Of a stretch of DNA of 64,000 bases, positions 1 to 64,000 are shown piece after piece. The position numbers were made by a program, and so were the translations under genes. Origin of the DNA: an uncultured Gemmatimonadaceae bacterium (GTDB lineage: Bacteria > Gemmatimonadota > Gemmatimonadetes > Gemmatimonadales > Gemmatimonadaceae); contig CAVVTZ010000009.1 in the NCBI GenBank assembly GCA_963751275.1, positions 256,001 through 320,000 of the forward strand. Direction: 5' to 3'. Numbering within the stretch: position 1 is the stretch's first letter; each line of letters opens with the position of its first letter. The notes beneath the pieces were generated by a model, which saw only the letters and a program-made list of their open reading frames with translations, was not told the DNA's origin and did not search any database.

Positions 1-229
1 GCACGTGTGGGTCGATCCTGCGCAGCAAGGGATGGGCGTGGGCACCGCGCTCGTGCGCCACGCCCTCGCCGAGATCCGTGCCGTGCGCCGAGGCATGGTG
101 CAGGTCGCCTCCGATCCACACGCCACCGGGTTCTACCAGGCACTCGGCGCCGTTGCCGCGGGGAATGCACCCGCGCCGATGCCCAACGCGCCGGGCCGCA
201 CGCTGCCGCTGTTCAAGTTCACGGTGTGA
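1..229 (+). CDS. GNAT-family acetyltransferase, C-terminal part (5' end outside window)
   Basis: VDPAQQGMGVGTAL acetyl-CoA motif A and ATGFYQALG motif B. Confidence 0.8.
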   Translation, partial: HVWVDPAQQGMGVGTALVRHALAEIRAVRRGMVQVASDPHATGFYQALGAVAAGNAPAPMPNAPGRTLPLFKFTV

Positions 230-250
230 CCATTACCTAGCGAGGAACCC

Positions 251-643
251 ATGGCCGCAGCCGATCTCTCCGACGCCACCGTCGGGCAGCTGATGATCCC
301 GGTGTCCGACCTCGACGATGCCGTCGCGTTCTATCGTGATGTGCTCGGCCTGAAGTTGCTCTTCGCGGCGCCGCCGCAGATGAGCTTCTGGCAAACGGGC
401 AACGTGCGCCTGCTCGTGGGCGTCCCCGAGGCGGGCCAGTCCGCGAACCGCGGATCGATGATCTACTTCAAAGTGGCCGACATCCACGCGGTGCACGCGA
501 CGCTCAAGACGCGCGGCGTGAAGTTCTTCGCGGAGCCGCACCTCGTGCACCGCACGCCCACGAGCGAACTCTGGCTCACCGAGTTCCGCGATCCCGACGG
601 CAATCAGCTCGCACTGATGAGCGAAGTGGCGGTGAAGGCGTAG
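251..643 (+). CDS. VOC/glyoxalase family protein
   Basis: VSDLDDAVAFYRDVLGL and FRDPDGNQLAL motifs; GAGGA RBS. Confidence 0.9.
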   Translation: MAAADLSDATVGQLMIPVSDLDDAVAFYRDVLGLKLLFAAPPQMSFWQTGNVRLLVGVPEAGQSANRGSMIYFKVADIHAVHATLKTRGVKFFAEPHLVHRTPTSELWLTEFRDPDGNQLALMSEVAVKA

Positions 644-827
644 CGCGTCTGTAGGCCTTTTCCTGATTGGCGCACTGGGCTTCAGCGTCCCATTCTGCTG
701 GTGGCTGGATTGTCCACGCGCCCAATGACCAGCCTGCCCTCGCTTCCTCATTAGAATCTGCTTAGGTTGGGACGCGCAGAAGGGCAGTGAATTCGCGCGT
801 AGTCGAGTGCACTCAGGGGGTGTTGTT

Positions 828-2439
828 ATGGCACGACTGTTCCGTTCCACCGCGGCGATCGCCGCACTGCTCGTGGCCGGCGCCATGCCGTCGCTCGCGC
901 AGGCAGCGAAGAAGCCCAACATCGTCGTCATCATGGCCGACGACATCGGGTGGTTCAACATCGGCGCGTACAACCGCGGCATCATGGCGGGCAAGACGCC
1001 GAACCTCGACCAGATGGCCGCCGAGGGCATGCTGTTCACCGACTACTACGCCGAGGCCAGCTGCACGGCCGGCCGCGCGAACTTCATCACCGGTGAACTC
1101 CCCATTCGCACGGGTCTCACCACGGTGGGCCAGGCCGGCTCGCTGATCGGCATCCCCGCGGAAGCGGTCACCATCGCGCAGGTGCTCAAGTCGATGGGCT
1201 ACGCCACGGGCCAGTTCGGCAAGAACCACCTGGGGGACCACAACAACTTCCTCCCCTGCGTGCACGGCTTCGACGAGTTCTTCGGTTACCTCTATCATCT
1301 GGACGCGATGGAGGACCCCGACCACAAGAACTATCCGCAGAACCTCCGCAACACCGTCGGGCCGCGCAACATGGTCTCGTGCGTCGCGACCACCAAGAAC
1401 GATCCCACCGTGCAGCCGCGCTGGGGCGAGATCGGCATGCAGACGATCAAGGATGAGGGCCCGTTGCCGCCGCTCCGCATGGAGACGGTGGACGACGAGA
1501 TCCTCGCGCGCGCGCTCGACGTTCCTCGACAAGGCGAAGAAGGACGGCAAGCCGTTCTTCCTCTGGCTCAACCCGACGCGCATGCACGTGATCACGCATC
1601 TCGCGCCGAAGTACAACGACATGCGCACGTCCGAGAACGGGTGGTCGATCCAGGAAGCCGGCATGTTCCAGCTGGACGAGATCGTCGGCAGCGTGATGAA
1701 GAAGCTCAAGGACATGGGCGTGGATGACAACACGGTGCTCGTCTTCACGACGGACAACGGCGCCGAGAACTTCACCTGGCCCGACGGCGGCCAGACGCCC
1801 TTCGCGGGCGGCAAGGGAACGGTGCTGGAAGGCGGCTTCCGCGTGCCCGCGATCGCGCGCTGGCCCGGCAAGATCAAGCCGGGTTCGGTGCAGAACGGGA
1901 TCTTCTCCGGTCTCGACTGGTTCCCGACGTTCGTCGCCGCGGCCGGCAATGCGAACATCGCGGCCGAGCTGAAGGCGGGCGCGACGATCGGCGGCACGAA
2001 GTACAAGGTGCATCTCGACGGCTACAACCAGATGGATGCGCTCACCGGCAAGGCCCCGTCGGCGCGCCACGAAGTGTTCTACTTCGCCGAGAGCACGCTG
2101 GGCGCGGTGCGCATCGATGATTACAAGTACCGCTTCATCGACCAGCCGGGCGGTTGGCTCGGCGGAACGATCAAGCCCGATTGGCCTATCCTGGTGAACC
2201 TCCGCCTCGATCCCTTCGAGCGCACGGGTCTGCCGAATGGCGCGAACGGCTCGCTCGCGTTCTATAACTGGTACGCGTTCGAGTTCTGGCGCTTCGTCTA
2301 TGCGTCGAACGAGATCGGCATGTACGCGCAGACGTTCCTGGAATTCCCGCCCATGCAGCGCGGCGCAAGCTTCAATCTCGAAGCGCTGAAGGCGGAGCTG
2401 GAAGCGAAGATGGCGGCGATGGCGAAGGTCTCGGAGTAG
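828..2439 (+). CDS. Arylsulfatase with signal peptide; one frameshift near 1520
   Basis: KPNIVVIMADD, CTAGRA (CxxxR) and GKNHL motifs in ORF 807..1727; continues in ORF 1453..2439 (TTDNG, GKGTVLEGGFRVP). Confidence 0.9.
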
Positions 2440-2454
2440 GCCGCCCCTCGTTGC

Positions 2455-2490
2455 CGACGGCCCCGCGCAAGACATTGCGCGGGGCCGTCG
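2455..2490 (+). terminator. GC-rich hairpin, probable terminator
   Basis: cgacggccccgcgcaa-gaca-ttgcgcggggccgtcg after the sulfatase stop; similar hairpins at ~24203 and ~25017. Confidence 0.6.
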
Positions 2491-2516
2491 TGTCTTCCTC
2501 CCTTTCTCAGAATCAC

Positions 2517-2753
2517 ATGATCACTCTGCGCGACAACGACAACGGCCAGCTCATTGGCTCGGTAACGGAAGAGGAATTCCAGGTGCTCGTCGATGCGCTC
2601 GAGGAGGAATCCGACGAGGACACGGATTACTACATCGAGGCCGGCACGATCGAGATGCTCGAGGACGACGGCGCGCCGGAGGGTCTCGTGAAGCTGCTGC
2701 GGGATGCGCTGGGCACACGCGACGGCGTCGAGATCGCCTGGTCGAGGGCGTAG
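2517..2753 (+). CDS. Small acidic hypothetical protein
   Basis: 78-aa ORF with typical codon usage; LEEES..DTDYYI motif. Confidence 0.7.
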   Translation: MITLRDNDNGQLIGSVTEEEFQVLVDALEEESDEDTDYYIEAGTIEMLEDDGAPEGLVKLLRDALGTRDGVEIAWSRA

Positions 2754-2786
2754 GCCAACGGCCCAGTGATAGTCATACCGCGGATC

Positions 2787-2940
2787 GTGGTGGCTTCCCG
2801 CTGGACGAACGAACGGCGACGTTGGACGTTGGCCCGCGTGGAGGCTGGTTGCTGAGAGTGGGGGGCCACTCCTAGTCTCCAAGCGCCACGCGGGCTAACG
2901 TCCAACGTCGCCGTCCGTTGGTCCATCTGGAAGCCACCAC
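2787..2940. repeat. Long palindromic element, family B copy 1
   Basis: Arms gtggtggcttcc..ggcgacgttggacgttggcccgcgtgg / ccacgcgggctaacgtccaacgtcgcc..ggaagccaccac; homolog at 57010-57168. Confidence 0.9.
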
Positions 2941-2962
2941 TCCAAGCAGTTGAGGACTTTGA

Positions 2963-3709
2963 GTGTCCGATAAAGTCGTGATCATCACCGGCGCGAGCAG
3001 CGGCATTGGCGCCGCGCTGGCCGAGCTCCTCGCCAAGCAGGGCGACTCCGTCGTCCTCGTCGCCCGCCGCGCCGCCGAACTCAAGGCCGTCGCCGACCGC
3101 TGCGGCCCCATGGCCCTCGCGATCGTCGCCGATGTCACCCACCGCGGCGAGGTGAAGCGCGTCATCGCCGAGTCGATCGCGCGGCTCGGCCGCATCGATG
3201 TCCTGGTCAACAATGTGGGGCAGGGGATCACCCGCGCGCCGAGCCAGCTCACCGACAGCGACATCGATGACATGATTCGCACGAACGTGAAATCCGCCAT
3301 CTACGGCATGCAGGAGATCCTGCCGCACTTCCAGTCGCGTGGCGAAGGGCACGTCATCAACATCTCCTCGATGCTCGGCCGCATGCCCTTCGCCGTCATC
3401 CGCTCGGCGTACACTGGCGCGAAGCACTTCCTGAATGCCATCACCGCGATGTTCCGCACGGAGGTGCAGGCGACGTACCCGAACATCCAGTTCTCCCTCG
3501 TGTCGCCGCCGGTGGTGCACACCGATTTCGGCTTGCACGCGATGCACGGCGGCCCCGACTCTCGGCAGCTGCCCGGAGGCCAAGAGGTGGATGAGGTCGC
3601 GAAAGTGATCGCGGGCGTGATCGCGTCGCGGCGGCCGGATGTCTATACGCGCGCAGGCTCGAAGGCCGCGGTGAGCGCGTACTTCGAGAAGACGGGCGAG
3701 GATCCGTGA
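2963..3709 (+). CDS. SDR family oxidoreductase
   Basis: TGASSGIG, VNNVG, and YTGAK (YxxxK) motifs. Confidence 0.95.
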   Translation: MSDKVVIITGASSGIGAALAELLAKQGDSVVLVARRAAELKAVADRCGPMALAIVADVTHRGEVKRVIAESIARLGRIDVLVNNVGQGITRAPSQLTDSDIDDMIRTNVKSAIYGMQEILPHFQSRGEGHVINISSMLGRMPFAVIRSAYTGAKHFLNAITAMFRTEVQATYPNIQFSLVSPPVVHTDFGLHAMHGGPDSRQLPGGQEVDEVAKVIAGVIASRRPDVYTRAGSKAAVSAYFEKTGEDP

Positions 3710-4245
3710 TGCCACCTCGCGTGCCCGCCGCGCTCCGCTGGCTGCTCGCGCTCATGGTGCTTGGCACCAGCCTGCGCCTCTGGGCCGGCATCGCGGTGCC
3801 CGTGCTCGATATCTCGGACAAGGGCCAACTCTGGGCCGGGCTCGGCGCCGGACTCGCGATGGCGTTCATCGCGCGCTATCTCACGCGTGGCCACGAACTC
3901 GGCATGGGCAACGCGCCCCCCTGGCTCGCCCGCTCGATCGTCGCGTTACTCGGGTTCTCACTCGGCGTACTGCTGGGATCCGGATTGTTCCTCGCGGGGA
4001 ACGCGCTGCTCGATCGCGCACCGGTGCAGTGGACGACGTTCACGGTAGAAGGCCATCCGCGCGGGCGGAATGGGAGCCGATTGGAATTGCGGGAATACCT
4101 CGGCGATGGATCGGTGCACGAGGTGTGGATTCCCGACACGCGCGGGACCGCGAATCTGTCCATCGGCGAGAAGGTCGAGCTGCCGATCAGGCCCGGGGCG
4201 TTCGGGTCGCCTTGGATGGATGGAGCGGTGCGGATGGCGCCGTGA
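3706..4245 (+). CDS. Hypothetical membrane protein
   Basis: Three hydrophobic segments; GTGA overlap with the SDR stop. Confidence 0.7.
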   Translation: MMPPRVPAALRWLLALMVLGTSLRLWAGIAVPVLDISDKGQLWAGLGAGLAMAFIARYLTRGHELGMGNAPPWLARSIVALLGFSLGVLLGSGLFLAGNALLDRAPVQWTTFTVEGHPRGRNGSRLELREYLGDGSVHEVWIPDTRGTANLSIGEKVELPIRPGAFGSPWMDGAVRMAP

Positions 4246-4402
4246 TCGGGCAACAGCAACGAACTGCATTTGACAGGATGACAGGATGAACAGGATAACT
4301 GCTGATGACAACTTGAGGCGTGAGCGCCTCAAGTTGTCATCAGCAGTTATCCTGTTCATCCTGTCATCCTGTCAAAGCAGTTCGTTGCTGTTGCCCGATC
4401 AC
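4242..4402. repeat. Near-perfect 161-bp palindrome, family C copy 1
   Basis: gtgatcgggcaacagcaacgaactgc..tgacaggatgacaggatgaacaggataactgctgatgacaacttgaggcg | tgag | reverse complement. Confidence 0.95.
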
Positions 4403-4461
4403 TTGCCATCCCGCTCCCCCAAGCCCAACATAGACATGCCCGCCCCATGGGAGATCGCACC

Positions 4462-6285
4462 GTGGCCCCGACGAACGTCTCGGACCCGAAGTACTACCAC
4501 AAAGTCGTCGACTGCCAATGGGCATGTCCTGCCCACACGAACGTCCCGGAATACCTCCGCCTGATCGCGCAGGGCCAGTATTCCGATTCCTACATGCTCA
4601 ATCGCGAATCGAACGTCTTTCCCGGCATCCTGGGAAGGACCTGCGACCGCCCGTGTGAACCTGCCTGCCGCCGCGGCCGAGTGGACGGCAAACCGGTCGC
4701 GATCTGCCGCCTGAAGCGCGTTGCCGCCGATCTGCGCGACGACATCACCGACCGCCTCCCCACCGCGCCTCTCATCAAGAACGGCAAGCGTATCGCCCTC
4801 GTCGGTTGCGGCCCCGCGTCGCTCACGGTCGCGAACGATCTCATGCCGATGGGCTACGAGTGCGTGATCTTCGAGAAGATGGACCGCTCAGGCGGGCTCA
4901 TGCGCATCAATATCCCTGCCTTCCGTCTTCCCGCCCACGTCCTGGATGAGGAGATCGAGTACATCACGAACATGGGCGTCGAGGTCCGCTACAACGCGCC
5001 CGTGAACAGCATGAAATCCCTGCTCGCCGAGGGCTTCGACGCGGTGTTCGTCGGCAGCGGCGCGCCCAAGGGGAAAGAGCTGGACATCCCCGGCCGCAAC
5101 GACCCCGCGATCGCGGCGAACATCCAGATCGGCATCGAATGGCTCGCGTCGGTCCACTTCGGCCACATCGAGAAGATCGGCAAGCGCGTGCTCATCATCG
5201 GCGTCGGCAATACGGCCATGGATTGCTGCCGCACGTCGAAACGGCTCGGCGCCACCGATGTGAAGGTCATCGCGCGCCGCGGCCGCCGCTATTTCAAGGC
5301 GAGCCCGTGGGAATTGGAGGACGCTGAAGAAGAATTGGTCGAGATCGTCGAGAACCACGCCCCCAAGCGCTTCGTGATCGAGAAGGGGAAGCTCGTAGGG
5401 ATGGAGTTCGAAGTGCTCCGCTGGACCGTGAGCCCCGACGGCAAGCAGTCGAGCGAGGTGCTCGACACCGTGACGCTCCCGTGCGACGACGTGATCCTCG
5501 CGATCGGCCAGGACAACGCCTTCCCCTGGATCGAGCGCGACATCGGCATCGAGTTCGACAAATGGGAGATGCCGGTGGTGGACAAGACCACCTACCAGTG
5601 CTCGCGCCCCGGCGTCTTCTTCGGCGGCGATGCCGCGTGGGGCCCGCTCAACATCATCTGGGCCGTGGAGCACGGGCACCAGGCCGCGATCTCCATCCAC
5701 AACCATTGTCAGGGCCTCCCGATCACGGATCGACCGTCGTTCGGGATGAATCTCGTGAGCGCGAAGATGGGCATGCACGCGTGGAGCTACAGCAACGACT
5801 ACAATCCCAGCCCTCGCGCGAAGATGAATCACGAGGAGCTCGTGAAGCGCTTCACCGACGTCCACATCGAGGTTGAACTCGGCTTCACCCCCGAGCAGAC
5901 CGCGCGCGAAGTGGAGCGCTGTTTGAACTGCGACATCGAGACGCACTTCACCGCGAACCTCTGCATCGAGTGCGATGCCTGCGTCGATGTGTGTCCAGTG
6001 AACTGTCTCACCATCGCCCCCGGCGGCGAAGAGAGCGACCTCCGCACTCGCCTGATGGCCCCCGCGACCAATCTGACGCAGGACCTCTACATCTCACCGG
6101 AATTGCCGCAAACGAAACGCGTGATGCTGAAGGATGAAGACGTCTGTCTTCACTGTGGTTTGTGCGCCGAGCGCTGCCCCACGGCAGCCTGGGACATGAG
6201 AAAGTTCGAGCTCGAGATCCCCTACGCGTTCGGCAGTGGCGGTGTAGTGGCAGGCGACAGCCAACAGCCGACAGCCAGCCGTTAG
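4462..6285 (+). CDS. FAD/NAD(P)H-dependent oxidoreductase (GltD-like) with C-terminal 2x[4Fe-4S] domain
   Basis: CQWACP and GRTCDRPCEPACRR N-terminal Fe-S motifs; GCGPA and GVGNTAMD nucleotide motifs; CIECDACVDVCP and CLHCGLCAERCP; start could be 4447. Confidence 0.9.
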   Translation: MAPTNVSDPKYYHKVVDCQWACPAHTNVPEYLRLIAQGQYSDSYMLNRESNVFPGILGRTCDRPCEPACRRGRVDGKPVAICRLKRVAADLRDDITDRLPTAPLIKNGKRIALVGCGPASLTVANDLMPMGYECVIFEKMDRSGGLMRINIPAFRLPAHVLDEEIEYITNMGVEVRYNAPVNSMKSLLAEGFDAVFVGSGAPKGKELDIPGRNDPAIAANIQIGIEWLASVHFGHIEKIGKRVLIIGVGNTAMDCCRTSKRLGATDVKVIARRGRRYFKASPWELEDAEEELVEIVENHAPKRFVIEKGKLVGMEFEVLRWTVSPDGKQSSEVLDTVTLPCDDVILAIGQDNAFPWIERDIGIEFDKWEMPVVDKTTYQCSRPGVFFGGDAAWGPLNIIWAVEHGHQAAISIHNHCQGLPITDRPSFGMNLVSAKMGMHAWSYSNDYNPSPRAKMNHEELVKRFTDVHIEVELGFTPEQTAREVERCLNCDIETHFTANLCIECDACVDVCPVNCLTIAPGGEESDLRTRLMAPATNLTQDLYISPELPQTKRVMLKDEDVCLHCGLCAERCPTAAWDMRKFELEIPYAFGSGGVVAGDSQQPTASR

Positions 6286-8124
6286 ATGTCTGCCGTTAAC
6301 GACTTCGCGATCAAGATCGCAACAGTGAACGGCACCGGAAGCGCGAGCGCGAACGGTCTGTTGATGCAGACCATCTTCCGCATGGGCATCCCCGTCAGCG
6401 GCAAGAACATCTTCCCCTCCAACATCCAGGGCCTCCCCACCTGGTACGAGATCCGCGTCAGCGGCCAGGGCTACACCGCGCGCCCGCCCGAGATCGATCT
6501 CGTCGTCGCGCTCAACAACTCCACATACGCGAAAGACGTCGCCGCCGTGCGCCCGGGCGGTTATCTCCTCTACGATTCCAGCTGGCCCCTCAATGCCGCG
6601 CTGAAACGCGACGACATCACGATCCTCGGCGTCCCCTTCGGCAAGATGTGCGTCGAGACCTTCGAGCGGGACCGCGACCGCACGCTGCTGCGCAACATCG
6701 CCTACGCCGGCGCGCTCGCGGCGCTCCTGTCGATCGACATGGAGATCATCACCGAGGCGCTCACCGAGAAATTCAGCAAGAAGAAAGCGCTGCTCGACGC
6801 GAACTTCACCGCGATCAAGCTCGGCTACGATTTCGCGAAGGCCCACTTCAAGTGCCCGCTCGATTTCCATCTGCAGAAGATGGACGCCACGAGCGGCCAC
6901 ATCCTGATCGACGGCAACACTGCCAGCGCGCTCGGCGCCGTCTACGCCGGCGCGACCGTGGGCGCGTGGTACCCGATCACGCCGGCCACGTCGCTGATGG
7001 AGGCGTTCAAGGAATTCTGCGAGCGCTACCGCGTGGACCCAAGAACGAAAGAGAAACGCTTCTGCATCATCCAGGCGGAAGATGAACTGGCCGCCGCCGG
7101 CATCGTGATCGGGGCAGGGTGGGCGGGCGCGCGGTCGTTCACGTCCACGGCGGGCCCCGGCATCGATCTCATGAGCGAATTCATCGGGCTCGCGTACTAT
7201 ACCGAGACGCCGGCCGTCTTCTTCGATGTGCAGCGCACCGGCCCCAGCACGGGAATGCCCACGCGCACGCAGCAAGGCGACCTGATGTCCATCGCCTACG
7301 CCTCGCACGGCGACACCAAGCACATCATGATCTTCCCGTGCAATCCGGAAGAATGTTTCTCGATGAGCGTGGAGAGCTTCGACCTCGCCGAGCGTTTCCA
7401 GACGCCGGTATTCGTCGTGAGCGACCTGGACATCGGGATGAACGACTGGATGTGCAAGCGTCTCACGTGGGACGACAGCTTCCGCCCGGACCGCGGCAAG
7501 GTGCTCGGGCCGGCGGAGCTGGAGAAGATCAAGAAGTTCAATCGTTATCTCGACCTCGACGGCGACGGCATCGCCGCGCGCACCTTGCCGGGCCAGAGCG
7601 CGAAAGGCGCATATTTCTCGCGCGGATCGGGCCACGACAAGTACGGCGGCTACACCGAGGACAGCGACGCGTACCAGGAGGTCGTGGACCGGATCGCGAG
7701 GAAGATCAACGGCTCCGCGCCTTCGCTGCCCGCACCCGAGATCATCAAGCAGAAGGGCGCCAAGATCGGCATCGTGTCCATCGGCGGCTGCCACGCGGCG
7801 GTAAAGGAGGCCTGCGACGTGCTCGCCGCCGCCGGCACGAAAGTGGACTACATGCGCATCCGATCGTTCCCCTTCGATAAACCCGTACTGGATTTCCTGG
7901 AGGGCCATGAGAAAGTGTTCGTCGTGGAGCAGAACCGCGACGCCCAACTCCGCGCCCTGTTGACCATCGAAACCGGTTTCCCGCGCGACCAGATGACCGC
8001 CGTGCTGGACTACGCCGGCCTGCCCCTCACCGCCAAGGTAGTGATCGAAGCCGTCTCGCCGCCGACAGCCGACAGCCGACAGCCCGCCCGTGCAGTTAAG
8101 AAGAAGAAGGGTGCCCCCGCATGA
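6286..8124 (+). CDS. korA: 2-oxoacid:acceptor oxidoreductase subunit alpha
   Basis: YPITP, QAEDE, QRTGPSTGMPT motifs with N-terminal gamma domain. Confidence 0.9.
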   Translation: MSAVNDFAIKIATVNGTGSASANGLLMQTIFRMGIPVSGKNIFPSNIQGLPTWYEIRVSGQGYTARPPEIDLVVALNNSTYAKDVAAVRPGGYLLYDSSWPLNAALKRDDITILGVPFGKMCVETFERDRDRTLLRNIAYAGALAALLSIDMEIITEALTEKFSKKKALLDANFTAIKLGYDFAKAHFKCPLDFHLQKMDATSGHILIDGNTASALGAVYAGATVGAWYPITPATSLMEAFKEFCERYRVDPRTKEKRFCIIQAEDELAAAGIVIGAGWAGARSFTSTAGPGIDLMSEFIGLAYYTETPAVFFDVQRTGPSTGMPTRTQQGDLMSIAYASHGDTKHIMIFPCNPEECFSMSVESFDLAERFQTPVFVVSDLDIGMNDWMCKRLTWDDSFRPDRGKVLGPAELEKIKKFNRYLDLDGDGIAARTLPGQSAKGAYFSRGSGHDKYGGYTEDSDAYQEVVDRIARKINGSAPSLPAPEIIKQKGAKIGIVSIGGCHAAVKEACDVLAAAGTKVDYMRIRSFPFDKPVLDFLEGHEKVFVVEQNRDAQLRALLTIETGFPRDQMTAVLDYAGLPLTAKVVIEAVSPPTADSRQPARAVKKKKGAPA

Positions 8125-9176
8125 CCTCCATCACGAAACCCCCAGTCACCCACCCCGGCCTCAAGAAGAACCAACTCGGCCTCACGACGCGTGACTACGA
8201 AGGCGCGATGTCCACCCTCTGCGCCGGCTGCGGCCACGACTCCGTCACCGCCGCCCTGATCACCGCCTTCTGGGAATGCGATGTGCCGCCCCACATGGCC
8301 GCGAAACTCAGCGGCATCGGGTGCTCGTCCAAGACCACCGCGTACTTCATGAAGCAATCGCACGGTTTCAATTCCGTGCACGGCCGCATGCCCGCGATGG
8401 CGAGCGGCGCGAACGCGGCCAATCGCGATCTGATCTGCATCGGCATCTCCGGCGATGGCGATTCCCTCTCGATCGGACTCGGCCAGCTCAGCCACGCGAT
8501 CCGTCGCAATATCAGCCTGCTCTACGTGATCGAGAACAACGGTGTGTACGGACTCACAAAGGGACAGTTCTCGGCGTCATCCGACTTGGGCTCCAAATCC
8601 AAGAAGGGCGAAGCCAACGTCTCGCCGCCGATCGATCCGTGTCTGCTCGCGCTCACCCTTGGCGCGACCTTCGTCGCCCGCTGTTTCTCGGGCGACAAGA
8701 AACAGCTCGTGCCCATCCTCAGCGCCGGCCTGCGTCACAAGGGATTGGCGCTCATCGATGTGATCAGCCCATGCGTGACGTTCAACGATCACGAGGGCTC
8801 AACCAAGAGCTATCGCTACACCCGCGAGCACACGAGCGAGGTGGAGTGGGGCGATATGGTCCCACTGCGCCGCGAGATCACCGCCCCCGATGCCGACGCC
8901 GATGTCGTGACCGTCACCATGCACGACGGTGTGTCGATGCGATTCCGGAAGACCACCGGCGGCTACGATCCCACCGACCGCGAGGCGGCCTACGCCCACG
9001 TGCGCGCCTGCCAGAAACGCGGCGAGGTCGCGACCGGTTTGCTCTTCATCGATGAATCGGGGCACGACATGCATGCCGTGAATCACACCGTCGAGCGGCC
9101 GCTGGTGGACGTGCCATACGAAGAGCTCTGCCCCGGCAGCGCCGCGCTCGAAGAGTTGATGGGAGAGTTCCGCTGA
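8121..9176 (+). CDS. korB: 2-oxoacid:ferredoxin oxidoreductase subunit beta
   Basis: CAGCGH, SGIGCS, GDGD TPP motif, NNGVYGLTKGQ. Confidence 0.9.
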   Translation: MTSITKPPVTHPGLKKNQLGLTTRDYEGAMSTLCAGCGHDSVTAALITAFWECDVPPHMAAKLSGIGCSSKTTAYFMKQSHGFNSVHGRMPAMASGANAANRDLICIGISGDGDSLSIGLGQLSHAIRRNISLLYVIENNGVYGLTKGQFSASSDLGSKSKKGEANVSPPIDPCLLALTLGATFVARCFSGDKKQLVPILSAGLRHKGLALIDVISPCVTFNDHEGSTKSYRYTREHTSEVEWGDMVPLRREITAPDADADVVTVTMHDGVSMRFRKTTGGYDPTDREAAYAHVRACQKRGEVATGLLFIDESGHDMHAVNHTVERPLVDVPYEELCPGSAALEELMGEFR

Positions 9177-9283
9177 CGGAATCCCTTCCGCCGACGGACG
9201 ATCGCCGGCCTCCCGCGACGATATTCATCGGCGCGCTGATCATCGGCGCTGGATTCATTTTCGGCGCGCCGCACGTTGGGGTC

Positions 9284-9562
9284 GTGATGATCACGTCCCT
9301 CCTCGGCCTTACGATCTGCGCGTACGGCTGTTATCGGTGGGCGCAAACCGCCAAACCGGCACAGATGGTCGCGTGGGGTATTGTTGGCGCTGCCACGCTG
9401 CCCATGCTTTCCAAGATGATCGTGTTCTCGCTTCATGATTGGGACTTCTTTCCTTACATCGCTCTAGCGGCGGTGTCCGTCATCGGGGTCGTGCTTCTGA
9501 TCGTCGGGATCTGGCGCTGGCTTCGCGAGCGCGACAGCTATCTGACGACGACTTTACGATGA
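9284..9562 (+). CDS. Small hypothetical membrane protein (start uncertain)
   Basis: Three hydrophobic helices; ATGA overlap with the next gene. Confidence 0.55.
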   Translation: MMITSLLGLTICAYGCYRWAQTAKPAQMVAWGIVGAATLPMLSKMIVFSLHDWDFFPYIALAAVSVIGVVLLIVGIWRWLRERDSYLTTTLR

Positions 9563-10188
9563 ACCTTCTCATCCTCGGCGCCTCTGGCGCGACCGGAAAG
9601 TTGCTTGTTGCCCAAGCGATCGCGGCGGGACATCGTGTCACCGCGGTCTCGCGGCATCCGGAGCGGATCGGGACGGCGCATGCGAATCTCACGATCAGCA
9701 CTGGCGACGTCGCGGGCGATCCGGGTGTGATGGTGAAGATGCTGCCGGGCCATGACGCCGTGCTCAGCACGCTCGGACGCGGACTGTCGTTCTCGCCGCA
9801 GGCATTGATGGCGCGCAGTGCCGCGAATGTCATTCCCGTCATGGAACGGCTCGGGCCACGCCGGCTCGTATGGCTGTCGGCGTACGGCGTGGCGCCTGAC
9901 TACGACGGCGCGACGGGAATGACGAGGCTTTTCTTCAGTACGTTGCTGCGGGGGATATATGCTGACAAATCGCTCGGCGAGGCGGCGGTGCGGGGGAGTG
10001 GGTTGGAGTGGACGTTGGTGAATCCCGTGATGCTCACGAACGATCCGCCGATCGCGAACTATCGTGCGATCGAGGAGCTTCGCGGAGTGAGTGGGGCGAA
10101 GATTCCGCGCGCGAATGTGGCGGCGTTCATGTTGAAGTGTGTGACCGACCGTGGCACTATCTCTAAGAGATTGATCGTCGCGCCTTAG
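9559..10188 (+). CDS. NAD(P)H-binding protein (flavin reductase/BVR-B-like atypical SDR)
   Basis: ILGASGATG; SGLEWTLVNP; IPRANVA. Confidence 0.85.
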   Translation: MNLLILGASGATGKLLVAQAIAAGHRVTAVSRHPERIGTAHANLTISTGDVAGDPGVMVKMLPGHDAVLSTLGRGLSFSPQALMARSAANVIPVMERLGPRRLVWLSAYGVAPDYDGATGMTRLFFSTLLRGIYADKSLGEAAVRGSGLEWTLVNPVMLTNDPPIANYRAIEELRGVSGAKIPRANVAAFMLKCVTDRGTISKRLIVAP

Positions 10189-10223
10189 GCAACTACACGG
10201 CGCGGCCCACGAGCGCGGTTATC

Positions 10224-10408
10224 GTTGCAGCTAACAGCAAACAGTCACGAGAACCGCACGGCAGGCTACAGTCAACAGTCAACAGGTCACAGAAATCAGA
10301 TCAGGAATGGGCGACTTACATCGCCCGTTCGTGATCCGTTTTCTGTGAGCTGTTGACTGTTGACTGTAGACTGGCAGTCACTCGTGACTGTTTGCTGTTA
10401 GCTGCAGC
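10224..10408. repeat. Long palindromic element, family A copy 1
   Basis: gttgcagctaacagcaaacagtcacgag..cagtcaacagtcaacaggtcacaga / tctgtgagctgttgactgttgactg..ctcgtgactgtttgctgttagctgc. Confidence 0.95.
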
Positions 10409-11500
10409 CTTCCCGGGCATGTGATGTGCAGTCGCCGTTTCGAGCGCCCGGAGCATGATCTCGCGCGCCCTCACCACCCACGCACGATAGTCCGCATTAT
10501 CCAACCGCTCCGGCAACTCCGTCAACCGGTCAAGATCGAACCGCGTATCCCACACTCCTAGCCCCGCCTTCACCCCATCGATCGCATTCAACCGCTGCTC
10601 CACATGCCCTTCCACCGGCACTAGCAGCATCGGCTTCCCAAGATACCCCGCCTCGCACACGGATTCGAACCCCGCCGTGCACACGAGATGTCGGCATTCC
10701 GCCATCATTCGCAGGAACTTCTCGCCGTCCAATTGATGGAACGTGAGCGTCGCGTCATGCTCGAACACCGCCGGCGCGCCGGGTTTGTCGTAGAAACAAT
10801 GCAACACCGTCTCCGGATTCCGCTCGTGCCACGCGATCACGTGCTCGGCGTAGCCATGATTCACCATATAGACCAGCACGAACGCCCCGCCCACGGTCGG
10901 CTCGAGCTCGAACAGCCGCCGCCGGAGCAGTGGCGGCGCGACGATCATCTTGCGGTGTGGCAGGTCCGGCGCCGAATAATGTGACAACGCCAGCCACGTC
11001 GATCGCGCGCCCACGAGACGTGTATACCACTTGAGCCCCCACTGCTGCGCGCGCATCTCGGGCATGCGCGGGAAATCGGGATGTTCCAGCAGGAACTGAT
11101 GCCCGATCGCGATCACCGGCGGCCGCTCACGGTACGCGAGCGCATACACGCCGGTGAGCACTTCGTAGAAATTCAGGATCACATCGGGCTTGAGCTCGCG
11201 CACGAGCGCGGCCAGCGCGCGCACGCTGCGCGCATACTCAGGCAGACGCCGCAGCACCCTCGCGATCGTGGCCGGCATATTCACCGACCGGTTGCCCGTG
11301 TACGCGAACTCCAGCGTCGGGATCACCGTCAACGGCACCGGCATCGCCGAAGCAAAGTAATCCGGCAACTTCCGCTGCCGTCCCATTCCGACCACGACGC
11401 CCACGATCTCGTGCCCCGCGCTCTCCACGATCTCCCGAGCCGCCATCGCCTGGGTCAAGTGACCCCGCCCCTCGCCCTGCACGCAGAAGAGGATTCTCAT
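10316..11500 (-). CDS. Glycosyltransferase (MJ1255/VC2487-like GT-B)
   Basis: MRILFCVQGEGRGH; CTAGFESVCEA; HVEQRLNA. Confidence 0.85.
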   Translation of the reverse strand: MRILFCVQGEGRGHLTQAMAAREIVESAGHEIVGVVVGMGRQRKLPDYFASAMPVPLTVIPTLEFAYTGNRSVNMPATIARVLRRLPEYARSVRALAALVRELKPDVILNFYEVLTGVYALAYRERPPVIAIGHQFLLEHPDFPRMPEMRAQQWGLKWYTRLVGARSTWLALSHYSAPDLPHRKMIVAPPLLRRRLFELEPTVGGAFVLVYMVNHGYAEHVIAWHERNPETVLHCFYDKPGAPAVFEHDATLTFHQLDGEKFLRMMAECRHLVCTAGFESVCEAGYLGKPMLLVPVEGHVEQRLNAIDGVKAGLGVWDTRFDLDRLTELPERLDNADYRAWVVRAREIMLRALETATAHHMPGKAAANSKQSRVTASLQSTVNSSQKTDHERAM

Positions 11501-12221
11501 GAAGATCGAGTAAAGTGATCCTGCCGTCGAAGTCCTCGACCAGCGCCGTGCAACTCTCCACCCAATCGCCGCAATTGAGATAGCGCACGCCGCCAATGTC
11601 CTTGATCTCGGCGCGGTGGATGTGCCCGCAGATCACGCCGTCGGCATTCTGATGCCGCGCCATCTGCGCGATCGTGCGCTCGTAGTCGCCCATGAAGGCC
11701 ACCGCCGCCTTGGCCTTCCCCTTGAGATAGGCCGCGACGGACCAGTAGCCGAAGCCCAGGCTCCGGCGCAGGCGGTTGAAATAGAGATTGACGTCGAGGA
11801 TCCAGTCGTACAGATGCGATCCCACGCGCTCGAGCAGCGGCCCGATGCTCGTGAGCCCGTCCGCCTGGTGCCCGTGCAGCACGAGATATCGCTTGCCGTC
11901 GGCGCCGACGTGGATCACTTGCCGCGCGAGGGTCACACTGCCGAATTGCAGGCCGGTGAAGTCCTCGAGGAATTCATCATGATTCCCCGTGATATAGATC
12001 ACGCGCGTCTGCTTGCGGCTCTTGCGCAGCACTTTCTGGATCAGGACGTTGTATTCATCCCGCCAATACCACTTGGAGCGCAACTGCCAGCCATCGATGA
12101 TGTCGCCGACGAGATAGAGATAGTCGGAGTCGTTGTCGCGTAGGAAATCGAGGAGAAGATCGGGGCGGGAGTGTTTTGTGCCGAGGTGGAGATCGGAGAT
12201 CCAGATCGAGCGGTAGTGCAT
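11238..12221 (-). CDS. UDP-2,3-diacylglucosamine diphosphatase-like metallophosphoesterase
   Basis: SDLHLG, GDIIDGW, GNHD, HGH, CGHIH, NCGDW motifs; long C-terminal tail overlaps the glycosyltransferase. Confidence 0.9.
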   Translation of the reverse strand: MHYRSIWISDLHLGTKHSRPDLLLDFLRDNDSDYLYLVGDIIDGWQLRSKWYWRDEYNVLIQKVLRKSRKQTRVIYITGNHDEFLEDFTGLQFGSVTLARQVIHVGADGKRYLVLHGHQADGLTSIGPLLERVGSHLYDWILDVNLYFNRLRRSLGFGYWSVAAYLKGKAKAAVAFMGDYERTIAQMARHQNADGVICGHIHRAEIKDIGGVRYLNCGDWVESCTALVEDFDGRITLLDLHENPLLRAGRGAGSLDPGDGGSGDRGERGARDRGRRGRNGTAAEVAGLLCFGDAGAVDGDPDAGVRVHGQPVGEYAGHDREGAAASA

Positions 12222-12310
12222 GGATGGAATTCAATGGGTCGCGGTCATCATTGCCGCGCGTTTGCGTAACTGTTCGGTCACAACTACCAGCCATCCCCAG
12301 AGCGCGTACG

Positions 12311-12492
12311 GTTGCAGCTAACAGCCAACAGTCACGAGTACCTGCCAGTCTACAGTCAACAGTCAACAGCTCACAGAGAACGGATCACGAATGCGCGATG
12401 TACATCGCGCGCTCGTGGTCTGCTTTCTGTGACCTGTTGACTGTTGACTGTTGACTGGCCGTCACTCGTGACTGTTGGCTGTTAGCTGCAAG
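12311..12492. repeat. Family A palindrome copy 2
   Basis: Same ~70-bp arms as copy 1, with a self-complementary core. Confidence 0.95.
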
Positions 12493-12595
12493 CTTCCCGG
12501 GCATGTGATGATGGGCAGTTCGCCTCCGCCCCATGGAACCTTGGAACCTGCCGGTGTAGGAGATATCAATACCACTCCTTCCCACGGAGGCCCTC

Positions 12596-13021
12596 ATGTC
12601 CCTGTCCGTCCGTCCCCTGTTCGCGCTCGCGCTTGTCACTTCCCTCATCGCCTGCAGCTCTGACAGCACCGGTCTTACCGAGAGCCAACAGACCGCCGAG
12701 CGCTTGAAAGGGACCTGGGCCGAGCCGTTCACGATCCCGGGTTCATCGTTCATCATGACCCTCGATACGCAGGACACCACCGTCACGGGCACGGGCTTCT
12801 TCAGCTATGAAGCCGGCCCGGCCGGGACGCTGAGCGTTACCGGCACGGTGTCGGGAGAACAGGTGGATCTCGACGTCACCTACAGCACCGGCCTGCACGA
12901 GCATTTCCGCGGCGGAGTGCAATTCGACACCTTCAGCGGAGACTCGTGGAGCACGCCAGTGGGAGATCCTGCGCCATTCACCCTGAAGCGAACGACACCG
13001 CCAGGCTCGAATCCGGTCTAG
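12596..13021 (+). CDS. Hypothetical lipoprotein
   Basis: GGAGG RBS; lipobox LIAC. Confidence 0.75.
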   Translation: MSLSVRPLFALALVTSLIACSSDSTGLTESQQTAERLKGTWAEPFTIPGSSFIMTLDTQDTTVTGTGFFSYEAGPAGTLSVTGTVSGEQVDLDVTYSTGLHEHFRGGVQFDTFSGDSWSTPVGDPAPFTLKRTTPPGSNPV

Positions 13022-13158
13022 CACCGCCGGCAGCCGTCATGGTGGTTCGGCTCGCGGCGGTGTTTATGAGTTTCACCGTGTGGCGAGTGGGGGGTCGTGT
13101 GGCGGCTGCCGGCTGTCCCATTAACTGCGTACTACCTACGGATCACCAGGACTGGAAG

Positions 13159-13343
13159 GTTGCAGCTAACAGCAAACAGTCACGAGTGACTGCCAGTCTA
13201 CAGTCAACAGTCAACAGGTCACAGAAGACGGATCACGAGCGCGCGAAGTGCGTCGCGCATTCGTGATCCGTTTTCTGTGACCTGTTGACTGTTGACTGTT
13301 GACTGCCGCGCCGTTCTCGTGACTGTTTGCTGTTAGCTGCAAC
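13159..13343. repeat. Family A palindrome copy 3
   Basis: Same arms as copies 1 and 2. Confidence 0.95.
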
Positions 13344-13360
13344 GTGAAGCTCTCTCGTAG

Positions 13361-15362
13361 TCAGTTCGGCTTGATCCCGACTGCTCGATCGAGCTCCGCC
13401 GGCGAATAGAGCACTCCATTCTTCATCACCACCGCCACCTTCCTCACGTCGGAAATATTCGCCGCCGGATGCCCATCCACCACGATCATATCCGCCAACT
13501 TCCCAACCGTCACCGACCCCAACGACTTATCCATCTTCATCACCCGCGCCGCCCCGATCGTCGCGATCTTCAATACCTCGGCCGGCGCGATTCCCGCCTG
13601 CACATACAGCTCCAACTCCCGATCGTACGCGAACCCGGGAAATCCATCCGTCCCCGCCACGATCACGAGCCCATTGTCATGCATGATCTTCACCATCCCG
13701 AGCATCGCCGCAAAACTGTCCTTATACCGCTGATCCATCCCCTCCGGCACCGGCAGCCCGCCCGCGAGCAGTCCGCGCCGCACTCCACTCGGCAGCCGGT
13801 CGGCCACCATGACATAACCCGGATCGATCGACCCCTTCCGCGCGACGAACATATTCTCGAACACATTCACCGTGGGATCGAGCACGGTGTGATGCGCCTT
13901 CAAGAGCGCGACGAAATCCGCAAAGCTCGGTGACCCGAAATCGAACTGCGCCGCCTTCTGCGCCACCGCGGTGAATCGCGCCGGCGTCCGCGTGTCCGGC
14001 ACGGAATCGATCCAGAAATTCAGGAAAAGGAAATTCGCGTGCTGGATCTCATCGTATCCGTCATTCACGGCCTGCGTCGCCGTCATGAACGCCGGCACGT
14101 GCCCGCTCACGCGCAGCCCCAGCTTGTGCGCTTCGGCCGCGATCACGGGCACGAGCTCCGGCTTCACCGAGCTGTAGATCTTGATCTGCACATAGCCCAG
14201 CTTCGCCACGCGATCCACGATCGCGCGCGCGGTGTCCGCGTTGTCCGCGAGCAATTTCGTGGGACCCGCGTACGGACCGGGTCCGTCGATGAGCGCCGCG
14301 AGAATGAGCCGGGGACCGAGCAGGGATCCGTCGGCGAACCGCTTCTGCCGCAGGAGCGATTCATCGACATCGTTGCCCAGATCGCGCACGGTCGTGATCC
14401 CGGCCTGGAGGAACAGCAGACCGTCGTCGTCGCCGAGGTGGACGTGCATATCCCACATCCCGGGCATGACCGTCTTCCCCGCGGCGTCGATCACCTGCGC
14501 GCCCGCGGGGACCTTCACTTTCGCGTTCGGCCCGACGGCGGTGATCTTGTCGCCCTGCACGACGATCGTCGTGTGCGGCACGATCGTGCCGGTGAGGGCA
14601 TCGAACAGATCGGCATCCTTGAATACCACGGGCCCCTTGGGCCGGTGCGCGAGCGACGCCGCCATGCGCGCCGTGCGCGCGGAATCGCCCACGGTCTGGA
14701 TCGCGATCAGCTCGGCGGCGCTCGATTCCCACCCTTTCCGAATGACGGTCATCCAACTGCTCGGGACGGCGAAGAGCGTCGTGTCGGTGTCGTACCAGAG
14801 CGAGAATGGGGTGAAGCCGAAGCCGGTGAAGGAATATTGAATGACCGTGCGGGACGCGCCGTTGGCGTGCAGCGTGACCGAGCCCACGCTGTCGACATGC
14901 ACTTCGCCGGCGGGGAGCATCTTGATGCTGTGCCCCGGCGCGCGCAGGATGAGGCGCGCGAGAATGGTGTTCTCGATGTTCGCGCCGTCCATGCTGTTGT
15001 AGAAGACGGGCACGGTGATCGGCGCGCTGCCCTGTTCCGCGGAATTCTTCCAGATGCCGGTATTGTTCATCACGGAATAGGATTCCGCGACGGGAGTATT
15101 GAGATAATCGTGGCCGGTGGTGTTGACCGTGAGTTGCGTGCCATCGGCGGCGAGGGTGACGGTCTCATCGTACGACGGTCCGCGGCCGCGGTCGTTGAAT
15201 TCATAGTGCGCGTTCCAGCTGCCATTGGCGCTGCGCCAGTCTTTTTCGAAGCCGGCGGGGTGGCCGGCCATGATCAGGGAATAACTGATGGTGTCTGACT
15301 GCCTGCGCTGCCGTGGTAAAGGCGGCGAAGCACATTGCGGCGGCGGCGATTGAAAGGCGCAT
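13361..15362 (-). CDS. Secreted amidohydrolase family protein; frameshift near 15295 separates the signal peptide
   Basis: PGMWDMHVH, GITTVRDLG, AGTDG, GKLADM; signal peptide MRLSIAAAAMCFAAFTTAAQA starts at 15362 in another frame. Confidence 0.88.
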
Positions 15363-15400
15363 GGAGTGTTCCCTTGGGGGAGAGTACGAGGGGGCCTATG

Positions 15401-15583
15401 GTCGCAGTAAACAGCAAACAGTCACAAGTGACCGCCAGTCTACAGTCAACAGTCAACAGCTCACAGAGAACTGACTGCGGACGGGCGAAAACATCAATGC
15501 CCCCGCGGATCCGTTCTCTGTGAGCTGTTGACTGTTGACTGTAGACTGGCAGGTACTCGTGACTGTTTGCTGTCTACCGCAGC
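15401..15583. repeat. Family A palindrome copy 4
   Basis: Same arms with a divergent core. Confidence 0.95.
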
Positions 15584-15590
15584 GTTGAGA

Positions 15591-18095
15591 TCACTCAGAG
15601 CGCAGTGCCGTCAGCGGATCCACCTTCCCAGCCCGTCTCGCCGGCACCAAGCTCGCCACCGCCGCAACGCCAAGCAGTACCACTCCCACTCCCACGAACA
15701 CCACCGGATCATACGGCGATACCTGGAACAACATCGGCCTCACCCACTTCCCAGCCACCATCGCGATCCCACCCCCGATCACCACTCCCACGCTCGCCAA
15801 TATCATCCCTTCACCCAACACCAATCTCACAACGTCGGAAACCTGCGCTCCCAGCGCCACCCGCACTCCGAGTTCGTGCGTCCGCTGCGCGACATTGTAC
15901 GAGATCACGGAATACAGCCCGATCGCCGCCAACACCAATGCCAACACCCCGAACACCGTGAACATCGCCGCCCCCAGCCGCCACGATTGCATCTCGCGCC
16001 CGACGATGTCCGCGAACGGCACGACATTCACATACGACGCCCCAGGCATTTGCGCCTGCAATCGCTTGCGCAGCGTTTCACCATCCCCCGCCCGCGCGCC
16101 TTTCATGCGAACCAGGATCGAAAAATGACCCGATACGTTCGCTTGCGCAGCGCTAATGTAGTAGAAATATCCTGGATCGTCCGACAGACTTCGCGATTTC
16201 GTATTCTCCGCGATCCCCACCACATACGTGCACGGCATCGTGTCGGCGTCCAGCTTCATGCACTGCCCGAGCGCATCCGCGTGCGGCCATAAGATCTTCG
16301 CCATCGACTCGCTCACCACCGCCGACCTCGGCGCTCCCGCGATGTCGGCGGCGGTGATCCCGCGGCCGCGGATGATGCGCGTCCCCACCGTGGCGAAGAA
16401 GTCCGGGGTCACCGCATTGAGATCGAACTCGCCCAGCTTGTCCACCGAATCGATCCCGGCCACGTGGAGATCGGTGTTCCACATGCTCCAGAAGGGGAGC
16501 GTCGCGCTGAGCGCGGCATGCTCTACGCCGGGCATCGCCTGCGCCTGCTCGAGCAGGTTGTTCGTCAACTGCGTGTAGTGCGCGCTGTCGAGCTTCACGC
16601 CGCGCATGATCGGATTCACGACCTGCACCAGCGACGCATCGTAACCCAGCGGCATCGAATTCACGTTCCGCAGCGATCGCACGAACAATCCCGCGCCCAC
16701 CAGCAGCACCACGCTCAGCGCCCCCTGGAATACCAGCAGCCCGATGCGCAGCCGGGAGCGATGCACCGCGCCCTCGCGCGCGCCCGCCTTGAGATCCACC
16801 GTGAGATCCGCGCTCCGCGTCTGGAAGATCGGCGCGAGTCCCGTGAGCAATCCCGCCGTGAGCGCCGCGATGCCGGCGAAGACGAGCACGCGCGGATCGC
16901 TGATCACCGCCGCGCCTTCGGTCTTGGGCAGCATGGTCGCCCGCAGGATCGCGCCGCCGAACTGCGCGAATACCACCCCCACCACGCCGCCGAGCACGGC
17001 GAGCAGCACGCTCTCGGTGAGGAGCTGCGCCGCGAGACGCCCGCGGCTCACGCCCAGCGCCAGCCGCACCGCCACTTCCCGCTTGCGGCGCAGCGCGCGC
17101 GCCAGCAGCAGGTTCGCGACGTTCGCGCACGCGATGAGCCACACCACGATGGCGACGCCGGCGATCCAGGTCGCCACCTTCGCTTCGCTCGACTCACGCG
17201 GGCCCCGCTCGGCCAGGATGGATGCGACGATCGCGTGCGGCTTCGCGAGCGCCGGCGGCGTCTCATTGTGATCCGCCGCGGCCTGCGCGGCATATTCGCG
17301 CTGGAACGCGCCGCTCACATCCGCCGTCGCCGCGTCGAGCGAGACCCCCGGCTTCCGCTCGGCGATCATCTGCGTCCACTGCCAGTGATAGGTCGATTCC
17401 CACGATTCGCCGCGCAGGCGGAGATTCTCCCCCAGTTCGTGCCCGTACGCCGAGATGGGGATGAAGGCCGCGGGGGGCTGCGACGGCCATGTTCCGACGA
17501 AGCCCGCGGGCGTGACGCCGATGATGGTATAGCGCGTGGCGCCGATCTGGATCGGCTGCCCGATGGCGTCCGCGCGTCCGCCGTACTGTGTTTGCCACAG
17601 ACCATAGCTCAGCACGGCCACCGGGGTTCCAATGGGCGCGACGTCTTCTGCGGGGCTGAAGTATCGCCCGGCCACGGGGGGCGCGGTGAAGAAGCCGAAG
17701 AAGGCCGCACTGACCGCGGCGACATCCATCTCGCGCGCATCGAGCCCTTCGCCGATCGCGACCTTGCGCTCGAAGGTGGCCGCCGTCCGCTCGAAGGAAT
17801 GGGTCTCTTTCGTGAGATCCATGATGCGCGCATAGGGCATGGTGCCGCCCGCGAATTCCTTCCCGCGATAGCTGGTGGCGAGATAGATCCTATGCGTCCG
17901 CTCCGGCGCCGTGAGCATGGGCGGCGGGCGGAAGAGCAATTGGTCTACTATTGAGAAGATCGCGGCGTTTGCCCCGATTCCGAGCGCGAGCGTGAGGACG
18001 ACGGCGAGCGTGAAGCCGGGTTTGTTGCGGAGGCCGCGGAGGGCGTAGGTGAGGTCTTGTTTGATCGCTTCCCAGCGGTTTTCGGTGGTGGGCAT
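15591..18095 (-). CDS. ABC transporter permease, duplicated MacB/FtsX (ADOP-type)
   Basis: QDLTYALRGL..PGF, LALGIGANAAIFS, IACANVANLLLAR, RTHELGVRVALGA, DPLTALRSE. Confidence 0.92.
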   Translation of the reverse strand: MPTTENRWEAIKQDLTYALRGLRNKPGFTLAVVLTLALGIGANAAIFSIVDQLLFRPPPMLTAPERTHRIYLATSYRGKEFAGGTMPYARIMDLTKETHSFERTAATFERKVAIGEGLDAREMDVAAVSAAFFGFFTAPPVAGRYFSPAEDVAPIGTPVAVLSYGLWQTQYGGRADAIGQPIQIGATRYTIIGVTPAGFVGTWPSQPPAAFIPISAYGHELGENLRLRGESWESTYHWQWTQMIAERKPGVSLDAATADVSGAFQREYAAQAAADHNETPPALAKPHAIVASILAERGPRESSEAKVATWIAGVAIVVWLIACANVANLLLARALRRKREVAVRLALGVSRGRLAAQLLTESVLLAVLGGVVGVVFAQFGGAILRATMLPKTEGAAVISDPRVLVFAGIAALTAGLLTGLAPIFQTRSADLTVDLKAGAREGAVHRSRLRIGLLVFQGALSVVLLVGAGLFVRSLRNVNSMPLGYDASLVQVVNPIMRGVKLDSAHYTQLTNNLLEQAQAMPGVEHAALSATLPFWSMWNTDLHVAGIDSVDKLGEFDLNAVTPDFFATVGTRIIRGRGITAADIAGAPRSAVVSESMAKILWPHADALGQCMKLDADTMPCTYVVGIAENTKSRSLSDDPGYFYYISAAQANVSGHFSILVRMKGARAGDGETLRKRLQAQMPGASYVNVVPFADIVGREMQSWRLGAAMFTVFGVLALVLAAIGLYSVISYNVAQRTHELGVRVALGAQVSDVVRLVLGEGMILASVGVVIGGGIAMVAGKWVRPMLFQVSPYDPVVFVGVGVVLLGVAAVASLVPARRAGKVDPLTALRSE

Positions 18096-18197
18096 CGTTC
18101 GGGCTCCGCGTGGCGGGTCGGCTGGGGGGGCGAGGGGTCAAGATTGTGACACAATTCTGGCTTGGACGGTTGGCGTCCTACAGACTATCACCAGGCC

Positions 18198-18388
18198 GGG
18201 AAGATTGCAGTAAACAGCAAACAGTCACGAGTACCTGCCAGTCTACAGTCAACAGTCAACAGCTCACAGAAAACGATCCAGCGCGCAGGAGAACCTACTG
18301 CGCAGGGGCCTGCCTTCTGTGAGCTGTTGACTGTTGACTGTAGACTGGCGGTCACTCGTGACTGTTTGCTGTTTACTGCAACCTTCCC
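18198..18388. repeat. Family A palindrome copy 5
   Basis: Same arms; lies between the divergent permeases. Confidence 0.95.
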
Positions 18389-18450
18389 CCGGCAAGTGAT
18401 GCAGGGTAGTGTCGTACCAACCCTCCCCCACCCGGGTGTGTCAAACATCC

Positions 18451-20925
18451 ATGCCCTCCCTCCGCTCCCTCGCCCGCAACCGCGCCTTCACCGCCACCGC
18501 GACCCTCACGCTGGCCCTCGGCATGGGCGCGACCACTGCGATCTTCACTCTCATTAAGAGAGTCGTCCTCGACCCACTCCCGTATCCGCACCAGGAACAA
18601 TTAGTCCGACTCACCAACCCCATGCCCGGCGTCGGACCGAATGTCGAATGGTCCCTCAGCACCGCACAATATTTCTACTTCACCGAACACGCGAAAACGC
18701 TCGCGAAGATCGGCCTCTTCCGCGAAGGCGGACTGAATTTCGCCTCCAGCACCCCAGGCGCCGAACCCCAGCGCGTCCACTCCGCCCGCGTCACCGCCTC
18801 CATGATGGACCTCCTGGGCGCTCGTGCGGTCCTGGGCCGGATCATCAATCAGAATGATGACATTCCCGGCGCCCCGCCCGTCGCCATGCTCTCGCGCGAT
18901 TTTTGGCGCCGGCAATTCGGCTCCGACCCATCGGTAGTTGGCACGACCATCCGCCTCGATGACGAGCCCGTCCAGATCATCGGCATCATGGCCCCCGGCA
19001 TCGAACTCCCCCTCGAACGCGGGCAGGCTGTCGGCGTCGCGAGCGATGTCTGGATCCCCCGCCGCCTCGATCCCGCGGGCCCGTTCTACAATAACCACGT
19101 CAACCCGGGCATCGCCCTCCTCGCCCCCGGCGCCACGCTCGCCTCGGTGAGCGCCGAGCTCGATCAGCTGACCCAGCAATTCCCCGCGGCTTTTCCCGTG
19201 GCGTATTCAGAGAATTTCATCAAGAACTTCCACACTCGGCCCACTCCGCTGAAAGAATACGTCGTGGGCGCCGCCGCCAAGAATCTCTGGATCCTGTTCG
19301 GCGCCGTCGCGCTCGTTCTCCTCATCGCCTGCGCGAACGTCGTCAATCTCTTCCTCGTCCGCTTCGAGGCAAGGCGCCGAGAATTCGCCATTCGTGCGGC
19401 ATTAGGCGCCGGCTGGCGCAATGTCGCCATCGATTCATTCCGCGAATCATTGATCCTCACGCTCGCCGGCTCCGTCCTCGCGCTCGGGATCGGCTACGCC
19501 GGCACCCGCTGGCTCGCGGCCCTCGCCCCGTCCAGCCTCCCCCGTCTCGCCGACCTCCAGCTCGACGCCGGTGTCTTCGCGTTCACGATCGTCCTCGCGA
19601 TCGTCATCGCCGCCTTCCTCGCCCTCGTGCCCGTTCTCCAAACGAATCGCCCCGACGCCCTCGGCGCACTCGGCGACAGCAGCCGTACCGCATCATCGAA
19701 CCTCCAACGTCGAAGTTTCCGCAACGTTTTGGTTGTTTCCCAGGTCGCCCTTGCATTGGTGTTGGTGATCGGTGCCGGATTATTGCTCGAATCATTCCAC
19801 CGTCTGAGCTCCGTCAGCCCCGGCATCGACGCACGGAACACGCTCACCGTCGAGATCTATCCGTCCTCGCAACGCTACCCCAGCATGGAAAAGCTGTGGC
19901 AATTCTATGCGCAGGTGAGCGAGAAAGTGCGCGCGATCCCCGGCATCGCCTCGGCCGGTTTCACCGAGGAATTGCCCTTCAGCGGCGATTTCGGATGCAC
20001 CGTGCAAGGATTCGAGGATGCCGGTGTCTATGAGCAGCTGAAACGCGCACACCAGACGACGTGCGCCGGCCAGGAGACGACGTCGCCGGGCTATTTCGCT
20101 GCAATGGGCATTCCGGTGCTGAAGGGTAGGGAATTCACTCCGAACGATAATGATGCGCCCACCACCGGCGCCGTGATCGTGAGCAAGACATTCGCCGACC
20201 GCTTCTGGCCCGGTGAGGATCCGATCGGGAAGGGCACGGGCCCGAACGGCCGCAATACGCCACCGTTCTATCATGTCATTGGCGTTGTCGGCAATGTGCA
20301 TGTCTCGAGTCTCGACGGCGAGATGGCGAATGCGATTTATTATCCCCTCGTCGCGATCCCGCACACAGGGCGATGGTTCGATGGCGAAATGGCGCTCGTC
20401 ATCAGAACATCGCGCGGCAGTCCGGAGAGTTACTTGAATGCCGTCCGCCGAGCGGTGGCGGAGGTCGATCCCACCGTTCCGATCGCGAACGCGGTTGAGA
20501 TGGAGAGCGTCGTTGCGAAGTCGATGAGCCGGCTTACGTTCACCATGACCTTGCTCGCGATCGCCGGCGTGACGGCACTATTGCTGGCGGCGATCGGGTT
20601 GTACGGCTTGATCGCCTACATTGTCGAACGGCGCACGAACGAGCTCGGCGTTCGATTGGCGCTGGGAGCGCAGCCCGGCCAAGTGGAAGGATTGGTCGTG
20701 GGCGGGGCGATGAGGCTTACTATAGTAGGACTGGCGATCGGGGCGGTGGTGGCGCTTGGGTTCTCGCGGCTGCTGGCGTCGTTGCTTTACGGAATTGCAC
20801 CGTGGGATCTTGCGGCATATCTCGGCGCGATCGGGGTGCTGGGAGTGGTCGCGATCGTGGCGGCGTGGGTGCCGGCGAGGAGGGCGGGGAAGATCGATCC
20901 TGCCGTTGCCTTGCGGGCTGAGTGA
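18451..20925 (+). CDS. ABC transporter permease, duplicated MacB/FtsX (ADOP-type)
   Basis: LALGMGATTAIF, IACANVVNL, RTNELGVRLALGA, DPAVALRAE. Confidence 0.92.
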   Translation: MPSLRSLARNRAFTATATLTLALGMGATTAIFTLIKRVVLDPLPYPHQEQLVRLTNPMPGVGPNVEWSLSTAQYFYFTEHAKTLAKIGLFREGGLNFASSTPGAEPQRVHSARVTASMMDLLGARAVLGRIINQNDDIPGAPPVAMLSRDFWRRQFGSDPSVVGTTIRLDDEPVQIIGIMAPGIELPLERGQAVGVASDVWIPRRLDPAGPFYNNHVNPGIALLAPGATLASVSAELDQLTQQFPAAFPVAYSENFIKNFHTRPTPLKEYVVGAAAKNLWILFGAVALVLLIACANVVNLFLVRFEARRREFAIRAALGAGWRNVAIDSFRESLILTLAGSVLALGIGYAGTRWLAALAPSSLPRLADLQLDAGVFAFTIVLAIVIAAFLALVPVLQTNRPDALGALGDSSRTASSNLQRRSFRNVLVVSQVALALVLVIGAGLLLESFHRLSSVSPGIDARNTLTVEIYPSSQRYPSMEKLWQFYAQVSEKVRAIPGIASAGFTEELPFSGDFGCTVQGFEDAGVYEQLKRAHQTTCAGQETTSPGYFAAMGIPVLKGREFTPNDNDAPTTGAVIVSKTFADRFWPGEDPIGKGTGPNGRNTPPFYHVIGVVGNVHVSSLDGEMANAIYYPLVAIPHTGRWFDGEMALVIRTSRGSPESYLNAVRRAVAEVDPTVPIANAVEMESVVAKSMSRLTFTMTLLAIAGVTALLLAAIGLYGLIAYIVERRTNELGVRLALGAQPGQVEGLVVGGAMRLTIVGLAIGAVVALGFSRLLASLLYGIAPWDLAAYLGAIGVLGVVAIVAAWVPARRAGKIDPAVALRAE

Positions 20926-20940
20926 AACTGTGAAGACTGT

Positions 20941-21149
20941 CACCAGACCGGTAAGGTTGCAGCTAACAGCGAACAGTCACGAGTGACCGCCAGTCTACAG
21001 TCAACAGTCAACAGCTCACAGAAAACGATCCAACGCGACGGAGATACTATTGCGCACGGGCCGGATTTCTGTGAGCTGTCGACTGTTGACTGTAGACTGG
21101 CAGGTACTCGTGACTGTTGGCTGTTTACTGCAATCTTCCCGGTCTGGTG
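20941..21149. repeat. Family A palindrome copy 6 (with extended outer arms)
   Basis: caccagaccgg..gttgcagctaacagc ... gctgtttactgcaatcttcccggtctggtg. Confidence 0.95.
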
Positions 21150-21211
21150 CTCCGTGACTTTTTCCGGTCCCGTGGGTAGTAATAGCTGTCCCTAACCGTA
21201 GAAGGTGCCCC

Positions 21212-21667
21212 ATGCATCTCTCCAAGTCCTACTCCCTTGCCGTCGCCGCCGCACTAGTCCTATCCGCCTGCATGTCGCAGAGCACCCCGACCGCCCCCTC
21301 GGCGTCCAGCGGCACCCCCGGCGACACCACTCACGTCGCCCCGAACACGATCAATCTGTCCGGCCACGTCTTCGCCATCCAAGCCACCCCCGCCGCGCAG
21401 GGATCCGACACACTGCACTACGTCCCCATCGCGAACGTCAGCCTGCGTTTGATGCACAATATTCTCGTGAACGGCAATTCCGCGCAGGAACTTGCCGGCA
21501 CCGGGGTCTCGGCGTCGGACGGGAGTTATCGATTCGGGAATTTGCCGAGCGGGTATTATGTGTTGTACGCGACGCCGTCGAGTGCGTCGGGATATTCTGG
21601 GTCGTATTCGTTGGTGCCGGGGCAGAGTGAGAATACGGTGGTCGATGTCTACGTATGGAAGAATTGA
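21212..21667 (+). CDS. Hypothetical lipoprotein with a CarboxypepD_reg-like beta domain
   Basis: Lipobox LSAC; SASDGSYRFGNLPSGYYVL. Confidence 0.75.
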   Translation: MHLSKSYSLAVAAALVLSACMSQSTPTAPSASSGTPGDTTHVAPNTINLSGHVFAIQATPAAQGSDTLHYVPIANVSLRLMHNILVNGNSAQELAGTGVSASDGSYRFGNLPSGYYVLYATPSSASGYSGSYSLVPGQSENTVVDVYVWKN

Positions 21668-21706
21668 TCGCAAGATCAACTGCGGTCGGGCTACGAGACC
21701 GGTAGC

Positions 21707-21885
21707 ATTGCAGCTAACAGCAAACAGTCACGAGTACCCGCCAGTCTACAGTCAACAGTCAACAGCTCACAGAAAGAAATTCAGCGCGACCGATAGATGG
21801 TTGCGCATGGGCCAGATTTCTGTGAGCTGTTGACTGTTGACTGTAGACTGGCGGTAACTCGTGACTGTTTGCTGTTAGCTGCAAC
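21707..21885. repeat. Family A palindrome copy 7
   Basis: Same arms. Confidence 0.95.
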
Positions 21886-21986
21886 CTTCCCTCGGGCCGG
21901 ACTCCGTGCCGTTGATGGTGCTTGCGGTCCCGGGGAAGATGAAGCCACTTTCCTGAGTCCAACTCCTCTCAGGATCGCACCAGCCC

Positions 21987-22541
21987 TTGCCCGATAACCC
22001 CCCTCGCCGCCCGATCGGCAAGCGCCCCGTAACCGGCACTCCGCCGATCACCGACAGGCGCCAGACCACCGGTACCCAACCGGTGACCGGCAAGCGCCCG
22101 ACCGTCGAGCGCCGCAGCACCACGCGCACCGCCTCCCAACGCCTCCTCGAGACCATCGAACCCGATCCGATCGAGGCGAAGGCGACGTGGCGTCAGATGT
22201 GGAAGCCCGCCGCCTTCATTGCCGTGGGATTCGCGATGTGGGCGCTGGCGATCAATGGCGCCTACGGCAGCACATTGTTCCTGGTGAAATGCGTCGGCAT
22301 CGTGCTGGCCGTCTACGGCATCGTCGCGTGGGCGCGCATCGCGCCGGCGGGGCAGCTGATGACATGGGGCGCGTTGCTGCAGGGCCCGCTCGTGATCCAC
22401 ACGGGCGCCGTGCTCGGGAGTACGTTAAATGCGTTCGGCATCGATATCCCGATCCTCCCCGTGATCGGCATCGCGCTCTTGATCACCGGCTTCGTCCGCT
22501 GGGCGCGCGGACAGGACAGCTGGCTGACGCGGAGTTTCTAG
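21987..22541 (+). CDS. Hypothetical membrane protein
   Basis: Low-complexity N-terminus (KRPVTGT repeats) followed by 4 hydrophobic helices. Confidence 0.7.
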   Translation: MPDNPPRRPIGKRPVTGTPPITDRRQTTGTQPVTGKRPTVERRSTTRTASQRLLETIEPDPIEAKATWRQMWKPAAFIAVGFAMWALAINGAYGSTLFLVKCVGIVLAVYGIVAWARIAPAGQLMTWGALLQGPLVIHTGAVLGSTLNAFGIDIPILPVIGIALLITGFVRWARGQDSWLTRSF

Positions 22542-22556
22542 CGCGGCGTTGAGCGC

Positions 22557-22865
22557 CTACGCGATCGCGCGTGCGATGTCCTTCGAGCGCGCGCCGAGCG
22601 CGATGAGCGAGCGCACGAGCAGATCGACCGACACCGAGGGATCGCCCGCTTCCATCCTTGCGACGCGCGATTGACTGGAGCGAAGCGTGGCGGCGAGCTG
22701 CGTCTGCGTCAGACGACGCTTGAGCCGTCACGCACGCAGCGTCCGGCTCATCGCGAGCTTCATTTCGCCGAGCGTTGCTTCGTCGGCCGAGAGTCCGATG
22801 AAGTCGGCTGTGGAGCCAACGGCCCAGCCGGCCCGACGCAGCCTCGCTCGCGCGCGTGCTTTCAT
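22557..22865 (-). pseudogene. XRE/HigA-like HTH antitoxin interrupted by an in-frame TGA at 22728-22730
   Basis: MKARARARLRRAGWAVGSTADFIGL..RA*RLKRRLTQTQLAATLRSSQSRVARMEAGDPSVSVDLLVRSLIALG; GGAAGGAG RBS. Confidence 0.8.
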
Positions 22866-23084
22866 CGATGCTCCTTCCCATCCGATCGAGGGGTCATGGG
22901 GAGTATACGTCAGAAATGACATAAGCATAAGTCGTCGCGAATGCCAAGATGTCTTCGCGCATGTTGAACCCCATCATCTTCGTGGAGAGCGGCGCATCGA
23001 GGTATCGCGCGAACCCGGCTGGCCCGCTGGCCCAGCGCGCGGTATGCTCTACCGTTGTCGCCCGCGGTCCCGGAGATATTTCGC

Positions 23085-23486
23085 ATGCACCTCACCAACT
23101 TCACGCTGCGGTACGAGAGCAATTCTGTCGAACTCGAGGCGTTCGGCTACAATTGGGATCTGCACAATCAGACCGTCTTCCGTGGACTCAAGTTCGAGCC
23201 GCTGACGGGCGATGTCACAATGGAGTGGACGCCGGCCGATCCATCCGAGAAGAATCCCTGGGGCGACTTCGATAACCACGCCTCGCTCTGCCGCTTGCGA
23301 TTCTCTGGCGTCTCGTTGCTGCGCATGGGGTCTCGCGATGATGCCTACCCTGCGTCCGAGTCCGACTGCGTCGAATCGATCGATATCATCGCGGATGCCG
23401 AACCAGAGCGGATGGTCTTCAACTGGCAGGACGAGCGCGCTATCGAGATCGCGGCGAAGACCGTGACGATGGAGCGCGAGGGCTAA
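23085..23486 (+). CDS. Hypothetical acidic protein
   Basis: GGAGA RBS and a 133-aa ORF; no family recognised. Confidence 0.65.
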   Translation: MHLTNFTLRYESNSVELEAFGYNWDLHNQTVFRGLKFEPLTGDVTMEWTPADPSEKNPWGDFDNHASLCRLRFSGVSLLRMGSRDDAYPASESDCVESIDIIADAEPERMVFNWQDERAIEIAAKTVTMEREG

Positions 23487-23703
23487 CGCCGACTCTTCAA
23501 GCGCGGCCCCGAAGCTGGCGCGCTTCTTCAGATCCCATGTCAAGGAGTGCCTGCGACGTACGTCCCTATAGGTGAAGGCGTTGGTCTTCTCGATAGCCGG
23601 TATAGACGCCCGCATTGCGAAAGCCGAGACTTTCACGTACGACGAGGGCAACGAATGCTGTATCTGACGCGCAACGCACGCCTGTTATGGAGCGCTGCTG
23701 CGA

Positions 23704-24183
23704 TTGGCGTTGTGGTCGCATGCGCATCGAGCGGTCATAGCAGTGGGTCGCCTGGTATTCATGGCGACCTATCGCCATTCATCACGGAACTCGCGGAGCA
23801 GGGCAGTTCCGATCCATTGCTTGTCGAGCAGCCTCTCCAAGGGTCAGTTAGCGGCGTACGAGGGAGCCATTGTTCTTTGTCACGTTACAGTTGCGGATAC
23901 TGGATTTGTGTTCATGTTGACGCCGGATAGTGCGACCTTGTGGTACCAGAGTTCATGGGCTGTCGCTGTCGACTCGATTCCGGCCTCTCTTGTTGCTCTC
24001 GAAGCCTCGCTGCGCAGAACCCTTGGCGCACGTGTTTCGTGCCCGGGCGAGCCCAGCTACCGATTGTACTGGTCAAAGGATCGCTACACAGTGAAAGTCA
24101 CCGTGTTCGGCGAGCGTCAATATCCGAGACGCGACATCATGGTGATAGCCGAAGAGGGGACTATGGATTGCACACCGAAGTAG
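23704..24183 (+). CDS. Hypothetical protein, lower GC (start uncertain; possibly frameshifted from the signal-like ORF at ~23654)
   Basis: Open frame with atypical composition. Confidence 0.45.
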   Translation: MALWSHAHRAVIAVGRLVFMATYRHSSRNSRSRAVPIHCLSSSLSKGQLAAYEGAIVLCHVTVADTGFVFMLTPDSATLWYQSSWAVAVDSIPASLVALEASLRRTLGARVSCPGEPSYRLYWSKDRYTVKVTVFGERQYPRRDIMVIAEEGTMDCTPK

Positions 24184-24199
24184 CGAGGCCAACCCCCGA

Positions 24200-24395
24200 G
24201 AAGACGGCCCCGCACGATCTCTCGCGAGGGGCCGTTCTCAACTCCCGACTCCCGATACCCGAGTCGTGCTACCCGTTCACCACTTTCCGCGCCGCGATGA
24301 AGATCGGGACGACAGTCCCGTCCCTCGGCAAGATGTTCTGCTGTTTGTATGAACAGGGCTTCCCCTCGTAGTTTCTGAACACCAGCTCGTCGTCG
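24200..24395 (-). repeat. Diverged direct duplicate of the kamA 3' end and its downstream hairpin
   Basis: Aligns to ~25015-25208; translates DDELVFRNYEGKPCSYKQQNILPRDGTVVPIFIAARKVVNG*. Confidence 0.9.
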
Positions 24396-24435
24396 GTGCG
24401 CCTAGGCGGAGCACTCCACGCGCTATGAGAGGAAT

Positions 24436-24960
24436 ATGACATTCGATACCGTCTTTGATGTCACCCAATCCGGATACCGGCAGTTGGCCGTTCTTCGTCC
24501 GCAGGCGATAATCGCCGTGCTGCTACTCGGGCTGGCTGGCTGGATCGTTGTGGCGACGCGTCGGTCACATCGGGTACCGCGAGGTATTGGCATACTCTTG
24601 GCGTTGGTGCCGGCGCTCATCGGTGCGGTTGCCTTTGGAGTTGTCGCACTTGGCGTTCTGTCGCTCGTTTCCCAGAACACCGCATTGCGGGGCGCGCTGA
24701 AAGCCGGCCGCGCCGTGATAGTTGAGGGCACGGTGTCAGATTTTGCACCACAGGCTCCAGACGGTCATGGGCCGGAAAGCTTTGTGGTCTCCGGTCACCG
24801 CTATGAGTACTCTTCCTCCGTCCTCTCTGCGGCGTTCAATCAAATCTCGGGACAGCACGGACCGATCCGCAATGGCTTACCGGTGCGGATTGCGGATGTG
24901 AACGGGCAGATCGCCAAACTCGAGATTCAGAAGGGGAGCGAAGCTATTCCTAAGCCTTAG
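24436..24960 (+). CDS. Hypothetical membrane protein
   Basis: GAGAGG RBS; two TM helices followed by VEGTVSDF..ESFVVSG. Confidence 0.75.
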   Translation: MTFDTVFDVTQSGYRQLAVLRPQAIIAVLLLGLAGWIVVATRRSHRVPRGIGILLALVPALIGAVAFGVVALGVLSLVSQNTALRGALKAGRAVIVEGTVSDFAPQAPDGHGPESFVVSGHRYEYSSSVLSAAFNQISGQHGPIRNGLPVRIADVNGQIAKLEIQKGSEAIPKP

Positions 24961-25081
24961 GTTGTTATTCGTCCGGCCTCTTTGTGACCAGTTGAGGGTA
25001 CATAGCGAGCACAGCAACGGCCCCGCGCGAGAGCTCGCGCGGGGCCGTTGTCGATTCCTGACTCCCGATACCCGGGTCGTG

Positions 25082-26198
25082 CTACCCGTTCGCCACTTTC
25101 CTCGCCGCGATCTCGATCGGCACGATGGTCCCGTCCTTCGGCAGGATCTTCGGCTGCTTGTATGAATACTGCTTCCCCTCGTAGTTCCTGAACACCACTT
25201 CGTCCTCGTTCATATACTCGAGGTACTCGGGGAGCAGCGGAACTTTGCCGCCGCCTCCCGGAGAGTCGATCACGAAGGCCGGGATCGCCAACCCGCTCGT
25301 CCACCCGCGCAGCGCCTTCATGATCTCGAGCCCGGTCTGCACCATGGTCCGGAAATGCTCGCCGCCGGCCACCTGGTCGGCCATGTAGAGATAGTAGGGC
25401 CGCACGCGCGCCTTCAGCAGCTCGTGCATCAGCTTCATCATGATCTTGGGATCGTCATTGATCCCGCGCAGCAGCACGGTGTGCGCGCCAAGCACGACTC
25501 CCGCCTTCGACAACCGGTCCAGCGACGCCACGGTGTTCGGGGTCAGTTCGCTGGGATGATTGAAGTGGGTGTTCATATAGATCGGGATGATACTTCTGCA
25601 CCATCTCGCAGAATTCCGGCGTGATCCGCTCGGGCAAGTGCGCGGTGATCCTGCTCCCGATGCGAATGATCTCGACATGCGGGATCTCGCGCAGCTTCTG
25701 GAAGATGTGCTCCAGCCGCCGGTCCGAGAGCATCATCGGATCGCCGCCTGACAAGATCACGTCGCGCACCTCCGGATGATTCCGGATGTACTCGAACGCC
25801 GAGTCATACTGATTGAGCGGGATCTTCTCCGGATCGCCCACCTTCCGCCGCCGCGTGCAGAAGCGGCAATAGGTCGCGCACACGGGGCTCACGAGGAACA
25901 ACACGCGATCCGGATACCGGTGCGTGATGTTCGGCACCGGACTGTCGCCGTCCTCGTCCAGGCTGTCGATCACGCCATCGGTGATCTGCAGCTCCTCGAC
26001 GCTCGGGATGTATTGCTTCCAGATCGGGTCGTCCACTTCCTTGATCAGGTCCAGCACCTCGGGCGTGATCCGCATCTGGAAATTGTCGAACGCCGGCGCC
26101 AGCGCCTCCACGTCGATGTTCTCGCGGCCGAACTTCTCCGCGAGCTTCTCGAGGGTCGCGATGCTGTCGTCCTTGATGATCTTCTGCCAGTCGCTCAT
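25082..26198 (-). CDS. kamA: KamA-family radical SAM (lysine 2,3-aminomutase-like); frameshift near 25585
   Basis: THRYPDR, CATYCRFCTRRR, LSGGDP, HFNHP, RVRPYY, RGWTSGLA, PGGGGK. Confidence 0.9.
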
Positions 26199-26723
26199 GG
26201 CCGCTCGGTGGTGAAGGTCTTCGTCAACATCACGCGGTCGTCATCCACGGCATAGAAATCGCGGATCCGCGCCTGTTCAGCATACCCCCGCGCCGCATAG
26301 AACGCGCGCGTCGCTTCATAATCGGTGCGGCTCGAGGTCTCGATCAACAGCATCCGGCCGCGTCGACGCAGCCACTCGCGCTTCTACTTCCGCAAGTAAC
26401 GCACTCCCTACTCCTTTTCCTTGCGCATTCCTTGTCCACCGCGATCCAGTACAAGATCCCACGTGCCCTTCAGTCACCGGCGTCGGCCCGAAGGCCGCAT
26501 AGCCGAGCAACTCGCCACTCGCGCTGAACGCGCCCACGAACTGATAGTCGCCGTCCGGCTCAGCACCCCTGAGCCCCAAGCCGGAGTCGAACACCTCCAG
26601 CGCGACTTCCACTTCCTGTTCCCGGAACGAACCCGTGCCCCGCACGATCGCCTCGAGGCGTTCACGGTGGCCCGCGTTCAATTCACCGATGCGCACCCCA
26701 ACCGGCTGCGCGCCGGCAGTCAT
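26195..26723 (-). CDS. GNAT acetyltransferase, several frameshifts
   Basis: FREQEVEVALE, GYAAFGPTP, QGKGVGSALL, IETSSR..YEATRAFY across frames. Confidence 0.75.
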
Positions 26724-27784
26724 CCCTGGGCGACGAAGAGATCCAGTGCGGCGCGGTCTTCCGGCCTGGCGGTCACGCCGCTCAGCACTTGCGCGCGCCT
26801 GCCACTGCTCCTCGGTCGACCGCGTGCGGCGCTTGAGCGCGCTCTCGCACACGGCATGGATCATGTCGGCATACTCGAGACCGGCCACGCGCGCCATGCG
26901 CGCCAAGCCGGCGTCGGGTGAGATATCGGGATTCGAATTCGACCTCGAGGATCCACGGCTTCCCCGCGCGGTCGATGCGCAGGTCCACGCGGCCGTATCC
27001 CTCGCCGCCGGCCAGGCGCCACGCCTTGAGCGCGATCCGCTTCAGCTCCTCGCTCTGCTCCTTCGGCATCTTCGCGGGACACTGCGGCACGCTGCCCAGA
27101 TCCTCGTCGCAGCCGGTCTCCCACTTGCTCTTGTAACTGACGATCCGCCACATCCCGCGCGGCATGCCGTCGAACAGGATCTCGGCGACGGGCAGCGCCT
27201 GGTCGCCCAGCACGCCGACATTCACCTCGCGGCCATCGACATACTTCTGCACGAGGATCTCGTCCCAACGCTCGTGCATCGCGGTCACGCGCTCGGAAGA
27301 GCTGGCGCGCATTGCGCACCACCGACCGCTGCTCCACGCCGATCGACGCATCCTCGGCACTCGGCTTCACGATCGCCGGATAGCCCACGTGCGGCATCGG
27401 GTCGCCCGGATGCACCAGCGCGAAGCGCGGGATGGGGAGGCCGGCGCGGTCGAGCAGGCTGTTCACGACATGCTTCCGCAAGCACATCGACGTCGTCCAG
27501 CTCGAGCTGCCGGTGTACGGCACGCCGATCACTTCCACGGCGCTGATGACGCTCGGCTCCAGCTCGGCGACGCCGTCCACGCCTTCGCACAGATTGAACA
27601 TGAGATCGAACTTCCCGCGGCGGACGCGCTCCACCCAGCGGCCGTCGGGATTCACCGGCACGCGCACGACCGTGTTGCCGTCGGGCGCGAGCGCGTTCTC
27701 CACGGCCTCGACGGTGTCGAGGATGGCCAAGTCCGGGCTCGCGCCGAGCGCGGAAAGGCCGTCGAAGAGAACGCCGATCTTCAT
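26720..27784 (-). CDS. D-Ala-D-Ala ligase-like ATP-grasp protein 2; frameshifts near 27295, 26935 and 26790
   Basis: FNLCEG, PYTGS, VKPSAEDASIG, YVDGRE, YGRVDLR, ILEV. Confidence 0.85.
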
Positions 27785-27807
27785 GGTCAGTGGTCCTTGC
27801 TGTGCGC

Positions 27808-29052
27808 TCAACCGAGCGCGGCGGTGCGCCGGTTGCGTCGCACGGCCTTGCCGGTGAGGCGAACGTTCTGCCGCTCCGCCGCGTGGCGGAGGCAGGCCTG
27901 GATGAGCTGGTCGTAATTCATGCCCGCCGCGCGCGCCGCCTTGGGGAAGCAGGAATTATCGCGCGGGTCCGGCAGGATGCCGGGGAGGGGATTCACTTCG
28001 ACGACGTTCGGCGTGCCATCGGCGTCGAGCCGGATGTCGATGCGCGACCAATCGCGGCAGCCGAGCACGAAGTAGGCGGCGAGGGCCACCTGTTCGATGC
28101 GGGACTGCAGCGCGCTATCGATTTGCGCGGGGCACTCGAAGATCTCGAGCGGATTCTCCGGGCGGTCCCAGAGCCACTTGGCCTCGAAGCCGTAGACGGG
28201 CAGCGCGCCCTCGGGGAGAGCGGCGAAATTCATGCCGACGATGGGCAGGACGCGCGCGCCCGAGCCATTGCCGAGCACGGCGCAGGTGAACTCGGCGCCG
28301 GGGAGCCATTCTTCGACGAGCACGGGCTGTTGATAGTGCTCGAGCAGGAAGAGCGTCTGTTCCGCGAGCTCAGCGGGGGTGCGGCAGAAATTCCTTTCCG
28401 TGATGCCCTTGGAAGAACCTTCGTGCACGGGCTTCACGAAAAGCGGCAGACGGAGCCGGCCATTGACGCCGCGCAGGCGCCGCGTGGTGACGCGCTCGAG
28501 CAGCGCCGTCACTTCATGCGCGGCCCGCACGAGGACAAAAGGGGCGGTGGGGACGCGGTTGTAGGCGAGATATTCTTTCGTGCGCGCCTTATCGAGTCCC
28601 ATCGCGAGCGTGAAGGGATCGGAGCCGGAGTAGGGAATGCCGTAGAATTCGCAGATCGCGGGCACGTGGGCCTCGCGATTCGCGCCATTCATCCCTTCGG
28701 CGATGTTGAAGACGATATCGGGGTTGGCGACGCGGAGTTTCTCGGGGAATTCTGCCGTGGCCTCGAGCCTGATGACTTCACCCACACCTTCCAGCGCGCG
28801 CTCGACCGCATCGATCGTCTCCGCGCAATCCCACTCGGCGTATTTATCGTTGACCGTGCTGAGGTGGTGGGCGGCGACTTCGGGAGTCGAGAATTGCGAG
28901 TCGGGGAGGGACTCGGCGACTCGCGAGCGGCGCGACCATTTGCGGCGGCGGCTTGAGATCTCTTCGGCGGGACGCGGGGAGTCGGCGTCGGCTGAGAGGC
29001 GAAGAGATGCGGAGTCGGGTTTTTGATTGTAGGCGAAGCCTATTCGACTCAT
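27808..29052 (-). CDS. D-Ala-D-Ala ligase-like ATP-grasp protein 1
   Basis: FNIAEG..REA, PYSGSD, VKPVHEGSSKGI, RDWSRIDIR, EVNPLPG. Confidence 0.9.
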   Translation of the reverse strand: MSRIGFAYNQKPDSASLRLSADADSPRPAEEISSRRRKWSRRSRVAESLPDSQFSTPEVAAHHLSTVNDKYAEWDCAETIDAVERALEGVGEVIRLEATAEFPEKLRVANPDIVFNIAEGMNGANREAHVPAICEFYGIPYSGSDPFTLAMGLDKARTKEYLAYNRVPTAPFVLVRAAHEVTALLERVTTRRLRGVNGRLRLPLFVKPVHEGSSKGITERNFCRTPAELAEQTLFLLEHYQQPVLVEEWLPGAEFTCAVLGNGSGARVLPIVGMNFAALPEGALPVYGFEAKWLWDRPENPLEIFECPAQIDSALQSRIEQVALAAYFVLGCRDWSRIDIRLDADGTPNVVEVNPLPGILPDPRDNSCFPKAARAAGMNYDQLIQACLRHAAERQNVRLTGKAVRRNRRTAALG

Positions 29053-29177
29053 CTGCTCCGGGGGAACGAGCTGAACTGCTCGTGAGATGTTCACGGGAGT
29101 AAGATAGGGTTAAAGGTTTTCTAGTGCAATGATTTTTTTGAGATACTTTTTGGCGACGACGACACTGCTTACTGCAT

Positions 29178-29845
29178 CACTTGCGCATCCGTGACATGAA
29201 GTCAACAGTCAACAGTGATCCAGTCGAACTGCAGTCGACAGTCATCGGTCGACAGCTCATCAGAAAACGGTGAGGTGTGCGTTCATGTGATGATGACGAA
29301 TGAATGGCGCCGAAGTAGCGTGGGGCATGTCGATCAGAAGTCATCGAGACCTCATCGTGTGGCAGCGTTCCATGGAGTACGCGGCGGAGGTGCATCGCAT
29401 GACGAAGCGTATTTCCGCCACGAGAGGGCGCTGACTTGCGGAAGCAACTCCTCCGTGCGGCGATGTCCGTGCTCAGCGAATATCGCGGAGGGCGCAGGTC
29501 GCATGCACCGTGGCGACTACCTGCGATTCATTTCGATCGCGCGCGGCTCCTTGCTCGAGTCCGACTCTCATGTCGCGATGGCGGTCACCTTCGGCTACCT
29601 GCGCGAAGAGGACGTGAGACGCGGGGAGCAATTGAGCGGCGACATCCTCCGTATGCTCACCAAGCTCGCGAGCGTACTCGCGCGCCAATCCCACGCTCGC
29701 CTCCCGACAATGTGAACAAGGGCAGGAGCCACTGCGCCTCCCGCCCTCATGGAGCCGATTCTCTGATGACTGTTGACCGATGACTGTCGACTGCAGTGTA
29801 CTGGATCACTGTTGACTGATGACTTCATGCTTGGTCGTGCAAGTG
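29178..29845. mobile_element. Putative element: four-helix-bundle gene between ~75-bp inverted arms (family D, filled)
   Basis: Left arm 29195-29270 and right arm 29755-29829 are reverse complements; outer cacttgc/gcaagtg pair; empty homolog at 39722-39895. Confidence 0.7.
29327..29715 (+). CDS. Four-helix-bundle protein (TIGR02436 / 23S rRNA IVP / bAvd-like fold); 2 apparent frameshifts
   Basis: MSIRSHRDLIVWQRSM..FP..E..LRKQLLRAAMSV..ANIAEGAGR....DYLRFISIARGSLLE. Confidence 0.88.
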
Positions 29846-29872
29846 CCGAACTCGGGGGATCGCCGTTCGCCG

Positions 29873-30625
29873 TTAGACCTTGTGATAGAGGATCCGTGCC
29901 GCCTCACGACGGTCCTCGGCTTGATACACCTCGAAATCCCCAAAAAACCCCGGCGCGATTCCCTGGAGCACGCGCAGCACCGCGATCGCACATCTCCGAA
30001 TCTCCTGCTCCGCCCCCTCACCAGATCGCAGCTCAAGCATAGTTCTCCAAGCCCGAGCATTCCCCGTCACCACGATCTTCGTCTCCGTCGCATTCGGCAA
30101 CACCGCCCTCGCCGCCTCCCGCGCCATCTTCCGCCGATGGACCTTGTCCGCGATCCATCCATACCGCTCCATCAACGCCTCGACCATCTCGATATACGCC
30201 GCCAGCGCCGACTCCATCTGCGCCTTCCACGCCGCCTCGAGCGCCGCATCCCCGATCACCGCCGGCGGGATCACGAAATTCGCGTCCGTCTCGTCCACGT
30301 AGCGCTGGGAGAGCTGTGAGTACGCGAACCCCGCCCAATGCCGCACGAGCTCGTGGGTCAAAGATCTACTCACGCCTTCGAGCAGCAAGGAGTAGTTGGC
30401 ATGCTCGAGCACCGACCCATGCCCCTGTTTCTTGATGTTCTCGAGATAATCTCGCGTCGTCCGGTTCGCCGGATTCTTCTGACTCATATAACACAACCGC
30501 CCCGCGAACTCCGCGAGGCGTTCACCGTCAGTACTCTCCCCCATCCAATGGACCGGCAGATGCGCCGGTTCTGAGAACGCCGGTTGCGACAGTACGCTGA
30601 TCACCGGCTCAGCAAAGTATTTCAT
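29873..30625 (-). CDS. thyX: FAD-dependent thymidylate synthase
   Basis: EFAGRLCYMS, GHGSVLEH, THELVRHW..SQLSQRY, EAARAVLPNA, GNARAWR. Confidence 0.93.
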   Translation of the reverse strand: MKYFAEPVISVLSQPAFSEPAHLPVHWMGESTDGERLAEFAGRLCYMSQKNPANRTTRDYLENIKKQGHGSVLEHANYSLLLEGVSRSLTHELVRHWAGFAYSQLSQRYVDETDANFVIPPAVIGDAALEAAWKAQMESALAAYIEMVEALMERYGWIADKVHRRKMAREAARAVLPNATETKIVVTGNARAWRTMLELRSGEGAEQEIRRCAIAVLRVLQGIAPGFFGDFEVYQAEDRREAARILYHKV

Positions 30626-30708
30626 GTCGTTGGATCGCCCTTCGCAGTTGGGGTAGAGCAGTCTAAAGTCTAAGTCAACGTCTAAGTCTGTAGCATTGCC
30701 GTCCGAAG

Positions 30709-32336
30709 TTAAGCAGTCTCCCCCAACGCCGACAGTCGCGACCTGCTCCACGCTCTCTCCCTCTCGATGGCATCAAGCGCGCTTCGAGCCGCCGCCGGCA
30801 GCGGCGACAGCGCCGGATCGTACTTCACCTCCCCCACCGCCACTTGTCCCGCCACCGGCACCTTCACCCCCGGATTCAATATCCCACTTGGATCGAACGC
30901 GTCCTTCACCGCCTTGAACAACGCGCGCGACTCATGATGCCACGTCCGGTCCATGAGCGGCGTGCGCAGCCGCCCGTCGCCGTGCTCGCCGCTCAAGGTC
31001 CCGCCCAACCTCTGCACCAGCTCGGTCACTTCCTCGAGCACCGCGTCGAGCGTCGCGCGCCAATCGCTCGCGCTCACGTCGATCAAGGGATTCACATGCA
31101 CATGCGCATCCCCCGCGTGCCCGAAGATCACGCCCTTCACGCCATGATCCTCCAGCACCTTCCGCACCCCGCGCACGTAGGCCACGAGCTGGTCGGGCGG
31201 CACCGCCGCGTCCTCGATGAACTGCATGCTCTTGAGACGCGGATCGAGCCGCGCGAGGATCGGGACTCGCGGCATGCCGCAGCTTCCACAGCGAGCCCTC
31301 GCTGCCCGGGTCCAGCGCGACGCGGATATTCATCGCCCCCGCTCCGCCGAACAGTCCCTCGAGTTGCCGCGCCGCCGCGATCGCCGAGGTCGCATCGCCG
31401 GCCTCTACTTCCACCAACAGCACCGCGTCGGTGCCATTGGTGATCCCGATATCGTCCCCCTCGCTCGTCGCCACCGCCAGGAACGTCGCGGTCGATCAGC
31501 TCGCACGCGCTCGCGCCGTTCGACCGCGCCCGCGCCGCCGCGTCCACCGCCTGCATGATGCTCGCGAACTCCGCCAACAACGTGCACGTCGCCGCCGGAA
31601 CGGGAACGAGCGACACCTCGACCCCCACGAACATCGCGAGCGTCCCCTCGCTGCCCACCAGGAGATCGATCAACTCGCCGCTGCGCGCATAGTCGGCCAG
31701 CGCGTAGCCCGAACTCTCCTTGCGCACGCCGGGATGCTGCCGGAACCGCCCGGGCGCCGCGAGGATGGCCGGATGCGCCGACGCCTGGAATCGCATGAGC
31801 GCGGGAATGTCCGGCGGCAACGGTGAGCCGCGCCGGATCACGGCGCGCGAGCCATCGTCGAACACGCAATCGAGCGCGGTGACCCACGCGCGCATCGCGC
31901 CGTAGCGCACCGTGTGCGCGCCGGCCGCGTTCGTCGCCGCCATGCCGCCAATGGTGCAGAACGCGCCGCTGGACGGATCCACCGGAAAGCGCAGCCCGTG
32001 CGCGCGCGCCTTCTCGTTCACCTCCGAGCGCGTCGCCCCCGGACCCGCCCACACGCGGCGCCATGTCTCGTCCACGCGCTGCACGCCGCCCAGCCGCGAG
32101 AGATCGACGATCACGCCATCGCCCACCGCGCCGCCCGCCATCCCGCTGCCGCTGCCACGCGGGATGAGCGGCATCGCGTTGGCACTCGCCCACTTCGCGA
32201 GCGCGCACACGTCGTCGGCGTCGGCCGGTACCGCCACCGCCCGGGGGATGATGCGCGCGATCCCGGCGCCCTCGGAATACACGGCGCGCGCCAATTCGTC
32301 TTCGCGAAAGATCCCGCGGAATCCCGTCGGTTGCAC
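30709..32336 (-). CDS. FAD-binding oxidoreductase (GlcD/Dld-like); frameshifts near 31490 and 31265
   Basis: PRGSGSGMAG, PVDPSS..CTIGGM, GSEGTL, FGHAGD..H, GEHGDG, FDP.GILNPG. Confidence 0.88.
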
Positions 32337-32400
32337 GAAAGGGAGAATGCCGACAAGTCGCGTCGTTGACAAGCATCTCACGCGCCGCCCATCATCCACC

Positions 32401-33211
32401 ATGGCCATTGACGCACCGCGCCCGCACGGTCAGCTGATCAAGATCGAGACCGACCGCCGGCTCGGCCACGAGTGGGACGAATGGGACGGCTCCCCCCTGG
32501 ATAACGGGGGCGATTTCCGCTCGCCCGCGCGGCTCTATTTCGGGTTCACCGCCGTGGGGTTCGTGCTCATGGCGGGGGTGCTTGCTGGCGGGGGTCTATC
32601 TGCTGGCGCCCCGGCTTGGGGCCCTCTACGGGGGGCTGCCGAGTGCCCTCTACTATAGTATAGGCGGGGGTCTGGTCCTGGGGCTGGCCTGGCTGGGGCT
32701 GATCGCGGCCGCGGTCTATTCCGGGCGGGCGGTGCTCCCCGAGCGACTGGCCGAACGGGGGCTGCTCCTGAAGACCCTGAACCTCGCCTGGCGTACTGGC
32801 GAACTTTTCGGAGTGAAGCGCGATTGGACCGGACACGCGAGCGTCGCGGTGTACGACCGGCTCGCCCTCGCGCGCGAGCGATCGCTCTCGCCCGATGAAT
32901 TGCTCATCCTCGTGCCCCGATGCTTATCGCGGGAAGCTTTGGATGGCGTGCTCGACATCGCAAAACGCCACGGCGTATCCGCGTTCGTCGCGACGCGCGG
33001 GCAACTCGCGCGCCGAGTGATCAAGGAGCGCCGCCCGAAAGCCGTCGTCGCCGTCGCCTGCGAGCGCGACATGGTGAGCGGATTGCACGACGTCGCCGGC
33101 CGCGTGCCCGTACTCGGCCTCACGATGACCCTGCCGAACGGGCCGTGCAAAGACGCCTCCATCGACCTCGGCCGCATGGAAGAATTCGTCGCGAGATATC
33201 TCAAGAAATAG
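32401..33211 (+). CDS. DUF116-domain membrane protein; frameshift near 32580
   Basis: LVPRCL, AVVAVACERD, NGPCKD. Confidence 0.8.
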
Positions 33212-33232
33212 CGGCGTCTCGGGAAAGCACAA

Positions 33233-33441
33233 CCGCAACTGCTTGCACGCGGGTCACGCGGAAGACGCGGATTACGCGGCGCGCTCAAGGTGGCGTATGA
33301 GCTCAGCGAGCGGGCGCGAGCCAGGAATTGTTGTTAACAACGAATACAATTGCTTTCCCGCCGGGCATGGAGCGCAGCTCGCGCGTGAAACAGTCCGCGA
33401 AATCCGCGGATTCCGCGTGATCCGCGTGCAAGCAGTTGCGG
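33233..33441. repeat. Inverted-repeat element, family E copy 1
   Basis: ccgcaactgcttgcacgcgg..cgcggattacgcgg / atccgcggattccgcgtgatccgcgtgcaagcagttgcgg; central ttgttgttaacaac. Confidence 0.9.
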
Positions 33442-33454
33442 AGCTGTTGTCGTT

Positions 33455-34366
33455 CTACTTCAACTCATACTCCGGGATCACGACTTGCACTCGGCCCAAT
33501 GGAGGGCCAATGGTCGCGGGAGTGGTCGAGACCGCGGCGCCGTCGAGTTGGACGTCGATGGGGACGGGGCCCAACGCGCGGGCGCTCATGGAGCGGATGG
33601 GGAATTGCTCCGCGTGCGCGAGCTTGCCGTCCGTTGCGCGGCCGAGTGCGACGCCCGCGGAGAATTGGGCGAGCGCCAGGAACGAGCGGCCGGTGAAGAG
33701 CGTCAGGTCGAGCAGCTCGTCCTCGGGATCCGCGCGCGGGGAGAGCTGCGGCTCGCCGCCGTAGCGGCGGATGTTCGACGCGATCACGTACGTGGCTTCA
33801 CGCGAGAAGGGCGCGCCATTTGCATCGATCCCCTCCACCGCGATCGCAGGATAGTCATAGCGCAGCGCTTCGGTGAGTGCGGTGACGCCAATGCCCGCGC
33901 GGCCGAAGAGCCGCTTGAGTGATGGGATGGCGTTCTTCATCACGCGCGCGTCGAGGCCGATGCCCATCCACATGAAGCAGGTGTGCTCATCCGCTCGCCA
34001 CGCGGTGATCGGCCGGGTGCGGTGCGACACGAACGTGCGCTCAGCTTGGCGCATACTCGCGCCGATGCCGTATTCGCGCGCGAGCACGTTCGCGGTGCCG
34101 CAGGGGAGCACCGCGAGCGGTACATCGCTGCCAATGAGCGCCGCGGCCGCTTCGCCCACAGTGCCGTCGCCGCCGGCGGCAACGATGAGGTCGGGGTTGG
34201 TGGAAAGGAGTCGTGCGACGATCTCCGTGGCGCTGCCGGGCGCCGTGGTCTGGTGCGGCTCGAGCTCAATGCCCGCCGAGTGCGCGCGCGTGATGATCGC
34301 CCCGAGTCGCGGCTCGAATCGCATGCCGCCCGCGACCGGGTTGTAGACCAGCAGCCCGCGTCTCAT
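33455..34366 (-). CDS. Diacylglycerol/lipid kinase family protein
   Basis: YNPVAG, AGGDGT, LPCGTANVLA. Confidence 0.92.
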   Translation of the reverse strand: MRRGLLVYNPVAGGMRFEPRLGAIITRAHSAGIELEPHQTTAPGSATEIVARLLSTNPDLIVAAGGDGTVGEAAAALIGSDVPLAVLPCGTANVLAREYGIGASMRQAERTFVSHRTRPITAWRADEHTCFMWMGIGLDARVMKNAIPSLKRLFGRAGIGVTALTEALRYDYPAIAVEGIDANGAPFSREATYVIASNIRRYGGEPQLSPRADPEDELLDLTLFTGRSFLALAQFSAGVALGRATDGKLAHAEQFPIRSMSARALGPVPIDVQLDGAAVSTTPATIGPPLGRVQVVIPEYELK

Positions 34367-35046
34367 CGGAGGCGGCTGCCGGGTACCGGGATCTCGACGG
34401 CGAGGTGCCAGCGCAAGTCGTCGTGGCGAAGCAAGAGGAAGGCCGCGGCCTCGAGATGGCCGGGTTCAACGGAGCGGCGCTCGCGGAGGCTGGCGAAGAG
34501 CAGCGCGGTGTCGCCGTCGGGGGTGATGCCGGGAAGGGACAGGGCGAGCACGCCGGGCAGGCTGTCGAGCGGCATTCCGGCGAGCATGTCGGTGACGACG
34601 CTCTCCTTCATCGGTTCAGCCTCTCCGGGCGCGAGAATGTGCCGCACGGTCGAGGTGTCCAGGAAGACCCACTGTGCTCGAGCGAAGGCGTACCCAATGT
34701 GCCCTTCGAGCCAATGGCTGGCCGCGTTGGCGGCGCGGAAGCTGGCGAGCAGACTGTCGGCGTCGGCCGGGGGGACGTAGCGGTGCACTCCGGCGATGAT
34801 GCTCGAGTCGGAAAGATACTCTGCGCCGGAAACACTCTGCATTTGCATCAGAACGACACCGCGACCGCGGAAAGCGGAGGTCGCGTAGTGCAATGGACGG
34901 TATACGGTGTCGATCGCGGCGCTGTAGAGCGCATCTTCTTGCGGCACGACGCCTGGCGGCCGCGGGTAGCCGCGGATCGGGGTGCTGGCGAGTCCGGCGG
35001 CGACGACGATGAACCATAGACCGGCCGCAGTGAGCGCGACCGGCAT
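34363..35046 (-). CDS. Hypothetical exported protein
   Basis: N-terminal hydrophobic segment; ATGA overlap with the kinase gene. Confidence 0.6.
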   Translation of the reverse strand: MPVALTAAGLWFIVVAAGLASTPIRGYPRPPGVVPQEDALYSAAIDTVYRPLHYATSAFRGRGVVLMQMQSVSGAEYLSDSSIIAGVHRYVPPADADSLLASFRAANAASHWLEGHIGYAFARAQWVFLDTSTVRHILAPGEAEPMKESVVTDMLAGMPLDSLPGVLALSLPGITPDGDTALLFASLRERRSVEPGHLEAAAFLLLRHDDLRWHLAVEIPVPGSRLR

Positions 35047-35065
35047 CAATTTGTTGCGCGACGAA

Positions 35066-35434
35066 TCAGTTCCAGCCGCCGCCGAGTATGACATGAAGGC
35101 CGGAAAGCAAGAATTCGATTATGGCGATGATCGAGATCGCGGCGGAGACCCAGCGCAACGATTCGTACACGACGGCGACTGGTCCGCCGGGTGTGGGGCG
35201 AGCGCGGACTTCCGTGAGGGCGCGGTCCACGAGCCCCCAGAGGGCGGCGCCGGTGGCGGCGACGAGCAGCATGCCGAGCATCCAGGCCTTGGGGAAGAGC
35301 ATCAGGATCGTCGTGCTGCCGATGAGCCCGATGCTGAGCCACGTCATGAGCGTCCGGATGCGCATCGCTCTCAGCCGCGCCGTGATGCTGGCGAGCGGCG
35401 ATGGCCGATGGTCGATGGCCGGTTCGTCGATCAC
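35066..35434 (-). CDS. Hypothetical membrane protein
   Basis: GTGA overlap with the ppk2 stop; 3 TM segments. Confidence 0.6.
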   Translation of the reverse strand: MIDEPAIDHRPSPLASITARLRAMRIRTLMTWLSIGLIGSTTILMLFPKAWMLGMLLVAATGAALWGLVDRALTEVRARPTPGGPVAVVYESLRWVSAAISIIAIIEFLLSGLHVILGGGWN

Positions 35435-36315
35435 CCCTGCTCCCGGATGAGCTTCCGTGCTTCCTTGAGGTCCTTCTCCTGGGCGGGGGTCACGACGGGG
35501 TAGTGGAGATCGAGCGAATCGAGCGCTTCGATGACCGCGCCGGCGACGACGAGGCGCGTGAACCATTTGTTGTCCGCCGGCACCACGTACCAGGGAGCAT
35601 GGGCGCTGGACGTGTGGCGGATCATGTCCTCATACGCCTTCATGTAGTCGTCCCAGTAGCCGCGCTCGCGGGCGTCGGCGCTGGAGAATTTCCAATTGCG
35701 TTCGGGCTCGTCGAGGCGGCTGAGGAAGCGCTTCTTCTGCTCGGCTTTGGAGACGTGGAGGAAGAACTTCCGGACGAGGATGCCGTTGCGGAAGAGATAT
35801 TTCTCGAAGTTGTTGATGTCCTCGAAGCGGTTCGTCCAGATGTCCTTCGTGACCTGGGACTTGGGGAGTTTCTGTTTCGCGAGGAAGGCCTCGTGCACGC
35901 GCACGGCGAGCACTTCTTCGTAGTAGGAGCGGTTGAAGATCCCGATGCGGCCGCGCTCGGGGAGGTTCTTGGAGGTGCGCCAGAGGAAGTCGTGATCGAG
36001 CTCTTCGCTCGACGGCGACTTGAAGGAGTAGACCTGGCAGCCCTGGGGATTCACGCCGGACATGACGTGCTTGATCGCGCCATCCTTGCCGGCGGCGTCC
36101 ATGGCCTGGAAGATGAGCAGGACAGCCCATTGGTCCTGCGCGTAGAGCTTGTCCTGCAGCTTGGTGAGCGTCTCGATGCCCTCAGCCAGCGCCTGCTTGT
36201 GCCCGGTCTTGTCGTCGAGCCGGCCGGTGCTGGCGGGGTCGATGTCGGCGAGGCGGAACTTCGCGCCGCTGGTGATGCGGAAGGGTTTGATGAAGCGCTC
36301 GATGTCGTAGGGCAT
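35431..36315 (-). CDS. ppk2: Polyphosphate kinase 2 family (class III-like)
   Basis: QAMDAAGKDG, FKSPS, DFLWR, FNRSYYEEVL, PADNKW. Confidence 0.93.
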   Translation of the reverse strand: MPYDIERFIKPFRITSGAKFRLADIDPASTGRLDDKTGHKQALAEGIETLTKLQDKLYAQDQWAVLLIFQAMDAAGKDGAIKHVMSGVNPQGCQVYSFKSPSSEELDHDFLWRTSKNLPERGRIGIFNRSYYEEVLAVRVHEAFLAKQKLPKSQVTKDIWTNRFEDINNFEKYLFRNGILVRKFFLHVSKAEQKKRFLSRLDEPERNWKFSSADARERGYWDDYMKAYEDMIRHTSSAHAPWYVVPADNKWFTRLVVAGAVIEALDSLDLHYPVVTPAQEKDLKEARKLIREQG

Positions 36316-36354
36316 GGGCGGGCTCCGGGGGGTAGTGGATGATACTTCCGAACC

Positions 36355-36657
36355 ACGTGAGGCGTGAGACGCACCCGGCGCCCCAACACCGTGAGGCGTG
36401 AGACGCACCCCCCAACACCGTGAGGCGTGCGGCGCACCCCCGACACCGTGAGGCGTGCGGCGTGCGACGGAAGTGCCTCACGCCTCACGGCGTTCGGGGT
36501 GCGTCTCACGCCTTCCAGTCCGTTCGGCGCACGCCTCACGCCTCACGGCGTTCGGGGTGCGCCTCACGCCTTCCAGTCCGTTCGGCGCACGCCTCACGCC
36601 TCACGGCGTTCGGGGTGCGCCTCACGCCTCACGGCGTTCGGGGTGCGCCTCACGCCC
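36355..36657. repeat. Tandem plus inverted heptamer-based repeat cluster, family F copy 1
   Basis: Units cgcctcacgcctcacggcgttcggggtg and reverse-complement units cgtgaggcgtg. Confidence 0.9.
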
Positions 36658-36702
36658 TTCAATCCGTTGCCGCGAGCGGTGGCCCCTCGTAGATTCCAAT
36701 CA

Positions 36703-38916
<2,214 letters not shown>

Positions 38917-38917
38917 G

Positions 38918-39715
38918 ATGCACGACCCATTGGTGATCGGCGGGAAATCGTTCGCCTCGCGCTTGATGCTCGGCACGGGCAAGTACCGCGATCTCGCGGT
39001 CATGAAGGACGCCTTCGAGGCGGCCGCGGTGGAGATCGTCACGGTGAGCATCCGCCGCGTCGAACTCGGCGCGCCCGGGCACACGGGGCTCATGGATGTG
39101 CTCGCGAAGGGGAGCTATCAATTGCTCCCCAACACCGCCGGCTGCAAGACCGCCGAGGAAGCCGTGCGCGTCGCGCGGCTCGCGCGCGCGATGAGTGGAA
39201 CCGATTGGCTGAAGCTGGAAGTGATCCCGGACGCGAAGTATCTGCTCCCCGATCCCGTGGGCACACTGCGCGCCGCGGAGATCCTCGTGGGGGAGGGGTT
39301 CACGGTGCTGCCCTATATGAATGCCGATCCCGTGCTCGCGCGTCAGCTGGCGGCGGTGGGGTGCGCGACGGTCATGCCGCTCGCGTCACCGATCGGCAGC
39401 GGGCGCGGAGTGCTCACGCGGGCGGCGATCGAGATCATCATCGAGGAGAGTAGCGTGCCGGTGGTGGTGGATGCCGGTCTTGGCGTGCCGAGTGAGGCGG
39501 CGTCGGTGATGGAGATCGGGGCGAATGCGGTATTGGTGAATACTGCGATCGCGGAGGCGGAGTCACCGGTGCAGATGGCCGCGGCGTTCAGGAAGGCGGT
39601 GGAGGCGGGGAGGGAAGCTTATCTCGCGGGACGAATGCCGATCCGCGCGCATGCGAGTCCGTCGAGTCCGACGGCGGGGGTGGTGACGCTACCGCAGCCC
39701 GAAGTGCCTGCGTGA
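38918..39715 (+). CDS. thiG: Thiazole synthase
   Basis: [38 protein letters not shown]. Confidence 0.96.
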
Positions 39716-39721
39716 CCGCGG

Positions 39722-39895
39722 GCATGAAGTCAGCAGTCAACAGTGAATCAGTACACTACAGTCGTGCTACAAGTCATCAGTCGCAAGTCATCAGAAAGCC
39801 GTTCTGCGCGAGGGACCGTTTGCTGATGACTGACGACCGATGACTCGTAGGACGACTGGAGTGTACTGATTCACTGTTGACTGCTGACTTGGTGC
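39722..39895. repeat. Family D palindrome, empty version of the four-helix-bundle element
   Basis: catgaagtcagcagtcaacagtgaatcagtacact..gtcatcagaaa / ctgatgac..agtgtactgattcactgttgactgctgactt. Confidence 0.9.
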
Positions 39896-40783
39896 TTACA
39901 GCCCGAGTTCACTCGGCTTCGCCGGATCCGTCGAATAATCGTAGAACCCTTTCCCCGATTTCCGTCCGTACATCCCCGCCATCACCATCCGCTTGAGCAG
40001 CGGCGGCGGAGCATATCGCTTCTCACGATATTCATCGAACATGATCTCCGCGATCTTGTACGTCGTGTCCAAACCGACGAAATCCAGCAGCGTGAACGGC
40101 CCCATGGGATACCCCGTGCCGAGCATCATTCCCTTGTCGATATCCGCAACACTCGCCACGCCGTGCTCGAGCGCATTGATCGCGTCGATGAGATAGGGCA
40201 CGAGCAACAGATTCACCACGAAGCCGCTGTTGTCCTTCGCGGCGATCGGTTCCTTCCCCAGTGACTTCGCGAACGCGTAGGCGCGCTGGAACGTCTCCTC
40301 GCTGGTCGTGACCGTCTTCACGACCTCGACCAGCTTCATCACCGGCACGGGATTGAAGAAATGCAGCCCCACCATGCGGTCGGGGCGCGTGGTGGCGGCG
40401 GCCATCGCGGCGATCGTGAGGCTCGAGGTGTTCGACGCGAAGATCGTGTGCGGCGGGCACAGCGCATCGAGCTCCTTCCACATCGCGTTCTTGACGTCGA
40501 CATCCTCCACGACGGCCTCGATCACGACATCGCAGCCCTTGAGATCCTTCACCGCGGTGGTGAACGACAGCTTCGCCATCGCCGCGTCGCGCGCTTCGGC
40601 GGTCATCTTTCCCTTCTCGATCGCCTTGTTCATTTGCTTCTCGATGCCGGCCTTCGCGCGGGCACAGAGCGCATCCGACACTTCGCGCACCTTGGTCTCG
40701 AAGCCGCTCATGGCGGCAACTTGCGCGATGCCGGCGCCCATCAGGCCGGCGCCGAGGACTCCAACGGTCTTGATCTCAGACAT
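39896..40783 (-). CDS. hbd: 3-hydroxybutyryl-CoA dehydrogenase
   Basis: GAGLMGAGIA, ASNTSS, GLHFFNP, GFVVN, PMGPF. Confidence 0.93.
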   Translation of the reverse strand: MSEIKTVGVLGAGLMGAGIAQVAAMSGFETKVREVSDALCARAKAGIEKQMNKAIEKGKMTAEARDAAMAKLSFTTAVKDLKGCDVVIEAVVEDVDVKNAMWKELDALCPPHTIFASNTSSLTIAAMAAATTRPDRMVGLHFFNPVPVMKLVEVVKTVTTSEETFQRAYAFAKSLGKEPIAAKDNSGFVVNLLLVPYLIDAINALEHGVASVADIDKGMMLGTGYPMGPFTLLDFVGLDTTYKIAEIMFDEYREKRYAPPPLLKRMVMAGMYGRKSGKGFYDYSTDPAKPSELGL

Positions 40784-40830
40784 TCAAGTATCACGGGAAT
40801 GGGTTGAATTGCTCTCGAAAGATACTACTG

Positions 40831-40994
40831 AACGGCGAGTGTGACGACGCGGACGGCGAGTATGACACCGCTGACGGCGCCTGTGATCGTTGACGTGTGG
40901 CAACTACACGCGCCGCGGCCATTGCCACACGTCAACGATCACAGGCGCCGTCAGCGTCGTCACCCTCGCCGTCCGCGGTGTCATACTCGCCGTT
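40831..40994. repeat. Long palindromic element, family H
   Basis: aacggcgagt..cgctgacggcgcctgtgatcgttgacgtgtggcaa / ttgccacacgtcaacgatcacaggcgccgtcagcg..actcgccgtt. Confidence 0.92.
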
Positions 40995-41805
40995 ATCGCG
41001 GTTTAACCGGCGCAACGAACGATGACAGCAACGATCGCCGCGGCGGCTCATTGCGCTCGAGGCGATCCAGCGTCTGCTCGAGCGCCAATTGCGCACGCGT
41101 CAGCGTGCCGCGGTGGAGCCGCGCGATGACCAGCCCCGCGACCCCCAGCACCACCACCGAGACCGCCGCGACCAACGGCATCACGCCGAGCACGAGCGCC
41201 ATCCCGGTGCCGATCGCGCCGAGCATCGCGATCCCCACGCCGGCGCTGATGTTCCGCGCGCGCGTGCCCGCGAGCAATGCCTCGATCGTCACCACCGTCC
41301 GCTCGTCATCCACGATCACCGCGGTCGCCGCGATCTCGTCCGTGCGCGCCAGGTGATAACCGCGCCCCGCCATGTCGAACGCGCGCGTGAGATTCGCCAC
41401 GATCCCGGGCGCGCGCTCCCACATCACGCGATTCCCGTAGCGGCGCTTCACGCGCAGCCCTTCCTCCTGCTGCATGAGCGCATCGAGCGCCGCGAGCTGC
41501 GCATCCGCGCTCCCGCGTATAGTGCGCATCGCGTGCGCAATGGCCGGGCCGAAGAGATGATCCACGGTGCCGCGCGCCACCGGCGCCTCCAGCCGCGTCC
41601 GTTCCTCGGCCAGTGCCTGCCGCAGGTGCACGGGCCCGAGTCCCACTTCCTTCGCGATCTCGATCAGCTGCGCGTCGGTGAGCCCCGGATCGTCACCGCC
41701 CTCGCCCTCCGCGCTTTGCAACTCCGCGGCGCGCGCGAGCACCCGCTCGAGGGCGCCGCGGTCGAGAGGGGACTTCGACGGCAAGTTGTCCGATGGCCCG
41801 CTCAT
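40993..41805 (-). CDS. Hypothetical membrane protein
   Basis: ALERVLARAAELQ..L.EIAKEVGL N-terminus; 2 C-terminal TM helices. Confidence 0.75.
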   Translation of the reverse strand: MSGPSDNLPSKSPLDRGALERVLARAAELQSAEGEGGDDPGLTDAQLIEIAKEVGLGPVHLRQALAEERTRLEAPVARGTVDHLFGPAIAHAMRTIRGSADAQLAALDALMQQEEGLRVKRRYGNRVMWERAPGIVANLTRAFDMAGRGYHLARTDEIAATAVIVDDERTVVTIEALLAGTRARNISAGVGIAMLGAIGTGMALVLGVMPLVAAVSVVVLGVAGLVIARLHRGTLTRAQLALEQTLDRLERNEPPRRSLLSSFVAPVKPR

Positions 41806-41809
41806 GCGG

Positions 41810-42934
41810 TCAGATCCCGCCGGTGATCGCGTCGATGGAGTGGCGCATCTCGTCGAGGATCGGGTCGGGCAGGGGGAACTGCGTGCGGAAAGCGAGCGCT
41901 TCCTGCCCCGGCGTGAACGGCGCGCCGATGGCCGTGAGATAATACGCCTGATACTGCGTTACGTGGTTCGGCGAGAGCTTCGCCATCACCATCTCGCCGC
42001 CGCGCACGTTCGCGATGTTGAGGTACTGCCCTGCCAGCCCCGAACGCTTCTGGATCGGCGTCGTATTGTCGTCCACCGCGGTGGCCGCGATCGTGCCCAC
42101 CGCCTCGTGCGCGATCACGAAGATCGCCTGCATGGCGTCCGCGCGTTCCGCCGGGAAATTGACGGCGATGAGATTGTCGCGCTTGCCGCCCATGATCGAC
42201 CGGCCCTCGGCGCCGAGCGGGAGCGAGAGGATGATGTCGCCCCGCCCCTGATTCGTGCCTTCCTGGAAACTGCGCATCCGGCGCAGATACACCTTCACCC
42301 ATTCGGAATCGACCGCCGCGAGCACGGGCCGGCGGAAGAGTTCCACCTGCTTCCAATAATTCGAATAGAACTTGGCGCTCTCGTCGTTCAGCGCGTTCAT
42401 GAACATCGCCAGGAAGCGGCGGTCGCCGGCGCCCGGAAAGGACTGCGACCAGATGAAGATCATCTGGGCGGTCTCCTTATCGTGCGCCTTATGCGGGTCG
42501 CCGCCGGCGGCGAGGAAGGCCTGCACATTCTGCGACAGTTCGTCCCAGTCGTGCAGCTGGAGCACGAGGAACTGCGCGTTCGTCACCTGCGGGTGCGCGG
42601 CGACGAACTTCGCGAGCGAATCGTGATCCGTGTCGAGCAACGTGGTGATCTGCAGCTTGTTCTTCTCGACGACCATCTCGTCGCGGTACCCACGGCGGAA
42701 GAGCGGCACGCGCGACGTGTCGTCGGTGATCAACGCGAAACCGTGCAGCCAGAGATCGATCACATACCGCGTATGCACTGGCCACGGATCGTTGGACTGC
42801 GGCTGCACGTCCGCGCCTGGCTCACGCGGCGCGACCGGCGGCGGGGGCGCCGCGGTGGCGGGCTGGCTCCCGGCGCACGCACCCAGCAGCGCCATCACCG
42901 TGAGTGCGGCGATGGCGCGATGGCGCGAGTTCAC
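41810..42934 (-). CDS. Hypothetical lipoprotein
   Basis: Lipobox LGAC; 374 aa. Confidence 0.75.
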
Positions 42935-44134
42935 GCCAGCGCCTCGACAATGAGCGCGATCCCCTGGCCGCCGCCGATGCAGGCGGAGCCGAGCCCGTAC
43001 CGCTTGCCCGACTTTCTAAGGGCGTGGATGAGAATGCACCGTGATGCGCGCGCCGCTCGCGGCCAGCGGGTGGCTGATCGCGATCGCGCCGCCGTGAACA
43101 TTGAACTTCTCGCGCGGGATCTTGAGTTCCATCTCCACCGCGCACACTTGTCCGGCGAACGCCTCGTTCACTTCGATGAGGTCCATCTGGCCGAGCGTCA
43201 TTCCCGCTCTCTCGAGCGCGATCTTCGACGCGGGCACCGGGCCGATGCCCATGATCGTGGGGTCCACGCCGGCCACCCCCCACGACACGAGGCGCGCGAG
43301 CGGCTTCAATCCCTTCTTCTTCGCCCACTCGGCGCTCGAGATCACCATCGCGCCGCCGCCATCGCCGATCCCGCTGGCATTGCCGGCGGTGACCACGCCA
43401 TCCGCCTTGAACACCGGCTTCAATTTCGCGAGTCCCTCCGCGGTGGTGTCGGGCCGCATGTGCTCGTCGCGGCGGAATTCCTCCGACATCTTCGTCTTCG
43501 GGTTCTTCACCGGGATGCCGATCACTTCGTCGTCAAAAACGCCGGCCGCCCATGCTTCCTTGGCCTTCTGCTGTGAGCGGAGGGCGTACTCATCCACGGC
43601 GGCGCGGGAGATGTCGTATTGGGCGGCGAGCTTCTCCGCGGTCTCGGCCATCGCGAGGCCGGCCACGGGATCGCGGAGGCCTTCCCAGAGGGAATCTTCG
43701 AGAACGGGGCTCTTGCCGAGCTGAACGCCCCAGCGCAGGCCGCGCGCAATGTGCGGCGCCTGCGACATGCTCTCGCCGCCCCCCACGAGACAGACATCGG
43801 ATTGATCGAGCAGGATCTCCATCGCGCCGCTGACCACGGCCTGGAAGCCGGAGCCGCAGAGGCGGTTCACCGTGAGCCCGGGCACTTCCTTGGGGACGCC
43901 CGCCTTGAGAGAAACGTGGCGCGCGAAATAGATCGTGTCCGACGTCGTCTGCATGACGTTGCCGAAGACAGCGTGGCCGATCTCCGCCGGTTCGACCTTG
44001 GCGCGCACGATCGCCTCGCGCGCGGCGAAGACGGCGAGATCGATGGCGGAGAAGTCCTTCAGCGTTCCGCCGAAGGTGCCGAACGGGGTGCGGACCGCGC
44101 TCAGGAAGACAATGTCCTTGTTCAACTTGTTCAT
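42931..44134 (-). CDS. Acetyl-CoA C-acyltransferase (thiolase); frameshift near 43035
   Basis: [29 protein letters not shown]-terminal SACIGGGQG in another frame. Confidence 0.93.
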
Positions 44135-44223
44135 CGCGCCCGGAGAGTGTGGGGGACTCTAAAGATGCCCGGGTGGGGGAGCAGATGGTAGTCGGGGGTT
44201 CCCGGGATCCTCAGCCTCGGCGA

Positions 44224-44467
44224 GCGGGAACACACGTATCACGGTTCAAATTTGGCCGGATTAATCGGATTGGAGCGGATCGGGCGGATCGCTCCGCGCG
44301 CTGAGGCAATTCCTCGTGCCGGTGCAAGGGTGTGTTCTTGTTGTGAACAGCAAGAACAAAGCGCCGGCTGTGTGCGGGATGCTCCTCCGGTGCGCGGAGC
44401 GATCCGCAAAATCCGCTCCGATCCGGTTAATCCGGCCAAATTTGAACCGTGATACTTGTGTTCCCGC
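44224..44467. repeat. Inverted-repeat element, family G
   Basis: gtatcacggttcaaatttggccggattaatcggattggagcggat / atccgctccgatccggttaatccggccaaatttgaaccgtgatac; central tgttcttgttgtgaacagcaagaaca. Confidence 0.92.
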
Positions 44468-44501
44468 GCGCCACCCGTGAGGCTCCAAGGGCCCGGTATT
44501 T

Positions 44502-45533
44502 CTATGGCCTGCCTCCCGGCAGCCATGTGGGCAGCGGGCCGTTCGCCAACATCCACACCGCCGACGTCGCGGCGCGGATCACGGCGGTCATGTGCGGGAT
44601 GTCCACGCGGCTCATGTCGTCGGACGGCTGGTGATAGTCGCCGTGGAGTCCGAAGGACGAGAGCGTCTGCGCGGGGATGCCGAGTTTCGCAAAGGCGATG
44701 TTGTCGCTGCGCTGGAAGAATTGCTCGCTCGGATGCGGATCGGGGAAGATCGGGAGTCCGGCGGCCTTGAACATGGGACCCATCGTGGTGCGTTCGTAGC
44801 CGGTGAGCCACGCCTTGCCGGGGCCGATGAGGGAGTCGGGGCGGCCGATCATCTCGATCTCGAGATTCGCGCGCACGCTGTCGAGCGGCACGGGGAAGTG
44901 GCCAATGAGCCAATCGGTGCCGAAGAGCCCTTCTTCTTCGCCGGTGGTGGTCACGAAGAGGATGCTGCGTTTCGGCGCCGGGCCGGCCGCGATCACGCGC
45001 GCCACCGAGAGCACGGTGACTACGCCGCTCGCATCGTCATCCGCGCCGTTGTAGATCGAGTCGCCCTTCACCGCGGCGCCAATGCCGAGGTGGTCGAAGT
45101 GCGCATCGACGAGCACGTACTCCTCACGGAGCGCGGGATCGCTGCCGCGGATCATCCCAATGACGTTCACATCCCCCACCGTGCGCGTGCCGGCCACCGC
45201 GGCCGCGGCCGAGTATCGGGCGAGCCCCTTCGTGGTCATGAGCAGCGGCACCTTCTGGAAATAGCCGCTGTCTCCCATCGGCTGCAGATGCGCGGCGGCC
45301 ATTTGCAATGCGATGAATTTCGTCGCCCGCGCCGCCCCCCGACTCGCGGTCATCCGCCCTTCCATCGAATCATCCGCGAGCACCGAGAGCATCGCGGTGA
45401 CGGATCGATCCGTGATCGACGAGACATTAGGCGCCGCCGGTGGCGCCGGCGCCGCCTCGGGCTTGGATGTTGCACACGCTGACAGGATCACCGCAAAGAC
45501 GATCGAACTCGTGTACTTCTTGAAAGAGCCCAT
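44502..45533 (-). CDS. M28 family peptidase, lipoprotein
   Basis: AHFDHLG, NGADDDASG, GEEEGL, RSDN, DYHQPSD; lipobox LSAC. Confidence 0.93.
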   Translation of the reverse strand: MGSFKKYTSSIVFAVILSACATSKPEAAPAPPAAPNVSSITDRSVTAMLSVLADDSMEGRMTASRGAARATKFIALQMAAAHLQPMGDSGYFQKVPLLMTTKGLARYSAAAAVAGTRTVGDVNVIGMIRGSDPALREEYVLVDAHFDHLGIGAAVKGDSIYNGADDDASGVVTVLSVARVIAAGPAPKRSILFVTTTGEEEGLFGTDWLIGHFPVPLDSVRANLEIEMIGRPDSLIGPGKAWLTGYERTTMGPMFKAAGLPIFPDPHPSEQFFQRSDNIAFAKLGIPAQTLSSFGLHGDYHQPSDDMSRVDIPHMTAVIRAATSAVWMLANGPLPTWLPGGRP

Positions 45534-45563
45534 GATTCCACTCCCTGTAGTGAACAAAAGCAT

Positions 45564-45679
45564 TCATCCGCTCTTATCGTCAGTTATCCTGATAATCCTG
45601 TCAAAGCAGTTGTTTGTAGTGACTAGACCAAACTGCTTTGACAGGATTATCAGGATAACAGCTGACAACACCGGGATGA
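45564..45679. repeat. Family C palindrome copy 2 (arms in swapped order)
   Basis: gttatcctgataatcctgtcaaagcagtt / aactgctttgacaggattatcaggataac. Confidence 0.85.
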
Positions 45680-45683
45680 CTGC

Positions 45684-46736
45684 CTATATCCTCGCCGCGA
45701 TCCAGTCGCCGACGGCGCGGGTGCCGAGGGAACCGCCAACGTCACTCGTGCCAATGCCAGTGTTGATCGCATCGGCGACAGCCTTCTCGACGGCCCGCGC
45801 GGCATCGGCAGCCCCGAGGGTATCGAGCATCATCGCGGCCGTGAGGATCGCCGCCATCGGGTTCGCGACGTCCTTGCCGGCCATCGGCGGTGCGCTGCCG
45901 TGCACGGGCTCGAACATCGCCACGTGCCCCGGATTCCGGTTCGCGCTGGGCGCCAATCCCAGCCCGCCGGCGATCATCGACGCGACGTCGGAGAGGATGT
46001 CGCCGAAGAGATTCCCGGTCACGATCACCTGGAATTGCTCCGGCGCGCGGATGAGGTCCATCGCCATCGCGTCCACATAGCGCGTTTCACGCGCGATGCC
46101 GGGATACTCGCTGCCGACGATATCGAACACGCGCCGCCAGAGCGAATGCGCCTCGATCGCGTTCGCCTTGTCGGCCATCGCGACCCTCGTCTTGCCGTGC
46201 TCCTTCGCCCACGCGAAGGCGTAGCGGATGATCCGTTCCACGCCTTTGCGCGTGTTCAGCTCCTCTGCGATCGCGAGCTCGTCGGGCGTCCCTTTCTTGA
46301 AGATGCCGCCGACCGATACGTAGAGCCCCTCGGTGTTCTCGCGGAAGATGACGAGATCGATCTCCTTCGGCGTCTTCCCCTTGAGCGGGGTGAGGCGCTC
46401 GTGGAAGAGCTTCGCGGGACGCTCGTTCACGTAGAGGTCCAGCTGGAAGCGCATGCCGAGCAGGATGTCGCGCGCGTGCTCGTTGCCGGGGACGCGCGGG
46501 TCGCCGAGCGCACCAACCATAATGGCGTCGAAATCTGTGCCGAGGCGCTGCATCTCGGCGGGGGCGATCGTGACGCCGGTGGTGAGATAGTGATCGGCGC
46601 CGTAGGGGAGCTGCTCGATCGTGAGGCCGGGTTTGAATTTCGACTCGACCGCGGCGATCACCTTCAGCGCTTCACGCGTGACTTCGGGACCGATGCCGTC
46701 GCCGGCGATGACGGCGACGCGGCGCTTGGTTGTCAC
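45684..46736 (-). CDS. Isocitrate/isopropylmalate dehydrogenase family (LeuB-like)
   Basis: GDGIGPEV, RENTEG, NLFGDILSD, FEPVHGSAP. Confidence 0.92.
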   Translation of the reverse strand: MTTKRRVAVIAGDGIGPEVTREALKVIAAVESKFKPGLTIEQLPYGADHYLTTGVTIAPAEMQRLGTDFDAIMVGALGDPRVPGNEHARDILLGMRFQLDLYVNERPAKLFHERLTPLKGKTPKEIDLVIFRENTEGLYVSVGGIFKKGTPDELAIAEELNTRKGVERIIRYAFAWAKEHGKTRVAMADKANAIEAHSLWRRVFDIVGSEYPGIARETRYVDAMAMDLIRAPEQFQVIVTGNLFGDILSDVASMIAGGLGLAPSANRNPGHVAMFEPVHGSAPPMAGKDVANPMAAILTAAMMLDTLGAADAARAVEKAVADAINTGIGTSDVGGSLGTRAVGDWIAARI

Positions 46737-47467
46737 GGGGCGGCGCCGGCGCTGCGTCCGCAGGTGACGCAGAACTTCCAGTTCACCTCGAGCTCCGAGC
46801 CGCACGCGGGGCAGCGCTGGATCGCGAGATTCTGCCCGCAGTTGGGGCAGAAGATGACGCGGCGTCCCGCGGGGAGCGCGCCGCCGCAGAAGCGGCAGTC
46901 GCCGGCGGGCGGGGTGGCGGCGGGGGTGCCGGGCGTGCTGGGACGGGAAACCGGTGGCAATGGCATGGGCGCTCGCATGGGGCCCGACGAGCGTGCGCCG
47001 GGCGGCGGTGGTGGGACGTTCGGTGAACTGGCGCGCGGCGGTGGAGGCGGTGGCGGCGGCGATACCCTCGGCGGCATCGTGGCGCCGCTCGCGCGCGGCT
47101 GCGGGTTGCTGTCCATGGGCCCGCCCTGCGCATCGGAACGGCGCACGGCGTCGGCGACGAGCACCACGCGCGACGCCGCGAATTCGCGGTAGATGGCGGT
47201 GTTGGGATTCGCCGACTCGAGTTCCTGGCGGATCGTCTCGCGCATCACGTCATCGCCCATCATGAGACTGCGCTCGCCGGCGAGCATTTGGCAGAGCGCG
47301 ATCTCGTAGTCCTCATTCGTCTCGATCTCGAGCTCCTTCCGGTTGTGACGATAGGGGATGAGACTCTGGAAGAGCTCGCTCACCTCGAACGGCTGGCTCA
47401 GCAACTCGGGATAGCCGTTACGAATGTTCTGCACGAGCCGTCGAAACATGCGGTCCAGATCGTCCAT
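46733..47467 (-). CDS. Double zinc-ribbon domain protein
   Basis: CRFCG..FCPNCG..CPACG..FCVTCG after a Pro-rich linker. Confidence 0.85.
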   Translation of the reverse strand: MDDLDRMFRRLVQNIRNGYPELLSQPFEVSELFQSLIPYRHNRKELEIETNEDYEIALCQMLAGERSLMMGDDVMRETIRQELESANPNTAIYREFAASRVVLVADAVRRSDAQGGPMDSNPQPRASGATMPPRVSPPPPPPPPRASSPNVPPPPPGARSSGPMRAPMPLPPVSRPSTPGTPAATPPAGDCRFCGGALPAGRRVIFCPNCGQNLAIQRCPACGSELEVNWKFCVTCGRSAGAAP

Positions 47468-47520
47468 AGGAACTCGCGCGAGAGGGGTCGGTGCCGGGCG
47501 ACACCGCTGACGGTGCCCTC

Positions 47521-49602
47521 GTGAACGCTCCCGCGCAAGACCCGCGCCCACCCGAACCGGACCTTCCCATACCGACCGACCGTCTGCCGCGCGCCGCCCT
47601 TCGCGCCACCGCCCTCATGCTCGCGCTGTTCGGCGTCGTGCCGATGGCGAATCTGCTCTCCGGCGGCCGCGCGGTGGTGTGGTGGGGGAGCGCCGTGCAG
47701 GACTGGATCCTGTGGGGCGCGGTGACGCTCATCGCCGCGATGGCGGTCGCGCGATTCGGCGGCGAGGCCGTGGGCGAGGCGTGCGCGGGCGCGTGGCGCC
47801 GCGTGATGGCGCCCGCCGCGCTGCGCTTCGGTGCCATCGTATCCTTCGCGACGCTCGCGCTCTCGATCGCGCTCGCGGGCTACGCCTTCGCGCGGCAGCC
47901 GCACTCGATCGACGAGATGGAAGCGCTCTGGCAGTCGCGGATCTACGCGTCGGGGCACTTCGCGATCGCGCCCTTCGCGCATCCCGAGTTCGTGTCGATG
48001 ATGAACGTGATCGACACGCCGCGCTGGTACACGCTCTTTCCGGCCGGCGGGCCGGCGCTGCTGACGCTCGGCACGCTCGCCGGTGCGGCGTGGCTGGTGA
48101 ATCCCATCTGTGCCGCGATCGCGGTGGCCGCGATGTACGCGTTCGTGCGGCGCGCCTATGACGAATCCACGGCGCGCGCGACGGCGATCGTGATGACGCT
48201 CTCACCGTTCTTCCTGTTCATGGCGGCGGGCTACCAGAACCACGTGCCGGCGCTCGCGGCGCTGGCGCTGGCGCTCGCGGCGCTCGCGGCGTGGCGAAAT
48301 GCGGCGACGCCGAAAGCGGCGGTAAAGGCGTCTGTCGGTGTCGGTCTGGCACTTGGTGCGATGGTCGCGATCCGCCCGCTGGACGGCGCGCTCGCGTCGG
48401 CCGCGTTCGGCATCTTCCAAGCCGCGAACATCGCGCGCCGCACCGGCGCGGCACGGTGGGGTTCGCTCGCGGCGCAGGCGGTGGCCGGCGCGATCCCGGT
48501 GGCGTTCCTGCTGATCGCGAACGCGAACAGCACGGGACATCCGCTCACGTTCGCGTACGGCGTGATGTGGGGGGGCGCGTCGATGGGCTTCGGCCCGACG
48601 CCTTTCGGCGAGGCGCACACGCCCGTGCGCGCGCTGGTCTTGCTGTCGCAGAACCTGATGCGGCTGGACCTGTACATGTTCGAATGGCCCATCCCGGGGA
48701 TCGTACTCGCGCTGGTGACGCTCGTGCTGCTGCGCGCGCCGAAGGATTGGGACCTGCTCGCGGCCGGGCTCATCGTCGCATACCTCGTGGGGTACGCGAT
48801 GTACTGGCACGAGGGATTCTGGGTGGGGCCGCGCTTCATCTACCCGACGATCCCGCTCTGGGTGCTCTTCACCGTGCGCGCGCCGTCGCTGGTCGCCGTG
48901 CGCACGGAAGACGCGACCTACCGGCGCGCCGTGATGCTCGTGATCCCGCTGTGCATGGTCGGCGCGATCATCATGCCCTCCACCGTGATGGGCGCGCGCA
49001 TGCGGGCGCAGCGCTATCACGAGTCGCTCTGGCAGCTGCGCACCGACATCGGCGCCGAGGCGCGCGCCGCGGGCCTCAAGAACGCGGTGGTCGTGGTGCA
49101 CGAGTCGTGGGGCGCGCGGCTCATGGCGCGCATGTGGGCCGCGGGCGTGCCGCGGCGCGATGCCGAGCAATTGCTCGCGCACAGCGACGCGTGCGCGCTC
49201 GAGCTGCAGCTGCTCGTGGAGGAATCACCCCCGGGCGGCGACCCAGCCGGCCTCGTCGCGCGGCTGCGCGATGCGACGCCCGCGAGCGAGCGCGCCGCCC
49301 TGGCGCCGCGCCCGGACATCACCGCCGACGGCACGCTGCTCTTCTCGGATCATGGGCCGTTCACGAAACAGTGCGCGGAGAACGCGCTGGCCGACAGCGC
49401 CGGCGTGTCACTGTACCCGGCATTCCTCCCTCAGAACCGGGTCATGCGCGACGGGCAACTCGGAGGCAATGTGATCTACGTACGCGATCTCGGCGGGCAC
49501 AATCTGGCGCTGCGAAAGATCTTCGGGGATCGGACTTGGTACCACTACATGCCGAGAAAATCGCCCGAAGATTCGAGTGCCATCTTCGTCAAATACCACT
49601 AA
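47521..49602 (+). CDS. Polytopic membrane glycosyltransferase (GT-C/ArnT-PMT-like)
   Basis: Many TM helices, PHSIDE motif, GPRF; adjacent to a GT2 gene. Confidence 0.7.
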   Translation: MNAPAQDPRPPEPDLPIPTDRLPRAALRATALMLALFGVVPMANLLSGGRAVVWWGSAVQDWILWGAVTLIAAMAVARFGGEAVGEACAGAWRRVMAPAALRFGAIVSFATLALSIALAGYAFARQPHSIDEMEALWQSRIYASGHFAIAPFAHPEFVSMMNVIDTPRWYTLFPAGGPALLTLGTLAGAAWLVNPICAAIAVAAMYAFVRRAYDESTARATAIVMTLSPFFLFMAAGYQNHVPALAALALALAALAAWRNAATPKAAVKASVGVGLALGAMVAIRPLDGALASAAFGIFQAANIARRTGAARWGSLAAQAVAGAIPVAFLLIANANSTGHPLTFAYGVMWGGASMGFGPTPFGEAHTPVRALVLLSQNLMRLDLYMFEWPIPGIVLALVTLVLLRAPKDWDLLAAGLIVAYLVGYAMYWHEGFWVGPRFIYPTIPLWVLFTVRAPSLVAVRTEDATYRRAVMLVIPLCMVGAIIMPSTVMGARMRAQRYHESLWQLRTDIGAEARAAGLKNAVVVVHESWGARLMARMWAAGVPRRDAEQLLAHSDACALELQLLVEESPPGGDPAGLVARLRDATPASERAALAPRPDITADGTLLFSDHGPFTKQCAENALADSAGVSLYPAFLPQNRVMRDGQLGGNVIYVRDLGGHNLALRKIFGDRTWYHYMPRKSPEDSSAIFVKYH

Positions 49603-49605
49603 CTA

Positions 49606-49880
49606 CGCACCCCGAACTCCGTACTTGGTCCCCCGAACGCCGTGAGGCGTGAGGCGTGCGCCGAACGGATTGTACGGCGTGAGGCGCGACCCCAACGCCG
49701 TGAGGCGTGAGGCGTGCGCCGGATACGCCTCACGCCGTTCGGGGTGCGCCTCACGCCTCATGATCCGTTCGTCGCACGCCTCACGTCTCACGGCGTTCGG
49801 GGTGCGCCTCACGCCTCATGATCCGTTCGTCGCACGCCTCACGCCTCACGGTGTTCGGGGGACCAAATACGGAGTTCGGG
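49606..49880. repeat. Family F repeat cluster copy 2
   Basis: ccccgaacgccgtgaggcgtgaggcg units followed by inverted cgcctcacg..cggcgttcgggg units; outer acc(c)cgaactccgta / tacggagttcgggt. Confidence 0.9.
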
Positions 49881-49902
49881 TCGCCAGCAACGCCGTTCGT
49901 CG

Positions 49903-50661
49903 TCAGTCGCGCACGAGCCTCGGCTGCGATCCGCTGGTCCACGCCGCCACGATGATATGCCAGAACGCCGCCACGCCGTCCCGCCACGTGATCTTCTTCC
50001 CCTCGGCGTAGGTCCGCCCGTGGTAGCTGATCGGCACTTCGTACACGCGCGCGCCCATCTGTGACAGCCGCGCGACGATCTCGGGCTCGATGCCGAAGCG
50101 CTCGCGCGTGAGGTGCATGATCCGGAAGCTCTCGCGCGTGAACGCCTTGTAGCCCACTTCCATGTCCGTCAGGTTCAGGTTCGTGAACATGTTGGACATG
50201 AACGTCAGCGCGCCGTTCCCCATGCGGTGGTAGAAGTACAGCACGCGATGCGCGCCGGCGCCGCCGAAGCGGGTGCCGCACACGGCATCGGCGTGGCCGT
50301 TGAGGATCGGCGCGATCAGCGCGGGGATGTCGGTGGGATCGTACTCGAGGTCCGCATCCTGGATGATGACGAGGTCGCCGGTCGCCTCGGCGCGCGCCGT
50401 CTGCACGGCGCAGCCCTTCCCCCGGTTCACCTCGTGCCGCGCGATCCTCATCATGCCGCCGGCGGCCTCGGCGCGCTTCGTGAGTCGCTCGAACGTCCCG
50501 TCCTTCGAGCAGTCATCCACCGCCACGATCTGCAGCGTGACGCCGTCCGCCTTGAGACGCCCGCCCAGCGCCGAGACCGCATCGAGCGTGCGGTCGATCG
50601 TCGCGGCTTCGTTATAGCACGGGATGAGAACGGAGAGAGTGACGCTCTTCGGCGGCGTCAC
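49903..50661 (-). CDS. Glycosyltransferase family 2 (polyprenol-phosphate sugar synthase-like)
   Basis: IPCYNE, VDDCSKDGT, QDADLEYDP, TDMEVGYK, EVPISY.GR. Confidence 0.93.
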   Translation of the reverse strand: MTPPKSVTLSVLIPCYNEAATIDRTLDAVSALGGRLKADGVTLQIVAVDDCSKDGTFERLTKRAEAAGGMMRIARHEVNRGKGCAVQTARAEATGDLVIIQDADLEYDPTDIPALIAPILNGHADAVCGTRFGGAGAHRVLYFYHRMGNGALTFMSNMFTNLNLTDMEVGYKAFTRESFRIMHLTRERFGIEPEIVARLSQMGARVYEVPISYHGRTYAEGKKITWRDGVAAFWHIIVAAWTSGSQPRLVRD

Positions 50662-50849
50662 GGAGTCTTGTTCTTCTCCAGGCTGTCCAATTGCGAGTCC
50701 GGATCGGACTTCACGCGATCGCGGTTCTTACCGCCCACGGCGTGCACGGCGCGAACGTAGATCGGATCGTTGTAGATCTCGTGGTCGTCCCAGCCGAACC
50801 AGTAACCGAAGCAGAGGCCCGCGACAAGGATGAGCAGATACTTGATCAT
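50658..50849 (-). CDS. Small hypothetical membrane protein
   Basis: N-terminal TM helix; overlaps the GT2 start. Confidence 0.65.
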   Translation of the reverse strand: MIKYLLILVAGLCFGYWFGWDDHEIYNDPIYVRAVHAVGGKNRDRVKSDPDSQLDSLEKNKTP

Positions 50850-50874
50850 GTGCCGTCCCGAGAGGGGTGAGTGT

Positions 50875-51513
50875 CTATGAGAAAAGACTCGCCGCGCCCT
50901 CGGGCGGTAACGGCGGCGCGGGGCGGAAACCGGCCGCTTCCGGGAGCGGATCCGGCGCCAGGGTCATCTGCCCTTTCGCCCGTTCCGCCGCGAGCCAGGC
51001 GTCGAACTCCGAGGGCACGGCGCCCCCCGATGCGTCCAGCCGCTGGGCGGCGCGGACGGCCAGGAAATTCGCGTACTCGTTCTGCGGGTGTCCCTTGTGG
51101 CCGCGTACCCAGCGCCAGTCGATGTCGTGGCCGCGCGACGCCGCCGCGAGCTCCTGCCAGAGCGCGACGTTCTCCAGCGCCCCGCCCTTCCGCCGCCAGC
51201 CGCGGCGGATCCATCCCGGCACCCACTCGCGCATCCCCTTCACCAGATACTGCGAATCGCTCGTGAACACGACCGACGCGCGCTCGCCGTTGGCCGAGAA
51301 GATCTTCAGCGCCTCGAGCGCGGAGCGGATCGCCATGCGGTTGTTCGTCGTGGCGGGGTCCGAGATCCAGTAGTCGAGCCGCACGAGCGCGCCCGAGCGC
51401 GGATGGCGCAGCTCGATCAGCCCGCCCGCGCCGCCCGGATTGTCGCCGTCCTGCCCGTTGCCGAGGCACGATTCGTCGGCGTACACCGCCACGAGCGGAC
51501 CGGAGGCGCTCAC
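50875..51513 (-). CDS. rnhA: Ribonuclease HI
   Basis: YADESCLGN, TTNNRM, DSQYL, WVRGH.GHPQNE. Confidence 0.9.
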   Translation of the reverse strand: MSASGPLVAVYADESCLGNGQDGDNPGGAGGLIELRHPRSGALVRLDYWISDPATTNNRMAIRSALEALKIFSANGERASVVFTSDSQYLVKGMREWVPGWIRRGWRRKGGALENVALWQELAAASRGHDIDWRWVRGHKGHPQNEYANFLAVRAAQRLDASGGAVPSEFDAWLAAERAKGQMTLAPDPLPEAAGFRPAPPLPPEGAASLFS

Positions 51514-51728
51514 GGGATCACCTGGATGCTGTCCACCTCGTCAATGAAGAACACGAGCGGCTGGCCGGTGGACGGGTGAAAGCTCCGAATGCGCTCGCGC
51601 CCGCCGTCGAGCAGGAGCGCCTCGGCGATGACCACGAATTCCGTGCCGCGGCGCACCACCGCGATGCGCCCGCGATTGGTCACCGCGCGCTCGAGCGCAT
51701 CGTACTGCGCGGGCGTCAGGCGGGCCAC
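51510..51728 (-). CDS. Small hypothetical protein
   Basis: VARLTPAQYDALERAV..; fills the operon gap with overlapping start and stop. Confidence 0.65.
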   Translation of the reverse strand: MARLTPAQYDALERAVTNRGRIAVVRRGTEFVVIAEALLLDGGRERIRSFHPSTGQPLVFFIDEVDSIQVIP

Positions 51729-52897
51729 GCGCCACTCCCCCCGCACCAGCTCGCCACCAGCCCGGTGAGCACCTTCGTGGCGGTCTCGACCTCGGCGAGC
51801 GGCACGAACTCCGACGCGGCGTGCGCGAGCGCGATGTCGCCCGGGCCGTAACAGATCGCCGGAATGCCGGCCTCGTTCAGGAGCGCGGCGTCGGTCCATG
51901 CGCTCATGCCGGCGAGTCGCACGGCGCCGCCATCGGCGGCGATCGCGGCGCCGAGGGCGCGCACCACCGGGGCGTCCGGCGCCACATCGCTCGGCCGCTG
52001 CGCGAGATCCAGCGCGACGTCGGCGCTGAATTCCGGGCGGCGCGCCTTGAGGCGCGCGCACGCCGCGCGCAATTCGCCGAGCGCGCCTTCGGCGGTGTCG
52101 CCCGGGAGCGTGCGCCATTCGATCCGGAGCACGCACCGGTCGGGGTAGGTGGTCATTCCGCTGCCGCCCTCGATCGACGACGCGTGCAGTGAGCCGCGGC
52201 CGAGCAGCGGGTGCGTGCGCGCGCTGAGCGGGCCCGCGTCGAAGCCGTCGAGGTCCGCGAGCAGGAGTCCGGCGAGCCGGATCGCGTCGATGCCGATGTC
52301 GTAGCGGCTGCCGTGCGCGGCGCGCCCCTTCACCGTGATCGTGAACCACGCGAAGCCGCGGTGCGCGGGCATGATCGTGAGGCGCGTGGGCTCGGTGACG
52401 ACGGCGGCGTCGGCGCGCACGCCCGACGCCAGCAGCGCGCGGGTGCCGATGCTGGCCCACTCTTCGTCGGCGACGGCGGCGATGACGACCTCGCCAGGCA
52501 ACGGTGCGGCGGCGTGTGCGCGCACGGCGGCCGCGCACATCGCGGCGACGCCGCCCTTCATGTCGGCGGACCCGCGCGCGTACAGCTTGCCGTCGCGCTC
52601 CTCGGCGCCGAACGGATCGTGGATCATGTTGTCCACGCCCACGATGTCGAGATGGCCGTTGAGCATGAGCGAACGGCCGCCGCGCGCCGCGCCGATGCGG
52701 GCGACGACGTTCGGCCGGCCGGGGGCGGCGTCGCGGATCTCGACGCGGAATCCCCATTGCTCGAGCACCGCGCCAAGGGCGCGGGCGGCGGCGGCTTCGC
52801 CGGGCGCGCCGCCGGTGAGCGACGGGTTGCGGGAATCGATGCGGACGAGCGTGCGCAGGAGCGCGATGGCGTCGCCGGCGGCGGGGCTCGCGCTCAT
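51716..52897 (-). CDS. ArgE/DapE family M20 deacylase
   Basis: NGHLDIV, RGSADMKGG, ADEE, EPT, AH. Confidence 0.92.
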   Translation of the reverse strand: MSASPAAGDAIALLRTLVRIDSRNPSLTGGAPGEAAAARALGAVLEQWGFRVEIRDAAPGRPNVVARIGAARGGRSLMLNGHLDIVGVDNMIHDPFGAEERDGKLYARGSADMKGGVAAMCAAAVRAHAAAPLPGEVVIAAVADEEWASIGTRALLASGVRADAAVVTEPTRLTIMPAHRGFAWFTITVKGRAAHGSRYDIGIDAIRLAGLLLADLDGFDAGPLSARTHPLLGRGSLHASSIEGGSGMTTYPDRCVLRIEWRTLPGDTAEGALGELRAACARLKARRPEFSADVALDLAQRPSDVAPDAPVVRALGAAIAADGGAVRLAGMSAWTDAALLNEAGIPAICYGPGDIALAHAASEFVPLAEVETATKVLTGLVASWCGGSGAWPA

Positions 52898-52913
52898 GCG
52901 CGGTACCGGCGCG

Positions 52914-53345
52914 CTACTTCTTTTTCTTCTTCGCGGCGGGTTTCTTCTTCGCGGCCGGCTTCTTCTTCGCGGACGACTTCTTCTTGCCGCCCTTGCGGCT
53001 CTTGTGCGCCGCCTCGACCTCGACCATCAGCTTGTCCACTTCTTCCTGCATCATCTGGCCGCGGCGCACCATGTACTGCAGCAGGTCGCGCGCGCTCTCG
53101 AGCGGGAATTCGCCGAGGCCGGCCGCGGCGCCAATGACATCCTTCATCGCGGCGGACATCTTGCTGCCGGCTTCGAGACTGATCTCGTGCGCGCGGGCCG
53201 CCATCTCGGCGACCGTGTCGCGAACATCCTGTCCGCGGTGTCCGGGGCCGCGGCGCGGAACGCCGGGCGCGGGCATTCCCGGCGCGCCGGGGGTTGCGGG
53301 CGGTACCGTCGGCTTGCTATCTGCAACGAGTGGCTTATCCGGCAT
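52914..53345 (-). CDS. Hypothetical protein with Lys/Ala-rich histone-like tail
   Basis: C-terminal AKKKPAAKKKPAAKKKKK. Confidence 0.7.
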   Translation of the reverse strand: MPDKPLVADSKPTVPPATPGAPGMPAPGVPRRGPGHRGQDVRDTVAEMAARAHEISLEAGSKMSAAMKDVIGAAAGLGEFPLESARDLLQYMVRRGQMMQEEVDKLMVEVEAAHKSRKGGKKKSSAKKKPAAKKKPAAKKKKK

Positions 53346-53561
53346 GTTGGGCGGAGCTCCGTGGTCGATCAGCGGGGGGATCGAGCAAAATCGTGCGCGA
53401 CTCGGCAATGTGCGTGTCGCAGGCGTAAGTATAAGATTCGGCGAGCGCGGTGCAAGTGAAGAATCGAGCGAATTTCAGAGAGAAAGCATGACATTTCAGA
53501 GACAATTACAGCGAATCATGCTAGAAATACGCGCCATTATCGCGCCATTATAGTGCCAAAT

Positions 53562-54662
53562 ATGCCATATCTCCCACTAAATGGCATTCGCGTGCTCGAT
53601 TTGACGCGCGTGCTCGCCGGGCCGCTCGCGACGATGATGCTCGGCGATCTTGGCGCCGATGTCATCAAGATCGAGCGGCCGCGCACCGGCGACGAGACGC
53701 GCGGCTGGGGGCCGCCCTTCGACGCGCGCGGCGAGAGCGCGTACTTCCTCAGCGTCAATCGCAACAAGCTCAGCGTCGCCGCCGATTTCTCCATCGCCGC
53801 CGATCGCGCGCTCATCGAGCGTCTCCTCGAGCGCGCCGACGTCGTGATCGACAACTTCCTGCCCGGCGCCCTCGAGCGCGCCGGCTTCGCCCCCGACGAA
53901 CTCGTGATCCAGCGCCCGGAACTCACCTGGTGCACGATCACCGGCTTCGGCCCCGAGAGCGACCGCCCCGGCTATGACTACGTGATCCAGGCCGAGCGCG
54001 GCTGGATGGCGATCACCGGTCCTAAGGCGGGGTCGCCCACCAAGATCGGTGTCGCGCTCGCCGACGTGATCGCGGGCAAGGACGCCGCGATCGCCGTGCT
54101 CGGCGCCCTCGTCGGGCGCTATCGCACGGGGCGCGGCGCCCGGCTCTTCACGTCGCTCGCGCACAGCGCCTCGGCGGCGCTGGTGAACGTCGCGCAGAAC
54201 GCGCTCGTGAGCGGGCACGAGCCGAAGCGCTGGGGGAACGCGCACCCGAATCTCGTGCCGTACGAGATGTTCGAGGCGCGCGACCGCGGCATCGTGGTCG
54301 CCGTGGGGAGTGACGCGCAGTGGGCCGCGTGCGCGCGTGCGCTGGGCCTCGACGATCTCGCCGGCGACCCGTCGCTCGCGACCAACGCCGGCCGTCTCGC
54401 GCAGCGCACGCGCATCGCGGACGCGATCGGGGCGCGCGTGCGCGAACGCGATGCCCGCCATTGGTGCGACGCGCTCGACGCGGCGGGGGTGCCGAACGGC
54501 GTCGTGCGAGGGGTGCTCGAATCGCTCGGCGATATCGACGCGTCGGCGCTCACGGGCGTGGCGCCGCTCGCGCCGTACCTTGGCACCGTGCGCCGGCCGC
54601 CGCCCATGCTCGACGAGCACGGGGCGGCGGTGCGCGCGCGCGGCTGGGATGCCTTCGCATGA
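53562..54662 (+). CDS. CaiB/BaiF family CoA transferase
   Basis: LNGIRVLDLTRVLAGP, LGADVIKIE, NRNK, PGYD. Confidence 0.93.
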   Translation: MPYLPLNGIRVLDLTRVLAGPLATMMLGDLGADVIKIERPRTGDETRGWGPPFDARGESAYFLSVNRNKLSVAADFSIAADRALIERLLERADVVIDNFLPGALERAGFAPDELVIQRPELTWCTITGFGPESDRPGYDYVIQAERGWMAITGPKAGSPTKIGVALADVIAGKDAAIAVLGALVGRYRTGRGARLFTSLAHSASAALVNVAQNALVSGHEPKRWGNAHPNLVPYEMFEARDRGIVVAVGSDAQWAACARALGLDDLAGDPSLATNAGRLAQRTRIADAIGARVRERDARHWCDALDAAGVPNGVVRGVLESLGDIDASALTGVAPLAPYLGTVRRPPPMLDEHGAAVRARGWDAFA

Positions 54663-54676
54663 GCGGCTGCTAGCGG

Positions 54677-55789
54677 GTGCGCTACCTCGGGAACAAGACG
54701 CGGCTCCTGCCGTTCATCACGGGAGCGATCGAGCGGCTGGGCATCGCGCCGGGGAGCGCGCACGACGCGTTCGCCGGCACCGCGAGCGTGGGCCGCGCGC
54801 TCAAGCAGCGCGGCTGGCGCGTGGCGTCGAGCGATCTCATGACGTATTCGTACGTCTTCCAGCGCGCGTACGTCGTGGCGCAGCGGGTGCCGAGCTTCGC
54901 CGACCTGCGTGCCGCGGACCCGGAGCTGCGCCGTGCGCTGCGAAGCGCCGGCTTCGCGCGGGCCGTCTCGGCGCGCGGCGGCGGTGCGCTGAACGCGGCG
55001 GCGGAGTACCTCGCGAAGTGGATCGAGCCCGAGACGGGCTTCGTGACGAAGAATTTCTCCCCCGACGGCGGGCGGATGTTCTTCACGGTGGAGAATGCGC
55101 GGCGCATCGACGCGGTGCGCGCGCGCCTCGAGTCGTGGCGCGCCGAGGGGCTGCTGGGCGACGACGGCTATTTCCTGCTGCTGGCGGCGCTGCTCGAGGG
55201 GGCGGACAAGGTGGCGAATACGGCGGGGGTGTACGCCGCGTACATCAAGAGCTGGCAGACGAACGCGCGGCGCGCGCTGGACCTGGTGCTGACCCCGCCG
55301 CGCCGTGGGTCGCGCGGCTCCACCGCGCACCTGGGCGACGCGGGCGCGGTGGCGGGCGCGGTGGGCGCGGTGGATCTGCTGTACGTGGATCCGCCGTACA
55401 ACTCCCGGCAGTATTCGGGTTACTATCACGTGCCGGAGTTGATCGCGCGCGGCTGGTTCGACGAGCGTCCCGCGCTGGCCGGCAAGACGGGCCTGCCGGC
55501 CCGTGGCGCCGCGCGGAGCGCCTGGTGCAGCCCCAAGCAGGCGGGCGGCGAGCTGGAGCGTCTCTTGGCCGCCACGGAGGCCACGCACGTGCTCGTGAGC
55601 TACAACTCGGAGGGGCATCTCAGCGAACAGGCGCTGCGCCGAGCATTGACCGAAGCGTCGGCCGACGGAACGGTGCGCCGGTTCGCGAAGAAATACGCGA
55701 GATATCGCGCGGATTCCGATCACGCGCGCCGAAGATATCGCGATGACGGATTGAGTGAGTGGTTGTACTACGCGCGGCTACGGCGGTGA
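54677..55789 (+). CDS. Orphan DNA N6-adenine methyltransferase (D12/FokI-like)
   Basis: MRYLGNK, DAFAGTASV (motif I), YVDPPYN (motif IV), SYNSEG. Confidence 0.88.
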   Translation: MRYLGNKTRLLPFITGAIERLGIAPGSAHDAFAGTASVGRALKQRGWRVASSDLMTYSYVFQRAYVVAQRVPSFADLRAADPELRRALRSAGFARAVSARGGGALNAAAEYLAKWIEPETGFVTKNFSPDGGRMFFTVENARRIDAVRARLESWRAEGLLGDDGYFLLLAALLEGADKVANTAGVYAAYIKSWQTNARRALDLVLTPPRRGSRGSTAHLGDAGAVAGAVGAVDLLYVDPPYNSRQYSGYYHVPELIARGWFDERPALAGKTGLPARGAARSAWCSPKQAGGELERLLAATEATHVLVSYNSEGHLSEQALRRALTEASADGTVRRFAKKYARYRADSDHARRRYRDDGLSEWLYYARLRR

Positions 55790-55972
55790 CACGTTTGCGG
55801 TTGCGGATAGTCGAGAGGGAGTCGTTGGTCGTACGCGTTTAGCACTGTTACTCCGCGCTCGGAAATTCGTCTTCTAAGCATGGCGACTGCTGCTCGACCG
55901 CAGGTTCGGTCCAGGGCCCGGATTCCAGGGCTGTCCGTAGGGCGAACAAAGCGTTACACTTTTGCTGTGAAG

Positions 55973-56536
55973 ATGAGTGTAATGGCCTCCCGCCCCGCGG
56001 ATCCGCTCGAGGCGGATCATGAAGTGATCGCCCGTGTATTGCAGGGTGATCGCAACGCCTTCGGCTCCCTGATCGGCCGCTACAGCGATCCGCTGTACCG
56101 CCATGCTTTGGGAATGACAGGCAGTCCGGACGTCGCCGAAGACATCCTGCAAGCCTCGTTCATCAAGGCCCACGCGCACCTCGCCGAGGTGCATGGGCGG
56201 TTCGATGCTTGGATCTTTCGGATCGTGGCGAATGGGTGCAAGGATTGGCTCAAGAACATTCGCCGGACGCACCTGAGCTATGAGGAGGACGACCAGCCGT
56301 CGTCCTTCGCGACACCGGAAGACGAACTGGATCGTACGGAGCTCAGGTCGGATCTCGACCGGGCGCTGCAGGCACTGGCGCCGTCGCTCCGAGAAGCTTT
56401 CGTGATGAAGCATGTGGAAGGACGGTCATACGAGGAGATGGCCGACCTGCTGGGCACGACCGTCGGAGCGCTGAAAATGCGCGTCCACCGCGCGCGTGAA
56501 GCTCTCCAAGCCCTTCTCGAGGATAAGTACGCATAA
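55973..56536 (+). CDS. ECF RNA polymerase sigma factor
   Basis: GDRNAF, AEDILQ, WIFRI, SYEEMA..GT..MRVHRAR. Confidence 0.92.
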   Translation: MSVMASRPADPLEADHEVIARVLQGDRNAFGSLIGRYSDPLYRHALGMTGSPDVAEDILQASFIKAHAHLAEVHGRFDAWIFRIVANGCKDWLKNIRRTHLSYEEDDQPSSFATPEDELDRTELRSDLDRALQALAPSLREAFVMKHVEGRSYEEMADLLGTTVGALKMRVHRAREALQALLEDKYA

Positions 56537-56952
56537 TGCTAGACAACCTGGATCCAAAAGAGCCGCGGACGCCGAAGACGCGTGAGACGCCTATTGAACA
56601 GCGCCCGCTTGCCGACCGCGAAGTGCCCCTCACGGGCCGCGCCGGCGCTGCCTCCCTGCATGCGTGGCTCGACGGCGAGATGCCCGAGAGCGCGGCGCGC
56701 GTGGGCGACGTGACGCGCGACGTGGACTTCTGGGTGCGCCTGGAAGGCGATCTGAAGGCGCGCCGCCAGATGAGCGCGCCGGCCGATCTGCAGGGCCGCA
56801 TCATGAACGCCATCGGGACGGCCTCGCCGGCCTCGGCGGCCAAGTGGTACGCCCGCAACGTCACGCTGACGGTGCCGGTCGCGACCGCCGCGGCGACGGG
56901 GCTGTTCCTGCTCGGATTGCTTGCCGGCGTAGCATATTACTACGCCCGCTGA
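56536..56952 (+). CDS. Putative membrane anti-sigma factor
   Basis: Coupled to the ECF sigma; LHAWLDGE; single C-terminal TM helix. Confidence 0.6.
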   Translation: MLDNLDPKEPRTPKTRETPIEQRPLADREVPLTGRAGAASLHAWLDGEMPESAARVGDVTRDVDFWVRLEGDLKARRQMSAPADLQGRIMNAIGTASPASAAKWYARNVTLTVPVATAAATGLFLLGLLAGVAYYYAR

Positions 56953-56971
56953 GCTCCGCTCGCTGAATTGA

Positions 56972-57009
56972 GAAGCCGGCTCCCTTCGGGGAGCCGGCTT
57001 TTTTCTTTT
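56972..57009 (+). terminator. Intrinsic terminator
   Basis: aagccggctccc-ttcg-gggagccggctt followed by a T tract. Confidence 0.9.
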
Positions 57010-57168
57010 CGGAGTGGGGAATTCCTGCTGGACCAACGGGGGCGACGTTGGACGTTAGCCCGCGTGTTGCGTGGGGAATGAGAGTGGCCCCACTCTCAGC
57101 TCCCAGCATCCACGCGGGCTAACGTCCAACGTCGCCATTCGTTGGTCCAGCAGGAATTCCCCACTCCG
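57010..57168. repeat. Family B palindrome copy 2
   Basis: cggagtggggaattcctgctggaccaacg..gcgacgttggacgttagcccgcgtg / cacgcgggctaacgtccaacgtcgcc..ggaattccccactccg. Confidence 0.92.
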
Positions 57169-57176
57169 TCGTTGTC

Positions 57177-57566
57177 TTATCGCGACAGCCTTCTCTCGAG
57201 GATGATCAGGTCCACGCGAGACCGGTAGAAATTCCTGATGCGCCCGGATTCGGTGAATCGGCACGCGAGGAAGAGCTTGAGCGCGGGCGCCAGCGCCGGA
57301 TCGCCCGGCAGCTCCACGATCAGCAGCCGCGCGCCACGCGAGCGCAGCACGTCGCACGCGCCGGCCACCAGAGCCGTTCCCAGGCCCCTCCGGCGCCGCG
57401 CCGGGTGCACGCTCACGCCCGCGACGGCTGCCGTCCCCTCGGCGCCCGCGATGTCCTCCGCGAGGATCACGCCGGCGAGTTCGCCGCGCTCCTCCCAGCC
57501 GAGCGCGAGGTCCGCGCCCTGGTCGAGCACGTCGCGCGCCTTCGCCAAGTAGCGCGACAGCACCAC
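57177..57566 (-). CDS. GNAT acetyltransferase (start uncertain)
   Basis: VHPARRRRGLGTAL; GRIRNFYR. Confidence 0.75.
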   Translation of the reverse strand: MVLSRYLAKARDVLDQGADLALGWEERGELAGVILAEDIAGAEGTAAVAGVSVHPARRRRGLGTALVAGACDVLRSRGARLLIVELPGDPALAPALKLFLACRFTESGRIRNFYRSRVDLIILERRLSR

Positions 57567-57643
57567 ATCGCCCGCGAGCAGCGCGCGCGCGGCGCGGTGA
57601 TCCTCCGGCGCGAGGGGGCGGACGCCGGCCGGATCGAGCGGGG

Positions 57644-59047
57644 TCAGATGTGGATCGCCCGCCCCATCACGCCCAGCGCGGCTTCCTTCATCGTCTCGCT
57701 CAGCGTGGGGTGCGCGTGCACGGTGAGCGCGATGTCCTCGCTCGAGCCGTGGAATTCCATCGCCAGCGCGGCCTCGGCCACCAGCTCCGAAACGTTGGGC
57801 CCAATGAGCTGGGCGCCCAGCAGCCGGTCCGTGCTCGCGTCGGCAATGAGCTTGATGAACCCGGTGTTCTCACCGGCGGTGCGCGCCCGGCCGTTCGCGG
57901 AGAAGGGGAATCGTCCCGTCTTGTACGCGACGCCGCTCTCCTTCACCTGCTGCTCGGTGAGCCCGACCGACGCGATCTCCGGCCACGTATAGACGATCGC
58001 GGGGATCGCGCCGTAGTGCATGTGCACGTTCTGCCCCGCGATCACTTCGGCGGCGATCACGCCCTCCTCTTCGGCCTTGTGCGCGAGGAGCATCCCGCCC
58101 ACGGCATCGCCGATCGCATAGACGTGCGGCAGGTTCGTGCGCATCCGGTCATCCACGGCGATCTCGCCGCGCGCACCCAGCTTGAGCCCGAGCGCGCCGG
58201 CATCGACGCCGGTGAGCGACGGCTTGCGGCCCACGGCCACGAGGACGTAGTCGGCGTCGAGGGTCTCGGTCGCGCCATTCTTCTCGACGGTCACGAGCAC
58301 TTTCTTCTTCTCGATCTTCGCGCCGGTCACCTTGGTGGCCGTGCGCAGATCCAGCCCCTGCTTCTTGAACGCGCGCTCGGCTTCCTTCACCACGTCGGTG
58401 TCATAGCCCGGCAAGATATTCGGCAGGAGTTCGACGACGGTCACCTGCGCGCCGAGGCGGCGCCAGACGGAGCCGAGCTCGAGACCGATCACGCCGCCGC
58501 CGATCACGACCAAGTGCCGCGGGACCTCGGCGAGCCGGAGCGCGCCGATGTTCGAGAGCACGCGCTCCTCGTCGAACTTGAGGAAGGGGAGCTCCACCGG
58601 CACGGAACCGGTGGCGAGGATCACGTCGGCGGCGCGGTAGGTCGTGACGGCGCCATCGGCGGCCTTCACATCCACGAGATTGCCGGCGCGCAGCGTGCCG
58701 GTGCCCTTGGCCCACGTGACCTTGTTCTTCTTGAAGAGGTACTCGACGCCATTCGTGTTCGCGAGCACCACGGCGTCCTTCCGCCTCTGCATCGTGGGCA
58801 GGTCGAGCACGGGCTTGCCCAGCACGATGCCGTGCGCCGCGGCGTCGTGGCCGGCGAACTCGAAGTGGTGCGAGCTCTCGAGGAGCGCCTTGCTCGGGAT
58901 GCAGCCGACGTTCACGCAGGTGCCGCCGAGCGTCTTGTCGCGCTCGACGCAGACGACGGTCTTGCCGAGCTGGGCGGCGCGGATCGCGGCGACGTAGCCG
59001 CCGGGCCCGCCGCCGAGCACGAGCACATCGCAAGCTTGTTCGGCCAT
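57644..59047 (-). CDS. lpdA: Dihydrolipoyl dehydrogenase
   Basis: GGGPGG, GGTCVNVGCIPSK, HAHPTLSE. Confidence 0.96.
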   Translation of the reverse strand: MAEQACDVLVLGGGPGGYVAAIRAAQLGKTVVCVERDKTLGGTCVNVGCIPSKALLESSHHFEFAGHDAAAHGIVLGKPVLDLPTMQRRKDAVVLANTNGVEYLFKKNKVTWAKGTGTLRAGNLVDVKAADGAVTTYRAADVILATGSVPVELPFLKFDEERVLSNIGALRLAEVPRHLVVIGGGVIGLELGSVWRRLGAQVTVVELLPNILPGYDTDVVKEAERAFKKQGLDLRTATKVTGAKIEKKKVLVTVEKNGATETLDADYVLVAVGRKPSLTGVDAGALGLKLGARGEIAVDDRMRTNLPHVYAIGDAVGGMLLAHKAEEEGVIAAEVIAGQNVHMHYGAIPAIVYTWPEIASVGLTEQQVKESGVAYKTGRFPFSANGRARTAGENTGFIKLIADASTDRLLGAQLIGPNVSELVAEAALAMEFHGSSEDIALTVHAHPTLSETMKEAALGVMGRAIHI

Positions 59048-59051
59048 GGCG

Positions 59052-60290
59052 CTACTCGACGAGCATGGAGGCCGGGTCTTCCAGCAGCTCCTTCATGCGC
59101 ACGAGGAAGAGCACGGCGTGCTGCCCTTCGACGATGCGATGGTCGTACGAGAGCGCGAGGTACATCATGGGGCGGATCACGACTTGGCCGTCGAGGGCCA
59201 CAGGGCGCTCCTGGATCTTGTGGAGGCCGAGGATGCCCGACTGCGGGGAATTGAGTATCGGCGTGGAGACGAGCGAGCCGAAGACACCGCCGTTGGTGAT
59301 CGTGAAGGTGCCGCCGGTGAGGTCATCCATCGTGAGCTTGCCGTCGCGCGCGCGCTTGGCGGTGGCGGCGAGTTCGCGGCTGAACTGGAGCATGCCCATC
59401 TGGTCGGCGTCCTTGATGACGGGGACGACGAGGCCCTGGTCGCTGGCGACGGCGATGCCGAGGTTCACGTAATGCTTGTAGACGATCGTGTCGCCTTCCA
59501 CCTGCGCGTTGATGCGCGGGTAGGCCTCGAGCGCCATGCATGCGGCCTTCGCGAAGAAGGGCATGAAGGTGAGCTTGACCCCGTGCTCCTTCTCGATGCG
59601 TTCCTTGAGGCGGTCGCGGACGGCGATGACCGCGTTCATGTCCACTTCGTTGAAGGTGGTGAGGTGGGCGGTGGAGTGCTGGGATTCGAGGAGGTGCTCG
59701 GCGATGCGCTTCCGGCGAGTCGTCATCTTCTCGCGCGTCTCGCGGTCTCCAGTCGGTACGGCAGACTGGGATTTTGGACTTGGGACGCTAGAAGGTGACG
59801 GCGGGGCCGCGGGCGGAGCGGCGGGGCGGAGCATGTCGTCCTTGGTCACACGGCCTTTGGGGCCGGTGGCTTGGACGGTCGCGGGGTCGATGCCGGTCTC
59901 GTCGGCGATGCGGCGGACGGAAGGCGACGTGGGGGCGGCGACTGCGGACTGACGACTGACGACTGAAGCAGGCGGGGCTGCCGGCTTCGCGGCGGCCGCG
60001 GCGGGCTGCGCCGCCGCGGGGACTGCGACGGTGGGAGTGGGAGTAGGAGCCGATGCGGTCTCGTCGATCGTGCCGAGTTCGTCGTCGACCTTCACCGTGT
60101 CGCCCTCGGCGTGGGCGCGCTTGGTGAGGACGCCGGCTTTGAAGGCCGGGACCTCGACGGTGATCTTGTCGGTCTCGAGCTCCACGAGCGTCTCGCCCTG
60201 GGCGACGGCGTCGCCTTCCTTCTTCAGCCATCGGGCGATCGTGGCTTCGACGATCGACTCCCCGAGCGGCGGTACCTTGATCGAGATCAT
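59052..60290 (-). CDS. sucB: Dihydrolipoyllysine succinyltransferase (E2 of 2-oxoglutarate dehydrogenase)
   Basis: Lipoyl ETDKI, E3-binding domain, [17 protein letters not shown]. Confidence 0.92.
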
Positions 60291-60377
60291 GGGCCGGTGT
60301 GCGGGTGCGGCGCGCGTTGCTGGCTGCGCGGCGGGCCAGTAGGATTCAGCGACTCAATATAACCCGGGCCACCACTC

Positions 60378-61421
60378 GTGCGAGCACTCACGATCTCCGC
60401 GCACGGCGGAATCGAGCGGATCACTTACAAGACGGATGTGGCCGAGCCGGCGATCGCGGCGCCGACGGAAGTGCGCGTGCGCATCCACGCGGCGGCGCTG
60501 AATCATCTCGATCTGTTCGTGGTGAATGGCGTGCCCGGGGTGACGATCACGAAGGACTGGATCCTTGGCGCGGACGGCGCCGGCGTCGTGGATGCGGTGG
60601 GGTCCGCCGTGACGAACGTGAAGCCGGGGGACCGGGTGCTGCTCAATCCCGGCGTCAGCTGCCGCGAGTGCGAATACTGCCGCGAGGGCGACCAACCGCT
60701 CTGCGTGAAATACGGCATCCTCGGCGAGCACCGCCCGGGAACGCTCGCCGATCTCATCGTGGTGCCCGCAGTGAACGCGTACGTGATCCCGGCGGACGTG
60801 AGCTGGGAGGTCGCGGCGGCCTTCCCGCTCGCGACGCTCACGGCGTGGCGCATGCTCGTGTCGCGCGCGAAGCTGCGCGCGGGGGAGACCGTGCTGATCT
60901 GGGGGATCGGTGGCGGTGTGGCGCTGGCGGCGCTGCAGATCGCGAAGCGGATCGGTGCGCGCGTCTTCGTCACGTCGGGGAGCGCCGAGAAGCTGGCACG
61001 CGCGAGGGCACTGGGCGCGGACGAGACGTTCGACCATCATCAACAGGACGTGGCGAAGGAGATCCGCGCGCTGACCGCCAAGCGGGGCGTGGATGTCGTG
61101 GTGGACAACGTGGGCGCGGCGACGTGGAAGCGATCGCTCCTCGCGCTCGGAAAGCGGGGCCGCCTCGTGACGTGCGGCGGCACGTCGGGGCCGATCGTGG
61201 AGTCCGATGTGCGGCGGATGTTCTGGAACCACCTCACGCTCATGGGGAGCACGATGGGAAATGACGCGGAGTTCGCGGCGATCATGGGGGCGCTCGCGGA
61301 GGGCGCACTCGTGCCTCCGGTGGACTCGGTGTTCCCGCTCGCGGAGGGGCGTGCGGCGTTCGCGCGGCTCGAGAGCGCGCAGCAATTCGGGAAGATCGTG
61401 GTGCGGGTGGCCGGCGCATGA
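60378..61421 (+). CDS. Zinc-binding alcohol dehydrogenase/quinone reductase (MDR)
   Basis: ALNHLD, ILGADGAG, CRECEYC...C, GIGGGV. Confidence 0.92.
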   Translation: MRALTISAHGGIERITYKTDVAEPAIAAPTEVRVRIHAAALNHLDLFVVNGVPGVTITKDWILGADGAGVVDAVGSAVTNVKPGDRVLLNPGVSCRECEYCREGDQPLCVKYGILGEHRPGTLADLIVVPAVNAYVIPADVSWEVAAAFPLATLTAWRMLVSRAKLRAGETVLIWGIGGGVALAALQIAKRIGARVFVTSGSAEKLARARALGADETFDHHQQDVAKEIRALTAKRGVDVVVDNVGAATWKRSLLALGKRGRLVTCGGTSGPIVESDVRRMFWNHLTLMGSTMGNDAEFAAIMGALAEGALVPPVDSVFPLAEGRAAFARLESAQQFGKIVVRVAGA

Positions 61422-61798
61422 AGATGCCGCTGCCGTCGCGCTATGCCGACTACGACACGAAGGGGCACGTGAACAACGCCGTGTATCTCACCTATTTCGA
61501 GATGGCGCGTCACGCGGCGTGGGTGGAGCAGATGGGCGGCGGCGCGGACTTCCCGTTCATCATCGCCGAGGCGACGGTGAAGTACGTGAGCGAGGCGATG
61601 ATCGGCGAACCGCTCGAGATCGAGATGGTCACGAGCGAGGTCCGCACCAAGGCGTGGGTCTGGTCGTACATCATTCGCGACCGGCGGGACGCGCGGGTGG
61701 TGGCCGAGGGGAAGACGGTGCAGGTGATGTATGATTATGCGGGGCGCAAGACGATCCCGATCCCCGATGCGTTCCGCGCGCAGTTGTTGGGCGTCTGA
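61418..61798 (+). CDS. Acyl-CoA thioesterase (4HBT family)
   Basis: RYADYDTKGHVNNAVYLTYFE. Confidence 0.9.
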   Translation: MKMPLPSRYADYDTKGHVNNAVYLTYFEMARHAAWVEQMGGGADFPFIIAEATVKYVSEAMIGEPLEIEMVTSEVRTKAWVWSYIIRDRRDARVVAEGKTVQVMYDYAGRKTIPIPDAFRAQLLGV

Positions 61799-61800
61799 GC

Positions 61801-62025
61801 GTGGCCGAGCACGCGCGCTACGAGTCGGCCGAGGAGCAGGCGATGCGTGATACGATCGCCGCGGGCAGGGCGCCTGAATGTCCGCGCTGCCACGTGGCGA
61901 TGACGGAGCGCGCGATCGGGGGCGGGAGCTTCGGTCTCGGCTACGCCCGGCGGCGGCAGTGGTACATTTGTCCGCAGTGCCGGCGCAGCGCCATCTTCAA
62001 TGTGAAACGGGGGACACGCACGTGA
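61801..62025 (+). CDS. Small zinc-finger-like hypothetical protein
   Basis: CPRC..CPQC. Confidence 0.6.
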   Translation: MAEHARYESAEEQAMRDTIAAGRAPECPRCHVAMTERAIGGGSFGLGYARRRQWYICPQCRRSAIFNVKRGTRT

Positions 62026-62054
62026 AGGGAACCGCCACGACGGAGGTCCGGACC

Positions 62055-63317
62055 ATGGGCCGTTCGCACCGCTTCGCGCAGTGGGTGCCGCTCGTGCTGC
62101 TCGCGCTGGGCGCGGCAGCGTGCGGCGAGACCAGGATCCACGCGCCGCCGCCGCCCCCGCCGATGTCGGGGGGCGATGCATCCACGCCCGAGCTGCCGGC
62201 CACGACGCCGGCGCCGCCCTTCCTCTCGCTCGTCGCGGGCGGCGACGTCTCCTGCGGCATCGTGGGCGAGGGCGATCTGTACTGCTGGGGGCGGAACGAT
62301 CTCGGCCAGGTGGGCGACGGCACGGGCGTGCAGCGCATGCTGCCGGTGCCGGTGGGGAAGGGGCAGAAGTGGCTCGCGGTGGCGCCGGGCGGGTCGCACA
62401 CGTGCGCGCTCGCGGAGAAGGGCGCCACGTATTGCTGGGGTTCGGGATTGTACGGCGAGATCGGCAACGACACGATCGGGCAGACGCTCGCGCCGATCCA
62501 CGTGGCCACGGTGCCGCCGTTCGTATCGATCGCGAGCGGCGAGAATCATTCGTGCGGGCTGACCGCCGCGGGCACGCTCTGGTGCTGGGGCGACAACCGG
62601 CACGGCGAGCTCGGGCGCGGCGACACGCTGCCCGCGCACAAGGCGGTGCCGGTAGCGCCGGGGATCACTTTCCGTTCGATGACGCTGGGCGGGCACGCGA
62701 CCTGCGCGGTGACGACCGACGCCAAGCTGTACTGCTGGGGCCTCGACAACGGCGGCGCGCTCGGCTATCTGGCGACGTCCATCTGTGAGGAGAGCGCCGG
62801 GGTGACCAGCGTATGCGCGCTGTCGCCGCGGCGCAGCGCCGCCGATTCGCTCGTGCGCCACGCGGCGCTCGGATACGAGCACGCATGCTCCCTCACGCCC
62901 GGGGGCACGGCGCGATGCTGGGGGACCAACGGCGGCGGCGAGCTGGGCACCGGGAGCCGCGACTCGGCCGGCCCGAGCCCGGTGGCGGGCGATCTGCATT
63001 TCGCCGCGGTCGCGGCGGGCGTCGCGTTCACGTGCGGCCTCGCGAAGGAGGGCGATCTCTACTGCTGGGGGACCAATTCCGAGGGACAGACGGGCACCGG
63101 CTCGGGCGCGGACTCGCCGCTGCCGACGATCGTGCAGAGCCCGTCGCGCTTCGTCACCGTGAGCGCGGGACGCCAGCATGCGTGCGCGATCACGACCGAG
63201 CACGCGGGCTATTGTTGGGGCGATGATTCGTTCGGGCAGGTGGGCGGCATCGCGAAGCGGCGCAGCTTCACGCCGGACCTCGTCGTCTTCCCCCAGGCGG
63301 ACACGACCTCGCAATGA
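62055..63317 (+). CDS. RCC1/BLIP-II repeat lipoprotein
   Basis: About 7 repeats of G..HTC.L...G..YCWG.N..G.LG; lipobox AAAC; GGAGG RBS. Confidence 0.9.
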   Translation: MGRSHRFAQWVPLVLLALGAAACGETRIHAPPPPPPMSGGDASTPELPATTPAPPFLSLVAGGDVSCGIVGEGDLYCWGRNDLGQVGDGTGVQRMLPVPVGKGQKWLAVAPGGSHTCALAEKGATYCWGSGLYGEIGNDTIGQTLAPIHVATVPPFVSIASGENHSCGLTAAGTLWCWGDNRHGELGRGDTLPAHKAVPVAPGITFRSMTLGGHATCAVTTDAKLYCWGLDNGGALGYLATSICEESAGVTSVCALSPRRSAADSLVRHAALGYEHACSLTPGGTARCWGTNGGGELGTGSRDSAGPSPVAGDLHFAAVAAGVAFTCGLAKEGDLYCWGTNSEGQTGTGSGADSPLPTIVQSPSRFVTVSAGRQHACAITTEHAGYCWGDDSFGQVGGIAKRRSFTPDLVVFPQADTTSQ

Positions 63318-64000
63318 GCTTCTTCGAGCGGCTCCAGCAGAGCCTGCTGAAGGTGGCCGATCTGCTCCCGTCGCTCGGCGGCGCGCTCGTCATCCTGTTC
63401 GCCGGCTACGTGGTGGCGCGGATCCTGGGACGCGGCGCCGACCGCCTGCTCGCGCGCATGGGTCTCAACCGCTGGCTGACGCGCGGCACCGTCACGGCCG
63501 AAGCGGCGCCGCTCATCCGCCGCCGGCCGGCCTCGCGGATCGCGGGGAACATCGTCTTCTGGTCGCTGATGTTCACGGTGATCCTGATCGCGGCGAACAT
63601 GCTCGGGCTCGAGTCGCTGGAGAACGTGTTCCGCGAGCTCGTCGGGTACATCCCGAGCGTGATCGCGGCGATCGCGATCATCCTGCTGGGGATCATCCTC
63701 GGCGAATTCGTGGACGGATTGATCATCGCATCGGCGGGCTCGGTGCACGGCGGCGTGACGCTCGCGCGCGTGGGACGCGGCGGCGTGATCCTGCTCGCGG
63801 TGTTCATGGCGCTGCAGGAACTGGGCGTGGCCACCGAGATCGTGACCACCGCTGTCGCGATCCTCTTCGGCGCGCTCGCGCTCGCCTTCGCGTTGTCGTT
63901 CGGATTGGGCAATCGCGAGCTCGCGGGGGAGATCACGCGCGAATGGTACGATAACCTCCGAAAGGAACGGATGGCGGTGGACCGTGAGACCGCCGAGCGG
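63314..64000 (+). CDS. MscS-like conserved TM-helix protein (CmpX-like), runs off the window
   Basis: MSFFERLQQSL..LPSLGGALVIL; YIPSVIAA; ALAFALSFGLGNRELA. Confidence 0.8.
   Translation, partial: MSFFERLQQSLLKVADLLPSLGGALVILFAGYVVARILGRGADRLLARMGLNRWLTRGTVTAEAAPLIRRRPASRIAGNIVFWSLMFTVILIAANMLGLESLENVFRELVGYIPSVIAAIAIILLGIILGEFVDGLIIASAGSVHGGVTLARVGRGGVILLAVFMALQELGVATEIVTTAVAILFGALALAFALSFGLGNRELAGEITREWYDNLRKERMAVDRETAER

Follow-up and report, generated by a model that had tools for sequence, protein, structure and literature searches.

PF05635/TIGR02436 is a very large protein family for which, to our knowledge, no function is known outside diversity-generating retroelements. The origin and movement of the intervening sequences (IVSs) of rRNA have been a question since the early 1990s, and we know of no explanation for the families of heptamer-built hairpins that stand between bacterial genes. 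One described case of a PF05635 gene within a stem is the 23S rRNA IVS of Coxiella burnetii, where the excerpted text of the source places an S23p (PF05635) ORF, itself decaying, in a stem cut by RNase III, with tandem heptamers (GACAGAT, three times, in variable number) on the 5' side of the ORF (PMC4990558). In the same excerpt, a mobile origin of IVSs with the ORF as a mobility component is an old proposal that was never demonstrated (PMC4990558). PF05635 ORFs have also been reported in rRNA inserts of CPR bacteria (10.1101/2024.02.27.582315, in part), and the family has been likened to Avd (PMC10053308, in part). Among dispersed repeats, two systems invite comparison: RAYTs, which are described as single-copy and vertically inherited genes in the part of the source available (10.1101/2022.05.22.493013), and the STRR of filamentous cyanobacteria, given in a passage of PMC2670836 as 7-bp tandem repeats that form intergenic hairpins and whose function is not known. 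In a search with subscription journals outside its scope, no published work was found on PF05635 genes in hairpins outside rRNA, or on such genes tied to dispersed repeats.

The locus described here, with its relatives, ties together the three puzzles of the PF05635/TIGR02436 family, the rRNA IVSs and the heptamer hairpins. It occupies positions 29178-29845 of the window, the whole stretch of 64,000 nucleotides of DNA that was analysed, and consists of a four-helix-bundle gene between long inverted arms (the cassette, E4 among those of its genome). The 5' arm (29178-29270, + strand) is made of CAGTCAA/CAGTCGA-type 7-nt units with an outer extension at 29178-29194, and pairs with the 3' arm (29755-29845, +), its reverse complement by repeat search, blastn and fold. 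A repeat search of the window returned two pairs of inverted blocks, 29195-29224/29800-29829 (30 nt, 97%) and 29228-29255/29770-29797 (28 nt, 96%), which blastn merges into matches of 70-73 nt at 90-91% with about seven differences; both searches agree with the sequence-only reading, which had placed a gene at 29327-29715 between near-perfect inverted arms differing at about seven positions. The arms are runs of such heptamers of about 75 nt each, and their pairing reaches outward to 29178/29845 in the RNA fold, where the whole 668 nt fold up into a single closing stem, about 95 pairs long (-351 kcal/mol, z -13.6). Compared flank to flank, the inverted match reaches 75.8 bits; among 400 random intervals of 400 bp taken from the genome, the highest score was 30.2 bits.

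Between the arms lie a leader from arm to start codon (29271-29326, +), which has a GTGATGATGAC stretch common to the orthologues in alignment A1, the PF05635/TIGR02436 gene (29327-29715, +), spread over three frames according to profile matches and the orthologue alignment, and a short trailer from stop codon to 3' arm (29716-29754, +), delimited on the sequence and of a geometry shared by relatives. This order of arm, leader (about 60-110 nt), ORF, trailer (about 40 nt) and arm is constant among relatives, in which about 75-115 nt separate the 5' arm from the Pfam match and 30-55 nt separate that match from the 3' arm. GGAGG-type ribosome sites are present in the leaders of relatives, and a promoter scan of 29000-30000 found no sigma-70-like promoter. 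When translated, 29300-29431 corresponds to positions 1-24 of PF05635 (E 0.0034); 29473-29712, read in another frame, matches positions 44-105 with 51.6 bits (cut-off 33.8) and TIGR02436 with 51.3 bits (cut-off 24), and the family assignment first made by eye thus holds above the curated cut-offs of both models. The gene is not a single intact ORF of about 110-140 codons: in an alignment with four intact orthologues it is split by single extra bases near 29403 and near 29473, the frame being otherwise open along the corrected path 29327-29715. Matching public contigs span 28900-29108 and 29475-29707, so neither frame break is covered, and the broken gene is either a young pseudogene or an assembly error.

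Like the ORF-bearing 23S rRNA IVSs of Coxiella burnetii and Leptospira, the cassette combines an S23p-family ORF in a long inverted-repeat stem with heptamers and a decay-prone reading frame. Unlike those IVSs, which sit at 23S helix 25 or 45, it stands between two protein genes and antisense to both, no rRNA being found by Rfam in the window or at five other cassette loci; it also differs in having families of gene-less hairpins that share its arms, and in being resident at one site across the genus. Its likeness to the Avd protein of diversity-generating retroelements is one of fold family, the intact paralogues E1 and E2 hitting the Avd model weakly (E 2e-4 to 5e-4). However, NF033474 gives only 20-21 bits for E1 and E2 against a cut-off of 80, no reverse transcriptase (PF00078) was found in the genome, and there is no template/variable repeat pair.

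The neighbours of the cassette are a gene for a D-Ala-D-Ala-ligase-like ATP-grasp protein (Ddl-like; 27808-29094, − strand; PF07478, 121.5 bits) and thyX (29873-30751, − strand; PF02511, 189.8 bits), so that the cassette gene, on the + strand, is antisense to both. The source genome, G000 (an 83%-complete assembly), was compared with five congeners, G001-G005, the six being related, incomplete genomes (63-89% complete). Over its full length, the ddl-thyX interval of G000 can be aligned with those of G003 and G004 (82%). In G001 and G002 its two flanks align and enclose an intact gene, and the region is missing from the 76%-complete assembly of G005. The site is therefore occupied in four of the four congeners where the spacer was recovered (G001-G004), with no empty-site allele among them; the empty alleles expected if the locus were mobile did not materialize, and a fixed, syntenic locus was found in their place. 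This copy has accordingly not moved since the genus diversified. Such fixity does not separate the models, because RAYTs are also single-copy and vertically inherited. The E1, E2 and E3 cassettes of G000 are likewise syntenic and E6 is not: E6 and its G003 sister L032 belong to one protein clade and stand at different sites, which shows that whole cassettes do relocate. The surroundings of two orthologous genes in G001 are without long hairpins; gene order is not kept there, and they were not counted as empty sites. An apparent empty site in G000, on C9 near 69424, was rejected, as a hairpin of another family stands there.

Inverted arms turned out to be the rule around genes of this family, which bears out an earlier supposition drawn from the one locus. 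All seven PF05635 genes of G000 (six found by profile and one degraded copy on C2) have arms, at 46-182 bits, with 0 of 400 random intervals above 30.2 bits, and so have 21 of the 22 testable loci in the five congeners (25 loci, three with flanks too short). By the same random-interval control, two of the three GxxExxY (PF13366) genes of G000 have them as well. Across the phylum, with one locus per genome, 18 of 26 testable loci exceed 30.2 bits, and in named genomes of about 15 phyla arms accompany 44 of 75 testable loci, compared with 0 of 138 displaced control windows. Flank lengths varied slightly among these surveys (350, 450 and 300 nt), and the related loci in named genomes were found from a 5-sequence alignment. 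The seventh gene of G000 (C2:57271-58139), missed by the profile search, is a frame-broken member of the E3/E5/E6 subfamily with arms of about 120-200 nt. The GxxExxY (PD-(D/E)XK) genes between inverted heptamer arms are L008:1425-1943 (G000 C7:952020-952538) and L007:1443-1921 (G000 C7:943204-943682), the second of which shares its arm type with a 25-member family of gene-less hairpins; an unrelated small protein thus occupies the same kind of hairpin. A 127-codon ORF, its family unassigned, also lies between two copies of the E1-type arm (G000 C1:42648-43220). Since one of these copies belongs to an adjacent, complete hairpin, the ORF may simply be a normal gene with a hairpin on either side.

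The arms themselves were found to differ between genomes at one and the same site. At ddl-thyX, arms of three unrelated repeat types occur in different genomes: counted roughly per genome and among the matches listed, the family A type that stands there in G003 and G004 has 76 and 85 matches in those two, 38 in G000, 2 in G005 and 0 in G001 and G002; the (CGACGACAGT)n arm of G001 has 31 in G001 and 0 in four other genomes; and the (TAGTCCA)n arm of G002 has 64 in G002 and 0 in four other genomes. The E4 arms of G000 are a diverged relative of family A, and many hairpins of G005 are close to the E4 type (up to 92% identical). A second resident site is that of E2, where the flanks of the G000 gene are also those of its G003 sister. 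Among the matches listed, the E2 arm core has 30 matches in G000 and 0 in the five others, and the arm core of G003 at that site has 78, 86 and 65 in G003, G004 and G005, 17 in G000 and 0 in G001 and G002. Arm type and dispersed family thus change together between genomes. That the arms switch from genome to genome while the site stays syntenic is the new element of this analysis, and it offers a testable handle, since sister genomes differ at two resident sites both in arm type and, in step with it, in the hairpin family dispersed through each of them. E1 and E3 retain one arm type across genomes. At the E2 site the cassette interior is moreover inverted between the arms (L002:1508-1880 versus L021:1433-1805, both flanks still collinear), which recombination between inverted arms would give.

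In the protein tree there is a well-supported clade for each of four arm types, and the GGGA-type heptamers (gggaacc, gggaag, gggactc, gggaaac) group in a single clade. Gene-less hairpins with the same arms are dispersed for all arm types tested. G000 holds 357 short-loop hairpins (median 146 nt, 1.7% of bases) in many families. The larger families include those of E1, E3/E6/E7, E5 and E4; one consists of the arms that flank a GxxExxY gene, two (gggactc, gggaaac) have gene-bearing copies only in congeners, and several are without a gene-bearing copy in this 83%-complete assembly. None of the hairpins is matched by an Rfam family. Long hairpins number 35, 31 and 10 per 400 kb in three genomes with these genes, and 1, 4, 0 and 1 in four complete genomes without PF05635 and PF13366, a suggestive contrast that is confounded by phylogeny, as the four gene-free genomes belong to other families.

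Within the window, an E4-type gene-less hairpin without assigned strand (39722-39895) was delimited by repeat search, alignment and fold. It had been taken for an empty copy of the cassette with the same arms: the element does exist and forms a single hairpin when folded as DNA (-70.9 kcal/mol, z -14.1), and its arms are only 85% identical to those of E4 over about 75 nt, so that the identity of the arms did not stand. It lies exactly where G003 and G004 have a family A hairpin, and is 77-81% identical to its positional orthologue with 25 of 74 pairs unchanged. The thiG-hbd gap contains 3.2-3.3 kb of other DNA in G001 and G002. No target-site duplication was seen by eye at the two elements inspected (29178/29845 and 39722/39895).

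Family A is represented in the window by seven gene-less hairpins, likewise without assigned strand (10226-10406, 12312-12491, 13159-13343, 15404-15580, 18198-18388, 20941-21149 and 21708-21884), which fill, one apiece, seven successive spacers from 10.2 to 21.9 kb. Over its inner 24 nt, the left cassette arm differs from 21076-21099 at three positions, and the resemblance of the inner left arm to the family A core, put by eye at four mismatches and one indel, reappears as such in alignment A2. The 16 copies of the family have two highly conserved arm blocks and a variable centre, often with a smaller palindrome of its own, and are nested and modular. All seven hairpins of the window are at orthologous sites in G003, six of them recovered in G004 too; relative to G003, 437 of their 566 base pairs (77%) are unchanged, with coding flanks at 75-82% identity. 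With seven of seven orthologous and 77% of pairs unchanged, there is no sign of recent copying in G000. A lower stability of these hairpins was expected in G000 on account of its broken gene; they are at least as stable there (MFE per nt -0.48) as their orthologues in G003/G004 (-0.42), whose gene is intact. Of 31 long hairpins in 400 kb of G003, 24 were assigned a place in G000, where most of the spacers concerned hold a hairpin as they do in G003. In the window segment 10226-21884 the spacers are tandem, convergent or divergent, and the hairpins are 11-133 nt from the neighbouring ORFs. Elsewhere, one spacer after a stop codon has a family A hairpin in G003 (C1:2120416-2120595) and an unrelated family in G000 (C9 69424-69444), and at G000 C9:109832-109883 a hairpin that G003 has in full is reduced to its left half.

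These features bring the cassette close to REPIN-RAYT systems, in that the gene is single-copy, passes down vertically and stands between inverted copies of a lineage-specific hairpin repeat that is dispersed in the same genome, to the extent that the available part of the RAYT literature describes such systems. With regard to repeat spread, the seven family A hairpins are all orthologous with G003, yet genome-specific families and type switches at single spacers exist. The arms are 30-120-nt arrays of 7-10-nt units, compared with REPs of 20-40 nt in REPIN-RAYT, and the gene encodes a small four-helix bundle, not a Y1/HUH transposase. Profiles for RAYT/IS200 (PF01797), IS110 (PF01548) and TnpB (PF07282) had no match in any of the six genus genomes (63-89% complete); a separate RAYT/IS200 or IS110 enzyme that the arms might have tracked, named beforehand as an outcome that would speak against the proposal, was thus not found there. 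MITEs and the Correia, ERIC and BIME elements are similarly short, gene-less hairpins dispersed in intergenic DNA. The present families differ from MITEs in having no cognate transposase among the three families tested (PF01797, PF01548, PF07282) and no target duplication by eye, and from all four in that their arms consist of tandem short units and their centres are variable and nested. We take one STRR unit to be CAACAGT, i.e. the family A unit in another register. The STRR resemble the present hairpins in being 7-bp repeats that form intergenic hairpins, but occur in another phylum, and the passage that describes them makes no link to a gene inside the hairpin (PMC2670836).

Taken together, the cassette may be read as an IVS-like, vertically inherited resident of the ddl-thyX site that is causally coupled, as source or partner, to the gene-less hairpins with the same arms, a reading whose chances we judge to be about even. 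Its protein is predicted to recognise repeat arrays. More specifically, and only tentatively, since we hold it to be rather unlikely in this full form, the Avd-like protein without a transposase fold would be the specificity factor of a repeat-propagating system, in which paralogues read their own 7-10-nt arrays and drive the copying or conversion of hairpins into intergenic spacers; the GxxExxY (PD-(D/E)XK) genes would then act as an alternative driver within hairpins of this type. On such a mechanism, the arms of the resident copy would drift through slippage of the short units, and new hairpins would be copied or converted from the arm type of that copy into spacers between genes, often ones that already have a hairpin, leaving older families as fixed relics. 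The Avd-like protein would provide sequence specificity and host replication or repair the copying itself. With the G000 gene dead or mis-assembled, the locus would be a relic partner and not an active one. The intact family A despite a broken gene, the orthologous, fixed hairpins and the families without a gene-bearing copy all weigh against ongoing copying from this copy. Of the sequence-only reading, which had seen a filled, autonomous element with empty derivatives, analogous to RAYT/REPIN and without a transposase, the arms as a rule, the dispersed hairpins with the same arms and the lack of a transposase are retained, while autonomy is not supported, the gene of this copy being broken and family A hairpins being no less stable here than where it is intact. 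Were it true that the protein reads its own arms, this would be a system, mobile or repeat-maintaining, based on a fold that does not look enzymatic. As a specificity factor, it would be a functional counterpart of RAYT/REPIN, and would explain both the ORF-bearing rRNA IVSs and the STRR-like heptamer hairpins.

The main rival explanation is that the hairpins are an independent repeat class, either selected by the host (as terminators, or as RNA-processing or insulating stems) or spread by another enzyme, and that the genes are lodgers whose arms follow by gene conversion. The matching arms could indeed stem from gene conversion among similar repeats, with the protein uninvolved. We regard this as improbable overall, though a good deal speaks for it: the 357 hairpins fall into many families, several without a gene-bearing copy; between species, family A arms (77% of pairs unchanged) are better conserved than the flanking coding sequence (75-82% identity); no spacer from 10.2 to 21.9 kb is without a family A hairpin; and the nested, modular build of the hairpins looks as though newer ones had entered old loops. 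Two unrelated kinds of small gene occupy loops; as lodgers, the four-helix-bundle and GxxExxY genes would settle in hairpin loops or survive only there. Lodging explains why hairpins are intact beside a dead gene. It does not explain the agreement between protein clades and arm types, which would not be expected from random lodging, and it fits poorly with the presence of arms on nearly every gene of the family in many phyla, with the near absence of long hairpins from the four gene-free genomes and with the failure to find RAYT, IS110 or TnpB.

It could also be that only the whole cassette moves, and that the gene-less hairpins are gutted former cassettes, the protein having no part in hairpin copying. 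Relocation of one clade between sites (E6 versus L032) is in line with this, and the broken genes (E4, E7) and the half hairpin can be read as decay. The centres of the hairpins nevertheless make it unlikely: against the cassette interior, the 16 family A centres score a mean of 17.2 bits and shuffled centres 16.7 bits, with no excess likeness, so that the hairpins are not visibly gutted cassettes, and the view that they are empty derivatives of the cassette, held at the outset, is not supported, their centres carrying no trace of the gene interior. Hundreds of hairpins, moreover, stand against 7 to 10 gene-bearing copies, and seven consecutive spacers would each have needed a former cassette.

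That the arms serve the gene alone, as a dsRNA stem cut by RNase III that controls or releases its mRNA, with only incidental likeness to the dispersed hairpins, draws on the strength of the closing stem (about 95 pairs, -351 kcal/mol, z -13.6) and on the RNase III excision of the Coxiella IVS with the same gene family described in the excerpt of PMC4990558, but is very unlikely given an 85% identity to dispersed hairpins over about 75 nt, genome-specific families that match the arms, a gene antisense to both neighbours, so that read-through would not yield sense mRNA, and the lack of wobble bias in the arms. Of the arm mismatches in 46 elements, 34 would be compatible with G-U pairing if the sense strand were the RNA and 32 if the antisense strand were, and 60 are transversions; selection on an RNA stem is unsupported by this weak test, there being no sense-strand excess (34 vs 32), and the absence of wobble bias fits DNA-level copying better.

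The window contains further hairpins of at least five other families, starting at 2787, 4232, 33233, 36348, 38493, 40831, 45560, 49611 and 57010, whose arms are made of different short units. A TPP riboswitch (RF00059, 63.6 bits) is located at 36699-36797 of the window on the + strand.
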